In this document: in pieces, positions 1 through 64,000 of the stretch
How the letters are laid out: each line of letters begins with the position of its first letter
How positions within the stretch are numbered: position 1 is the stretch's first letter
Assembly (NCBI GenBank): GCA_904063045.1
Contig: CAJFCJ010000019.1
Coordinates: forward strand, 1,627,700 to 1,691,699
Origin: Dimorphilus gyrociliatus
Lineage: Eukaryota > Animalia > Annelida
Direction: 5' to 3'
Length of the DNA: 64,000 nucleotides
The notes under the pieces: model-generated
The model's input: the letters and a program-made list of their open reading frames with translations, nothing else
Database searches by the model: none
Told to the model about the DNA's origin: nothing
Program-made: the position numbers and the translations under genes

Positions 1-3000
1 ACAATACATTTTCCATCTTATAATCGCTAGAAATCTCACTCCAAAGTCAGATATATTAAATAACAAAGATTCATAAATTTTGTATATTTATATAAATATG
101 TATTCAATTATAATAAAACACTTATTAACAGGTTGTTTTATGTTTATGTATTATTTGGCTGATGGTATAAAAAATTGTGTTATTTCACTGCACAAAATAG
201 TGAATATCCTATCAATTTGTCTAATATTGCGCGTGTAAACACTTGTTAAAAGTGCTAACTTGATTATTCCAATAATGCACTGGCAAATCTATATATATAT
301 ATATATACATTAGAATATATATAAATAGTATATTTGATATATTCTTTTTTGTAGCTTTTTATTACTTTATTTTAAACTGTCAATCTGTCAATTTATTAGT
401 ACGAAATAGGAAATTCTATATATTTCAGTGTAATTTTTGTTGAATAAAGTCGGCTAAAAATGAAAAATAAAGCGCATTTATAATGTTTTTTTCCAAATGA
501 ATTGAAGTAAAAAGATGGAAGAAGGAATAAATGACATAGACATATTGCTAATATTTTTTTTAGGAACAGAACTATATGAAAGAAAGAAGCATGTGCTATG
601 TGGATAATCATTAGGAAAATTTGCTAATTAATATATATTAAAATAGATAAGAAAATTAATCTAATAATTATATATATTTATATATTAAATGATAAAGGAA
701 AAAGGTATATATATATATACTGTATATAGTGTTTTTCATCACTCACATCTTATTAATGCACATTATATATTTTTAAATTAAAAAAGCCGTTATAGATTTA
801 AATTCTATTTCCTTTAATTCCATTATACATGAACCAGAGATTAAAAAGTTAATCAATAAAAGAAAATCACGTCTTTATTTATAATTCAGATACAAGAGTA
901 TAATTATGATATAATAAACTTTCTCTTTATATATATATATATATATACTGTATATAAGGTAAGTTAGTATACTTTTATTATACATACTGTAAATATTTAT
1001 CTTTATATATTTATACTGTATATGTATATTTTTGTTCCTTTTTGAAAAGAGAAACCTATCGATTTACCGACTTCCTACCCTTTTATTAAGAAGTTTCTGA
1101 TTATTCAATAGATAATTTGATTGATCGAGAATATCTTGTAGAAATGGAAATCATATCAGTTGAAATTTTTTACCGCATCGATATAATGGAAATAGCGATA
1201 GTATAGAGTAAATTTTGTAGTAATTCAACTACGAATTTATTAGATAAACGCAAGTTAAATAGTTTAAGTCCTTACGGTACGAATTCCATTCAGGATCAAC
1301 TCGTAAACTACATAAAACGAAGATTGATAGGAAAATCGAATGAAACCGATAGTATGAATTAAGAGCCGCACGATTAACTCTGTGAGTTTCTTAGTAGTTC
1401 TTCAATTTCCGATAGAAAAAACTTTAACTTTCATCTTTAGACAGTAAAGGGCGCGTGGAAAAAGAGATTTGCGATAATCCCAATCTCTAATCTCTAAGCT
1501 AAATTTATAGATATATATATATATATACAGTCAACATCTTACATTCTATATATAGTAAATATGGATATCCATTATAGCTGTAGTGCATTATTGAATTTTT
1601 TTAACTGATTTTGTTAGGTAATATTCTTTGTATTATTATTACAACTGCCAGTAATCCTTGTAACAATGATACTATTGAACAAATTAACACCTGAGTTCTT
1701 CTGACTCTCGTAAGGATGCTTTTTATAGCTGGATTCCTAAAGTTATGGATGGATTATAGCAAATGCAAATAATTACAAACTTATTAGGTCTACATCCATT
1801 TGATCAGTAAAAGCGTTATCAAAAATTGCGCACGAAAACGATCTATTTGGCCGACATAATATGGGGAAAAGAGCCGTCAGCTTTATTATATGCTGACATA
1901 CAAGCATTTTTACTATTATTGTTTTTGAAAAATTCGCTTTCTTTTCTATGTAATAGAAAGACGTCCCCTTGAATTGTAAAATCAGCGTCAGCCAATAGAC
2001 TTTTTCTAATGAGAGTCAAGCGAACGATGCAAGTTTGCTATTGAGGCGGCGCAACGGTGCTCTGCAAAAGTTCTCTATTTGCTTTTCGTTCTCGTCCGGA
2101 AAAGGTTCGTTCTATTATTGTTTGTATATTTGTCTAAAGTAAGATTCGTACCATTGGAGATTTTCATTCCTTGCTCTCAAATTGTTAAGTATAAAGATAA
2201 TTTATATTCCGTTTGAATTATTTGAAATAAGCCAGCATGTATGTTTTGTATAACTACTTTTTTATTATCTCTTATTTGTTTATTTGCACGGATGATCTTC
2301 AAAGCAGTTTGATACTATCGCATAAAACGAGAATAGATTTTTTTAGCATTTTGGAGGCTGTGTCCTCTCTACTACGAATTTTTTAGTACTTTTTATACAA
2401 TCACTTAAATTAATATCTCTTAGAATATTGAAACTTTCCCTTTCATATTAATATTCCCATCTTTTGTTAGTATATCATCCTTTCTCTATTTCATTTCAAT
2501 TTTCTCCTACTCTTTCCTTTATTCGTTTGGTTTTCATTCGAAAAGAAAAATAGTCTAATAAGATATAAAATTATAGAGAAAAAAGGATCGATTGTTTCCT
2601 TTAGTAAATGGAAAAAGGTCGTTTTTCACTAGATTTTACTCTTGAAAAATTTATGTTTGATATTCTCTGTTCTTTTCATCATTTTGTTTGCCTAAGATCT
2701 GAAACATAGTTGATAATAACTCAAACATGCAATCTATGTAAGAATATACATTTTTCTCTCTGTCTCTCTCTCTGTCTATCTCTCTCTCTCTCTTTCTCTC
2801 TTTCTCTCTTTCCTACTAAAGCTATTTTCAGAAGTGCAATAATAGGCCCAGTGATAGAAGGATTCATTACAGAACGTTTTTTTCTCATAAAGTAATTTAA
2901 TAAAGTAATAAAATAGACAATAAAAAAATACAAGACTTACAAGAGAAAAAGAATTCTAAAATATAAAATCAGCTCCTTGAATCATGTAAAAAATAAAATA

Positions 3001-3670
3001 TTCAATAACAATCCTAAATTATAATCTTAAACCTATGTTAATTCGACAGACGTAGAAACGAGCTCTAAGATATTTCATTAGGAATTAAGATTTTTCCTTA
3101 ATACCACTCTGCTTCTCAAGGAAAAGGATACTTAATAAGCATAAAAAATTATTAAGTAATGAATAATACGCAATCTTTAAAATTAAAATATTGATAGTAT
3201 ATTCTTTCAGGAAAACTAAAGAAAAAAACAAACGCAAAGTGGGCTTTAACGTAACGTTATATACAAATGCATATACAAGTATATGTATCAACATAATATA
3301 TTTCTAAGACATATACATTTAATCGGCTTTTGTACGGTATTATCTATAATATTCTCTTGTTAAATAGTAGATTAAAGGTATTTGTTAACTCTTCTTCGAT
3401 CGTCTCAACGAGGTTATTGATAGGATATACTTATCCTATGAATTTTCTATTTATACTAATATAATGCGTATATATTGTATAGTTTATACAAAATACCTAT
3501 GTACATTCTTTATTTGAAATTTTCTTTGTATAATTTTTCCATTTGAGAGAGGAGGAAGGCAGAGAGAAAGAAAACAAATGAAACAAAACGAAAGAGATTA
3601 GCCAGAGAGAATAGGAATAAAGAAATAAGAAAACTTAAAATATGGTCATAGGTATTTTCCTAGAATAGAT

Positions 3671-5138
3671 ATGCACTTAATATCAATCGGATTCCTTATT
3701 TTGAAATATTCCGCTGAATCTTTGATAAAAAATTGCCCTTTCTGTCTGAAAGGAGAGTGTAGTAAGGATAAAATCGGGTGTAAATATGGCTGCTTACCAG
3801 GTTTTTTTCTTAAGAGCAATAATTTATGCTTCAAATGCCCTAAACATAAATATGGTATTAACTGTGAAGGTGACTGCATCAGCTTAGGAATTGAATGTCA
3901 TAAATCGTGCAATCCAGTAGATGGAACTTGCCGCAACTGCCGTAACAATAGTACCAAACGGGATAGGAGGCAGGAACTGATTCTTTGCTTTGCCTATCTT
4001 ATAGCTAAAAAAAAAGCAATATTAACCCTTTTTATTAAAATATATGTTTGCAATGTAATACCGAGTTCCTACATAGATTAAATAAGGTTTTTTAGCATCA
4101 GTTCCTGTCCCCAGATGTGGAGTTTGCCCACCTTTTACTCATTTAGTGAATGGTAGATGTAAAACTTGCTCAAATTGTTATTTTGATTGCAATCCAAGAA
4201 CGGGAGTTTGTCTTGGTAAGGATAACCTTTATCGCTGTAAAGCGGGTTTTTTGGGTCTCAGGTGCAATAGAAAGTGTAAAAAGGGCTTATTCGGAATACA
4301 CTGCGAACAATCGTGTAAAAATAGAGCTTGTAGCGGTGGTTTGAAAAACTGCTTAAGTACCAACGGTAGCTGTAAAATTGGCTGTGCTCATCCAAAGCTT
4401 TCAGGGCCTTATTGCGAATGCGATGAACTCTGCGGTAAAGAGAAGAAAGGTGGTTGTTCTTGTATATATCAGCGGCAGTCAAATTTATTATACGTAGTTG
4501 TCACGACAACCCTATCAGTTGTCGTAACCATCACTTCTATTTTATTATTAGCCCTTGCCATTTTCAAAATTAAACACTGGAGAATTATGAAAAGATTAGA
4601 ATTAGAGAAAGTTAACTTGGCACTTGATAATCCGAAAGGATCATTTAACTCATCTATTTCGTCAAAGTCATCCTTAATCGATTACGTAAGGCCGAAAAGC
4701 TTTGTTGATCCTACGGGGCAGCCGACTCGTGATCGACTGGCTGATAAATATTTGGAGGCCAACACTATAGGTCGAACAGGAGATATTCAAATTGAAAAGG
4801 TCGAAGTAAGAACAATAGAATACGAAAACCTAAATAAGAGAAATAAATCTATGAGGCGTTTAGAACTATCTTCCTCTTCAGATGAGGATTTTGTAGATGA
4901 TAAAAATATAAGGCAATACAGAACGACTCAAGAGACAGCCGTTGATGAGGATGGTCCCGACATCGATACAGATGGTAAGACCCTTGTTACAAGAATGCTT
5001 GAGCGCCATTATAATATGGAATCTGGAAATTATCCAACTCACGCTGTTGATTTTGATATAACCGACCTTATGAATCCAATTAAAATTGGATATATACCTA
5101 AAAAAAGTATATTGAAAAGAGCGCTAAGAATAAACTAA
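3671..5138 (+). CDS. EGF/laminin-EGF-like repeat type I membrane protein (MEGF10/SCARF/Draper-like, few repeats), 2 exons
   Basis: Hydrophobic N-terminus MHLISIGFLILKYS; Cys-rich motifs CLPGFF, CPKHKYGINCEGDC, CNPVDGTC, CKAGFLGLRCNRKCKKGLFGIHCEQSC. Phase-1 intron from gt at 3942 or 3951 to ttttttAG 4095 joins the two ORF-track ORFs. TM helix LLYVVVTTTLSVVVTITSILLLALAIF, long cytoplasmic tail. Confidence 0.75.
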
Positions 5139-5554
5139 TGAATCGTAAATATAAACGGAATAATAATAGAACTTAGAGGAAAGAAGAAAAGAAAAAAAAA
5201 CACTTGTTAATATTAATAAGATCAATCAAAACTTCATTGTTTATTCTTTTTTCACCAAAGAATATCGTGACTTAAAAGGTTGTCTATTTAAACACTAAAA
5301 AGCACTTGATGTTTATTAATTATGTTAAGGACCTCTTTCTATTATTTATAGTGTGTTTTTATTCACTTTTTTGCATTCAATAATCCCTTCCGTCTATTTT
5401 CCTTTGATGTTGTTTTAGAGTTGAATTTTGATAAGCAGGTTTTATGTATCAACTTTTCTAGCTACCCGGTATTCAACCAACGCCAACGATTTTACTCCGC
5501 CTCATTGCACTGGCTTCCTCCCTTGGGTAGAAAAACTCCAAATCTACACGGAGA

Positions 5555-6589
5555 ATGAATCAAGCATCAAAAGGAGAGCAAGAGGCGATCAGTACCCTCT
5601 GGCTAGTATCTGGACCTGTTCTTTTAATAGCTGGAGTTATTGGTCACTCTATTGCCATTGTTATCTTACGCTCTAAAAGATTTTCTCGACAAAGTTTATC
5701 GCTCGCCCTGCTAGTACTATCGGCCACGGATTTAGCTGTTCTTCTCATCGGTGTAAATCGTTATATTCTTTTGGTTATAGGAATCGGAGATATTCGGGAT
5801 AAATTCGATGCAATATGTCGTATTCATACATTTCTGGAATATTGGCTTTGCCAATTGTCGGCCTGGATTTTAGTAGTCATGACCGGAATGCGACTTACTT
5901 CGATTTTGAATCCCATTAAGTCAAACGTCATTTTCACTCAGTGCAAAGTAAAATTGATATTATTAGCAGTATTCGTCATAACACTCATAACAAATCTGCA
6001 TCACCTGTTTCTGCAAAATATAGAGATGTTTCCAAACAATGGATCTAACGCTAATTCTACCTTTCACCCCGGATGTACCATTAAAGATCCCTATATCGAA
6101 GATATATTATACAAAATCGATTGGATATTTAGTTGTATCATTCCATTTTGCGTAATATTGGTTGGTAACGTAACTATTGGTATTCGATTATGGTATATTA
6201 AATACGTTGGCGATAAAGCTTTGCAGAAACATATGAAAGGAGATTATCAGAATTTTTTATCAATAACTATTATGCTGATGACAGTCAGTTTGGCTTTTAT
6301 TTTACTCACCGGGCCTTTGTTAATATACCAAACAGAATATGTAAAATTTTCAAGGCTTGATTGGCCAAATTTTACTTTCCATTCTCTACAAACTATATAC
6401 TATCTCAATTACGTTATAGACTTTTATTTATATTGTATTGCCGGTTCCAATTTCCGAATGGCATTAATGCAGCTCCTATTCAAAAGAAAGAGCAAGCCTT
6501 GCAAGAAGAGTATGGGCCATGAATTAACAGCTCTAACATCAACCCCACCAAACGCTCACAAACTCTCCAACACTGACGACATTTATTAA
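5555..6589 (+). CDS. Intronless rhodopsin-like (class A) GPCR, FMRFamide/myosuppressin-receptor-like orphan
   Basis: Seven hydrophobic segments; TM2 LSATDL, ECL1/TM3 DAICRIH, TM3 MTGMRL, TM5 WIFSCIIPF, TM6 FILLTGP, TM7/helix 8 IDFYLYCIAGSNFR. Confidence 0.92.
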   Translation: MNQASKGEQEAISTLWLVSGPVLLIAGVIGHSIAIVILRSKRFSRQSLSLALLVLSATDLAVLLIGVNRYILLVIGIGDIRDKFDAICRIHTFLEYWLCQLSAWILVVMTGMRLTSILNPIKSNVIFTQCKVKLILLAVFVITLITNLHHLFLQNIEMFPNNGSNANSTFHPGCTIKDPYIEDILYKIDWIFSCIIPFCVILVGNVTIGIRLWYIKYVGDKALQKHMKGDYQNFLSITIMLMTVSLAFILLTGPLLIYQTEYVKFSRLDWPNFTFHSLQTIYYLNYVIDFYLYCIAGSNFRMALMQLLFKRKSKPCKKSMGHELTALTSTPPNAHKLSNTDDIY

Positions 6590-7560
6590 AATCAAAGCTA
6601 ATATGAAGTTTCAATTTAATTTGGCCACCAAACTTTTATTCTTTCTTCTTATCATAATGCATCTTAAAGTCTATCTATTTAATTCTTTTCTCCGTGTAGT
6701 ATTTCAAAGTCACCATACATCTATACAGTATATACATCTGTGTATGCAATAGAAATGAAAGAAATCATTATAACAGGATTAACCTTCATACAAATAGGGT
6801 CATTGACCCGGAAAAGCCTGTCTTTAATTATTTTTCTTTATTTTTTATACCTCTCAAATCATATATTTATGTTTTATTAATAGTTAATGTTTTGATTTAT
6901 TAGTTATTAAATTTTAATAAAACTGCAATTAAGAAAGAAAAATCTATTGTATATAGTTAAGTGTATAATAAACAAACTGTAGCTAATACAAGAGCAGGAG
7001 AGACGGAGAGGGGGGAGGGACAGTGGGGGACAAAAAAACAAAAGACAGTTAGCTTTGGATAAATATTTAATGAATAAATAACTTTTATGTAACATTCTAT
7101 TGATTAAATAAGCCTTAGAAAATTGTAATAATCTCTAATTAATTTATTAGATTCAGAAAAGATGAGGAAAATAAATGCCAAACTCTTTTTTCATGGCAGA
7201 CTTTTCAATTAGTCTAAAAGTTTCCAACACTAAGATTTTGAGTTTTTAGCCATTTAAGTCAATATAATGCAATCACGAAATGTATTTATGTGCTTCTCTT
7301 GCCTGTTAGCCACGCCTATAAAAGCATAAATCAAATGGTTCAAATAAACAATCAAACGCGCCAAAATTAAATAGAGTGGTATGGTAATCCATACTGCCTA
7401 TTAACGATAAACAAAAAGTCCAAGACCCTTTTTCGAGATAATACTCGTCAAGACTGTAACTTGACAACCTTAATGGTTATATATCAAATCATATATTTCT
7501 CTCAGACCCCCTATAAACCAATTTTTCTTGGAAAGTTCTAAATTGTACCATATATTCTTC

Positions 7561-7574
7561 GTTGCTATGGTTGC
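7561..7574 (+). promoter_or_regulatory. Candidate RFX X-box upstream of TTC41-like gene
   Basis: GTTGCTATGGTTGC (reverse GCAACCATAGCAAC), one mismatch from GTAACCATAGCAAC-type X-box, about 40 bp before the ATG. Confidence 0.5.
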
Positions 7575-7614
7575 ATTAACATTAGGCCTATGAAATAAGT
7601 TTTCCTTACGTCGA

Positions 7615-10600
7615 ATGGATTTTTCGGTGAGGGGAACCGTTAAACCGTATTTAAGTTCGACAGTTGAGGATTTCCAGGTAAATTCTTAAGAAATCCTTTT
7701 ATTTATCATCTTTATATTCGAAATCATTATTCAGGAGGAGAGAAATTATTTAAATGAAAAAATATGGCCTAGACTACAGTATTTCTGTTCGGCGAGGGGA
7801 ACCACTTTTGAAGCGATTGATTTCCAATCAAAAAAACACGACAGAACTGTTGAACTATGTTTATACAATATTATAAAGTCATCACCATTCTTTATATCAT
7901 TAATAGGAGAAAGATACGGTGATATTCCAGCAAATTCAAAATGGTTACGAAATTCAATCAACCAAGCAGTAAAATCAGGATATGCCTGGCTAAAAGACAA
8001 ACCAAATTTACAATCGTCTTTAATTGAACTAGAGTTAACACAGGCAGTATTTTTAGGGGAATGTGAAAACTCACTTTTCTATTTTCGTAAGGCTGGGCAC
8101 GTCGAATTAAAAAATCTCAGCGATGATGAAAGAATGATATACGAAAGTTCGTCAGAAAACGAAAGGCAACGAGCTCATAATCTTAAATCAAAAGTATAAT
8201 TAATTATTATTTATTAATATTTATATTGTATTTCTCAGTTGTACCTATGTTTTTTCCCTTCAATAGATTATAAATAAAGGCTTAAAGGTTAAATATTATA
8301 CAACACCTGAGGAGCTTGGAGAACTAATTTACGATGATCTTACAAAGGTCATTGATTCTCTATATCCGTTATTATCTAAACCCTTCGATAATTTGCAAAA
8401 AGAGGATTATCTACAGAAGACATTTGCTCTAAATAGGCAGAAACTTTTTATAAAAACTCCTCAAATTGAAGAAATTACAGACAAATTGAATAAATTTATC
8501 AAAGGTTATTACACCGATAAGTATGTTGACTAAGATGTAGATTTTTAAACGTCTATCAATAAATGTAATCTAATGTTTTGCAACGGTTAAATAGGAATCT
8601 TCTTCTTCTCTGCGGAGAGAGAGGTTGCGGCAAGTCATCTTTAATTGCCTATTGGCTGGAGTCTCTTGATGAGGACAACTGTCTATACTTAGAGAATGGA
8701 GCGAATGTCTTCTATCATTTCGCATCTTGTAGCTACGATAGTTCAAATATCTTGCGAATGCTTGACAGAATTTCAACCATCTTACAAAATCACTTTATAG
8801 GTACTTCCGATGCCGTTCAAATACCAAGAGAAACAAGAAGTTTACCTGAATACGAGCATTCTAAACAAGTATTTGAAGCTTCATTAAATCTTGGTCCATG
8901 CCTAGTAATAATAGATGGCATTGATGAATTAAGGACTAGTTCCAACTTAGATAGCTCAATTGTCCGAACTATTTCATGGCTTCCAGAGGCTATTCCCTCC
9001 TTCTGTAAATTGATTCTTGTTACTTCAACATCGGATTGTACTTGTGGTGTATTGAGATCTCGTTTAGACACTTTAGAAGTTAATTTTCCGGGCATTCTTA
9101 GTAAAAGACATCAGAGGAAAATACTGGAATTGTACCAGCCAAAAATAAATCCAAATAGTCTAAGCAAAATTTTCAATAATCGCATGGCTGCAAGCCCTCT
9201 CTTTTTAACAGTAATTGGACGAGAATTACGAAAATTTTATAATAAAGATAATACGGATGATTTAATCGAAGCTTTTTGCGAGGCGAGAACAATGAGAGAC
9301 TTGTGGGCAGAAATATTAAAAAGATGGATAAAAGAAATTAGTTGGTCCCCAAAACCCCTAACTCCTACAAATCTCTTCCAATTAGATTTAGAACAAGATT
9401 CTACTGATAAAACTTCTGACTGGCTTTCGGATCTGCTTTCTCTTCTTGTTGTCTCTAGAGACGGCCTTGAGAAACGGTTGATTTTTAGAGTTTTACAAAG
9501 TATGAATTACGTCCAACACGCTCAGGTGACTGAATTCGATTATGCTTTATTTGTTTGGTTGACTGAAGATTCTATTCTTCAATCGCCAGTTGAAATGACT
9601 TATCAGTACTTTCATGCTTTTATGAAAGAATCAATGGAGCACATCATAATAGGTAAGCTAAGCCTTTGATTGCGATTACATTTAAATGACTCAAAGAATC
9701 CTGTTAGAGAACAAACGTGATAGAATTAAGTATATGAATCAGTTAATCATATAGTTGCCAGTCCTACTTTATCAATGCTATCACACAAAAAAATTCAATG
9801 AGATGTCTTCTAAATAATGAAATTAATTAAGATAGCTTTTAAATAAAGTGATAAACTTCAGATACAAAAGAGAGAGACATCGTAACTAAGCAGGCGATTT
9901 TCTCTATGAATAATGTAACGGATCTCACAACTCCTGGGGGTATAATAAATTAGAATGTAGTTTATTAAATGTGATTCATTTCTACATATATGTACTTATC
10001 TATATTTCTTTCAATCATTCAATTATATATTTTGTATTTATTATTTTTTTTAAATCATTAGACCTTTATTTAATTTATAAATCGTCTTTATCACTCCTCT
10101 CGGCATCTTTTACTCCTGCATCTATGTGTGATTCTGAGTACCATTTTACTTTTACTCTATCCTTTTACTTTCATTTCGACTCCTTTCTTTTTTTTTCACC
10201 TTTAAGGAGAGCTTTTTAGTCCTTGATCGGCTACAAATGTTTTTTTACTTTTATTTATTTTACTCTATGCAATTTGATTAATTTTATCATTTATATTAAA
10301 AAAAATATGTTGTATAGGAAGCATTTCATCTCAAAGAGGTAATTCGGCACCACCTAGCGGATTGAGATTGGAACTTGTTCAAAATTTAATAACAAACTTG
10401 AAAGAAGATGATCTATTAAACACTGAAAGCCGTTATATTAGAGAATGTTCACATCAGCTAAGATTATGCAAAAAATGGAAAGAATTGACTGAATTATTGA
10501 CGAATCATAAGTGCGTTAAGATAGAAAATGAAATACTAATACATTTCCAATAATTTCATTTTTTCTACCTATAGAGTATGCGAAATCTATGTTCATCAAA

Positions 10601-12345
10601 TAGAAGAATATAAAAATTACTTGATACAACCAATTGAAAAAGATAGAGAATTAGCCGAAAATGGCTTAGTCAATTGTCTCATCAATTTTGAGAAAGATCA
10701 ACCTTGTAACGATCGAGAAAACTTAATATATAAAACCAGCTTTATGATAAAGGTATGGTTATAATTCAATTTTATAGTAAAGAAAAACTATAGGTTCTGT
10801 AAGAATTTACTACGAAAATAACTAATTGAGTTTTAAATGTCAAATATTTCAGATATGCAAATGTTTTATCCATTTTGCATTCTACAAACGAGCCGAAAAT
10901 TACTTATTGACTATTTATAATCAATTATACGAAAGATCGTCCTTTGGCGAACATTTAGTTTTGTCCTCACGGGCTGATGTTGAATACGAATTAGCTGAAC
11001 TATATGATCAGTTAAACAATAAAAGTTCCGCCATTAAATGGTATAATCAATTAACGTCAACCACCTATGATCTTTTGATGGGTAGATCGAATTTTGATTT
11101 GACCTTGTCGCAAGTAAATAAATTTAAAAATTTTCAAGGTAGTATCGTTATTACTTTTCAAACCTTAGTCAATATTAAAATAATACTGTTTTCTTTTTTG
11201 AAATTTAACAGCAACAGCTTATTTAAACATAGTCGATAATTCAATTGGAGATGCAACAACTGCGTCTAATCAAGATAAAATACTTAATTTACTAAAAAAA
11301 GCCGAGAAGATCGTTGAAAACAATGAAGATTTAATCACTAAAGCAAGATATTTTTCTATTTCTGGAAGATTTAGGTATGTCTTCAAAATAAAAAGCATCT
11401 TAAGTAGCGTTACTCAATTAGCAAAAAAAAACAGTTTGAAATTGGGACAGATTGAGGAAGCTTTCAAATATTTAAGCGAGTCCTTAGCAATTAGAGAGAG
11501 GTGTTATGGTAAAAGTCATCCCATAGTTGCTGAATCTTTAGAAAGACTAGCCATTGTTGTAAGCAATCCCTATCTAACCCAGTAAGTAAAAAATAAACTT
11601 TTTTCGTCTAATACTATACTAAACTTACACTATTTATAGATATAACAGATTTGAATCAATGAAATTGTATGAGAGGGCAATAATTATTAGAGAAAAGTCT
11701 TTGGGAAAAGAGCATTTATCCATAGCTGATTCATTGCATCAATTGGCGTTAGTTGTGAAAAAAGATCATTCAAAGTCAGCTAATCAAAAGTGTTCTGAGT
11801 ACTTAAAAAGGGCAATGGATATAAGGAATACTAAACTTGGTCCTAAACATCCCTCATCTCGTTTGCTATTAAGAGATTTAACCGAAATGGAAAACAGAAA
11901 AAAGAAAACAACTCGTACCGATCAAAGGACACATATTAGGATGTTTAGTAATTTAAGCTGGCGAGAGGTTGATTTGTTCAAATTAGATCAAAGAGTTTTA
12001 CAATCTCGTTTAAGCATGGTAGATGATTCTAGACCAAAGTCTGCTGGTTTTAAATATTTAACACTAAACGATACACTCACTCCTCGCTCACCACGTCCTA
12101 AATCAGCTGCTCCGATTATCAGGGATGACAAATCTATCACAAGTGGACCTGCCACGAGTATCTATCGTGTTTTAGATGAATACAAATTAAGTACGGGACT
12201 TCGCCTCAGAAAAAAAGAAGAGTTTATTCATAAGTCTGCTTGGTTTCATGTCCCAGGTCGATATCCGACAGTACGTAAGCCCTTTCCACCGAAAAGAATT
12301 CAAATAATGAACAGACTTGTATCAAAGGGTAATGATTTTAGATAG
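7615..12345 (+). CDS. TTC41: DUF4062-like + NACHT/STAND NTPase + TPR protein, TTC41 (nephrocystin-3 related)-like, multi-exon
   Basis: Exon 1 MDFSVRGTVKPYLSSTVEDFQ (ATG 7615, donor 7678) joins EERNYLNEKIWPRLQYFCSARGTTFEAIDF and SPFFISLIGERYG. Walker A GERGCGKS, Walker B LVIIDGIDEL. C-terminal TPRs (ESLAIRERCYGKSHPIVAESL; ERAIIIREKSLGKEHLSIADSLHQLA). The orthology call is from memory. Confidence 0.7.
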
Positions 12346-12693
12346 AATTAAGCGTAATAAAATAAATTATCTTGACATTTAAACAACCATTGTCTGATGC
12401 AGAAGAAATTTTATTGGTATTTTTTAGTTCTATACTTATATCCTTTCATGTACATCTAAACGTTACGAAACAATAATGGCTTAAATCGTAATACATATGC
12501 ACAAAAGAGTTTCCTGCATTTATTACTTATCGACACTGCCCCAATTATAAAATAAAACTATGTACAGACAAATCAAAATATTCATAACCAATGTACGAAA
12601 ATTCACTTCATGCTAACTTATTTGTAAAACCAACGTCGTTTACACTTGACAATATTGTACTGTCTTGGTCCTTTTTACCACCTTACTGCCTTC

Positions 12694-15061
12694 CTACTCT
12701 GCTTTTGCCTCAGTCTCTGCTTCCGCATCTACTTCTGATTCGTCTCCAACCTCATTTAATCGGTATGATTCCTCAGTCTCACCATTGGCTGAGATACTCG
12801 ACGAACTAGATGAGGAATCACTCTCCAAATCGTACAAATATTCAGCTCCTTCGAAAACATAACTATAAGGAGGTAGAAAGGCGTAGGAGTTGTCTGCCAA
12901 TCAAAAAACATTCAAAAATTATTCCTTAAGCTGATAAAATATATATCAATGGCCAATAGTTGATAAAATTTTTAAGCTAACAATAAATAGACGTACCTGG
13001 CAAATATGCACTTATGCTTATTTCTCTAGGGATCCACATATTCCTATTTTCTTCTTCAAATTTCCTTGCTTCATCTTCAGTTACCTCGTTATCTACTATG
13101 CTCTGTTCTGCCTCATTACTCTCCTTTGGAAGAGAAGCAGCCGGCTCCGTGCTAGAAACCATTACTGTTTCTGGGCCTATCTCTTCTTTTTGGTCACTTT
13201 CTACTTCAATCTTCTCTTTAGCTGATTGTTGCAATTTGCTCTCCTCAAGTAGTTGCTGTTCAATTGACTCTTGTCTCTCTCTAATTATGGCTTCTCCATC
13301 GACTTCTTTTAATGGATTATAATCTGTACATAATGTATTCCAACCCTCGCCAAGACGATGGCATATTTCGCTTATAATTGTATTACAATTCCCATATAAG
13401 TTTATATCAAAGTTTAAATGTCTCAATGGTTCCTTATTGATAAGAATCTGTGGTATGTTGTCGGGTATAGAAGCTGTTAAAATATATGTATTATAACATA
13501 CGTAAGCTAAGTAATATGCATTTTCGTACATGGTATGAGTGCCACAGGGCGAACCTTCATAGAAGACCCCATAACTATTAATAAATCGCATTCATCCTTG
13601 TCTTCTGAAATTCGATCGTGGAAAGTGGATGGTAATCCTTCCCCAAAAAATACAATATTTGGTTTCATTATAGACATTTCTGTTTCATTCGGACAAACTT
13701 TACACAGGGGAATTTGCTGAAAAAATATTTTTAATTGTTATTCTTCTCTGTAATAGAGTATGAGACAATAAAGCACTTACCTGCTTCATAATGTCTTCTT
13801 TTATATCTATAGCATCGACGGTAGTTTTACAAACCATACAAGATGCTTTTGAGAAAGAACCGTGGCACTCAATTACGTTTTTTATACCAGCTTGCTGTTC
13901 TAAGGCATCGATATTTTGAGTATAATTTCTCAGTAGTTTTCCATGTTCTTCTACTTTCCTGATGAATTTATGAGCAATAGAAGGTTCGAAATTCCCTGGA
14001 AATATTTCCTAAGAAAGAAGGAAAACTTTGAAATATTAATCAATGTTGAAAAAAAAAGAAAAACTCTTACTCTTGCAAAGTTATAAAAGGGTTTTTGATT
14101 TCTACGGAAGTATGTTATATCAAACATTGCTTGAGGATCTGGTAGATCTTTATATTCTTCAGACAATCGAGCATAAATGCCGTTCTTCGACCGGAAATCA
14201 GGTATACCACAAGAAACGCTGACTCCTGCTCCCGTCAAAATAATGATGTTTTTGCGGGTTCTTAAAAGCTCAACAGCATCATCTAAAGTATTAAATTCCG
14301 GTAATTTTGAACGGGGATCTGGTTCGCTTATTATATTTAATATAGCTTTCCACATGCTCATGTCATCTATATCGCTTGGGATATCAATTCCCGGAGGTAG
14401 TATTGACTCCAATATTATTTTCGGTTTTTGCCCCTTCATAATTTGACGTTGAACCCAATCCAGTGGTTTCCTACCAAATCTCCATTTTTCCTCTTGCATA
14501 TCAGAAAACCCGCTGACATTACTCCCTAAACTGGAAACTGATTGGGGTGAGTCCTAAAAATTAACATGGAACGTTTATAATCATTTTTTATTTACTTTAA
14601 AAATTTGAAAGTAAACGTACGCATCTCTCAGTGCATTGGTTTGAACTTTCTGGGTAACTTTGATGGTCATAAGATGTACTGGCAATAGCTTCTTGTTCTA
14701 TATTTAGTAAACAAAAGCAACAGTTTAACTTACAGATGTCTACACAGATCAGGGAAACAGAATATACCACTAGGTGGCGAATATGAAAATTTCGTACCAG
14801 TTGACAATAACAATAGTTTTGAATTCAAGGGAATAAGAAATCGCTAATACTGAATAACGATCTTATGAAAGAGCGCTAGTAAAATTACTAACCGTTTACA
14901 TTACATGTCCCATCATTTTCTCCTAAATGTTCGCTTACACACAACCCTTTTGTTGTTATAAAAGGTTCTACTTCGTTACAATCGATTTTACGACGTTTAG
15001 GAGTCGGAGACTCAGAATTAGGGTTTTCTTCATTTATTTTCTTTTCTGCAGTGTCCGCCAT
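12694..15061 (-). CDS. SIRT1: NAD-dependent deacetylase sirtuin-1, multi-exon
   Basis: Starts MADTAEKK with NLS-like PKRRK. Core motifs LTGAGVSVSCGIPDFRS, LPDPQAMFDI, NYTQNID, CHGSF, KPNIVFFGE, PQILINKEPL; acidic C-terminal tail. Confidence 0.96.
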
Positions 15062-15368
15062 TTTTTAAATTTAATAACGCCATCTAGCGGTAAATATTTA
15101 TGGCAAAAAGCGGAACTTAAAAAAAATCAACTAAAGTGAAGGAAAACTAGGTTTTTTTTAAACATTGAATGAACATATAAAAATGTTTGAACAAATATCT
15201 TGTCCGAAAAAAAATGCAGTGTTAAGCCAACCAAAACTTTGATTTTTTTCAAACAAAATCAAAAGTCTGAATCTCGTCCGTACGATAATACAATTAAAAG
15301 CACGAAAATTTCTGAATTGCAGCACCAAAGCACTTAAATTATTTTTTAAACGAGTTCGTTTACGGAGA

Positions 15369-17489
15369 CTATTTCATTTTCTTTGTCTTAAAAGCTTGTT
15401 GGGCCCCACTCTGCATTAGCTTCATGCAAATAGGTCCTAGAACACTATCCCACAGCATTTCAGCCCCAGAATCGATATGACTTCCAATATCCCTATATTC
15501 ACCAGAATATCTAACATAGGCCCAAGTTCCAACGACGACTAGACTTAAACCCATAAGTAGATTGAACAAGTTTGCTAAACTTTCCAACCCTAATATCCCC
15601 AATATACCGGCAATTAGGTAACAAATAATCATTAGCGATAAAAATACTGCAGGAGTTCGAGCAGCCGCAAAAACATTTTTCGAGTCGTTGTTAGAGATAA
15701 AACGTTCGTATTCTTGTATCAACTCCTCTTCTAAACGTGTTCGGTATGGTAAAGAGAACTCTGGTCCTCCCATTTTGCGTTTAGAATCAAAAAATTCTAA
15801 AGTGCTGTTCAAATAATGATCGTGCTTTTCCTTCAATATATCCGGACCAACATATGGTTTATCACCTCCACAAAACTCTTCCATATCTCTAATATATTGC
15901 TCTTTTGCAGTTGCAACAGCAGACAAATTATTAGCCTCCGCTGTTGCTTGTAGCATTGATTTTGGTTCAGGTAATTCATCACTATCATACATTTTTATAT
16001 AAGATTTGAAGTATTCCAGTAGCTGTTTCGCTGTGATGGCTTCTCCTTGAATTTTCTTGACTACTAAATTTTCAGCTGATAAGACCATAGGTATAAATTT
16101 TTTCAAAGCGTCTTTGAATTCTTTTTCAATATCTATCAGTTCAAACGAAAACTCTGTAGATAATGTAAACTAATCGGAAATATTATACCTTGAAGCCTTC
16201 CATCAAAGTGCGGACTATTTGCTACCTTTAGACCAGGATGAGGCATCAAAAAGCAACCAATTGACGAAAAACATGATTTAATATGTTCTCTTATACATTG
16301 CAATTCTGGATGTTGATTATCTTCTATCTACATAAAATTTACAATAGTATTTCAATTGTATTGTTTAGCTTATTGATAACAATACTAATAGCACTTCTAA
16401 ATGAATAACTTACTGCTAATTTTTTGGTTAAAAACTTATTTCCACCTTCGTCACCATAATCATACTCATATGCGTATGGCCAATCACGGACGAGAAATTC
16501 TAAGTGTTGAAATGGTGTACAATCGCTCTGTTGCAACGCCAATCGCCCGTATTCAGTAAAAAGCTGTAACAAGTGAAAAAAATTGGATTATCATAATACT
16601 ATAAGCCTAATAGTAATTTATATATTCATTTCAGCTGTTTGATATTTGCAACATATTTTTCTATAAATAAAAAGTAGTCTCCAACTTAAATTTATCAACA
16701 TGACACTTGTCAAGATAAGTGGTTGAGATACTTTAGGTACTTTATCATAATGACTAGCAAGAGCAACTACCTGTAGATGTTGAAGGTCATTTTCTTGCAG
16801 CTGCATTGATATATTATAAACTTGAACTGAACTCAAAAGGGTACTAAGAGCAAACACAGTTGCGCAATCTTTTACGGTTGATTGGCTATCAAAAGCTCCC
16901 TGAGTATCCATAAGTAATACAGCAACCTCCTCTCCATTAGGTCTTTTTATAACGAATGGTTTACTCCATAAAAGCATTCCTGTGGTATCTCTTTCCGATC
17001 CACCCCTCCATGGAAAACCTTCAAGGGAAGCTGTATCATTTCCTAACCAATCTTCACTTCCCTGAATATCGAATTTTTTATTAAATTCTTGAATAACAAC
17101 ACTCAAAATCAACTTACATTCGCCTCTAAGTAGCGCAAAAAAAAATCCAGTAGAAAGGACTTTCCCTTGCGGAAGGCACCGGCAACAGAGACAACTGCTA
17201 CGTTTTTATTACATATTTCGGGGCTAAGGAGGACATCTCTTATGGCATCTTCGTCTAATGTTAACTTATGCTCGCCTTCTTTGCATTGAATAACTTGCAA
17301 TGGTTTACCCTCTGGAAATGGCAAATTATATATTACATACTCAATTTTTATTGACAGGCTCTGCAAACGAGCTTATATAGTTAAAATTTCTCATTAAACG
17401 ATGTTCTTAAAGTTTGAAAACATACCCACAAATACTGAACCGTTTGTTTTACTAGTTTCAACACCATGATCGCCAGCAGCCGTCGCCAT
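15369..17489 (-). CDS. ATL: Atlastin GTPase, multi-exon
   Basis: P-loop [41 protein letters not shown]; two C-terminal TM helices; ATG at 17489 (MATAAGDHG). Confidence 0.97.
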
Positions 17490-19077
17490 TTTAGTGGTTA
17501 GTGAAATGGCGTGTGTGATATAGTGTGTATTAATACGTAATTTTTTACGTGGCAGTCTAATTACTCAAAAAGCATAAGAAGAAACAACCAAGTGATTATA
17601 AGTTTATAAGTTTAATATTATGCTTTTCTAGCAAAAAATTTCAAGTGCATTGTAATTTAGATTAATTTAAACGAACTATATTTTGGTAATGGTACGCCTA
17701 AGATATAGTTATAGTAGAATCATGAACATTTCACAATATGTTACTGTCCTATCTTCTTGTTTACCAGCGAAATACAGACATAAAATATTATTTAGATGTA
17801 GAATAAAGAAAAGTTATTGTTTCTGTGTGATTTTAAAAGAGAATTTTGAAAAATTAGTGATACTTCCTATGTATCAAATATGAAAATGTAGTTAATTATT
17901 AAGATAATAATATCTTGATAGAATTAGTTAAAATTTATTTTTATGCCCTGGGAATATTTAATAATAAAAAAAAATACTAATTATAAGATTTTTGTATGAA
18001 ATACGTGTTTGTTCTCTATATGAAGAGGATGTAATTTTACTCCAGCATTTAGCGATACCTTTCTATTTGATATGGTTTGTAAATAGCGGGATATTGCTTG
18101 ATGGCGAGCAGTACTGTTGTGTGAGAGGAAAAATAGAAAACTAAATTGCCGTTTTTTGAAATCAAACGAACCAATGCAGACTATTAGGTACGTAAAAATG
18201 GTGATTTTTTATCTTATTTAAACATCTATAGAACTGTCGACGGTTGTGCGTGAGGTTTGGCAGGATTTTATGAATATTTTTTATTCGTGTGCTAGAGCTC
18301 TTGTTGGCCTGGCAAAGGATTGTGCGTGCAGTTATGAGTCACGGTCTTGGCGACGCTTCATTCATAACCAGAAGCTAATTACGACGTTGAATATCAGAAT
18401 AAGCAAATTTAATGAATTTTTTGGATATGATAATTTAACAACGCAAAATAACTATTTTGTTTTCATTCGCACATGCTGTAAACAGTGGCCTTTCTGTCAC
18501 AGGTGCGTTAGGAAATACACGAGTCAAAAAGCTATCAAGACCATAATTCGTGTCAGTCAAAAAATATAACGTTAATCATTGCATTTTTAAGCCGAAAAAA
18601 ACAGCGTTCTATAGGGGACGCACGTGCATCAGATGCCCTGGAGAAGGGAACGAGGGAAGCGGTTTTAAGGGGCTGGAATAGAACAATTTTTTTAAACGTA
18701 CAGTTTATCTGACGTAATTTGACGTCGACTGGCACGCGCAGATTCTTTGTGTCTTTTTTAGTTGAGTGTAATTTTAGGAAATTCAATACGTCGGTTTGCG
18801 TGATTAAGACTAAGTTTTTGACGATTGCCGTCGGAAATGATTTTCTTGTGCCTAGATACCATTCGTAACTCTTCCTCCTTTCGGGTAATGAGATTGCGGC
18901 AGAGCAAATAGTCAACAATGACGTTTAATCGGAGAACATCTGGGCGGCGGGCAACTGTTCGTTTGATCCAGCGTCGTTTTATGCGTGCTCGTATATAAAT
19001 ATATAATGAAGCTATTGCTGCTCTCTCGCACGCCAGGTGCTGATCTTTTATTTTCCTTCCAGATACCAGTTGTAACA

Positions 19078-22000
19078 ATGAACGAATCGACACGAAAAGA
19101 TGACGATGATCAGGGTTTCAATCATTTTGGGGAGTATTTTGATCCAAAAGCGGAAAGTGACCTGGACCCATATTTAATGCCTGGATCCTCTCTACCGTCG
19201 GTAGCTGCACCTCCATTACAACCTTCTCACGGTGGTGTTGTAAAACCTGAAGCGCCAGAACAGCGCAGACCAAAAGGACGACCCGCCAAGGGCGAATCGG
19301 CCAGCAGATTTGGCTCCGTACAATGTGCCGTTTGTAGTAAACGATTTAATAATTCGTCAGCTCTAGCAAAGCATAAACTAACTCATTCCGACGAACGGAA
19401 ACATGTATGTAATATTTGTTCTAAGGCATTCAAGAGACAAGATCACTTAAACGGACATATGATGACTCATCGTTCTAAAAAACCATTCGCCTGCAAAGTA
19501 GAGGGCTGCGATAAGAGTTATTGCGATGCCCGATCTCTACGCCGTCACATGGAAAATACTCATCAACCAGAACCTATGGGAGGTAAAATTTTTGACTTCG
19601 ATCCTGTTTATAGAGCAGCCTACGAAAAATCATGGACGGGGTCAAGTATCGATGGCAGCCTTCAACAACAATACAGTCCGATAACCCCGACTAGTCCTAT
19701 TCCGAATAAACCGCCCCCGCCCTTATGGGCTGTACACGGTGTAGAGGAGCACATGACTGTCGAATGTAAGGAATGTCATCGTCGCTTTAAGAATGTTGCT
19801 GCCTTGAACGGTCATATGCGTTTGCACGGTGGATACTACAAGAAAGAAACACCATCAGCTAATACCAATACCAATGCGAATACCAATACCACTCGTAATA
19901 ATCCCATTCCTATCCCCATTCCCAATCCAATTCCTAAACCTCAAGAGCAGCCGAAGTCATTTGTTATTCCTCAACAACCTAAAACAATACCGGCAGTAGA
20001 GGAGAACAATATAATGTCTACAGCTTTACCAGTACAAATTAATACAAGTACCTTAAACGTACATAATAGGAATGCTGAAGAATACGATCCAAGAAGGCAT
20101 ACTGTAGCTATGCCCAATTTAACTGAACAAAAACCAATCATTCCGGCTGTCTCAACATCATGCTGGACCTATCCAGCTCCTGATGTAACCGTTTCCCAAT
20201 CGGTTATTCAACAGATAAGTACCCCTTACACTCAAGCACCCCTTCCACCTGTGTCGAATATACATTTAAAGGCGGAACCGTTAACACCAAATCAGCTTCC
20301 TATTTCACCAAAGTCTATGCCAGCGACTCCACTTGGCAGGAAAAACCACTTTACATTCCCGACGCCGAATGATTGCGGTCAAATAAACGACTCGATGGAC
20401 GAATTTGGTGAACATGTAGGAGATGACGACGTATTTGCAACTCAGTCAACTCTTACTTCAGCAGTATGCACTTCAATGGCACAAGCGGCTGATCGAAAAA
20501 GACGTATGTCAGCTGATCCAGACAAATATACAATGCCCAAACGACCATACGTAACAAAGGATAGTATCGTAAAACTATTACAGCAAGCTGGTATGGAAGA
20601 AGTACTTGAGAAATTGGGATACGAAGTCGATACGGGAGGTGGAGATCAGCCATTACCAGTAGACGATTCAATCGTTAATCATATACCTCCCCCGTTTGTT
20701 CAATTCAATTCAAGCGCTAATGTTGCGTTGGAACAAATTGAAAGCACTTTATCTATTAACGACACAATAATGCCTCACTATCCAGCTCCAATGTCTGTTC
20801 AAGGAGGAATACTTCCCAATAATAATAATAATAGCACAGTCACTAATAATAATAACAATAATACTAATACTAATAGTAGTATTAGTGGTAATGTTACAAC
20901 TCTCCAAAGGGGTGACTTTATATTCGATTCTCAGCCGCTCGTTGAAAACAAAAGCAGTACAACTAGTACAACCTTGGACACTTCTGCGAACGTTAATACC
21001 CATAATTCCTCTAGGGAGAGCTCAGTATCCACTGTTAATCGTCAACCAGAACGTTTAAAAGACGACTTTCGAAATCCTCAATTACCTAATTCTACTACTA
21101 CACTGGCACATAAAAAGAAAAAACCCCGACCGGAACCTTTAGTGATTCCTTCAGCAGTCAATCAAACCTACGGCTATTATTCTCAGTTGAGGTCGCCTAG
21201 AATACGTGAAGGACCATTCGAACTAACCAACAATAAGCAACCTCCTCCTTATACACCACCACCAATTCTGTCTCCTGCTAGATACGGTTCCGGTCTTTTC
21301 TGGACAGTGAGGAGGCCTGCTAAAAAGCGGCCGTCACCGCCTGATTCTCCTGATAGCTGTGATACTGAAATGGAGGATGAAGAACCTCCACCAGAAACTG
21401 ATGTTATGCCACATGTGAATATAGGCCCAAGGTATCAGGCTCAAATACCGAAGGTTCAATCATATAAATATAGAGAAGAGCGTGTTTCATCGCCAGAAAC
21501 GCTTGTTTGGTCTGTTGACTCAAGAACAGAACTAAGCGAAGATCAACTGCTAAAATACGAAGATGTTGCCTGTAGTGCTGCCATACCAGGGAAAGGAACA
21601 AATAAGGAATATGCTCTTCACGTTCTACATGCTGCTCACGGAGATGTTCAAACAGCTATGATGTTATTATTAACTGGAGACTTGCAAGCGGTTGAAGACA
21701 AATTTAGAAAACGAGTAAAGACAGATCTCATCTTTAATGAAACAGATATTTGGAATCGAGACGAGATAGAATCCTTCACATCCTCAATGACCAGATATGA
21801 CAAAGATTTTGTCACGATCAGCAAGGATGTAGGAACGAAATGTGTGCAACAGTGCGTTCAATTCTATTACTTATGGAAGAAAGTCTGCGTTGATGATTAT
21901 AAAAGAATGAGAGTTTTAAGAAAAAGGCGACTGCAAGATGAAATGTATAATTATAGAACAAGAGGTGGCTCGGTTAGTCCATTCAGCCAGGATAGTGTTT

Positions 22001-22457
22001 CTTCCACAGCTCAAGACAAACCATACTTTTGCGAATATGGAAATTGCAATATGGTAGGTTTATTGCTAAACTGGTTGTCAATAATAGAATATTCATATTG
22101 TTTATATTCAATAGACGTTCTCAAGTCAACACGCCTTAAATATCCATTTGAAATCGCATACTACCAGTAATCCACCATCAAGAAGTACAACACCAAATCC
22201 TGATCGCGGAATGTCTCCAGCTTCAGATATAGGGCAGGCGGAAGCCTGTTATCCTTGTAAAGTATGTGGAAAGTAAGTATATTCTTAATATTATTTTTTA
22301 GTTTAAAGTTTATTATTTTTAATATCAAAACAGAATCTTTACAAAAGTTAAGAGCCGAAGTGCCCATATGAAAAGCCATAGGCAAGGAGTAGAAGTTATT
22401 GCTACACCGCCCCGTTACTATTCTTTCTCCCGCTTAACGCACGACGAGCGTAGCTGA
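19078..22457 (+). CDS. TRERF1: C2H2 zinc finger + ELM2 + SANT protein (TRERF1/ZNF541 family, HDAC1/2 complex scaffold), 3 coding exons
   Basis: Acceptor ttttccttccAG at 19062 then ATG 19078. Three N-terminal C2H2 fingers plus CKECHRRFKNVAALNGHMRLH; PPPYTPPPILSP.R.GSGLF motif; ELM2 PHVNIGPRYQAQIP; SANT WNRDE...CVQFYYLWKK. Introns 22054-22114 and about 22272-22332 give final fingers and CKVCGKIFTKVKSRSAHMKSH. Confidence 0.9.
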
Positions 22458-22526
22458 ATGAAAATATAAATAATTACATTAAAAAATAATTATAAGAATA
22501 TATTTTGGAAAAAAAAACAAATGAAA

Positions 22527-22530
<4 letters not shown>

Positions 22531-22558
<28 letters not shown>

Positions 22559-22660
22559 GATAATATGATAGAAGCATCATATTTTGAAAACAAAGCAAAA
22601 AAAAATGATAATATAATGACGACGACGATGATGATGATAATGATGATGATGATAACGAAT
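22531..22660 (+). repeat. (AAT)n and (GAT/GAC)n trinucleotide tracts in the TRERF1 3' region, followed by A/T homopolymer-rich sequence to about 23600
   Basis: Direct reading: taataataataataata... and gacgacgatgatgatgataatgatgatgatgat. Confidence 0.9.
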
Positions 22661-24190
22661 AACAACATCAAACAATAGTGTGAAAAGAGAAAAAAAAAAC
22701 AAAACAAACAATAACCGAGATGATTTTTTTTTTGTTAAAAAAAAAAATATTAATTTTTTCTTCTATGCAAAAAAAAAAGAAAGTTAAATAATAATATTGA
22801 AAAAGTTTTGTCCTTTTTTTCTTCTTTATATTCTTTTTCTTTTTTTTTTCTTTTTTTTTTTTGACAGGGTATGCTTTCTGTTGTGCTTTATATATTTATT
22901 TCAACATTTTGCCTGAGCGTGCCACCATTTATTTCTCTGTGCCATATCTCTGTGATATAGGTGAGTGCGTAAACACGAAGAAAAAATATGAAATTTATTG
23001 CGGATTGAAGCAAAAAAAAAAAAGAAAGAAAAAAAAACCAGAAGTTACTCTTAAACCTGAACTTTCAGGTTGTAAAAAATTGTCCTTTTTTATATTTAAT
23101 TATTAATATTATGTAAGAAAGAAAAAATGACGCCTTTTACCTGATTGGTTAAGAATATAAAGGCGAATTAATTTAGTGTGGAAACCGTTTATTTTTACAT
23201 GATCTCATCCAACTGATTCCTTTTCGTTTTGCATTTTTGAGAAAAAAGTAAATGCTCTCTGCGTGCATCTTATTGTTTTCTTATTTTTTTTCATCCGACT
23301 GTTCATGTTCATGGGTAACAACGAACTTCGTTTTGGCTATTTAGGAAAAATTGAACGTTTTTTTTTTCTTTTTTTTTTCCTTATGTACAAATAATACACT
23401 GTATTTTTTATATAATTATTCTTTTCTTCGCTCTTTTGTTTTTGTTCTTTTTAATGATGATGATGATAAATTTTGAATCAATAGTAAAAACAATAAAACC
23501 TATACATATATTTTGTCGCTGAAAATGAGTTAAGCAAATAAATAACAAGGCAGTTAAAAGGGAATTAATAATTATTTATTCATTCTTAATAATAAAAACT
23601 TTGTTGAAATAGATCGAACATTCTTTTTCGGTCGGCAAATTATACTATTAATCTTGGGAGGTTGACGTATTATCCACTCTTTTTCATTTATTTCAAAAAT
23701 ACTATCAACTAGGCCATTTGAAGTTGTTCGTACGGTGTCGATAAGCAGAGATGAAAGGTGAGCCGAGCTGTGAATTTAGGTGTATTACTACAAAGAGACG
23801 GAACGTATCATATATGATGTATTACCCTTTTAGACAAACAACGATTGCCCCCGAGTCTTTTACTTTGCTGATAACCTCTTGAACTAGTTCGTTGTTAATT
23901 TGTTTACGGACGCAAATCTAATCGCGTATAAAAGCAAGCACAAAGTTGTTAATAGTATATTATGTTGCTGTTATACACACGCAATCAAATGAATCATTTG
24001 GCTCTCGCGTAGCTCCTATTCGATTACCAGCTGCAGAAAATAAGAAGGAATAAATAGCTGGTTATTATTGGAGAATGTCATTTTAAATAATGAAATTTAT
24101 TAAATATCGTACCGATATCTTTTATCATCGTGTACAAATTATCATCCCCATAACCATAAAATCTAATACTTTTATCAGGTGATGATTCAA

Positions 24191-25757
24191 TCAATCGAAG
24201 AGAAAGACAGATCTATAAAAGTTAACAAGCGTAAAAAATTGTTCTGCCTAATAATTGAATCTATTAACTATAACTTACTTCGTCGTATAATTCTTCACCA
24301 ATTTTATGCCTTACATTCTCTTCAATAGCATAAAATTGTTCACCTTTTCTTGTTTTTATGACGTCACCTGGTAGTAATTTTTCAATGAGCTGATTGTCCT
24401 GAAAGCCTGTTCTAAGACTTCCAGCAATATCCGTTTTAAGTGGTACTTCTCTACGATCTTTAAACCTTTCTAAGGATGATAGACGTAAGGTGGTTTCCTT
24501 TTTAAAAATTCGTTCTGATTGCGCACTATTCGATCGTAATTTTCTAATTATCGCACTAAATACATATTCTTCTCCAATCGGTCGAGATTCCACAAAGTTT
24601 TTATTATACTCTTTGAGACAGTTTTCAAATACTTCTTCTAACAAAAGATCCTTTGGACGTTCTTTACACAATTCAAAGCAGTTGACTAAGGCATTTAAAC
24701 TTTTTCACCCGAAAATAAAAATAATCAATAACTAGTTTAGTATGTTTCATATATTTACAATATATTTATATATTTCGCTGATTAAGGGATTCTTACTTTG
24801 CATTGTAGACAAGCACACAACTTCCTGGCTTAATATGACGACTAATCGGTAGTAAAATATCAGATGGTTTTGGTATATCGATGTAAGCCTACAAAAAGTA
24901 TGAACAAATATTTCTGTCTGCCTAATTCCCGTTCGTAAACTACAAAGGGAACCGCCATATTATTATGTGAACTAATACCAGATCATATTTTAAATTCGAA
25001 GGCAAATCTTCAGCTGATTGCACGCTATCAAACTTCACGTTATTCGGCCATTTAAAATCGTCGGTTGGGTAATTCTGTTTATACAACTTTCTCCATTTAT
25101 CGAAGTTATTCTTTGCAATAGTTGTACTATTTTTACTTTTATCGATTGAATGAATGAAACCGCTATGACCCACTTAAAATAAGATAATATTATAAGTAAA
25201 TATGACAATGATTTTAAATCTAACCTAATTCTGAAAGTAGTAAAGTTGTACATCCCGAACCTGATCCAACTTCTAATATATTCATACCAGGTTTTATTGC
25301 ACCTCGACAAAGTATTTTCGACACTAGCTGTATTTGTTAGTGAGTTGTTTTTATTTTAATATTTAAATAGGTGAAAGGTTATTAAACAATTTTTTCATAA
25401 TTTACTTATAAGTACCAAACTATTAGGAATCCACGATGCTCTTGATAAATGCTTTACATAACGACCTAACGATGGTTTCTGCAAGAGAAATTCTCTTCCA
25501 GTATTACTTGTTATGTAATCACCAGGAATTCTATTTAGAATGGAATTATGTTCTATATTCCCTAAATTTTTTGTTTTTAGTGAAGAATCTGCTTCAAGTT
25601 CTCGAATAAATTTATCTTTGATTTGTCCATTTGACGTTTTATACAGGAGAAATACTCCGTCCCCTTCGGACAATTTTTTCTTATCAAGAAAACGATGAAA
25701 GGAAGCCCGGGGCAAATAGCAGAATTGTAATAGGTTCCTAGAGATTAAAGCAACCAT
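24191..25757 (-). CDS. TRMT61B: tRNA (adenine58-N1)-methyltransferase catalytic subunit, mitochondrial type, multi-exon
   Basis: Mitochondrial-presequence-like N-terminus MVALISRNLLQFCYLPRASFHR; KPSLGRYV; SAM motif ILEVGSGSG; AKNNFDKWR...WPNNVKF as in TRMT61B; AYIDIPKP. Confidence 0.75.
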
Positions 25758-26133
25758 AATTTTACATGAATAAATGATGTTATAAACGATCTTGAGAACT
25801 CTTTTCTGTAAAAGGACTTTCTTTTCTATTTTAAAATCGTTTTAATATCAGAATCATGCTTTCCAACACTATCTGTATTACTTTCTGTTTCCGGTTTCCG
25901 TTTCCGTAAACATTATCTCGTTACCATTCAATTATTAGTTTTCCAGCCAAATCTTGCTTTAAAAAAATTTTTTAATACTCTAAAAGCTGATTTTATTTTC
26001 TTTCATGCATCTTTTACAAAAAAAACTAAATAAAAATCGTTACTTTGGGTTGGCCATGCATGCAGATATTTTCCTAGAAGGTCAAGGACATTCATCGCGT
26101 AAAATGTGTGGCTGAATTAATTTTGGCTACAAA

Positions 26134-29100
26134 ATGGAAATAGCGAAGTCAATTTTAGGCGTTCATGCCCCAGAAGGCTATAGTTCGCGACGAATTCAAG
26201 GTATTGTTATTTAGTTGTTACGATTACGATTTATCTTCAATATTTAGACTATCTAGTAAATTAAATAAATAAAAAAGTGACAGCTGTTGATGTCTTAGTG
26301 TAACTTAGCGAAAGCTTAATGTGAACAAACACGTATAATTAGTACACGTGTTTAACAGCTGAAACGCTTTCGGAGGATGAGGATGAAAAGAGCGTTATAG
26401 TAGGAGAAGGAATCAGCATTTCGGCTCCACCTCAATATGAAGCATCAGATGGATTTGTACCAACTCCTGGGGGTCCTTTTTCAGCTCTTACTCCTTCCAT
26501 GTGGCCTCAAGACATTCTTTCAAAACTGCATAACACAGTAACTGAACATATTTTATCTTTGTAAAATAGCAACATAAAAACACATCTAATTCACAGCCAG
26601 AAGATTCATCTGGTCAATTAGATTATAGATACGATGAATTTGGGATAAAGGTTGAAGAAGAAGGTTACATAAATAATTAATAAATATTTACCTAATAATC
26701 TAATTATATAATGATTTGTAGACGGTCCAGAACAAAGTTCTAGCAAGTTATTAAGTACACCTTTTCTTGAAGATCCACAGCAACGACTAAAATGGGTGGC
26801 ATATCTTGAATTTACCCATAATGAAGTTAGCGATTTAACGTGGGATAAAGTAGGAAAGAGACTACAAAGATCAGAAAAATTACGTACAATGGTTAGACAG
26901 GGTATACCTCATTCAATGAGACCTCAAATGTGGATGCGCCTTACTGGGGCATTGGAAAAGAAATTAAAATCAGATACATCATATAAGGATTTAGTTAAAA
27001 CGAGCTCAAGCGACCATTTAATGACTTCAAAGCAAATTGAAAAGGTCTGTTTTCGTTATAATTGACTCATATATACTAATATATATAAATTTGTTTCATA
27101 CATTTTTAATATTCCCTATAGGATTTACTGAGAACAATGCCAAATTGCGCTTGCTTTTGCAATATAAACAGTACAGGGATCTCAAGACTAAGGCGTATAC
27201 TGCAATGTGTTGCTTGGCTCTATCCGAGTATTGGTTATTGTCAAGGAACGGGGATGGTAACATATTGATAAATAGGAAATATCATAGTAGTTGAATAAAC
27301 TTATAATATTGTTTGCAGATGGCAGCTTGTTTGTTATTATTTATGGAAGAAGAAGATGCTTTTTGGATGATGTGTTCTATAATCGAAGATCTCCTTCCGG
27401 CCTCCTATTATTCTAGTTCCCTTTTGGGTGTTCAAGTAAGACGTTTAGAATATTTTTTATTTATTATAGTGTCATTATTTAATATTTATTTAAAAATTTA
27501 CAGGCAGATCAAAGAGTTCTTAGACAACTTATAATAACATATCTTCCAGAAGTGGATGAGCTATTCAGGGAACACGATATAGGTTAAATTAACATCCTCT
27601 TTTTTGATTGCCTTTTTTTCCAACTCAATTTGAATAAATTCTTACAGAAATCTCATTAATTTGCCTGCATTGGTTTCTGACTGCTTTCGCTAGTGTAGTT
27701 CATATAAGGGTATTGCTACGTCTGTGGGATATTTTCTTTTATGAAGGTTCAACTATTCTCTTTCAAGCGACTCTCGGAATGTTGAAACTTAAAGTAAACT
27801 GAATAGAAATATTTTATTATTTTATATATTCTTATACGGTTTTTATTGTGGTTTTTAACAGTCTGGAGAATTGAAATCTTATGACAATTCAGCCCAAATC
27901 TTTAATGCCCTCTCAGATGCTCCTGGTGATGTACAGGATGTTGAAGCTCTTTTAGAGGTTCACTTAAAATAAGCAACAATTTAAATAGATATTAATAAAG
28001 TTTGTCCCATGTTTTTGACAGGTATCTTTCAGAATTGCCGGATCTTTATCTGATGTTATTGTCGAAACGCATAGAAGGAAACATTTAGCCTATTTGATGG
28101 CTGATCAAGGAGCATTAGTTAATCCTGAGTCGGCTAAGAATCTACCGAAGCAGGTAAACAATATTAACTAATTAACTTTTCGTTTATATTACAAGTGTTT
28201 CTCATTGTTTAAATAGCAACTTAACAAACGTCAATTAAAGAGGTCAAGATCTCTTGTTTCATTACTTCTCGGTGGCAATACAGGAGAAGAATCCGATAAA
28301 GCCAAAAATATCCAACAAACAGAATTAATAGTAGACTTGAGGGATTCAATTTTGCAGATAGGCAGACATTTTCAATCCTTAGATCCAAAAAATACAAAAT
28401 TTGTAAGTTTTTTATATAAATATCGATTGTTCAAAAAGATACAACAACAGCAACAACAACAACTCAAATATTTGCAGAATTTGCAAGCAGATTACACGAT
28501 GGATAGTCATGCACGGGACCTTGAAAATTACGCAAATGTTGCTAGATGTAGACGACGTAGAGCCAAAGCTCTAATGGATTTTGAGAGGCACGACGACGAC
28601 GAACTTGGTTTTAGAAAGAACGATATTATAACGGTACGTAAACAAAAACTCTTTCATGTATTTTTAATGCTGGATGTATTTGATTTTCTATTGTCTATAA
28701 CAGATAGTTTCGCAAAGAGACGAACATTGTTGGATTGGCGAATTAAATGGATTAAAGGGCTGGTTTCCTGCTAAATTTGTTGAATTATTGGACGAAAGGA
28801 GTAAGAGTTACTCTTGCGCTGGCGATGACTCAGTAACTGAAGCAATTACTGATCTAGTAAGAGGAGTGTAAGCATTTATATTACTAAACAGCTATCCATA
28901 CTTACATCGTCAAAATTGTATAGATTATGCCCAACAATCAAGGCAGTCTTTGAACATGGCTTGAAGAGATCATCTCTATTAGCTGGAGCGGGACACCCTT
29001 GGCTATTCGTAGAAGAGGTTATAACATTACTTTCTACTTTAATATATTATATATCTTCAATTGCGTATGAAATACTATAAATTTTTAGGCTGCCACGAAG

Positions 29101-29674
29101 GAAGTCGAAAGAGACTTTGAGAGTGTCTATTCCAGATTGGTATTGTGTAAAACTTACAGATTAGACGAAGACGGCAAAGTTCTCACTCCAGAAGAATTAT
29201 TGTACAAAGCCGTACAATCAGTTAATATGAGCCATGATGCAGCTCACGCACAAATGGATGTAAAATTTCGGTCTTTAGTATGCAGCGGACTCAAGTAAGT
29301 CCCTTTGACTGTTTAGTCTACTTAATAGACTTTATTTCATTATTTTTTTTTAATTAGTGAACAAGTTTTGCATTTGTGGCTTGAGACGCTCTGCTCTTGT
29401 ACTGAAATTATTGATAAATATTATTATCCTTGGTCTTTTATGAGAAGTCCAGGCTGGGTGCAAATCAAGTGTGAATTACGGTAAATAATTTATAAGAAAA
29501 ATTGAATTTTTCCTAATTCTAAAGTGCATTTGCAGATTATTGTCTCAATTCTCTTTTAACTTGTCTCAGGATTGGGAAATACCTACAAGCAAAAGCTCTG
29601 ATTTAAGCGCACCCCTACGAGATGGGGTTAGGGATATGCTAATCAAGCATCATCTATTCAGTTGGGATATTTGA
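26134..29674 (+). CDS. SGSM3: Small G protein signalling modulator 3 (TBC-SH3-RUN), many exons
   Basis: [61 protein letters not shown] (SH3), C-terminal [16 protein letters not shown]. Confidence 0.97.
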
Positions 29675-30614
29675 ATTATTGTCCTAGGCTCGTTAAATTC
29701 TCATTAATCCCTTAAATCCTAGCATCTAGTCAAATATTTACCAAGTATTTACTTCTAGTCGTTTACTTGTTAATCATGATTATTTCATGAATATTGATCA
29801 AATCCTTCTTTAAAGGTATTAAACAGAGTTTATATAAGTATTATGTGTTCCGTGTTATACAAACCAGAAGAAATGTCACAATTTAATTGTCTAGTCCATA
29901 AATGTGATCTATAAAACTTGTTTCTATTTATTCATTATGTATCATACAAAAGATACCAATAAAATATACAAATATACATGTATATGGCACTAATATTAAC
30001 TCTACATTTGCATAATGTAATTCCCTCTGTCTCCTCTCTGTCTCTTCTGCCAGTCCCATTTTCGTTCCTAATATATTTGATTCACTTTAATATCTAATAA
30101 GTAGTTCGAGAATACTTGAAAAGGCGGGGAAAAAAGTATTTTACTATTAGCAAATTACTACATTTCTCACGATAAAAAACGACCTTACTTTCCTACATGG
30201 TTACATTAAACTTTTCTTGGAATAGATAAAAGGAAAATGCATAAATTGTACAGAGGAAAATCATTAATATACACACTATATGATTCTTTTATACAATTTA
30301 CGAAAATAATCGGTCACATGAAGTGACAATGAAAACTTTTCGAGTTGATTTATCTTCTAGTTTACCTGTCACACAAATGGTCCTCTTTATATGTATTAAA
30401 ATAGAATAGTTTATTATTTTTCCACCTCTGCTTTATCTCTGCAGATTATCTTAAAGGTTAAATAAAACTTAATTTTACCAGGTCTATCGGTTATTAACCG
30501 TATCTTGACCTCTTTTATTAACTATATTTAACATACTGTACATGAATTGCTAAAAATAAAAATTAATAGTCAAAAACTGGTTAAAACGTTGAATAGTTGT
30601 TTTAACAATTTCGT

Positions 30615-30733
30615 TTATGCTTGAGAGACATGTGGGTCATTATTCTGAATACCGTCATTTGGACCTTGGGAAGGCGGTCTATGTGGTGAAAAAGAAAAAA
30701 TAAATATATCTATATATATTAGTATAATATTAG

Positions 30734-30765
<32 letters not shown>

Positions 30766-32147
30766 CTCTTTATATTATAATATAATATACATATTTCTGT
30801 ATGCTGACCTAGAAACAACTGGTTTTGGTAAACTTTGTAAAATAGCCTTAATTTCTTTGGTTTCATCATAATTTTTCCATAATTCATATAGGCTTATTAT
30901 TTGTTTGCTAATTTCCATGATCTATGAGAAAAACATTTAAATATTATTACTAATAAATAGAGGAGGGGAGGAAGAAGAATATTAACTTTTTCCATATCAA
31001 TAGCTAATTCAGCGAACCAGTTTTTAGCCGCTTCCTTTTGATTGATTACGCAAGCCATATGTAGAGCAGCTAAAGGTGTTTAAAAAATATTGATTATAAA
31101 CAATTTTAACTCTTTACGTTAATTTTAATGTTTAACGTTATTATATACTTACACAATGCAATCATATAGGGTGGATATAATAAAGGAATATCAGTTCTAT
31201 AAGTGTCATTAATAATTCGCCTATATTAAACAGATAAGCCTGAGAATTATAAACGTATTAATGAAAAAATTTATTTATTACCAAGCTACTTGTAAAAGTT
31301 GAGCATCATCAGTCGAACTACATAAATCAGTAACATATTGTTGCAATGGTCGGTATGGATGAAAGACAATTAGACAGCAATCCTGGAAATATATTAACAT
31401 TAAACTTTTACTAATAGTTTAACAGGGAGATAATAAAAAATTTAACAAATAAATATCTTACCATCAATTCTAATAAATAGAACTCACATTCCCAGACATG
31501 ATTTATCCTATAAGAGAATTCAGTTGGTTGATTGAATGCGTAACAGAATTTGTTTTTGACTAAAAAAGTTTTAGGTTTCAATAAAGTTATTAATAAATAA
31601 TATGTATAACAATGGTACGTTACCTAATACTTGGCATGCTTGTATTAATCTACTATTTGAAAGAACACCAAATTCCTAAGAGAGAAGGAACACAGTTAAA
31701 ATTTTTTAAAGATATATTAGAATGCTATGCAAACTTACATCGACTTTAGCTGCTAAGTATAGGGCAGTGGGACACATAAGGAGAGGATCTATGCTCTTTA
31801 AAGAATTTTTAGCATAAAATCTTCTAAAGAAAACTGTTGCTGTTGCGACTACTTGTTGTCGAACTTTCATAGCCTCTCCTAAACCTTGTATAACTAAAAA
31901 TATAGCATATATTTTAAAAAGAGAATAGTAAATTTAAAATTTAATACTACAATTTGCAAAGAAAATCATAACTTTCTGATAATCCTCCTCACATATTAAT
32001 TTTAGATCGTTATTTCTCTCTCTCATTAGATCTTGCTTATCGAGAAGCCATTGTTGACTGTATAAAATCGATCAAAAGTATAAAAATATTGAACAGAAAT
32101 CTAAATTAAACAAACCAATGCGAACTGCGCCAAAAGTTCCCTGCCAT
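30615..32147 (-). CDS. CCNC: Cyclin C, many short exons (essentially missed by the ORF track)
   Basis: Hand-spliced exons: MAGNFWRSSH, QQWLLDKQDLMRER, VRQQVVATATVFFRRFYAKNSLKSIDPLLMCPTALYLAAKV, ALHMACVINQKEAAKNWFAELAIDMEK, LYELWKNYDETKEIKAIL. Confidence 0.97.
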
Positions 32148-32489
32148 TTTGATTCTAATACTTTAAAAATTTACTTGAATATGTTATTCATCTGTCGAAA
32201 AATAAGGAAATAACTAGATCAAATTAAATTTTCGATTGCGACAATCGGCATTAAGTATCGTTCGAAAATAGGTTCTATTTCCGCTGGGGTATGCCTAAAC
32301 TATAATTAGTGAAAATATTTTTAATATACTTTAGATATACTCGAAATATCGAGCTTTTACAAATACTTCCCCAACATGTTGAAACATAGAAGAATTTCAA
32401 GTTTTTTATAGATATATTGTTCGTGAAGTCAATTGCAGTTTCGTAAAGATAACCTTTTTCCGTCCATGTGATATTAATTGAATTCGATA

Positions 32490-33038
32490 ATGGCTTATAT
32501 GAGTATTTCGCAACCGACAAGACTTTTAGATCATCTTTATTTAAGTGGTAGTAGAAGTGTGACTGAGAAAAACATCCAGAAACTATCCATCACCTGTGTA
32601 ATCAACCTCACAATGGAGATACCAGCTTTAAAATTAAAAAGTGTAGAGACAAAAAAAATTCTGTGCAATGATCTACCAAGTCAAGATTTGTTAAGATATT
32701 TCGATGAATGTGCAGACAAAATTCACGATGTTGGTAGAAATGGAGGGAAGACTTTAGTTCACTGTGTTGCTGGCGTGAGCAGATCATCTTCAATATGTAT
32801 TGCTTATTTGGTAAAATATAATTCAATGAGTTTAAGAGAAGCATACTTTTATGTTAAAGAGAAAAGATGTATAATACGACCAAACATTGGGTTTTTCAAG
32901 CAACTAATTCAATATGAAAAGGTAGTCAGAGGATCGAAATTTCAGTCGGTAAAGTTAGTGAATACGCAAGTTGGACCGACGCCCGATGTTTACGCTCAAG
33001 AGATAAAAGGCAAAGGCGGCTTTACTTTTATGATTTAA
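32490..33038 (+). CDS. Atypical dual-specificity phosphatase, DUSP14/18/21-like, intronless
   Basis: LLDHLYLSG, general-acid Asp in CNDLP, catalytic loop VHCVAGVSRS, IRPNIGFFKQLIQYE. Confidence 0.93.
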   Translation: MAYMSISQPTRLLDHLYLSGSRSVTEKNIQKLSITCVINLTMEIPALKLKSVETKKILCNDLPSQDLLRYFDECADKIHDVGRNGGKTLVHCVAGVSRSSSICIAYLVKYNSMSLREAYFYVKEKRCIIRPNIGFFKQLIQYEKVVRGSKFQSVKLVNTQVGPTPDVYAQEIKGKGGFTFMI

Positions 33039-33243
33039 GATTAAGGTGCATATATTAGAATATTAATATAAAGTTTTCAAAAAGTACATTTTACTAAATA
33101 TACAACAAATGAACGCACAAATTATACTTTTTTAACAATGACGATGTTCAAGCATTTTTTCTATAATAAAGTAAAATTTGTCGATCATTTTCCCAATTTA
33201 TTATCTATAGAACATGTACAATAATAAATTATCATCAGATGAT

Positions 33244-35097
33244 TCAATCTACTTGTTCAGTGGGAGGATCTGACGTTTCACCGTCAGGTATCTTTGGTAC
33301 ATACACTTCCGAGTTAAAGATATCATTCAATTCATTACTTTCAGCGGTATCTAATAGATCGTTCAATTCTGGAAAACCATTGTATGGTTGTATCAAGCTT
33401 CCATCTATTTCTTTGTCATTTCCTGATGAGTCCGTTTGATATAAAGCTAAAGGCTCTTCCTCATTCTGAAAAAAAATAATTTTATTAATTTTCGTAATAG
33501 AAATTAGTGTCATTCAGCTGAAAATCTTACATCTTCAACAGCAGAGACTGCTAAAGGATCTACTGGGAAGAACTGAAACGTGTTTCATAACCCATTAAAT
33601 AAATAAATAAAGAATAATTTTTGCACATACGTCTTCGAGTTGATCACCGTTAAATGGAAGAGAAGAGTTTGAAAGCAAGTCTTTAAAAATATCCATATCG
33701 CTCTGAATGAGATCCATATTTTGGTAGATATCGTTTTTATCAATTACAGGTCTGAAAGTATAAATTTGTTATTTGGAATCTCAAGCTTGTGCATTTCTAT
33801 ACCGTATAGTTTGTTCAGGTTTCGTCACTTTTTCGTCGTTAATTGGTGCTTCCTGCAATGGAAGATAAAGAGTTAGAATCCGAAAAGATTATTACGTACA
33901 CATGAATTTAAACTAACGCTTTCAACTGAAGAGAATAAATCAGCAAGGCTGCTGTTACCAGAATCATTCGTGGAAGGCAAATCGTGAATAGTTGCTTCAC
34001 CCTCAGTCTGAGGTATCTAGGAAAAGAGAGTTTTGCATCTTATGTAGATACCAATAATGTTCAGTGAACTTACATTTATAGGAACAGAATCAGTTTTTAT
34101 TTCGTATCTTGCCTGCTTAGCAGGAGTTGTTGGCCCAGTAAGCATAGGTATTTTGCGTTTCGTTGATGGCATCTGTCTTTTGCCAACCATTGATAGGAGA
34201 AATCGTATTACCTAAGAGAAAGTATTTAAAATTAATTAACAGTATAAATTCAAATTTAAAGACAGACGTTATTCAAAATTTCTTGCTGAACCTTATGCTT
34301 CTGTCGGAGAATAGCAACTTCTCTCCAGAGAGCGACATTCTCTCTGAAAGGACATAGAAATTGTCAATAACAAGAATGCATAGAACATTACGGTACCGTT
34401 TAATTGAATCAAATTGGTTTGAAACGACTTCATGTTTCTTTGCCAAATTTTTGACATTTTGACAAATTTTGCTATAATCTTCACTTTCTCGAGGTCGTCC
34501 AACTTCTTCAAATTTTGGTTGTACGCCCTATAAAGAATCAATTAATTGAAATAACTTGTGAATAAAAATTTTAACCTTTCTTTTAATTAATTCCAGTAGT
34601 TCCTCTTTTCCTCTAATAAAATGAGGATGCTGAAATTCTACATCTTCTTTTTCATATTTTATTCCCGAGTTCATGTGAACAACTTTTTTAAATCCATCTT
34701 TAAAAATTTATGCTGTCAGTAAAATTCCTCCAATTTGCAAAACAAGAAAACTTACACATGTTTAATTGACGAATGAAACTTGCAATGTTGGAAGTTTTGA
34801 AATACATAGGTAAGATGTCCTTGGCGAATCGATTCTGATCTAACAGGTGAAAGCTTTTGCCACTCTGAATAAAGTTTCGATTAATTAATGAAATGCCTTG
34901 ATAAAATTAAATTTTGTTGTAATCTTTGTTACGGTTGGTTATAGTACGAAAAAAACGAATTCATTGAAAATATTTCTAACCGCATCCCAGCAGATCATGT
35001 CATCGGTTGTTTCGTCGTCCAAGAGGGTACACAGCTTATTCAGAAAAGCAGGTACAGTACTTGAACGATTTTCTAACATTGATATCATTTTTGACAT
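33244..35097 (-). CDS. HSF1: Heat shock transcription factor, multi-exon
   Basis: [17 protein letters not shown]...ICWDASGKSFH...[22 protein letters not shown]...[21 protein letters not shown]; [20 protein letters not shown]; acidic C-terminus. Confidence 0.95.
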
Positions 35098-35860
35098 TTG
35101 CTTGAAATACTAATTCTGCTAGTCACTCTATTACGCATGAGGGATAGACAAATCTGGTCCCCTATCTGATTTCTTGTCATTAATATGGTACCTATATTAT
35201 AACTTTAAACTATCGTATGGTTTTAGAAAATTGCTTGATAGCTATAAGTTTAAATCAAAATAAATAGTTTTATCTAGTATAAAATTCTAATTTTGCAAAC
35301 TTTGATTTAAAGAATCTTACAATTGTGGAAGAAAAAGAGAAGATTTTGCTTCTATAAAATTTTGTAATAAATGTATGCTAACTTTTCTAAATAAAAATAC
35401 ACTGTCTAATTCATTTATTTGTATGCATACATTTAATTGCTTTTAAAATAGATTTATTATTCTTGAGAAATTTACTACTGTCGTAATTATCATTCCAGGA
35501 ATATTTACCGGAAATGTTTGAACGGAAATTGTGGGTTAAAGCGTATAGTGTTCCTGTTGCTTTTTACAGTGATAATTCAACAGCTGAATGCTGTTCAAGT
35601 TATATTTATAACTATCGTTGTAGTTAACACAAAGAAAGGCTGTTGTTTCAGGTAATAAATCTTTTTTTATACTGTCAGATAGTATTTTTAGTACGTTCAT
35701 TTTGCACCAAGAATTGATATAGAACACTTTTAAAGTTTGGTCTATTACATATCTTTTCATTCTTGACGATAAGTCACGTAATGTTCAATAGTTGTTCGTT
35801 AGCCGTATTTGGAAATTAGACACAATACAACTCGGTAGTTGTTCACCGAATTCTCCGAAA

Positions 35861-36544
35861 ATGGCCTTAAAAAGAAGTAAAAGAGAAATTGCTGTTTTTT
35901 TAACAAACATCTCGACCCTATCAGTAGGAATGATATTACTCTGTGTTGCTTTCGGAACCGATCATTGGTTTACAGCCGACTTAAGGGATAAAAATTACAC
36001 ATCAACAGACGAGTATTATGGTTCGATGTATTGTGGAATATTCGAAGGTGAAATGTTTCGAAAGACAGAACACTTGGGTGATCGCCAAACTAAACTCGAT
36101 GTTAGAGATTTTATTTCAAGGAATCAATTAAGAAGACCATACTGGGCAGCAACTATTTCCTTCTTGTCAGTTACTCTTGTTGTTTCTTGCGTCACAGTTG
36201 GATTAGTGTTTTTGAATATTGCTACAAAACCAGTTGAAACTTATTTTGGTACTTTAGGTTTAATATTTTGGTTTGGTGTTTGCTTGTTAAGTTGTGTATT
36301 AGCAATGTCATTTTGGGCAGCTTTCCATCATGTAGAAATTAAAGAGAACATTCTAAATCATCTAACCCCCCCATGGGTTGTTCAAAAGTCATACTTTGGT
36401 TGGTCTTTTTGGCTTCTGTTACCATTTCTTTTTGTATGTGTTTTCAATATTATTCTATTAGTCTTAATTGATGTTCCTATACGGTCATTCTGGAAAAGAA
36501 ATCGTTTCGATGATAAGCCTGCTCCATCAGCTATCATCTATTAA
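35861..36544 (+). CDS. CLRN: Clarin-family four-TM protein, intronless
   Basis: Four hydrophobic helices, GTDHW after TM1, GSMYCGIFEG loop, GWSFWLL before TM4. Confidence 0.8.
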   Translation: MALKRSKREIAVFLTNISTLSVGMILLCVAFGTDHWFTADLRDKNYTSTDEYYGSMYCGIFEGEMFRKTEHLGDRQTKLDVRDFISRNQLRRPYWAATISFLSVTLVVSCVTVGLVFLNIATKPVETYFGTLGLIFWFGVCLLSCVLAMSFWAAFHHVEIKENILNHLTPPWVVQKSYFGWSFWLLLPFLFVCVFNIILLVLIDVPIRSFWKRNRFDDKPAPSAIIY

Positions 36545-36761
36545 AACTCTATCCTCTTTTATTTATTCGGGTTCTTGGGTGCTATTGTTTTTGCTATATT
36601 TTTAGTAGATAGTTTTTAACAATGTCTGTATTGATAATTTTATTCGTTTTCTACGATATATACATATATACATACCGTTATTTAATAAATTAAAATTTAT
36701 AATTAAATTTATATTTGACAGAGCTTAAGAGAGTTTTACATCCTCCTTTTCTATCTAAAGT

Positions 36762-37754
36762 ATGACCTCATATTGCATGTGTCTTCTGATTATTATCAAT
36801 TCAGCTCTCAGTTTAGATGTTTTACAAAGGAAAGAAGTTTATTACCCTGATTATACCATATATCATAATGTTTCGAAGATAGCAGAGAAAATGCATCATC
36901 TTTCGTTAGAAGGAAACCTAATAAAACCCGTCCCAGGTTATTTTTCATTAGATAAAAAAAGTCAACAAGTCTTTCACATTACTGAACATAATTATAAGTC
37001 AAACCGAAAGGTAAATATACTCTTGTCATCTGGTGAACATGCAAGAGAATTTTTCCCTGTTGAATATACTATGAGTATGATTGAACAACTTATTCGGGAA
37101 AAGAAATACCTGCTGAGATATGTGAATTTATTCGTAATAGTCTTATCTAATCCTGATGGGCGTGAATTTGTTGAAAAAAATAAAAATTATTGTTGGAGAG
37201 GCAATAGACGTGGTGTTGATCTCAATAGAAATTTTGATTGGAATTATGGCGGTATCGGATCCTCTGATAATCCTAAAGATGAAGAATATCGTGGCGAACA
37301 TATACTATCTGAACCAGAGGCACTTGTTTACCTAGATTTAATTAATCAAATCAACTTTGACTTTTTTATCTCACTCCATTCAGGAATTCGACAAATTTAT
37401 GTTCCATTTTCAGATACTTTTTCAAAAACTTTTAATAGAAAACCAGGAAATATTGAAAGTATGCTCGATTTAGCAAAACAGCTCTCCCAGTCAACAAAGT
37501 ACGATTACAAATATGGCCAAGCGTATAATCTTAACTTTTATACTGCCGATGGAACTATTTTCGATTACATGGCTGGAAAGAAAAATATACCGTTTTCATT
37601 AGCTATAGAACTATGGGGAAATGGCATAGGTGAATGTTTCGATCTATTTAATCCTCCAAGTGGAAAACTTAAAGAAGAAATTAATGCCCTGAAACCACTG
37701 TTTTGGAAACTTGTTAATTATGCAATAAATTGGAAAAAGAAACAATTAAATTGA
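36762..37754 (+). CDS. Secreted zinc carboxypeptidase (M14), intronless, no evident propeptide
   Basis: Signal peptide; Zn ligands GEHARE and SLHSG; WRGNRRGVDLNRNF; catalytic Glu in AIELWG. Confidence 0.92.
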   Translation: MTSYCMCLLIIINSALSLDVLQRKEVYYPDYTIYHNVSKIAEKMHHLSLEGNLIKPVPGYFSLDKKSQQVFHITEHNYKSNRKVNILLSSGEHAREFFPVEYTMSMIEQLIREKKYLLRYVNLFVIVLSNPDGREFVEKNKNYCWRGNRRGVDLNRNFDWNYGGIGSSDNPKDEEYRGEHILSEPEALVYLDLINQINFDFFISLHSGIRQIYVPFSDTFSKTFNRKPGNIESMLDLAKQLSQSTKYDYKYGQAYNLNFYTADGTIFDYMAGKKNIPFSLAIELWGNGIGECFDLFNPPSGKLKEEINALKPLFWKLVNYAINWKKKQLN

Positions 37755-38533
37755 CATCAAAACTGTTTTTCTCACGACATTTTAAAATATTTACAGTAAT
37801 CTTTTTTCTTTATTTATCCAATTTTTACCCTGCAGAGAGACTAGTATTAATTAATGTTTTCTACCTATATACGTTTAGTGGAGTTGCCAATAAAAAAAAC
37901 TCACAAACAAACACCGAATATTTAACATAATAAAAAAAGTTGGCTTTAGTTCATTTTTATCTTTTTTTTTTAAAAAAAATATTTTGTTATATTTTTACAA
38001 GTCCTTCGATTAATCCACAAAGAATATTTATTGTCACGAATTTCACACACTTGCATAAAAGTATATAGCTTCAAAGTTGAGATGTTTTTTTCTGTTTTTT
38101 TTTTTATCAGTATTGTTATTCCTTCTAAACTTCCGGTTTCGTAAATAAATAGATATAAAAACAATAGTAAAAATTGTTATAGATAATTTACTGCTCTTCT
38201 TTAACTTTTACTATTGTCTTAATTCAATAAGGAACAAAAAATTGTTTAGCATTGCGCCAGTCTATGGGACGAAAGCGAAGGACGTTTCCTAACTTAAATA
38301 TACGGTTTTTTTTATGGTAGGTCTCAAGCTACTAAGGCTTTACACTTCTTAAAAAGGAATAAAAAGCGATTAAGAGTAGTATTTTTTTATTATAATAATA
38401 AAATGGATTACTTTAAAAGTAAAAAGAACATTTCAAAATAAAAATATATTATTTGTTTTTGAAGGTGACCACTGAACCATACTTTAATTCGTTGAAGAAT
38501 AAACGTCAAGTGATTTACCGAACAACATCCAAT

Positions 38534-39943
38534 ATGTCTGATTCTGATGAAAATGTCCCAACCCAAGAGGAGGCGGAACAGTTATGTAAATCTTTCACGG
38601 AGGTTACAGGAACAGATTCTGCGTGTGCTCTTATGTTTCTTCAACAAAATGACTGGCAGTTAGAAGTACTTAATTTCTTAAATTTTTTTATTGTTTCAAT
38701 TTGACCTAATTTCCCTTTATACTCTAATCTTTTAGGCAGCTGTGAACTGCTTTATTGTTGCCAATCAATCACCTGGAACAAAGAAGAAATTAGAAAATAG
38801 GAACGATCCATCTGACGCACCAAAAAAACAGTAAGTTAACTTAATATCGATTGTTTTAATGAAACTTAAACTTTTCTTGAAACGGCTAACAGGCCAGTTA
38901 AAAGAACTAAAATTATGAGCTGGAATATTGATGGTTTGGATCAAAATAATCTTCTTAGAAGAGCACGTGGGGTAGCAAAAGTTATAAATCAGTAAGATTT
39001 AAAAAACAGATAATTTTTCCTAGCCTTTTCAATATTTTCCAGGGAAATGCCTGATATTGTTCTTTTGCAAGAGGTAGTTCCTCAATCTCAGAAGATTTTG
39101 GAGGAGACTTGCAGCGATTATCAGGTATTTTTTATATAAAGATTCAGTGATATTGATATAACTCAAAAGATAAAAAGTTTTTAGCTGGAGGAAAGTCGGA
39201 TTATTATATCGGTGCCATGCTACATATGAAAGAAACTCAACTAATGAATAGTCAATATCATCCATTTTACTCCAGTCGTCAAAGTCGCGGTGTTTTAATC
39301 ATGGACGTAAGTAGGATTCGAAATGTTTTTGCAACTAATGTCCACTGGACACTATTCTTTTGCAGCTAGTTATCAATAATACTCCTTGTAGAGTGATGAC
39401 AAGTCATTTGGAAAGTACAAAGCCCTTATCAGAGGAGAGAAAAAAGCAACTAAAAAGATGTCTAGATGAATTAATGAACTGCCAATCTACAAGCTTATTT
39501 GCCGGTGACCTTAATCTTCGTGATAAGGAAGTGAGTTTCTTAGAATGCAAATTGTACTGCTTGAACTGCAATTGATAAACTAAATGTTTCAATAGATAGA
39601 AGAAATTGGTGGTCTTCCTCCTGGCGTAGTTGACATGTGGGAAGTAACTGGTAAACGAGAAATGGCCAAATTTACGTGGGATTGTAAACTTAATTCAAAC
39701 TTAGAAATGGAAGGTCGCTTTTGTCCTAGATTTCGGTAACCTATAAGACTTAAAATGTAATATTAATTAATTACAATAAAATATATATCCAGATTCGATC
39801 GTATGTATATTAAACAAGATCGAAGAAGAGCAAAATTAAGGCCTGTCTACTTTGAATTGAGCGGTATCGAAAAGATTCCTCCGCCTGTAAATCGGTACTG
39901 TTCGGATCACTGGGCTATTCTTGGACATTTCGATATATCGTAA
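38534..39943 (+). CDS. TDP2: Tyrosyl-DNA phosphodiesterase 2, multi-exon
   Basis: UBA-like N-terminus (FTEVTGTDSACALMFLQQNDWQLE); EEP motifs SWNIDGLD, LQEVVP, TSHLES, FAGDLNLRD, RFDR, SDHW. Confidence 0.96.
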
Positions 39944-40317
39944 ATTATAATCTACTTGAATAAACTACAATTTGAAATAAACAAAAATCTATATAAAGCC
40001 AGGTTATTAAGATTAATGAGTAAAAATCTCCAATTGAGCAATATCCGATGAGATTTTCAATGATATTCTCATCGATCGACGGTATTATATACAGCAATAC
40101 CATTTATAAGAGGCTAATTTGAAATAAACAAATAATAGATTATTTACATTTATTTACATATTTAGAAATTACGTAGTAACTTTCTATTAATATCCAAAAA
40201 TCAATAGTTTTTGTGTAAAATCATTAAAAATTTTAATTCTTTTGATTTTGAAAATTAAAACTTTCATGATAATATCGAAAAAAAGGGTTCATTGAAAAGA
40301 GATGCCGTTTTATTATT

Positions 40318-40780
40318 AAAAAGTTATGATAATACTTTTTAGGTTGTATTGACGAAGTCTTTCATCTAAACAGACGATGAGTTCTATGTGATCACTCTTC
40401 TAAGAGAACCTGATTTTGCTTAGCAATTGTTTCTTTTTTAAATGAGGCGTCTTTGTGATCATATACCTTATTAAATTATACTTTCTTAATATTCTCTTGC
40501 ATGTTGAAACTAAGATAGTTGATCTAAAAGTTGGTTCTGCTAGAACTCTTTTTGATCCCCTGGAAGGATTTCTTTTAGCAATTAAGCATAGTATCGTTTC
40601 GGCTCTTTTATTAAGTCTGGGTGTTCTGGCTCTTTTCGGAATGTTCTCCACAGAAGAGAATTCTTTTTATTTATGCCAAATTTTTAGGGCAATATCATTT
40701 AAAGACTGCCCTTCTTGGTGTATTTCAATCACCAATCGCCGAATTTTTAGACAAATAACAACCTTTTTTGAAAACACTTT
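40318..40780 (-). mobile_element. Decayed Tc1/mariner-superfamily (Tc1-like) transposase fragment
   Basis: One minus frame with two stops reads KIRRLVIEIHQEGQSLNDIALKIWHK*KEFSSVENIPKRARTPRL...IAKRNP...VSTCKRILRKYNL...KTPHLKKKQLLSKIRFS*KSDHIELIVCLDE. This follows the Tc1 order HTH, GRPR-like linker, second HTH, KKPLL, first catalytic DE. No TIRs found. Confidence 0.75.
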
Positions 40781-41317
40781 TCAAAATAGTATTCCACAGA
40801 TAGCGTGGGTTATTCTATTAATTTTTGAAGAAGGGGAGGGGTGGTCTCTCCTAACACCTCAATATTTTGGGATAGTTGCCAAAATTGAAGTTTATCAATT
40901 AGTAATAAACTTTGATAAGTTTGGATCACAAATATTAAATTATGCATATTAATTGCTATTTATAGTAGTAAACAAGAGCCATTGTTTAAAATCTAAATAT
41001 CTAAACATCAGCTATTTTTGTATTTGAAAGATGGCCTCCTATGAAGACTCTGTTTCAAAGAGTATACTAATATGGACATATTATTATAGGCTCTATTTGA
41101 ACGAACTCAGAAAGAACACAGATCATTTGAAGGTTTGAAGGGAAGTTGATAATGATATGTCACTCAGAAACCTTTCCTAGCACTAAATTATCATATTTTT
41201 ATTTGTATTATCATTAAAAAATGATAAAATATTGATGTTTTGCATTTCTCTCTTCAGTACAGCATACATTATAAGCCTACAAATTGTATGAGACGAGGTC
41301 TTTCTTTACTTTGCTAT

Positions 41318-42258
41318 TTAGCTCTTTTCTACAATTACAAGTAGTTTCGATGGTTTTATTACGTAAATATCGGCCAGAGTGTCTAGGAAAACTTGTCGCT
41401 GTTTTGAAAAATGAGAACGTCATGTTATAAGTTGACTAAGTATTGATCAACTTATTAGATTACACACCTGATGTCTTAGCAGACAGCTGGCGTGTTTGCT
41501 AAGTACAAGAGCTACAGCCGATTCATCAACTCTACAAAATCATTTTATGAATTGTAAATTATAAAATCGATTATATCAATATGATGAAGGTATACTTTCC
41601 AGATCTTATCCTATAATCGAAACTTATATATTTATTTATAGTTGCCTTTAGTTTACTCTTTTCTATCCAAACTATCTGAGCACTTCCCCTTGGGTGCAAG
41701 TAACTCGATACAAGAGAGTTTGTTATCTGAAATACTTCAGAGTATTATTAATATCTAATCTTTAAATTGTTTGTCTATACATTTTCGATATCCTGACAAA
41801 GTCTGTAACAAAGTTTTTTTCTATTCAAGGCATAAATTTTCGCCCAAAAGATTAAATATTCGCCTATACAGGTTTCTATATACAATCTATGATCATTCAT
41901 ACTTAGAAAAGTATAGCCTGTTGTTAAGTTTTTTTTCCTCGTATTCCTACTCAGTCTCGATCTGTTTCTACGTTTTGTGTCAAGATCCGGTAAGAAAGAT
42001 GAATGGCCAGCTACTGGATAGTATTTAAAATAATATAAATCATCCTCAGATTCAGAACTTGAAAACGAAGACGTTCTATTGTACTTGTGTTTGATAGATT
42101 CGTTAATTTTCAATTGATTTCTATGCAGTATTCTACAAAAACATTGTAATAACAATTTATTGTAACTGAAACTCTACTACCCCGGCTCCTTGTTTTCTGT
42201 TGATAATGATATTCCAATTGTGGGAATAAGATCTTGTGGTGAAGGCACTCGGGTTTTT
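41318..42258 (-). CDS. Unassigned 7-exon ORF (about 194 aa) lacking an identifiable start codon
   Basis: Exons 42258-42181, 42132-41903, 41820-41781, 41734-41657, 41610-41596, 41531-41468, 41398-41318. All introns GT-AG, 46-82 nt, frame-compatible. Ends VDESAVALVLSKHASCLLRHQRQVFLDTLADIYVIKPSKLLVIVEKS*. No family recognised. Confidence 0.45.
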
Positions 42259-42404
42259 CTGATAGAGAAAAAAATTTTAAAGTTCTTATCTTAAGGGAAT
42301 CATATTTATTATAAAAAATTTATTTAATGTTATATAAAGACATGATTTTTAAAAAAGCATGAATGTAAAAGTGATAGTAAATAAGTCTCAAATATCAACA
42401 ATTT

Positions 42405-44370
42405 TCAGACGATTCTAGTTGGTGCTTCATTATGAATATTGTCCAGATAGATACTCTTCCAGTCTACTTTATTTGGTGTAAAAAGTCCAAAGCAAGTACA
42501 TTCAAAGAGATCTACAAAATTTTGAAGCGATCCTTTATTGAAAGGCGATTTGTAGACTCCTGATCGAGGGGTATGAAAGTGTTTATAGCGCTGTTGGTTA
42601 AGTCTTTCATTTGTAGTTGCAGCTAAGAAAATATGCTGATAGAATTGACATATGAATAGGCTTGACACCCATATTAGATGCAACCCCGCGTTAATAACAA
42701 TCCAAAATACCCATGGAGAACATGATATTACATGAGATAAACTAACAAAAAATCCTTTGTTATATGGCACACTACACGCTTCTCTCCAATACACGCCAGC
42801 TCCGTATAAACACCAAATCAACATAATAGTCAACCAGAAGAGAAAACCGAGAAAGTATTTATGATTATTGGCTCCGATACAATTATCAACCCAAGGACAC
42901 TGTAAAAAAAAATCAAATTTTAAAATCAATAATTATAGGCAATTGTAAAAAGATGCTTACATGATGATCGAACTTCGCCACACATTTGTTACAAATAGAG
43001 CAATGTTTGCTACGAAGGGGTTTTCTAATTATGCATGTAGTACAAAATTGGTTTAATTTAAATTCTTCTCTTTCGGTGAAAGCCAGCAATGTCTTTCGTC
43101 GTTTTGCCATCGATAACTCAATGAATCCAGGATCTGTTTTCCATGCCTTCCAAAAATTATATCCCTGAAATATAGCCGTACACAAAAAGAGAATGTGTAT
43201 CAGCAGACTATTTATGTAAGACAAGAAAAAATAACACCATGTAGTATACATCCAAAATTTAGTGGCTAGATACACGTAAACGGGAAGTTTGTTCATAATA
43301 GCTAGTGAAGTAGAATGTTTAAAGTACGTCTTCACCAAATAAAACAGGGCTACAAAGAGGCCCAATTTGAAGACTAAATATACATTTAACTCAGCTATAA
43401 AGCCAATTAGAAATATAACTAAACCAGGAAAGACCATTGAAATTTTTAATTTTGTTTCTTCATCACCAATAAAAGAGTCAATTAAATTTTTCGATTTTTT
43501 CTTGTAAGCTGCCTCCATCTCAAGTCTTTTAATCATTCCCAAATTTTTTTTGGTTTCTGCTATATCCAAGGGAGTTTGTCTATCTGTGTTGAGACAATCA
43601 GGTGCAATTCCCGCTTTTATTAGTAATGTGCAAACGACATGATTTCCTCCCATCGCTGCATAGTGTAAGGCTGTATTTCCATTGTGATCAGTAAGATGAG
43701 GGTTAGCGTTAAAAGTCAGCAATAAACGGATTGGATCCATAGAATGGATACGAAAGGATGACCACATAAGAGGAGTTTTACCATTTGCATCAGGTAAGTC
43801 TACATCCAAGCCTTTGGCGATGAAAAACGCGAGAATTACGGAATGACCAAGTTGGGCAGCTAAATGAATGCATGTGCAGCCTTCTCCATCAGTACAACTT
43901 GGATCAGCTCCGTGTTGCATAAGAAGAACAACCATTTGTAAATGTCCTTGCCTTGTAGCCCAATGCATAGGAGTAGACATTAGATCTCCTCCTATTCTGT
44001 CAACGATAGCTCCTTTTCCTATTAAATATTTTACTATGTCACGGCGATTATTGATGGCAGCCCAATGAAGCAGTGAAACATTTTCTCGGTCCATCTGGTT
44101 AACACCATAAAGATCCTTATCAATAATGGATTTGACTATCGAAAATTCTCCAAATTGGGTGGCTCTCACTATATCCATTGAGTCTTCGAATGATAATTCT
44201 GGCCTGGCAACGGTCATTTCAGTTGATAATTCGTTACTATCAGTTATTTGGTGAAGAGGCGCTTGTACTGGATATGGCTTTAATTTTAACACATCGTATC
44301 CAGAATCGGGGAGTAGAGGTTGGATCGGATTACAGGACGGATCCCGTTCTTTCGGTTCATGGTCCGCCAT
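42405..44370 (-). CDS. ZDHHC17: Ankyrin-repeat palmitoyltransferase ZDHHC17 (HIP14), 2 exons
   Basis: Ankyrin repeats (LLHWAAINNR, TPMHWATRQGH, TPLMWS); CRD CTTCIIRKPLRSKHCSICNKCVAKFDHH|CPW split by a single phase-0 intron; TTNERLN; SPFNKG. Confidence 0.97.
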
Positions 44371-44914
44371 TTTGGAAATGTTATAAGACCGCGCTTAATG
44401 TTTTTTCTCATTTTATATACTTAAGTGTTTTTCTTAAACAAAAATCTCAACGCTTTGACTTAATTTTTAACGTATTAATTTTTTTAACTATTACCTTAGA
44501 GCTCTTTTATAATTTTCAAGGCCACTAAAAGAAAAATCAATTCTAGAGGTAGTGTTTTGCATATTTACAAGTGGGAAAATTCAAAATTTATGATTATGCT
44601 AGAAATGTTAAATAAAACATATATATTCAATATTTCAATACAATTTTAAATAAATGTAAAAGTAAGATGAATATTTTTTATTTAAAGTCTACTGGAGTTT
44701 TTTTTTGCATCAGCCATTCACATATAATACTGTTAACGTGGAAAAAGATAGTTGAATAAAAGTAGTGAAAACTTGAAAATCTTAGTCTTTCTGTTTTTTT
44801 TTTTAGCTTTATACATATACATTGATATATATATATATAAATATATATGTGAACATACAGTATTACGTAAATCATTAAAGTAATGCTTCACTGCAAGGTT
44901 TTCACAATTTTTCC

Positions 44915-46844
44915 TTAGAATGCTTCTCCTAGCGGCCATCTATGATTTGCTTTTCTTCTTCTCAAACGAACGATCGAACTATCGACGTCTATAGCTGCTT
45001 GTTTGTCGGAAATATCACCCTTTATTCGTAGTTGTGCTAGCTTCAGTAGGCCGATATTGCGGCTGGTGGCCGACATAGATTCCAATAATCCATCACCTCC
45101 CTAAATAAAACCGCAGTTTCAATTGGCAATTCTTTATTTGAACTAAAACATTTGCTTTATATACTTTTTGTTGACTCTTACCTTTACGATTTCTTGTGCT
45201 TCAGGCATATTTTGTCCCGGATGTCGTTGAAATACTTTGATAATCGGTCTATCCAATTTTTCATGAACCTGCAGATCGCTACTATAATGCGGTCCTCTGG
45301 ACAAGTTCCATGCGTGTTCTGTAGTGTCATACCATCTTTGCGCTTTATGCTTTGCATAGCGATTTTTTCCGCTGGCTAATTCCAATTGTTGCTGTTCAAA
45401 ATTTTAAATGTATGTTATTCTACACAACAAAAACAAGCTTTCGCAAACCTTTAGAGTAACACTCTCAGAGATCTTTTGTGTTAAGCCATTATTGACAGCC
45501 GTTTGTACTTGATCAACTAGATTATCCGTTTTACGGATTAGCTCTAATCCATCTTCCCTTAAGTTTGCGCCTCTCTTTTTAGTATCTTCCAACTCCTGGT
45601 TGTAAAGAAGAGCAAGATTAAATATTACTGTTAAAACAAATCTTTCTTTAGTATATTTAGTACTTGTAAAGCTTGTTCAACTTCAGGGGTATATGGACCA
45701 AGAGCATCAACGTGCCAGTTGTTTATGCAAGGCACACTCATTGCTCCGTCTCCTCTCCTTCCTCTCATTCTCATGGAAGCGGCGCTTGCTCTAGGTCCTT
45801 GTGCAGATACAGTTAAGTGCAAGGAGTTGTTTACGAGCTCCAAAACTCGACTTCTTTCTTGTAATACTGCAGTAACTCGTTGTCTAACTCTATCTAGTAT
45901 CAGCAGTTGTTCTTGAACCAAATCTAAATGTGTTTCAAGCATCCGTTTGGCGTTTAGGAGGTTCATTCTTTCAGCTTGTAAAAGGTCGTCTGCGCCGTCT
46001 TTATCCTGGTCAATTGTGGACAAAATAGTTTTAATTGTAATAATCTGTATTAGCTGGATTGCTCTAATCGATTTGTTATAGAAGTGCTTTACTTATCAGC
46101 TATATTGCTTAATAACGCTCTTTTGAAAGTCAAACGTTCGAACATTGAGTGTCATACAGTAGTGAATTTATTCCATTTTAATAAGCTCGAGTATACGTCA
46201 ACCTAAACACTTTTGCCTGACACGTTCAATAAACAGCAATAATGATTTATTAGCCTACCGATACCTTGTTATACGTTTTATGCTTTTTGACGGACAAATT
46301 TATGAACCTCCATCGTTTTTTTTTTTTTATAGATTCAATAAAAAGTATTGAATTATTTCGACTCATTAAAAGTCACTTGAATTCAATCGTATTCATTGCG
46401 CCAAGTTATACTTGAATATAAATATATGATTCTTACCTTTTCTCTTTTAGGTCTATTGTCTCTCAATTTAATACTTTCTTCATTCATTTTTAAATCTTTC
46501 CTTTTGTTAAATAGCGCTCTTTCCAAAGCTTCTTTAGCTTTATAAAGATTTTTAATTTCTTCATTTAGCTCCCCGAAGCGATGCCTTATCAAATTGACAA
46601 CAGCACGAACTTCTCTGAAATATCTGGACGCCTCTTCATTTGACATCTCTTGTAAAATCTCTCTCAGATGAGGTAAAGGATCTTGACCCTTTCCACATTC
46701 AATTGCATGATTGCTCTTATGTGCGATGCTATTTGATAATTTAATTGCTTTAACGGTCTCTGTCCTCCATTTTTGAGGTCCTATTGTCGCCAGTCCACTT
46801 CCATTGAAGGTTTTTGTAGGTGTTGGTAATACTGCTCTTGCCAT
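44915..46844 (-). CDS. CCDC105: Tektin-like coiled-coil protein CCDC105/TEKTL1, multi-exon
   Basis: ATIGPQKWR N-terminal motif, RDNRPKREK tektin-like loop, DALGPYTPE, QRHPGQNMPEA, C-terminal VRLRRRKANHRW. Confidence 0.85.
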
Positions 46845-46923
46845 ATCTATAGTCGTCTACTCGAAGGGTCTTATTAAAAGTTTAATTGAATTTCATGTTT
46901 CGAACACAAAAGACGACCGCCTC

Positions 46924-46937
46924 GCTGCTATAGTTAC
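46924..46937. promoter_or_regulatory. Candidate RFX X-box in the CCDC105/CEP44 divergent promoter
   Basis: GCTGCTATAGTTAC (reverse GTAACTATAGCAGC), 80 bp upstream of the CCDC105 ATG; a related GCTGCTATAG recurs about 25 bp further on. Confidence 0.5.
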
Positions 46938-47320
46938 AATCAGTGCGGAGCTGCTATAGATGGCAAACAATTTTAAATAAATACCAATTAAATATTCAGT
47001 AAATTTTCTAAATGAAAACAATAAAAAAATTTAATTCTAATTGTTTCATTAATTTTTTTAAGGTTAAAATAAAAAATAATTAAAAATAAGTTCGGAAGTC
47101 GCGAAATTTTTGAACTTCTGCCGGAGTATGTTCCCTGCTCTTGTCAAGTATATTCCAGATTAAATATTAAATCAGCACCAATTTTAAGCTAAATAATTTA
47201 TTTTGGTTTGTATATTGATATTTAGCTTCGTTTCTAATACCTCTTTCATTATTTTAGGTAGCGAATACCTTTTACTCTCTGATATTCAAGGGATTCATTT
47301 TTTTCGTAAAAGATTTGAAA

Positions 47321-48519
47321 ATGTCTTGTGGTGACTTGAATAACAGTTTGAGGATCTTACAGAAAGAGTTAAAGCTTGTAAGATATACTGTTGATTTGGA
47401 TTTTGACTTGTGAGTTATTTTCAAGTTAAAAACTCAATATATTATTTGAACACTTTTGTCACTCTAGGATTAAAGAGGGATCTCCTAATGCTTATTTACC
47501 TATCTACAACTATTTATTGATGCATTTTAGTAAATATGTGGCAAGTGAAATAAACGAACACTCCATAGAAGTTTTAGGCTTAAGTGATGCACGATTCGTT
47601 GATGCTTTATATAAGATATTTCGGGAATTATATAAGTTCAAAATGCCTCTGACCAAAGATCAATTTTTCTCGAAAGGATTTGTAGAGAAGAAGATGATGA
47701 TGTGTGCTCAAATCGCAACCAAAACTCGTGAAAGGCATCAATCCTTGGCCCCAAAGGCTCCTATAGTTATTCCAAAGGCCCCAGGTGGCACCTCAGGTAT
47801 AAAAGCTAATTTCGCGAAAAATGCGAAAGACAAAAATATGAATTCATCAAGATTATCTAGTACAATGTTTGAAAAGAGTGCATTACCGGAAACAAAAGTC
47901 GATGTGAAAGTCACAAAACATTTTCCTTTTAAGGAGTTAGATGTAAATGGGGATAGTGTCCGCTCTGAAACGAGTAAATTTGACAGAAGTTTAAAGTTAA
48001 ATAAAGCTTCAAAGTTTGACAAAGGATTAAAAATGGAAAAAACTGCTAATGTAGAAAGAACCAGTATGGGAATTCAAACAGAAATCATTCCAGAGAAACC
48101 ATGCAAGTGTGAGGAGTTATGGGCAGAGTTTAAAAATTGGCAAAAGAAGGTGGAGGATCGCTTGATTCTTTTGGAAAATCAAAAACTGCTAGCTCAACCA
48201 AAGCCTAAATATGACGCCGCAATGTACGATGATTCTAGCGAACAAGCAGACGATAATTTTAAAATACCGGAATCTAGTTCTCTTGAAGTTAGCCCACAAA
48301 ATGTGATTAAGAAGGATATTGTGATTGAATCGATTCAAGACGAATCGCCAGATTTACAATTCCAACGTATTAGTAATTTGTAAGTATTAATTTGATATTG
48401 TATAATCAAATATATATATATATATATATACACAATACAGTTAACAGTACTTCTTTTTAAACAGAGTGAAAGAAACCGATTCAATGTTAAAGAACGCCGT
48501 CACAGCAATTTTTGAGTAA
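47321..48519 (+). CDS. CEP44: Centrosomal protein 44, 3 exons
   Basis: MSCGDLNNSLRILQKEL...; GSPNAYLPIYNYLL; LSDARFVDALYKIFRE...LTKDQFFSKGFVEKK; C-terminal RISNLVKETDSML. Confidence 0.9.
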
Positions 48520-50056
48520 ATATTTAAAAGAACGGTTATCATGCGATTGAATGTTAGCTTAGAATAAACGTTTACACTATCTTTTTAAAAATCTAACAAG
48601 CCTCTCTCTTTTAATGATTGTAAATAATTAAATAAACTGACATGCAGCTCAAAAAAGCAGTTTTATACGCCACCTACCACTCGATCTTGAGTGACGTTCG
48701 ATCGGCGCATTTCCGGCTATTCCGCTAATTAAATACATGAATGTTTTAAACGGGGTTAGCGGCGTTTGTGATCCGTATTTGTATGTAGTAAATATGAAGA
48801 AACTGACTACTGGTTTCAATTCCTACATTATAAAGTCAAATAGTTATTTGATTGAAAGGAAGACATTACAATTGATATTACCTATCTTATTTACAAGATA
48901 ATCAATATCAATATATAATTGTTTGTTAATAAATATATAACAGAGGAAAACGGCGGTGTTATATACAGTAGTATAGACCTAATTTAGAAAAAGAGATTCT
49001 ACGTAATTAAAAGTATTGTTTGCAGAGAAAAGAAATAATTTTGAGAGAGTCTGTTCAATATATTCAACCTTGAGATAGACACAAGGGGAAAAGGATAGAC
49101 TATACTTTGTATTTTTTTTTCCTTCTCAATAAAATTAAATGTTTTCGATTAAAAATGAAAGCTTTGGAGACGGTGAAGTGTCATTTTTTATACCATTTTC
49201 TCAGTTCATTGAATCGTAAAGCTTACCAAAGTCTTTATGTTAAATTGACTTCTTTTATCGTTCAAGTGAGCGTGCACCATTAAAGAGTTTTAAAAGTATA
49301 ACAAAAACACCTTCTACCAGAATCATATCACCATAATATGCGGTTAATGGTAACGTTTACTTGTATTTTTTAAACATTTGCCAAGTCATTAACCGGGACA
49401 AATTTGTTTATTATAAAATGTAGGAATTAGCCCTAAAGCATTAATTATTATATTTGTATCGAATTGAGAGCTGTCTTCTTGCGTATAAGATGTTTGTATT
49501 TATATATACCCTATACCCTCTTCCGTCGATCTTTTATTCAATCTCTCTTTGTTCGTCCGCTTACGCATGAGCTTATTAAATAGCACCAGTTGCAGTTATC
49601 GATTAGGATATCAGTTGCCTTGAATGAAAAAATTAATTCTTTTACTGTTTTATACGAAGTGATATGTATATATGTATTGAATAAGTAAAGAAGTAAAAAA
49701 ACAACCAATGTGTTATCAAAGTTTAGGATAAGTATTTTAAAGAAGATCAACCGTTGCTATGCATTTGAAATATTTAAGCTGGGCGCTTCCTTTACTAGGA
49801 AACTAGAAGGTTTTAATTGATTAAGCTTTCGAAATTGGATCGATGTCCGTACCCAATACTTTAATAGGGAAAAGGTATAGAATGTACTAGTATATACACG
49901 TATCGCATTACCCTTCAAATTATAATAAAAATATTTGACGCCTTATTGATTTTTTATTGTATTTCATATGTAATAAATATGAATATTTATGGCGTGTTTT
50001 CGAACACACAAAGGTTTTCTTTCTTTAATTCAGGGCGATGCATCGGCAAGAGTTCT

Positions 50057-50097
<41 letters not shown>

Positions 50098-50384
50098 AGA
50101 CACAGTATCTGAATATATGTAATTGTAAATATATAGTATATAATAATACATAAAGTATATATACTATAAGCGTAATATATATTTATATAGTATATAGCTT
50201 AGATAATAAAAATATAGTGTTATGGTCATTTTCTTATAGTCATAATAACAATCATTACAAGTATAAATGCAGATTTCTCGATTTGGGAAATACTGTTGAT
50301 TGAATACTGTAGAATTTCTTTTTTTTTTGCACCATAGAATGTTTTCATAATTGTCTATTATTACTCCTCTGCCTCCTCCACATT

Positions 50385-50391
50385 CTCTCTG

Positions 50392-50432
<41 letters not shown>

Positions 50433-50439
50433 TTTTTTA
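50385..50439 (+). repeat. (CT)n microsatellite running into poly-T
   Basis: Direct reading. Similar tracts: (CT)n about 2753-2810, (GA)n about 53819-53856, (TA)n near 290, 705, 930, 1510, 30735, 48411, 50060. Confidence 0.9.
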
Positions 50440-50494
50440 GAATTATAGATAGGCACTATATATTTAATTAATTTTCAAGTTTATCCGTCGAATA

Positions 50495-50977
50495 TTACGT
50501 ATTCGAATCTCCCAACCATTTACGACATTTTTCATCGCCATCTTGCTCTGTTGAGAGTTTAGGCTGAAGTTTTTCTTTTCTACGCCTTCTCGATTTTCTA
50601 TTCGTATTTTGTCGAATTGGTAAGAGAAGGGGCTGCTGATGAGAAGAACGAGAAGATTCCTCTCTGGCAGTTGCTGGCTGAGATTTATTTGCTTCTGATT
50701 TCTTCTTTTTAAGTATTTCCAATTCCCTTTCGAGAATATCTCCAGTTAAAGTTTTCGATTCTTGAGCACATTTTCCTATATGGGGCAATCTTGTTAAACC
50801 AGACGAGGGTTCACTCGTTGACTGAGATATGCGAGAAGAAGTTGAAAAAGTATCTAGCGAAGGTAGACGTGACGGTGGTTCGGAAGAAGCGTCTCTGTTA
50901 TCATCGCTTGAAGTTCCTCCCCTTGAAATGGGTGGCAAGAAGTGCTTGTCGGGAGAAGGTGTGGTAGTCATGCGCAT
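50495..50977 (-). CDS. Orphan low-complexity 160-aa protein
   Basis: Open frame with good acceptor ttttctcgtAG just upstream; Ser/Arg/Lys-rich; repeated LP-x-[I/L] motifs; ends KCRKWLGDSNT. No family recognised. Confidence 0.6.
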   Translation of the reverse strand: MRMTTTPSPDKHFLPPISRGGTSSDDNRDASSEPPSRLPSLDTFSTSSRISQSTSEPSSGLTRLPHIGKCAQESKTLTGDILERELEILKKKKSEANKSQPATAREESSRSSHQQPLLLPIRQNTNRKSRRRRKEKLQPKLSTEQDGDEKCRKWLGDSNT

Positions 50978-51110
50978 GATGCTACCATCTACGAGAAAAC
51001 GATCTGAATTATTAAATGAATAGCGGCCAAAGCCGATCGCCGCCTCTCTTCGAACTGAGTCGATGTCTGCTTAATTAGGCCTTGTTAAAGAATGGCGCCA
51101 GTCAAGTGCA

Positions 51111-51219
51111 GTATCCGTGGAGACGAACTGCAACAGAGTGAACGTTCGAGACGCTCACGAATATGCGTTCCCCTCTAAACCTACTTTTAATTGAACTATG
51201 ACGTCATTGCAACGGATAC
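51111..51219. promoter_or_regulatory. Paired X-box-like motifs plus a perfect CRE upstream of the orphan gene
   Basis: GTATCCGTGGAGAC at 51111-51124; TGACGTCA at 51199-51206; GTATCCGTTGCAAT on the minus strand at 51206-51219. Confidence 0.45.
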
Positions 51220-52084
51220 TGACAATACGGATGAAATTAGGCAGAAAGAATATCTAAAACTATTGTACATTAATGAGAAAACCATTAGTTATACATAGTT
51301 GCACACAGATCAATTTTCTTGCATGAAATCCGATGTCGAGGGGGAAAAAATCACATTTCATTTATCCAATATATAATAATAGTGTTTTCTTTTTAAATAT
51401 ATACACTACATTGAGTATATACAAATATATGCGTATATTTAAAAGAAAGAGAGGAAGAAAGTAATAAACTCTACTTGATAAATTATACGATGTCTAGCCG
51501 TTTGTTTGTTTATACTCCATAGAGAGGAGGGAGACAAAGTTAAACTGTTTTTTTTCTTTGCTATTGTTTTGCCTTGATACAATTAGGTAAGAAATATTTA
51601 AAGAAAATCATTTTCTTTATCTACATTCTTCTCTCTCTCGCTCTCTTTGTGTTTTCTCTATCTTTCTCATAGAAAACCATTCAAAATTTCTTAATCGTAT
51701 TATTATGAATGTGGGCAGAGAAAGAGAACATTAATATTATATACAACTACTAGCATAGCATAGAGCAGGTAATATCGAATATAAATATATAAAGATATCG
51801 ACAACTAAATAATCCTATTTAGTTTTTAAATCTATAAAGCCCGTCGCTTTAAGCAAGTTACTTTATTATACAGTGGCTCCCTCTCTTGTTTATCTTTTAC
51901 GTAATAATTTTTTTTCAAATATATACTTTCCATTAATCTTTATACTGTATATATATATATATCTTCCGTATATATAATCTAGTATAAAGTGATTATCATT
52001 GTTTTATTGATCGAACATCACCATTTTCCCCCTCTTCATCTGAGAGATGAATGAGAATTGATAATTGTAAAACGTAGAATAAAA

Positions 52085-53389
52085 ATGTCAGTCTTTTTAA
52101 TCTTATCGATATTAATAAGTCTGATAGAACTTGGAATAACGATTGAATGCGAAAAGCCATGTGAATTAACAAGTGATAGCGTTTCTTGTAAATGGAATAG
52201 TTTGTGGAATAACTCGAATATTATATCTAAAGCTAAAAATTGCCTAGAAACTTCAAATTATAATGAATTAAGTCTAGTTTTGGCCAAAAATACAAATATT
52301 AATAAGGAGCTACTGCAATCGTTGACCTCCGTCGTTAAATTATCGTTTGAAGAGGGTAATAAAATTGTGAAATTACACCCAGAAGCTTTTCGTTCTCTTT
52401 ACAATTTACAAGAGTTAAATTTACAAAATACAGGCGTCCAATATATAGATATTTTAAATGCCTTACCAGCCATAAGAGACCAACTGAAAGTTATTCGGGT
52501 AGGTCAAACAGGTACGAAATGCAACTGCGATTGGTTTCTTCTCAAGAAAAAACTAGAAGAACTAAATGTAAAGTACCAAGATCCAAATAATCCCAACTGT
52601 GATGACTACGACGAAGCGCAGAATAAGAAACTCTGCTTTAATTTTTCCCAAACCGCAATATATATTTACCAGCGTGAAGTGGTCAGAGTGAATAGGGCGG
52701 TTTTATGCTTTGCAGTGATCATTATATTATTTGCTTGCACACTCATGTTCGCGGCCCTCCTTTGCGCACTCTCGAAACCGTTCAATTTTAAGAATAATTA
52801 TTTGGAAGGAGAAGAAGAGGAAGCCTATGATATTGACAGGTTGAACTGTACATACTCAGATAATTACGATCTACAAGGGTCTCATTCTTCAAGATTATCC
52901 AATATCTCTCCTCCATCAGGTTGGACTGAAGGAGAGATGAAACAGATAGCGAAAACTCTTAAATCTAATGGCGCCCGCTCTACAGGTCATTTAACTATTG
53001 CTACCCCGGGTAGTGAAGGTCCAAGAATCAGAGTAGCTTCAAAAGCGGTAAAAGTCGACAATCTACCGTCTAAAAACGGAGCTCTAAATATCCCACTAAG
53101 TCAGTCAGCTTATTGTTATAAACCTATAGGTGACCATAATCAAGAGGATAAGCTTATTCGGCCAACTAGAAATACAATTGAGCGGAATACTTATCAATCG
53201 GGCGTTGACCTCAACCTCAAAATTGACAGTCGAACGAATAAATCATTTACTATTGAAAAAACGTGCGGAGGAAGGCGTCTAATCTTATCAAAGGCTAACT
53301 CTTTCGAGGAAAATATAACCGTGGCCGACTCGTGTACAGTGGATGATAAGCGCAAGATAACTCTCTCTAAGGAGCGTGTCTCTCCTTGA
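52085..53389 (+). CDS. Single-exon LRR/LRRCT type I membrane protein
   Basis: Signal peptide MSVFLILSILISLIELG; LRR units LSFEEGNKIVKLHPEAFRSLYNLQELNLQNT; LRRCT CNCDW...C; TM AVLCFAVIIILFACTLMFAALLCAL; long tail. Confidence 0.85.
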   Translation: MSVFLILSILISLIELGITIECEKPCELTSDSVSCKWNSLWNNSNIISKAKNCLETSNYNELSLVLAKNTNINKELLQSLTSVVKLSFEEGNKIVKLHPEAFRSLYNLQELNLQNTGVQYIDILNALPAIRDQLKVIRVGQTGTKCNCDWFLLKKKLEELNVKYQDPNNPNCDDYDEAQNKKLCFNFSQTAIYIYQREVVRVNRAVLCFAVIIILFACTLMFAALLCALSKPFNFKNNYLEGEEEEAYDIDRLNCTYSDNYDLQGSHSSRLSNISPPSGWTEGEMKQIAKTLKSNGARSTGHLTIATPGSEGPRIRVASKAVKVDNLPSKNGALNIPLSQSAYCYKPIGDHNQEDKLIRPTRNTIERNTYQSGVDLNLKIDSRTNKSFTIEKTCGGRRLILSKANSFEENITVADSCTVDDKRKITLSKERVSP

Positions 53390-53924
53390 ATAAGATTGTA
53401 TGATTCGAAATCTAATTCTCAAACAATTAAAACTAATAATAAAACTTCTAAAGGGCTGGATTAAGATATAAAGCGCCGTCTATAGAATAAAAACGACATC
53501 TATAGTTAAATAAGTTCGTCTTTTCAGTTCTTGTTCGAACGAGTATAGTGTTGTTTTTTTTTTTGTATCAGAAGAATGATTTTCCTTCATTGATCATTTA
53601 GCCTCAGTAAATCGGTTGAAAAAGCCATTTCTATTTCTCAAACTTTTCCCCTCTGCTCTCTCAATGCTACTCCAAAGACGGAATAGGAAGTTTCCTAATG
53701 AAAACAATAAATCTTAGTTAGAAGATTATAATTGTTGTGAAGCGAGAGAAAAAAAAACATATCAACAAAAAGGTGGAAAAACAGGGAAAGATAGTACGAA
53801 AAACAGAGGAGATATACACAGAGAGAGAGAGATAGAGAGAGAGAGAAGGGAGAGAGAAAAATATAGACCAGCGCACCTAACTCCGCTTAGCGACGTTCTT
53901 TTGTCGCCTTTTGTGTCATAAAAC

Positions 53925-56900
53925 ATGTCTACGAGATTGCATAGTGGAGCGCCGCCGTTTTCTAATGAAGAATTCGAAGAAAAACTGGAAAGATTTCGTG
54001 ATTTGATAAAAGAGATAACTTTACAAGGCTACGAAGCAACACCAGAGGAGAGACGCCAAATTATAACCGGTAACAACTATTCATTTCAATAAAAAATAGA
54101 TATAACAAAGTGTTCGTCGTTTAATTATTTAACATTTACACAATATTGATTAAATATAATCGTCGTTTATTCGTTATTTCATTGTAATATTTGTTTATTC
54201 ACTAATAATCAATCAATCAACTTTTTTTTCCCTTCTTTCTTTTAACATGTTCAACTTTATTTATTAAAAAAAAGAACAACTCCGATATGATCAGTTCAGT
54301 GATTCCATCCGACAATTGTTTGGTTCTGATATTAGGAATCAAAACTTAAAAAACATATATAGAAAGATCTCAACTAATCCTGATGCACCGGTTGATTGGA
54401 GCGAGGTAAAATAAAATATTCAATAATGATATCCGCTGTGATTATCTTGCTTCTCACCACTCGTTCAGATATTTGGCCTATTGCATCCTGATCAGGAAGA
54501 AGCAACCGAAAATTATGGACTACCTGAAGAAGTGTCCGTATTTACTGTTGGAGCTAGACGGAGGATAGGAGAAGCTGCAGGAAATCGTAAAAGGAGAGAT
54601 GTTGTTCAAAATATTAGATATATTCCAGGGCAGGACTGCTATTTAACTGCTTCGCAACAAGGATCATTGTCTGTTTGGTCTGCGTCTAAGTTACGACTTG
54701 TTGCATGTGCCGATATTCGTGTAAGTAAACATTTTATTACCAATGTTTGTAATAAAGAAAATATCTACAGGAAAAATCCTGGGTTACCGGTTGCGATTAC
54801 TTACCTGGATTAAGACGGGTATTGACTTGTACTGAGAGGGGTCTAGTTATCTGGGACATAAGAGCTAAAAGTAACAATCAACAAATGTTTGTTATAAAGC
54901 CAATCGAGCATTCTCCGCAATGTTGTTGCTACTTGCCACCGGCAGCTAATCCTTTTCAATCGGACAATCCTAAAGAATCTAATAATGCGTATGACGACAT
55001 ATTATTATTTGGTGACGACCAGGGCTGTGTCAACGTTCTTGCTCTATCTGCCTCTGATTTAACAGTTAAGAATCCAACAAAGGATAGAAGATATTCTCAA
55101 AGCGAAAATTATACTATTAATCCAAATAAACTTACCACTCCGATTAGGAGGAGACGTTTACATAACGATTGGGTTGTCAAGGTTAAATATTTCAAAGATT
55201 TAAGGTGTTTCGCTTCATGCTCTCCTTCGTCTTCGAAATCTTTTGTTCTTGAAGAAGTCGAAAGACTTTTGGACGATGGTCCAGTTCGCGGTGTAGCTAT
55301 CTCCAAAGGTGTTAATGCTTTCGATTATTGCGCAAGATCTAATGTAATAGCTACTGGGGGAGTAGATAAAATAATAAGGGTCTGGCATCCGCATATCTTT
55401 TCCAGACCTACAGGAAAACTTATGGGTCATCTTTTTACAATTGTCGATATTGTTTGCAATGAGAAAGACCAACACATCATTAGCTTAAGTACAGCAAGAG
55501 TTGTTCGTATATGGGATATTCATACTTTAACAAGCCTGCAAGTCTTTTCTGATACCGAAGAACGTGCTGGAGAAAAAAGGATATATTCTATGCTGTTTGA
55601 CAACAAATATGATCGACTCCTAACTGGCTCAAGCGTCCTTGATGTTTGGCCTTTAACTAGATCAGTTCAAGATACAATGCAAGTTCCTCATACTCATGAT
55701 CGTCCAGTTTCTGGTTTAATTATAAATGCAGAACTGCAGCAAGTAATTACAGTTTGTACAGAACCAACAATGAAAGTTTGGGAGATTGAAGCTGGAAAAC
55801 TTGTATTCCAAGTTCACGAACTGCACGGCAGAGGTATCGAGGTAACGTCAATGGCTGTTGATTCGTCAGGTTATCGATTAGTAACTGGAGCAGCGGACGG
55901 CTCAATAAAAGTTTGGGATCTTGGGTCTGGGCAAGTGATTAAAACGTCACTTGGAAAGGGCACTGGTGATGATGATGAATATGCTGTAGTCTCTATAGCC
56001 TATAATTTAATAAATGGTGTCAGACACCTTATAGTTGCTGGTAGGGGAAACAGCTTATTGCTCATGCGTGATAGCAACGAATCAACCGAATTAGAGTACG
56101 TTTATTCATTTAAAGAGTATTTAAGAAATACCGGAAGTACAAGTGCTAACTCTTTATCCTCGGAAACCTCATTCAAAACATTATCAGATACTCGCAGATC
56201 ACGATCCCAGATAACTAGTGCCTTTAGAAAGGTAACAATTATTATTTCGATAAATCTATAAAGGTATATACAACATTTAAAACTACAACCAGGACCAAGT
56301 TCTTTCTCAACATGAAATAAGAAGTATGACTTGCTTAACTCGAGATGATTTAGAGTCCTACATTGCAATAGGATGCCATTCCGGAGCAGTATTATTATGG
56401 TCTTTAAATAATAGAGAATTAATTAAAATGTACAAGCATAAAATATATAAATATTCTCATATTCCGTGTAATCATTGATTAATCAATATATGCAGAATGC
56501 TTCCGCCAGTCCCATCAAGGTCGCATTCAAGATCGTCTAAAAGGAGTGGTAAACTACCAAGAACAGTTCCCCTAGTAAACAGGGCAGTTAACGCAGTTCT
56601 TTTCCTTGTACATAAAAGACGTCGAATTGATCCAGCCTATTTAGAAAGGTAATCGAAAATTTAAAGTAAAATGATCCGAATAGAATTGTCGAATTTACTT
56701 TTTTTTTTATTTTACTTATTAGAAAAGCGCAAAAAGCAAAACAAGAAGTTGATACATCTCCAAGACGTTCTATATCTTCCAGAGCCTCTCGTGCCTCTCG
56801 AATGTCCAGAGCATCACTTGCTCAATCAGTTGCTAAGGTAAACCATTAAGCTCAATCTAATATCTATAAAGATTCATACCGTTTGAATAACTTTCCAATA

Positions 56901-58219
56901 GTCAATTGTTAGTCGGCAAGATGGTTCTCCCCACCTAGGTATTGATAGTCTTCAAGACCAAAAAGTAGAAGATGAAGGAACAGAAACTGAAACGGAAGAG
57001 GATGACTTAACGTCTCATACAATTGAGGAAGTGTTTGAACCAGTATTAGCATCTTGCCATAAAGATGGCTATGTGCGGATGTGGAATTTACAGGGAGAAC
57101 TACTATTAGAATTATCTTCATTCATGTCAAAGGACTCAGCGACTCCAATAACGTCTATATGCAGCGACAGTGATTCAAAATATATTGTTATAGCAGACAG
57201 TAGTAAGTATAGAGTAGAATTGAAATCGAATAGACTTGGAAATCTATTTATATATTCATAAAAGGTAACTTCGATCTTATGTTTCTTTAGAGGGATATCT
57301 GAATCTATGGGATGTATCGAATTTCCTTATGAATCCTAAACAAGCCAATGCGGCTGATGCAGTTGATCAATTGATCTGCTGGCGTGGACACTTGACTAGA
57401 ATAACAAGACTTGGATATATATCATCATCGTCATTAATTATATCTGCAGCTGTTGATGGTTCGGTTCGACTATGGTGGGGAAAGAAAGGACGATTTGCGG
57501 GATTTTTTGGACAACAGAGGGCACTATCTTTACCTAATAGCGAAGAAACTGCGGGAATGTTGGTTCAACCGTATGATATTACTGAGGTTTTTATTATTAT
57601 ATAGATTTTATAGGTGTAAGAGAATTAAACGTTTTTCATTTATTACCGTATTAGGCACCTTTTGTACCACCTCATCGATCTGATAAGATCAAAGTGCAAA
57701 GATCAATGCAAAGAAAGTTTGAATATCCTTTAGTATTTGACAAGCATAAATGGAAAACTTTTAGAAGATCAGCATACGAAGCTCAAAGAGAAAATGAAAG
57801 TGCTAGAGAAGAACCAGAAGATAAAAAATGGTTTGAAGCTTTAGTAAAACCAAAAATTGAACCAGGAAGCGTTGAAACCCTACCAAAGAGTGAAGGTCGA
57901 CACGGAGCTATATTTGGCTCCCTACCTGTTTATAAGGTAAGCAGAATAAAATAGAAAAGCTAAAAGTAATTACTATTACTCTAATGCTTCGCAGCTCTCA
58001 ACGGAAGAAAAGCCTCAAATGCCTGAGCATTTAATGTTGTTGCCAAGACAATCCGATAAAGACGGCAGAGGAAAATTTAGGGCAATTAATCACTTTTTAC
58101 AAGGTGGAAGAGCCTTGACAAAAGCAATGGAAAAAGATCAAAAGAGAAAACGTCTACCTCCGTTAAACACTTCTCGCTCCTCTCCACCAAACCTCCTACT
58201 CACAGTTAATAAACAGTAA
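53925..58219 (+). CDS. Degenerate EF-hand + WD40 repeat protein of the WDR49/WDR64/EFCAB8 (WDY-like) group, multi-exon
   Basis: N-terminal IYRKISTNPDAPVDWSE (degenerate EF-hand); WD repeats LHNDWVVKV, IATGGVDKIIRVW, LMGHLFTIV, LVTGAADGSIKVWD, WRGHLTRIT. Confidence 0.85.
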
Positions 58220-58592
58220 AAAGAGTTCAAAACTATAAGCTTTATCATCTTTAAACATAATTCAAGTATTTAAAAACAAGTGAATAAACAAGCTAAGATA
58301 AGAATCTAGCGGGATTTTTCATAAAGAGTCAAATGGAAGAAACCAAAATAAAATTGTGCATAAAGTGAACATAATAAAGAATGGACTATATATATAAATA
58401 TACTAGTAGAATAAAAGTAAAGAAACTTTACCATTGGAGTAGAATTTAAGATAGAATGTAGAGGGAGTTAGTAGTATAAATGCGTCGCAAAAAAAAAGAA
58501 ATATAAGAATTGAAAACAAATTAGCTCAAGTGAGTCAGAGGGTAGATCGTGTAAAAAGATTCAGGTCGGTGACATCGCGGTCACTATAGAAC

Positions 58593-61500
58593 TCAATCAA
58601 GCGGAACTTTTTCAGACTCAGAAGTAACATATATATCACTAATGGCTTTTTGTCGTTGACTTAATTTTTCAAAATTCTGCAAAAATGAATAACTTGCTAA
58701 TTATTTAATGAAAACAAATAAACAAACTAAATTATTTACCTTTGCGCCAGAAGATTTCCTTGATAGCCAAAATGCGATCATTACAACAAGGCCTATTACG
58801 CATAAGAAGGCTACAACACCGGAAATAATCAGCGCCAAAAGAGTACTATCCGAATCTTTATCATCTTCATCTTCGTCTTTTGTAGTGTCAACTTCAGTTA
58901 ATTTATGCGTTGTTTGAGGCTTTTCAGCAACGGCCGTTAGTTTGAGTTTAAGATTTGGTTCGTTCCATTCAATCGTGAATTTCTCTGTTGAGATCTATAG
59001 AAGAGATAGAAGAAATATCTTTTATTCCCTTTTTGTAACTCAATAGAGAATGAGTAATAGTCACATGTAATAGTTATTTTTTCCCTTTTTTAAAAAGACA
59101 CATTGTGATAAAATAAGTAAATATATATCACTATTCTATATGGTTCTATTACCTTTCTAAAGAAATTATCCATTTCTGCGGATACATCTCTGTTAGTTTT
59201 CACTTCATAGTGCACTATGATACTTCCTCGAACGACCTTAATAAATAAAAAAAGAGAGCAATTAATAAATATTAATAAGAACTATATCAATAAATAAATG
59301 TAAACCTACATTTTTAATTTGAATATGATTAAAAGAAATTTCCAATTCCGACGCGATTTTCTTTGCCATATCACTGTTTGATTTGAAGTTTATATTCAGT
59401 AATGATATTTCAATATTTTATATTTTACCTCTTAAATTTTAGAACGCCAACTTTATTAACAATACTAAACGAATGATCGAATTTGATGCTTGATACGAAT
59501 TGTCTAATTTCTTGAGTTTCTAGAATAATGAATTGTTTTAATTAGTATAGTAATTATCTTTATATTAGGAGACCTACTGCAATTAAGCAAGTCTGATTCG
59601 GATTTCTTAACAGATATTTGAGAAAGTTGTTGTCCTCTTGGATCAACGCAGAAGCATATCGTATCTGAGCACTGTTTAGGACGGAATGCACCATCATCGG
59701 TACATTGTGGTTTCCAATCACCCGTAATATTCATCATCTTATCCAGGACGTATTTTGCGTGCCTTCGATGACATAATTTTATTGTTTTTTGACAGTTTAC
59801 AGTTGTCTTTTTAATAGGATCAATGAAGAGAGTTTTATTACATGAACAAAAGTCCATTTGGCAATATGCTTCGGGATATTTATGGCAAGTTGCATTTATA
59901 TCGCTGCATTGCATTGCCTGATTTTCACATGGCTCCATTTCTTTGCATAAAACCCCTTGACATCTCTTAATGCACTCTCCCTTTGTCTTGAAATTATTTT
60001 TATTTCCATTTATACCGTTATACAAAAATGAGCGACACGTTTCTGATGAAGAATCATAGTAGTATCTTTCTTCACCAGAGGTTCCCACTCCGGTCAATGA
60101 CATTGAACAGACATTTGAATGATCTTTATCCTTAGCTAAAAAAAGAAATGAATGCTTGTGAGTCACTAACTCGAGTTTCCCTAAACAATTTGTTTAAGCT
60201 TACTTTCAATAAGGGTACAGTTAACCTTCTTTTCACCTATGAAATATTCAACCGAGCAATTTTTACCACAAGGATTAATTCTACATTCTGCTCTTGGATG
60301 CTCTCTGCACTTAAACATTGAGCACAAAGATTCGTTACAACTCCTTAAAGAATCCTTTCGATTGCAAACTAAAAAACGTACAATATTTTTAGGATAGTTT
60401 AAAAATGACACAAAATTATATATATATAAATTTATATATATATACTTGATGTGTTTTTATATTGCTTCGAGCAATTAGGTATACCACTAGTTGTTCGAGT
60501 GCCGGGAATTACTGTTCCATTAGGGAAGGAACACCACCGTACACCAAGTGAAACTGAGAACTGGATTTTACTGAAATCTCCATTTTTGTCACAGGATGGC
60601 ATTGTAATAGGCATACTGCTATTCAGCATCAAACTAATATTGGCTAGTTCTCTTGCATGTTGACATTTTGTTATCTCGAAGGGTATTGCTATTATTTAAT
60701 TTTTAATAAAACAAAATCATTTTAAACTCAATAGGCAGTAAATAAAGTACCTTTTAAACACGTTGTTCCTGCTCCTGTATCACAGCATTTCCAGTCATCA
60801 GAACCAAACCTATTGATACAATGTTCATCTTCGTGACATTCCATTGATGATGAGCCTGAAATTCCTTTGGGGCAATATCCCTTTACAACGCCTAAAAATA
60901 AATTTCATTTTGACAAAAAAAACATAAAAAAAAATACTGACGATGAGCAAACTTGTGTTTACAATGGGCATATCTATTTCCCCAGTTACCTGTTCCCCAA
61001 TCACTAGTACTAGGTCTTCCAGTTCCCCATCTACCTGTGCCATATCCACCAGTTCCCCACCTGCCTGTACCATAGCCACCAGTTCCCCATCTACCAGTAC
61101 CATATCTTCCAGTTCCCCATCTACCAGTGCCGTATCTTCCAGTTCCCCATCTACCAGTGCCGTATCTTCCTGTTCCCCATTTTCCTGTTCCATATCTTCC
61201 AGTTCCCCAATAACCAGTACTGGGTCTGCCTGTTACCCACGGACAAATACATGGTCTGCCTGTTCCCCAACTTCCAGTTCCCCATCTACCAGTGCCGTAT
61301 CTTCCAGTTCCCCATTTACCAGTACCATATCTTCCAGTTCCCCATCTACCAGTGCCGTACCTTCCAGTTCCCCATTTACCAGTACCATATCTTCCAGTTC
61401 CCCATCTACCAGTGCCGTATCTTCCAGTTCCCCATTTACCAGTACCATATCTTCCAGTTCCCCATTTACCAGTACCAAATCTTCCAGTTCCCCATTTACC

Positions 61501-63422
61501 AGTGCTAGGTCTTCCTGTTCCCCAGCTTCCAGTTCCCCAATCACCAGTGCTAGGTCTTCCTGTTCCCCAACTTCCAGTTCCCCATTTACCAGTGCTAGGT
61601 CTTCCTGTTCCCCAGCTTCCAGTTCCCCAATCACCAGTGCTAGGTCGTCCTGTTCCCCAGCTTCCAGTTCCCCATTTTCCTGTACTGGGCTTTCCAGTTC
61701 CCCATTTACCAGTGCTAGGTCTTCCTGTTCCCCAGCTTCCAGTTCCCCAGTCACCAGTGCTGGGTCTTCCTGTTCCCCAACTTCCAGTTCCCCATTTACC
61801 AGTGCTAGGTCTTCCTGTTCCCCAGCTTCCAGTTCCCCAATCACCAGTGCTAGGTCTTCCTGTTTCCCAACTTCCAGTTCCCCATTTACCAGTGCTAGGT
61901 CTTCCTGTTCCCCAGCTTCCAGTTCCCCAATCACCAGTGCTAGGTCGTCCTGTTCCCCAGCTTCCAGTTCCCCATTTTCCTGTACTGGGCTTTCCAGTTC
62001 CCCATTTACCAGTGCTAGGTCTTCCTGTTCCCCAGCTTCCAGTTCCCCAGTCACCAGTGCTGGGTCTTCCTGTTCCCCAACTTCCAGTTCCCCATTTACC
62101 AGTGCTAGGTCTTCCTGTTCCCCAGCTTCCAGTTCCCCAATCACCAGTGCTAGGTCTTCCTGTTTCCCAACTTCCAGTTCCCCATTTACCAGTGCTAGGT
62201 CTTCCTGTTCCCCAGCTTCCAGTTCCCCAATCACCAGTGCTAGGTCGTCCTGTTCCCCAGCTTCCAGTTCCCCAATCACCAGTGCTAGGTCGTCCTGTTC
62301 CCCAGCTTCCAGTTCCCCATTTTCCTGTACTGGGCTTTCCAGTTCCCCATTTACCAGTGCTAGGTCTTCCTGTTCCCCAGCTTCCAGTTCCCCAGTCACC
62401 AGTGCTAGGTCTTCCTGTTCCCCAACTTCCAGTTCCCCAATCACCAGTGCTAGGTCGTCCTGTTCCCCAGCTTCCAGTTCCCCATTTTCCTGTACTGGGC
62501 TTTCCAGTTCCCCATTTACCAGTGCTAGGTCTTCCTGTTCCCCAGCTTCCAGTTCCCCAGTCACCAGTGCTAGGTCGTCCTGTTCCCCAACTTCCAGTTC
62601 CCCATTTACCAGTGCTAGGTCTTCCTGTTCCCCAACTTCCAGTTCCCCATTTTCCTGTACTGGGCTTTCCGGTTCCCCAATAACCAGTGCCAGATCTTCC
62701 TGTTCCATATCTTCCAGTTCCCCATCTTCCTGTTCCCCATTTGCCAGTTCCATATTTTCCAGTTCCCCATCTACCTGTTCCCTGTTTGCCAGTTCCCCAC
62801 TGGCAAACACATGGTCCACTAGTTCCCCAATCGCCTGTTCCCCAATCTCCTGTTCCCCAATCACTTGTTCCCCAATCACCTGTTCCCCAATCACCTGTTC
62901 CCCAATCGCTTGTTCCCCAATCGCCTGTTCCCCAGTCACTAGTTCCCCAATCACCAGTTCCCCAATCACCAGTTCCCCAATCGCTTGTTCCCCAATCGCC
63001 TGTTCCCCAATCACCTGTTCCCCAATCACCTGTTCCCCAATCACTAGTTCCCCAATCACTAGTTCCCCAATCACCAGTTCCCCAGTCACTAGTTCCCCAA
63101 TCACCAGTTCCCCAATCACCAGTTCCCCAATTGCCAGTTCCCCAATCGCCAGTTCCCCAATCACTTGTTCCCCAACCATTTGTTCCGCGACCGCCTGTTG
63201 CCCATCCAGGTTGGTCGCTTTCACATGTAGGAATTGACGAATTCCAATATTCCCACCAAACCCAAGGTGGATAATCTACTGAAATTTCTGAAAGAAAGTT
63301 AAATGATTAAAACATTAAAAAGTTTTTTGATTCTTACTTCTTGATTCTGCATAGCTTTGAAGAAGAACAAGTAGCACAAGGAGACGGAGCAACATTGTGC
63401 TTGTCAGCCCTTGAATGTTCAT
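58593..63422 (-). CDS. 1368-aa type I membrane protein: signal peptide, WG/GW pentapeptide repeat, WAP-like, thyroglobulin-1 x2, Kunitz, Cys-rich x2, SEA-like, TM
   Basis: Exons 63422-63338, 63278-60942, 60891-60751, 60688-60446, 60368-60204, 60135-59578, 59519-59429, 59373-59310, 59236-59153, 58994-58740, 58676-58593; all GT-AG and phase-consistent (4107 nt). Signal MLLRLLVLLVLLQSYAES; Kunitz RYYYD...C..F.Y.G..GNKNNF; TY QC...CFCVD; TM LLALIISGVVAFLCVIGLVVMIAFWL. Confidence 0.85.
60979..63174 (-). repeat. Coding tandem repeat, 15-nt base unit with 30-, 45- and 300-nt higher-order units
   Basis: Plus strand (acc agt tcc cca atc)-type units; about 2.2 kb; blocks 300 nt apart (e.g. 61681 vs 61981, 61741 vs 62041) are identical. 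Confidence 0.98.
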
Positions 63423-64000
63423 AACCAAATAAAATATGACGACAAATAATTCTTATATCAATGTTCTCAATATTAACAATATTGATTGAAATTGAGAAAT
63501 TCTTTAATATATAGTTTAAATCAGAATGTATTAGATATTATTGTCAGGAAAACATATCAGGTCATATTAATTATTTTAGTGAATGTCATTCTTTAGTTAA
63601 AAGTTAATGAGTAGAATTGGTAAGTAGTGTACTTCTAATTACAAATAAAAAATAGAAGTTTTTTGCTTTTTCAATAGTTTCTTTAAAAGCTTAGTGGAGC
63701 CATCTATTGTACTTTATTTTTTTCTCTTCGCTGAATGGTCACTTGCCAAGTTATTTGCATTAAAATTTTCAATGTAAACAAATGGTCTCCTGTTTTCTCA
63801 GTAATGGAAGTGTAATTTGGCAAAAAGTCCATAGTAGATTAATTATATGAAATAAAATTTTAGTTTAGCAAACTAATTAAGTGTTTTTCTAAATTAGGTT
63901 TGCCGTAAAAAGATAAATATATTTGTAATAAGCTGAGGCCGGCAAAGTTAATTTGCATATGCGCAACAATACATATTTTGATCTTAATTCGTTTCTCTTA

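Follow-up and report, generated by a model that had tools for sequence, protein, structure and literature searches.

The locus is a gene on the minus strand of contig CAJFCJ010000019.1 from the annelid Dimorphilus gyrociliatus (assembly GCA_904063045.1), found at positions 58593-63422 of the window, that is, of the 64,000-nucleotide stretch of DNA to which all coordinates here refer. We judge this gene to be real. The 11-exon model of the initial annotation (Table 1) stands, with every intron of the GT-AG type, phases which chain, zero internal stops as checked exon by exon, and an orthologue in a second species that keeps every exon. The introns are 50-158 nt long, in a genome for which the median intron is 66 bp (PMC7854359). 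Read from 63422, as that model was, the coding total is 4107 nt, i.e., 1368 aa. Comparison of sequences suggests instead that translation probably starts at the second ATG, 63395, as this is where the NCBI annotation begins (a 1346-aa gene, 63395 to 58593, with no Pfam hits on record) and as the orthologue's only ATG is the equivalent of 63395. Upstream lie two conserved non-coding blocks, of which that at 63729..63783 may regulate either the gene itself or SPRED, the divergent gene; Rfam returned no match for it at gathering score.

Table 1. Features of the Trp-repeat gene and of its upstream region, in window coordinates (TY, thyroglobulin type-1; TM, transmembrane helix).
Feature	Positions	Strand	Remarks
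Conserved non-coding block: TGTTTAC, ATGCAAAT octamer, ACTTGnCAAGT palindrome	63729..63783	-	Upstream of gene
Second conserved non-coding block, with ATGCAAAT octamer	63930..63965	-
Exon 1, signal peptide, likely start 63395	63338..63422	-	NCBI model; orthologue with matching hydrophobic signal
Exon 2, single phase 1-1 exon with whole Trp/Gly/Thr repeat, 778 whole codons	60942..63278	-	Stop-free; both ends conserved in orthologue
N-terminal cap, 34 aa: aromatic cluster with WxxWxxW, one conserved Cys, conserved GWATG	63175..63276	-
Acidic block, 24 W-G-T-(G/S)-D pentapeptides, net -22	62815..63174	-	Orthologue opens same block with W-G-T-N-D units
First CxC motif, PCVCQ	62800..62814	-
Basic aromatic block 1, (W/Y)-G-T-G-(R/K), net +8	62665..62799	-
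Middle block, 385 aa, 15-residue units of PSTG(K/D), WGTGS, WGTGR, net +28	61510..62664	-
Basic aromatic block 2, net +16	61255..61509	-
Second CxC motif, PCICP	61240..61254	-
Basic aromatic block 3 (net +11) and exon-2 tail with one conserved Cys	60943..61239	-
Exon 3, WAP with six Cys	60751..60891	-	Cys2 and Cys7 replaced in both species
Exon 4, TY1	60446..60688	-	Cys3-Cys4 pair lost here, kept in orthologue
Exon 5, unnamed 8-Cys module	60204..60368	-	Also repeated in coral protein P0143
Exon 6: four-Cys Kunitz 60109-59960, second 8-Cys module 59947-59792, six-Cys TY (TY2) 59773-59579	59578..60135	-
Exon 7, start of Cys-free membrane-proximal module (SEA-like, putative)	59429..59519	-
Exon 8, amphipathic segment of membrane-proximal module	59310..59373	-
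Exon 9, RGSIIVH invariant in both species	59153..59236	-	GSIIV 59227-59213 resembles SEA autoproteolysis motif
Exon 10: module end, acidic linker, TM ~58841-58764, basic stop-transfer residues	58740..58994	-
Exon 11, cytoplasmic tail and stop	58593..58676	-	NFEKL, IYV, KVPLD conserved

Exon 2 encodes 146 in-register pentapeptides, i.e., 730 aa, in agreement with the approximately 730 aa of WGTGx-type repeats first described. By composition it is 33% G (254 residues), 19% T (147), 13% W (103), 9% S and 5% P, with 95 Trp-Gly dipeptides as well as 51 Lys/Arg sites that are not followed by Pro. Its pI is 10.3 and its net charge +41, laid out as an acidic block of -22 and then basic blocks which sum to +63. 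Six Cys are present, including those of the two CxC motifs, and the folded domains have even Cys counts. The middle block is a recent tandem expansion, displaying a 409-nt exact duplication at period 300. Of two WxxW C-mannosylation sites that had been proposed, the second is conserved in the orthologue and the other is not.

Over this exon the open-reading-frame track holds, as had been pointed out, only shadow frames, and the Trp-rich reading put forward in their place is corroborated in two ways. Entropy within the Gly/Thr/Gly core is 0-0.16 at codon position 2 versus 1.0-1.3 at position 3, and in the orthologue both ends of the repeat are read in the same Trp-Gly-Thr frame; the frame therefore is not a product of chance. 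From a different perspective, exon 2 might be an artefact or wrongly framed, i.e., an intronic satellite, or instead the complement of a 764-aa Ser/Pro ORF (60943-63237, plus strand) that is the actual gene. That ORF is long and begins with ATG, and the array does carry recent exact duplications. Exon 2 has no Leu, however, and just one TCA codon, which is the stop of the antisense ORF, so that the antisense frame is open automatically. Of 37 differences between units, moreover, 20 are silent in the Trp frame and only 6 in the antisense Ser/Pro frame, while the other competitive antisense frame, in which 18 are silent, contains three stops. The orthologue keeps both exon-2 splice sites along with the Trp frame, and the length of the NCBI model demands exon 2. 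An artefact thus can be given practically no credence, and the Ser/Pro ORF is rejected as the gene given its few silent unit differences and the orthologue's retention of the Trp frame. A Glu/Leu-rich frame was rejected as well.

The repeat is the new part of this protein, with no relative seen outside of the two worms at the limited sensitivity of the searches. Using the stop-free stretch of exon 2, a homologue search that covered proteins of ~440-1400 aa gave 430 candidates, zero of them at E<=1e-3, and the N-terminal cap alone gave zero candidates; both blanks are weak because the window's own annotated protein was missed too. A DNA pattern of three W-G-T-G-x units had 70 matches, of 3-10 units, among 185,579 prokaryotic genomes, mostly shadow frames and unrelated. 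Pfam and NCBIfam provided no pentapeptide-repeat (Rfr-fold) match within exon 2, and a literature search found no paper on such a Trp/Gly/Thr repeat or gene. Within the searches made, that is, the assertion that no described protein possesses this repeat is upheld. Trp-Gly-rich low complexity is found also in GW182/NRPE1-tail Argonaute hooks, but this likeness is compositional only: the worm repeat, which follows a signal peptide and so is luminal, cannot meet Argonaute, and a hook was rejected. AlphaFold, run on the single sequence of exon-2 residues 1-240, gave no strands and no fold at pLDDT 39, a low value which is no proof of disorder and which speaks only weakly against a pentapeptide beta-helix; the repeat may form an aromatic solenoid or amyloid-like fibre.

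Following the repeat is a stalk. Pfam, applied to exons, recovers the WAP-like, TY, Kunitz, TY series initially read there (WAP 1.5e-6, TY 2.1e-11, Kunitz, PF00014, 2.5e-15, and TY 3.6e-10), with the WAP signature PF00095 seen at E values of 1.5e-6 and 4.3e-6. The exon 5 module is given a confident AlphaFold fold (pLDDT 82) and has no match in the PDB; the second 8-Cys module matches its profile weakly. Exon 6, compared with 1.84 billion representatives, was matched end to end only by P0022; no Trp-rich repeat is found among its best 150 matches, nor were relatives of this exon found in JGI metagenomes. Those top Kunitz matches that were identified and are without Cys38 are nematode multi-Kunitz proteins. 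MLT-11 of the C. elegans apical matrix combines TY and Kunitz domains, one Kunitz being without Cys2/Cys4 (PMC13181417). MLT-11 and its relatives share TY and Kunitz domains, four-Cys Kunitz included, with the worm protein, but are secreted, with many Kunitz and with Lustrin modules, and, among the matches fetched, have neither TM nor Trp repeat. Conkunitzin matches reflect only the four-Cys Kunitz pattern; nothing points to venom, and a toxin was rejected.

The initial annotation viewed these domains as a protease-inhibitor cassette by which the polymer carries its own protection from proteolysis, which is not borne out. In both species the Kunitz is without Cys14-Cys38 at its reactive loop (Gly/Ile in D. 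gyrociliatus, Gly/His in the orthologue), and the WAP, for which a four-disulfide core calls for eight Cys and four disulfides, has six Cys. The missing WAP pair, Cys2-Cys7, is that which anchors the elafin reactive loop in WAP inhibitors. Given these losses a cassette is doubtful. The Kunitz P1 residue furthermore differs, Thr versus Leu, between the two species, and TY1 has four Cys in D. gyrociliatus versus six in the orthologue; TY domains, too, mostly are not inhibitors. As read from sequence, then, the inhibitor-like domains of the stalk look partly disabled. Since BPTI remains a trypsin inhibitor when Cys14-Cys38 is missing (PMC4065081), activity would be weakened rather than excluded. 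A membrane-anchored inhibitor, HAI/SPINT-like or thyropin-like and with the repeat serving as bait or decoy, is the reading closest to the initial one. It can draw on Pfam matches to three inhibitor folds, on TY2, which keeps six Cys in both species, on the activity that sub-Kunitz proteins can retain (PMC4065081), and on work, cited in PMC13181417, in which atypical Kunitz proteins can inhibit cathepsins. HAI-1 is a top PDB match, and HAI-1/HAI-2 (SPINT1/2), like the worm protein, are type I membrane proteins with Kunitz. Theirs, though, have six Cys and Arg at P1, and there is no repeat. With both serine-protease-inhibitor folds without their reactive-loop disulfide, the altered P1, and the TY1 disulfide lost in one species, we consider such an inhibitor to be quite improbable.

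Toward the membrane, the TM (hydropathy 3.0 over 19 residues) and 35-aa tail are as originally described. The SEA autoproteolysis motif is GSVVV/GSIVA (PMC6954182), and no Pfam or PDB match to a SEA domain was obtained for single exons or for a coral module, the module's exons having been scanned singly. That coral module belongs to a Montipora capricornis protein, XP_068730483.1 (P0143), for which 'thyroglobulin-like' is an automatic RefSeq name and of which no study was found. The best sites in it for exons 7, 8 and 9, scanned singly, are at 1126, 1155 and 1176, each match weak alone, with that of exon 9 ranking first of 198,836 positions. These sites abut, and worm and coral proteins accordingly have a homologous module before the TM. 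Shared as well are signal peptide, WAP, TY repeats and the unnamed 8-Cys module, all on one chain, along with the collinear GSIxV module, TM and short tail. The coral protein differs in being without Trp repeat and without Kunitz, and in possessing eight TY and four WAP, the aligned coral WAP having all eight Cys; in the worm, the repeat exon comes after the signal and ahead of the first WAP. By these alignments, the stalk is an old animal one, shared between coral and annelid. The architecture that had been thought to be without described match is in consequence half new, that is, new as to repeat and held in common with an uncharacterised coral protein as to stalk. One coral gene was recovered, and no other annelid members of this coral-type TY/WAP family were found in the searches made.

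The syntenic orthologue, for which the middle of the repeat is unassembled so that the repeats are compared at their two ends, has its signal-peptide exon spliced in frame to the repeat, as does D. gyrociliatus. Eight N-glycosylation sequons are at matching positions in the two species, and Cys counts are equal in exons 3, 5 and 6. An extracellular repeat, as initially proposed, is substantiated by the signal peptides and these sequons. In each exon tested pN, at 0.22-0.43, is below pS, at 0.55-0.84. Dinophilids inseminate by enzymatic dissolving of the female's epidermis, possess adhesive glands, and lay eggs in a gelatinous cocoon (10.1101/491886). The chemistry of the surface coat proposed below might instead be deployed in reproduction, as gelatinous egg capsule, gamete-surface adhesive, male attachment glue, or female epidermal shield against male dissolving enzymes, and the gene does evolve much faster than its neighbours, for which pN is 0.04-0.07. 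Fast change, however, is typical of structural surface proteins too, and a TM anchor usually is absent from bulk glues and capsule proteins. We view a reproductive protein as rather unlikely.

Conserved in both species, then, are signal peptide, both repeat ends, a disulfide stalk with sequons, the GSIIV module, TM and short tail. MUC1-type tethered mucins likewise have a signal, a long Thr/Ser/Gly-rich tandem repeat, a GS-hydrophobic motif near the membrane, a single TM, and a short cytoplasmic tail. They differ in that the worm repeat is strongly charged, Trp-rich and Pro-poor, is not Pro/Thr/Ser-dominated and has no PTS domain, the worm stalk is TY/WAP/Kunitz, and SEA is undetected. The best explanation, which we rate as having about an even chance of being correct, is a type I membrane glycoprotein that forms a mucin-like apical coat, with a Trp-rich, charged-block polymer replacing the Pro/Thr/Ser brush, which coheres and may be shed; in taking the protein for a surface or structural polymer this agrees with the initial annotation. 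The protein would reach an apical epithelial surface (epidermis/epicuticle, foregut or gland lining), where a disordered repeat would cohere by Trp-Trp and Trp-Arg/Lys contacts. Its acidic block would pair with basic blocks or with polyanionic mucus, while CxC motifs and the two terminal Cys would lock chains by disulfides. The stalk would serve chiefly as a compact spacer and as a scaffold for binding rather than as a classical serine-protease inhibitor, and G-S cleavage within the GSIIV loop would shed the coat under force.

Two other functions may be weighed against this apical coat. PMEL has a comparable layout, from signal and repeat through a Cys-rich stalk and a cleavable module to a TM and a short tail that is conserved, and a PMEL-like secretory-granule scaffold would have a luminal repeat that condenses or fibrillises in gland granules, organises cargo, and is freed by membrane-near cleavage. 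Conserved tail motifs, and an aromatic repeat suited to condensation, are consistent with this, but the tail in neither species has a canonical dileucine or YxxPhi sorting signal and no PMEL homology was found, leaving such a scaffold with a low probability. Trp/Arg-rich peptides are membrane-active, and the charge, pI, Trp content and Lys/Arg sites of exon 2 would suit a tethered antimicrobial or microbe-binding brush, its blocks binding or damaging bacterial membranes intact or as peptides cut at basic residues. The units are one-third Gly, however, without aliphatic residues or a dibasic processing pattern, and the acidic block and CxC motifs would go unexplained; we doubt this brush to much the same degree.

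Returning to the apical coat, tryptophan is rare and costly, so that an extracellular repeat with 100 Trp, kept in two species, must do physical work. Coacervation of the polycation/polyanion and cation-pi kinds is established for the glues of sandcastle worms and mussels, as one review describes (PMC9999432). As covered there, Pc-1 to Pc-5 and mussel foot proteins, like the worm repeat, are Gly-rich, aromatic and cationic, with coacervating polycation/polyanion partners (PMC9999432), but they are secreted proteins of small size, built on Tyr/DOPA or phosphoserine, in which the two charge signs reside on different chains. The worm protein has both charges on one membrane-anchored chain and Trp as its main aromatic; the likeness is not meant as sequence homology. 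Tyr/DOPA, His or phosphoserine are what the underwater adhesives and coats of that review rely on, with one 'Trp' mention in the text covered (PMC9999432), and a design that is based on Trp and has acid and base blocks on a single chain would for that reason be a new template. With a lower probability, the repeat could even be a new class of natural biomaterial sequence, namely a block polyampholyte based on Trp, or else a pentapeptide solenoid or fibre with a Trp core, able to self-assemble in seawater with neither DOPA nor phosphoserine. A single exon would then have brought it onto a stalk that is ancient and undescribed and that has a self-cleaving module, and it would be a molecularly defined component of annelid epicuticle or meiofaunal adhesive. 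Should it be just another lineage-specific low-complexity coat protein, interest would be moderate. The gene also exemplifies the insertion of a repeat exon behind a signal peptide, and it hints at a family of TY/WAP membrane proteins, not described before, that spans cnidarians and annelids. For the surface coat of annelids, about which little is known, it provides a molecular entry point.

The gene, encoded on the minus strand from 63422 to 58593, was checked exon by exon. All 11 exons have GT-AG ends, phases chain and no internal stops are seen, with summed exon lengths giving 1368 codons plus a stop, and the 11-exon model of the initial annotation thus holds. Its introns, of 50–158 nt, fit a genome, known from a PacBio-based assembly, in which the median intron is 66 bp (PMC7854359), that assembly, GCA_904063045.1, being of the meiofaunal annelid Dimorphilus gyrociliatus (PMC12890243). 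NCBI carries two single-exon proteins of the window (on CAJFCJ010000019.1), the WD40 neighbour downstream falls into one cluster with DgyrCDS11696, and the existing model of the gene is 1346 aa (63395 to 58593) with no Pfam matches on record. From start 63395 that model is 13 residues short, and it probably is wrong at exon 4 (60446-60688): a single 39-nt shift, the simplest cause, accounts for the shortfall, the orthologue supports the longer exon, and the alternative acceptor, 60649, would remove the first cysteine of the thyroglobulin type-1 (TY) domain. Window 1-58500 is otherwise an ordinary compact annelid gene neighbourhood, with Pfam matches on record for an ankyrin-DHHC palmitoyltransferase, tektin, CEP44, an LRR membrane protein and a WD40 protein, and with a GPCR, sirtuin, atlastin, zinc-finger ELM2-SANT factor, dual-specificity phosphatase and carboxypeptidase recognised by eye only.

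Exon 2, the repeat exon, consists of 778 open codons, 730 of which form 146 in-register pentapeptides. As had been claimed, the true frame is absent from the ORF listing, which over the repeat holds only shadow frames. In the Trp frame, single-base differences between units fall mostly at the third position of a codon; the only other frame to compete with it is interrupted by three stops. The antisense 764-aa ORF was rejected as a gene: it is open automatically, since exon 2 has no Leu and a single TCA codon (which is that ORF's stop), and only 6/37 unit differences are silent in its frame versus 20/37 in the Trp frame. That the gene is an artefact is very improbable; the orthologue's repeat is assembled at its two ends, and the downstream contig opens inside it, in the Trp frame.

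Features of the gene and its surroundings (repeat elements in order)
Feature	Window position	Description
Non-coding block	63729-63783	ATGCAAAT octamer, TGTTTAC, ACTTGnCAAGT palindrome
Second non-coding block	63930-63965	ATGCAAAT octamer
Repeat 1		aromatic cap, 34 aa
Repeat 2		acidic block, 24 units, net -22
Repeat 3		first CxC
Repeat 4		basic aromatic block, +8
Repeat 5		15-residue units with Pro-Ser-Thr, 385 aa, +28
Repeat 6		basic aromatic block, +16
Repeat 7		second CxC
Repeat 8		last basic block, +11
Repeat 9		tail with conserved Cys
Unnamed 8-Cys module	60204-60368; 59792-59947	also repeated in coral P0143
Cytoplasmic tail	58596-58676	NFEKL, IYV and terminal KVPLD shared by the two species; without a recognised canonical sorting or PDZ motif

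Overall, exon 2 has 103 Trp, a net charge of +41 and a pI of 10.3. Its six Cys are candidate cross-link sites, as they lie outside folded domains, each of which has an even Cys count. AlphaFold gives residues 1-240 no fold (pLDDT 39), which is weakly consistent with disorder. No relatives of the repeat were found, in searches limited by length window and low-complexity scoring that also missed the window's own annotated protein, nor was any description of such a repeat found in the literature. An Argonaute-hook identity was rejected. A short W-G-T-G-F run occurs in a 1250-codon open frame of a Gaiellaceae MAG (DASYUZ010000048.1); this is the sole prokaryotic match in which the W-G-T-G-x frame is clearly longest, and it is probably unrelated.

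An orthologue, P0022, was found with an exon 6 query (52% identity over 180 aa) on Logan contigs of SRR23372228, SRR23372216 and SRR23372229. The locus keeps its synteny, the WD40 neighbour again lying tail to tail (86%) and the LRR gene being retained (59%). Together with SRR31984834, these runs are genomic DNA of a D. gyrociliatus relative with conserved gene order and neighbour proteins 59–92% identical; synteny and identity suggest a dinophilid, and this relative, once identified, would serve well for genome comparison. Exons 3–11 are 29–70% conserved, with the same intron positions. The 5' end, reached via the upstream SPRED gene, encodes a signal peptide that starts at the second ATG; a phase-1 intron follows, then the cap (WWxYWN, conserved Cys, GWATG), and after it PSTG plus acidic W-G-T-N-D units. 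As pN is 0.22–0.43, versus 0.04–0.07 in two neighbours and a near-saturated pS of 0.55–0.84, the gene by sequence comparison is constrained yet fast-evolving.

Upstream, both non-coding blocks are nearly invariant between species (matching 590-650 and 790-835 of sequence L080). TGTTTAC is Fox-like and the palindrome, its centre variable, reads as two NK2-like half sites; the octamer is not enriched (8 versus 5.9 expected window-wide). These blocks may point to expression in foregut or epidermal glands, or might instead serve SPRED. Outside the window, at ~20230-20310 of sequence L075, a ~75-nt nearly invariant block lies directly upstream of the SPRED start codon, with only sub-threshold Rfam matches (snoU85, 16.6 versus 41 bits).

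The domains between repeat and membrane had been called a protease-inhibitor cassette. Pfam does place WAP in exon 3, TY in exon 4 and Kunitz plus TY in exon 6, as proposed. The elafin reactive loop is anchored by the WAP Cys2-Cys7 bond, and in both species WAP lacks precisely those cysteines while Kunitz lacks Cys14 and Cys38, its P1 differing between them; in the first TY it is D. gyrociliatus alone that has lost a pair, Cys3 and Cys4. The protein thus fails canonical Kunitz and WAP inhibitor cysteine tests, the cassette reading is not upheld, and a true membrane inhibitor is improbable. Inhibition nevertheless is doubtful rather than excluded, as BPTI stays active without Cys14-Cys38 (PMC4065081). 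Most top Kunitz matches are of the four-Cys type, the four identified being nematode multi-Kunitz proteins. C. elegans MLT-11, which belongs to the apical matrix and patterns the cuticle, combines TY with Kunitz domains and likewise has one Kunitz without this Cys pair (PMC13181417).

The architecture had also been thought undescribed, which the searches bear out for the repeat but not for the stalk. The coral protein P0143 (Montipora capricornis XP_068730483.1), automatically named 'thyroglobulin-like', is a type I membrane protein built of a signal peptide, WAP, TY repeats, an exon-5-type 8-Cys module, a GSIVV module (within residues 1126-1298, with no Pfam or PDB sequence match), TM and a short tail. 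Searches with the spliced model were run one exon at a time, and exons 7, 8 and 9 scanned singly have best sites at 1126, 1155 and 1176 of its 1298 aa, abutting as predicted from exon lengths, with the exon 9 site scoring top among 198,836 positions; these matches are individually weak, and P0143 was chosen after its motif was seen. Chance is unlikely to place three best sites end to end, and the stalk, on this comparison, is old. As the coral signal runs directly into WAP whereas the worm has a phase 1-1 repeat exon there, exon insertion at that junction would be the simplest history. The predicted TM is confirmed, strongly, in exon 10. By contrast, the 'SEA-like' call found no library match in any search of worm exons or coral module, the likeness seen being that of RGSIIVH, invariant between the worms, to the autoproteolysis motif GSVVV/GSIVA (PMC6954182). 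The 8-Cys module folds (pLDDT 82), has no Pfam family, and has as best full-length structural neighbour a snail carboxypeptidase inhibitor (non-significant, E 3.4); it is a candidate new domain family.

The analysis establishes the protein's topology, the chemistry of its blocks, its conservation and the degenerate state of its inhibitor loops. What they add up to may be, at roughly even confidence, an apical, mucin-like tethered coat, self-cohering, disulfide-fixed and perhaps shed. Stacking of Trp residues, cation-pi contacts and pairing of acidic with basic blocks would hold its chains together, for which annelid and mussel glues offer precedent (PMC9999432); disulfides would fix them, and the GSIIV loop may be where shedding occurs. 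The protein would work like a membrane mucin although it fails the Pro/Thr/Ser test. Dinophilids inseminate by dissolving epidermis and lay gelatinous cocoons (10.1101/491886), which makes a reproductive glue, capsule or shield plausible, though still an unlikely reading. A granule scaffold or an antimicrobial brush is less likely again. Whichever its role, the worm protein most likely belongs, as a repeat-bearing variant, with an uncharacterised TY/WAP/8-Cys/GSIxV membrane family.
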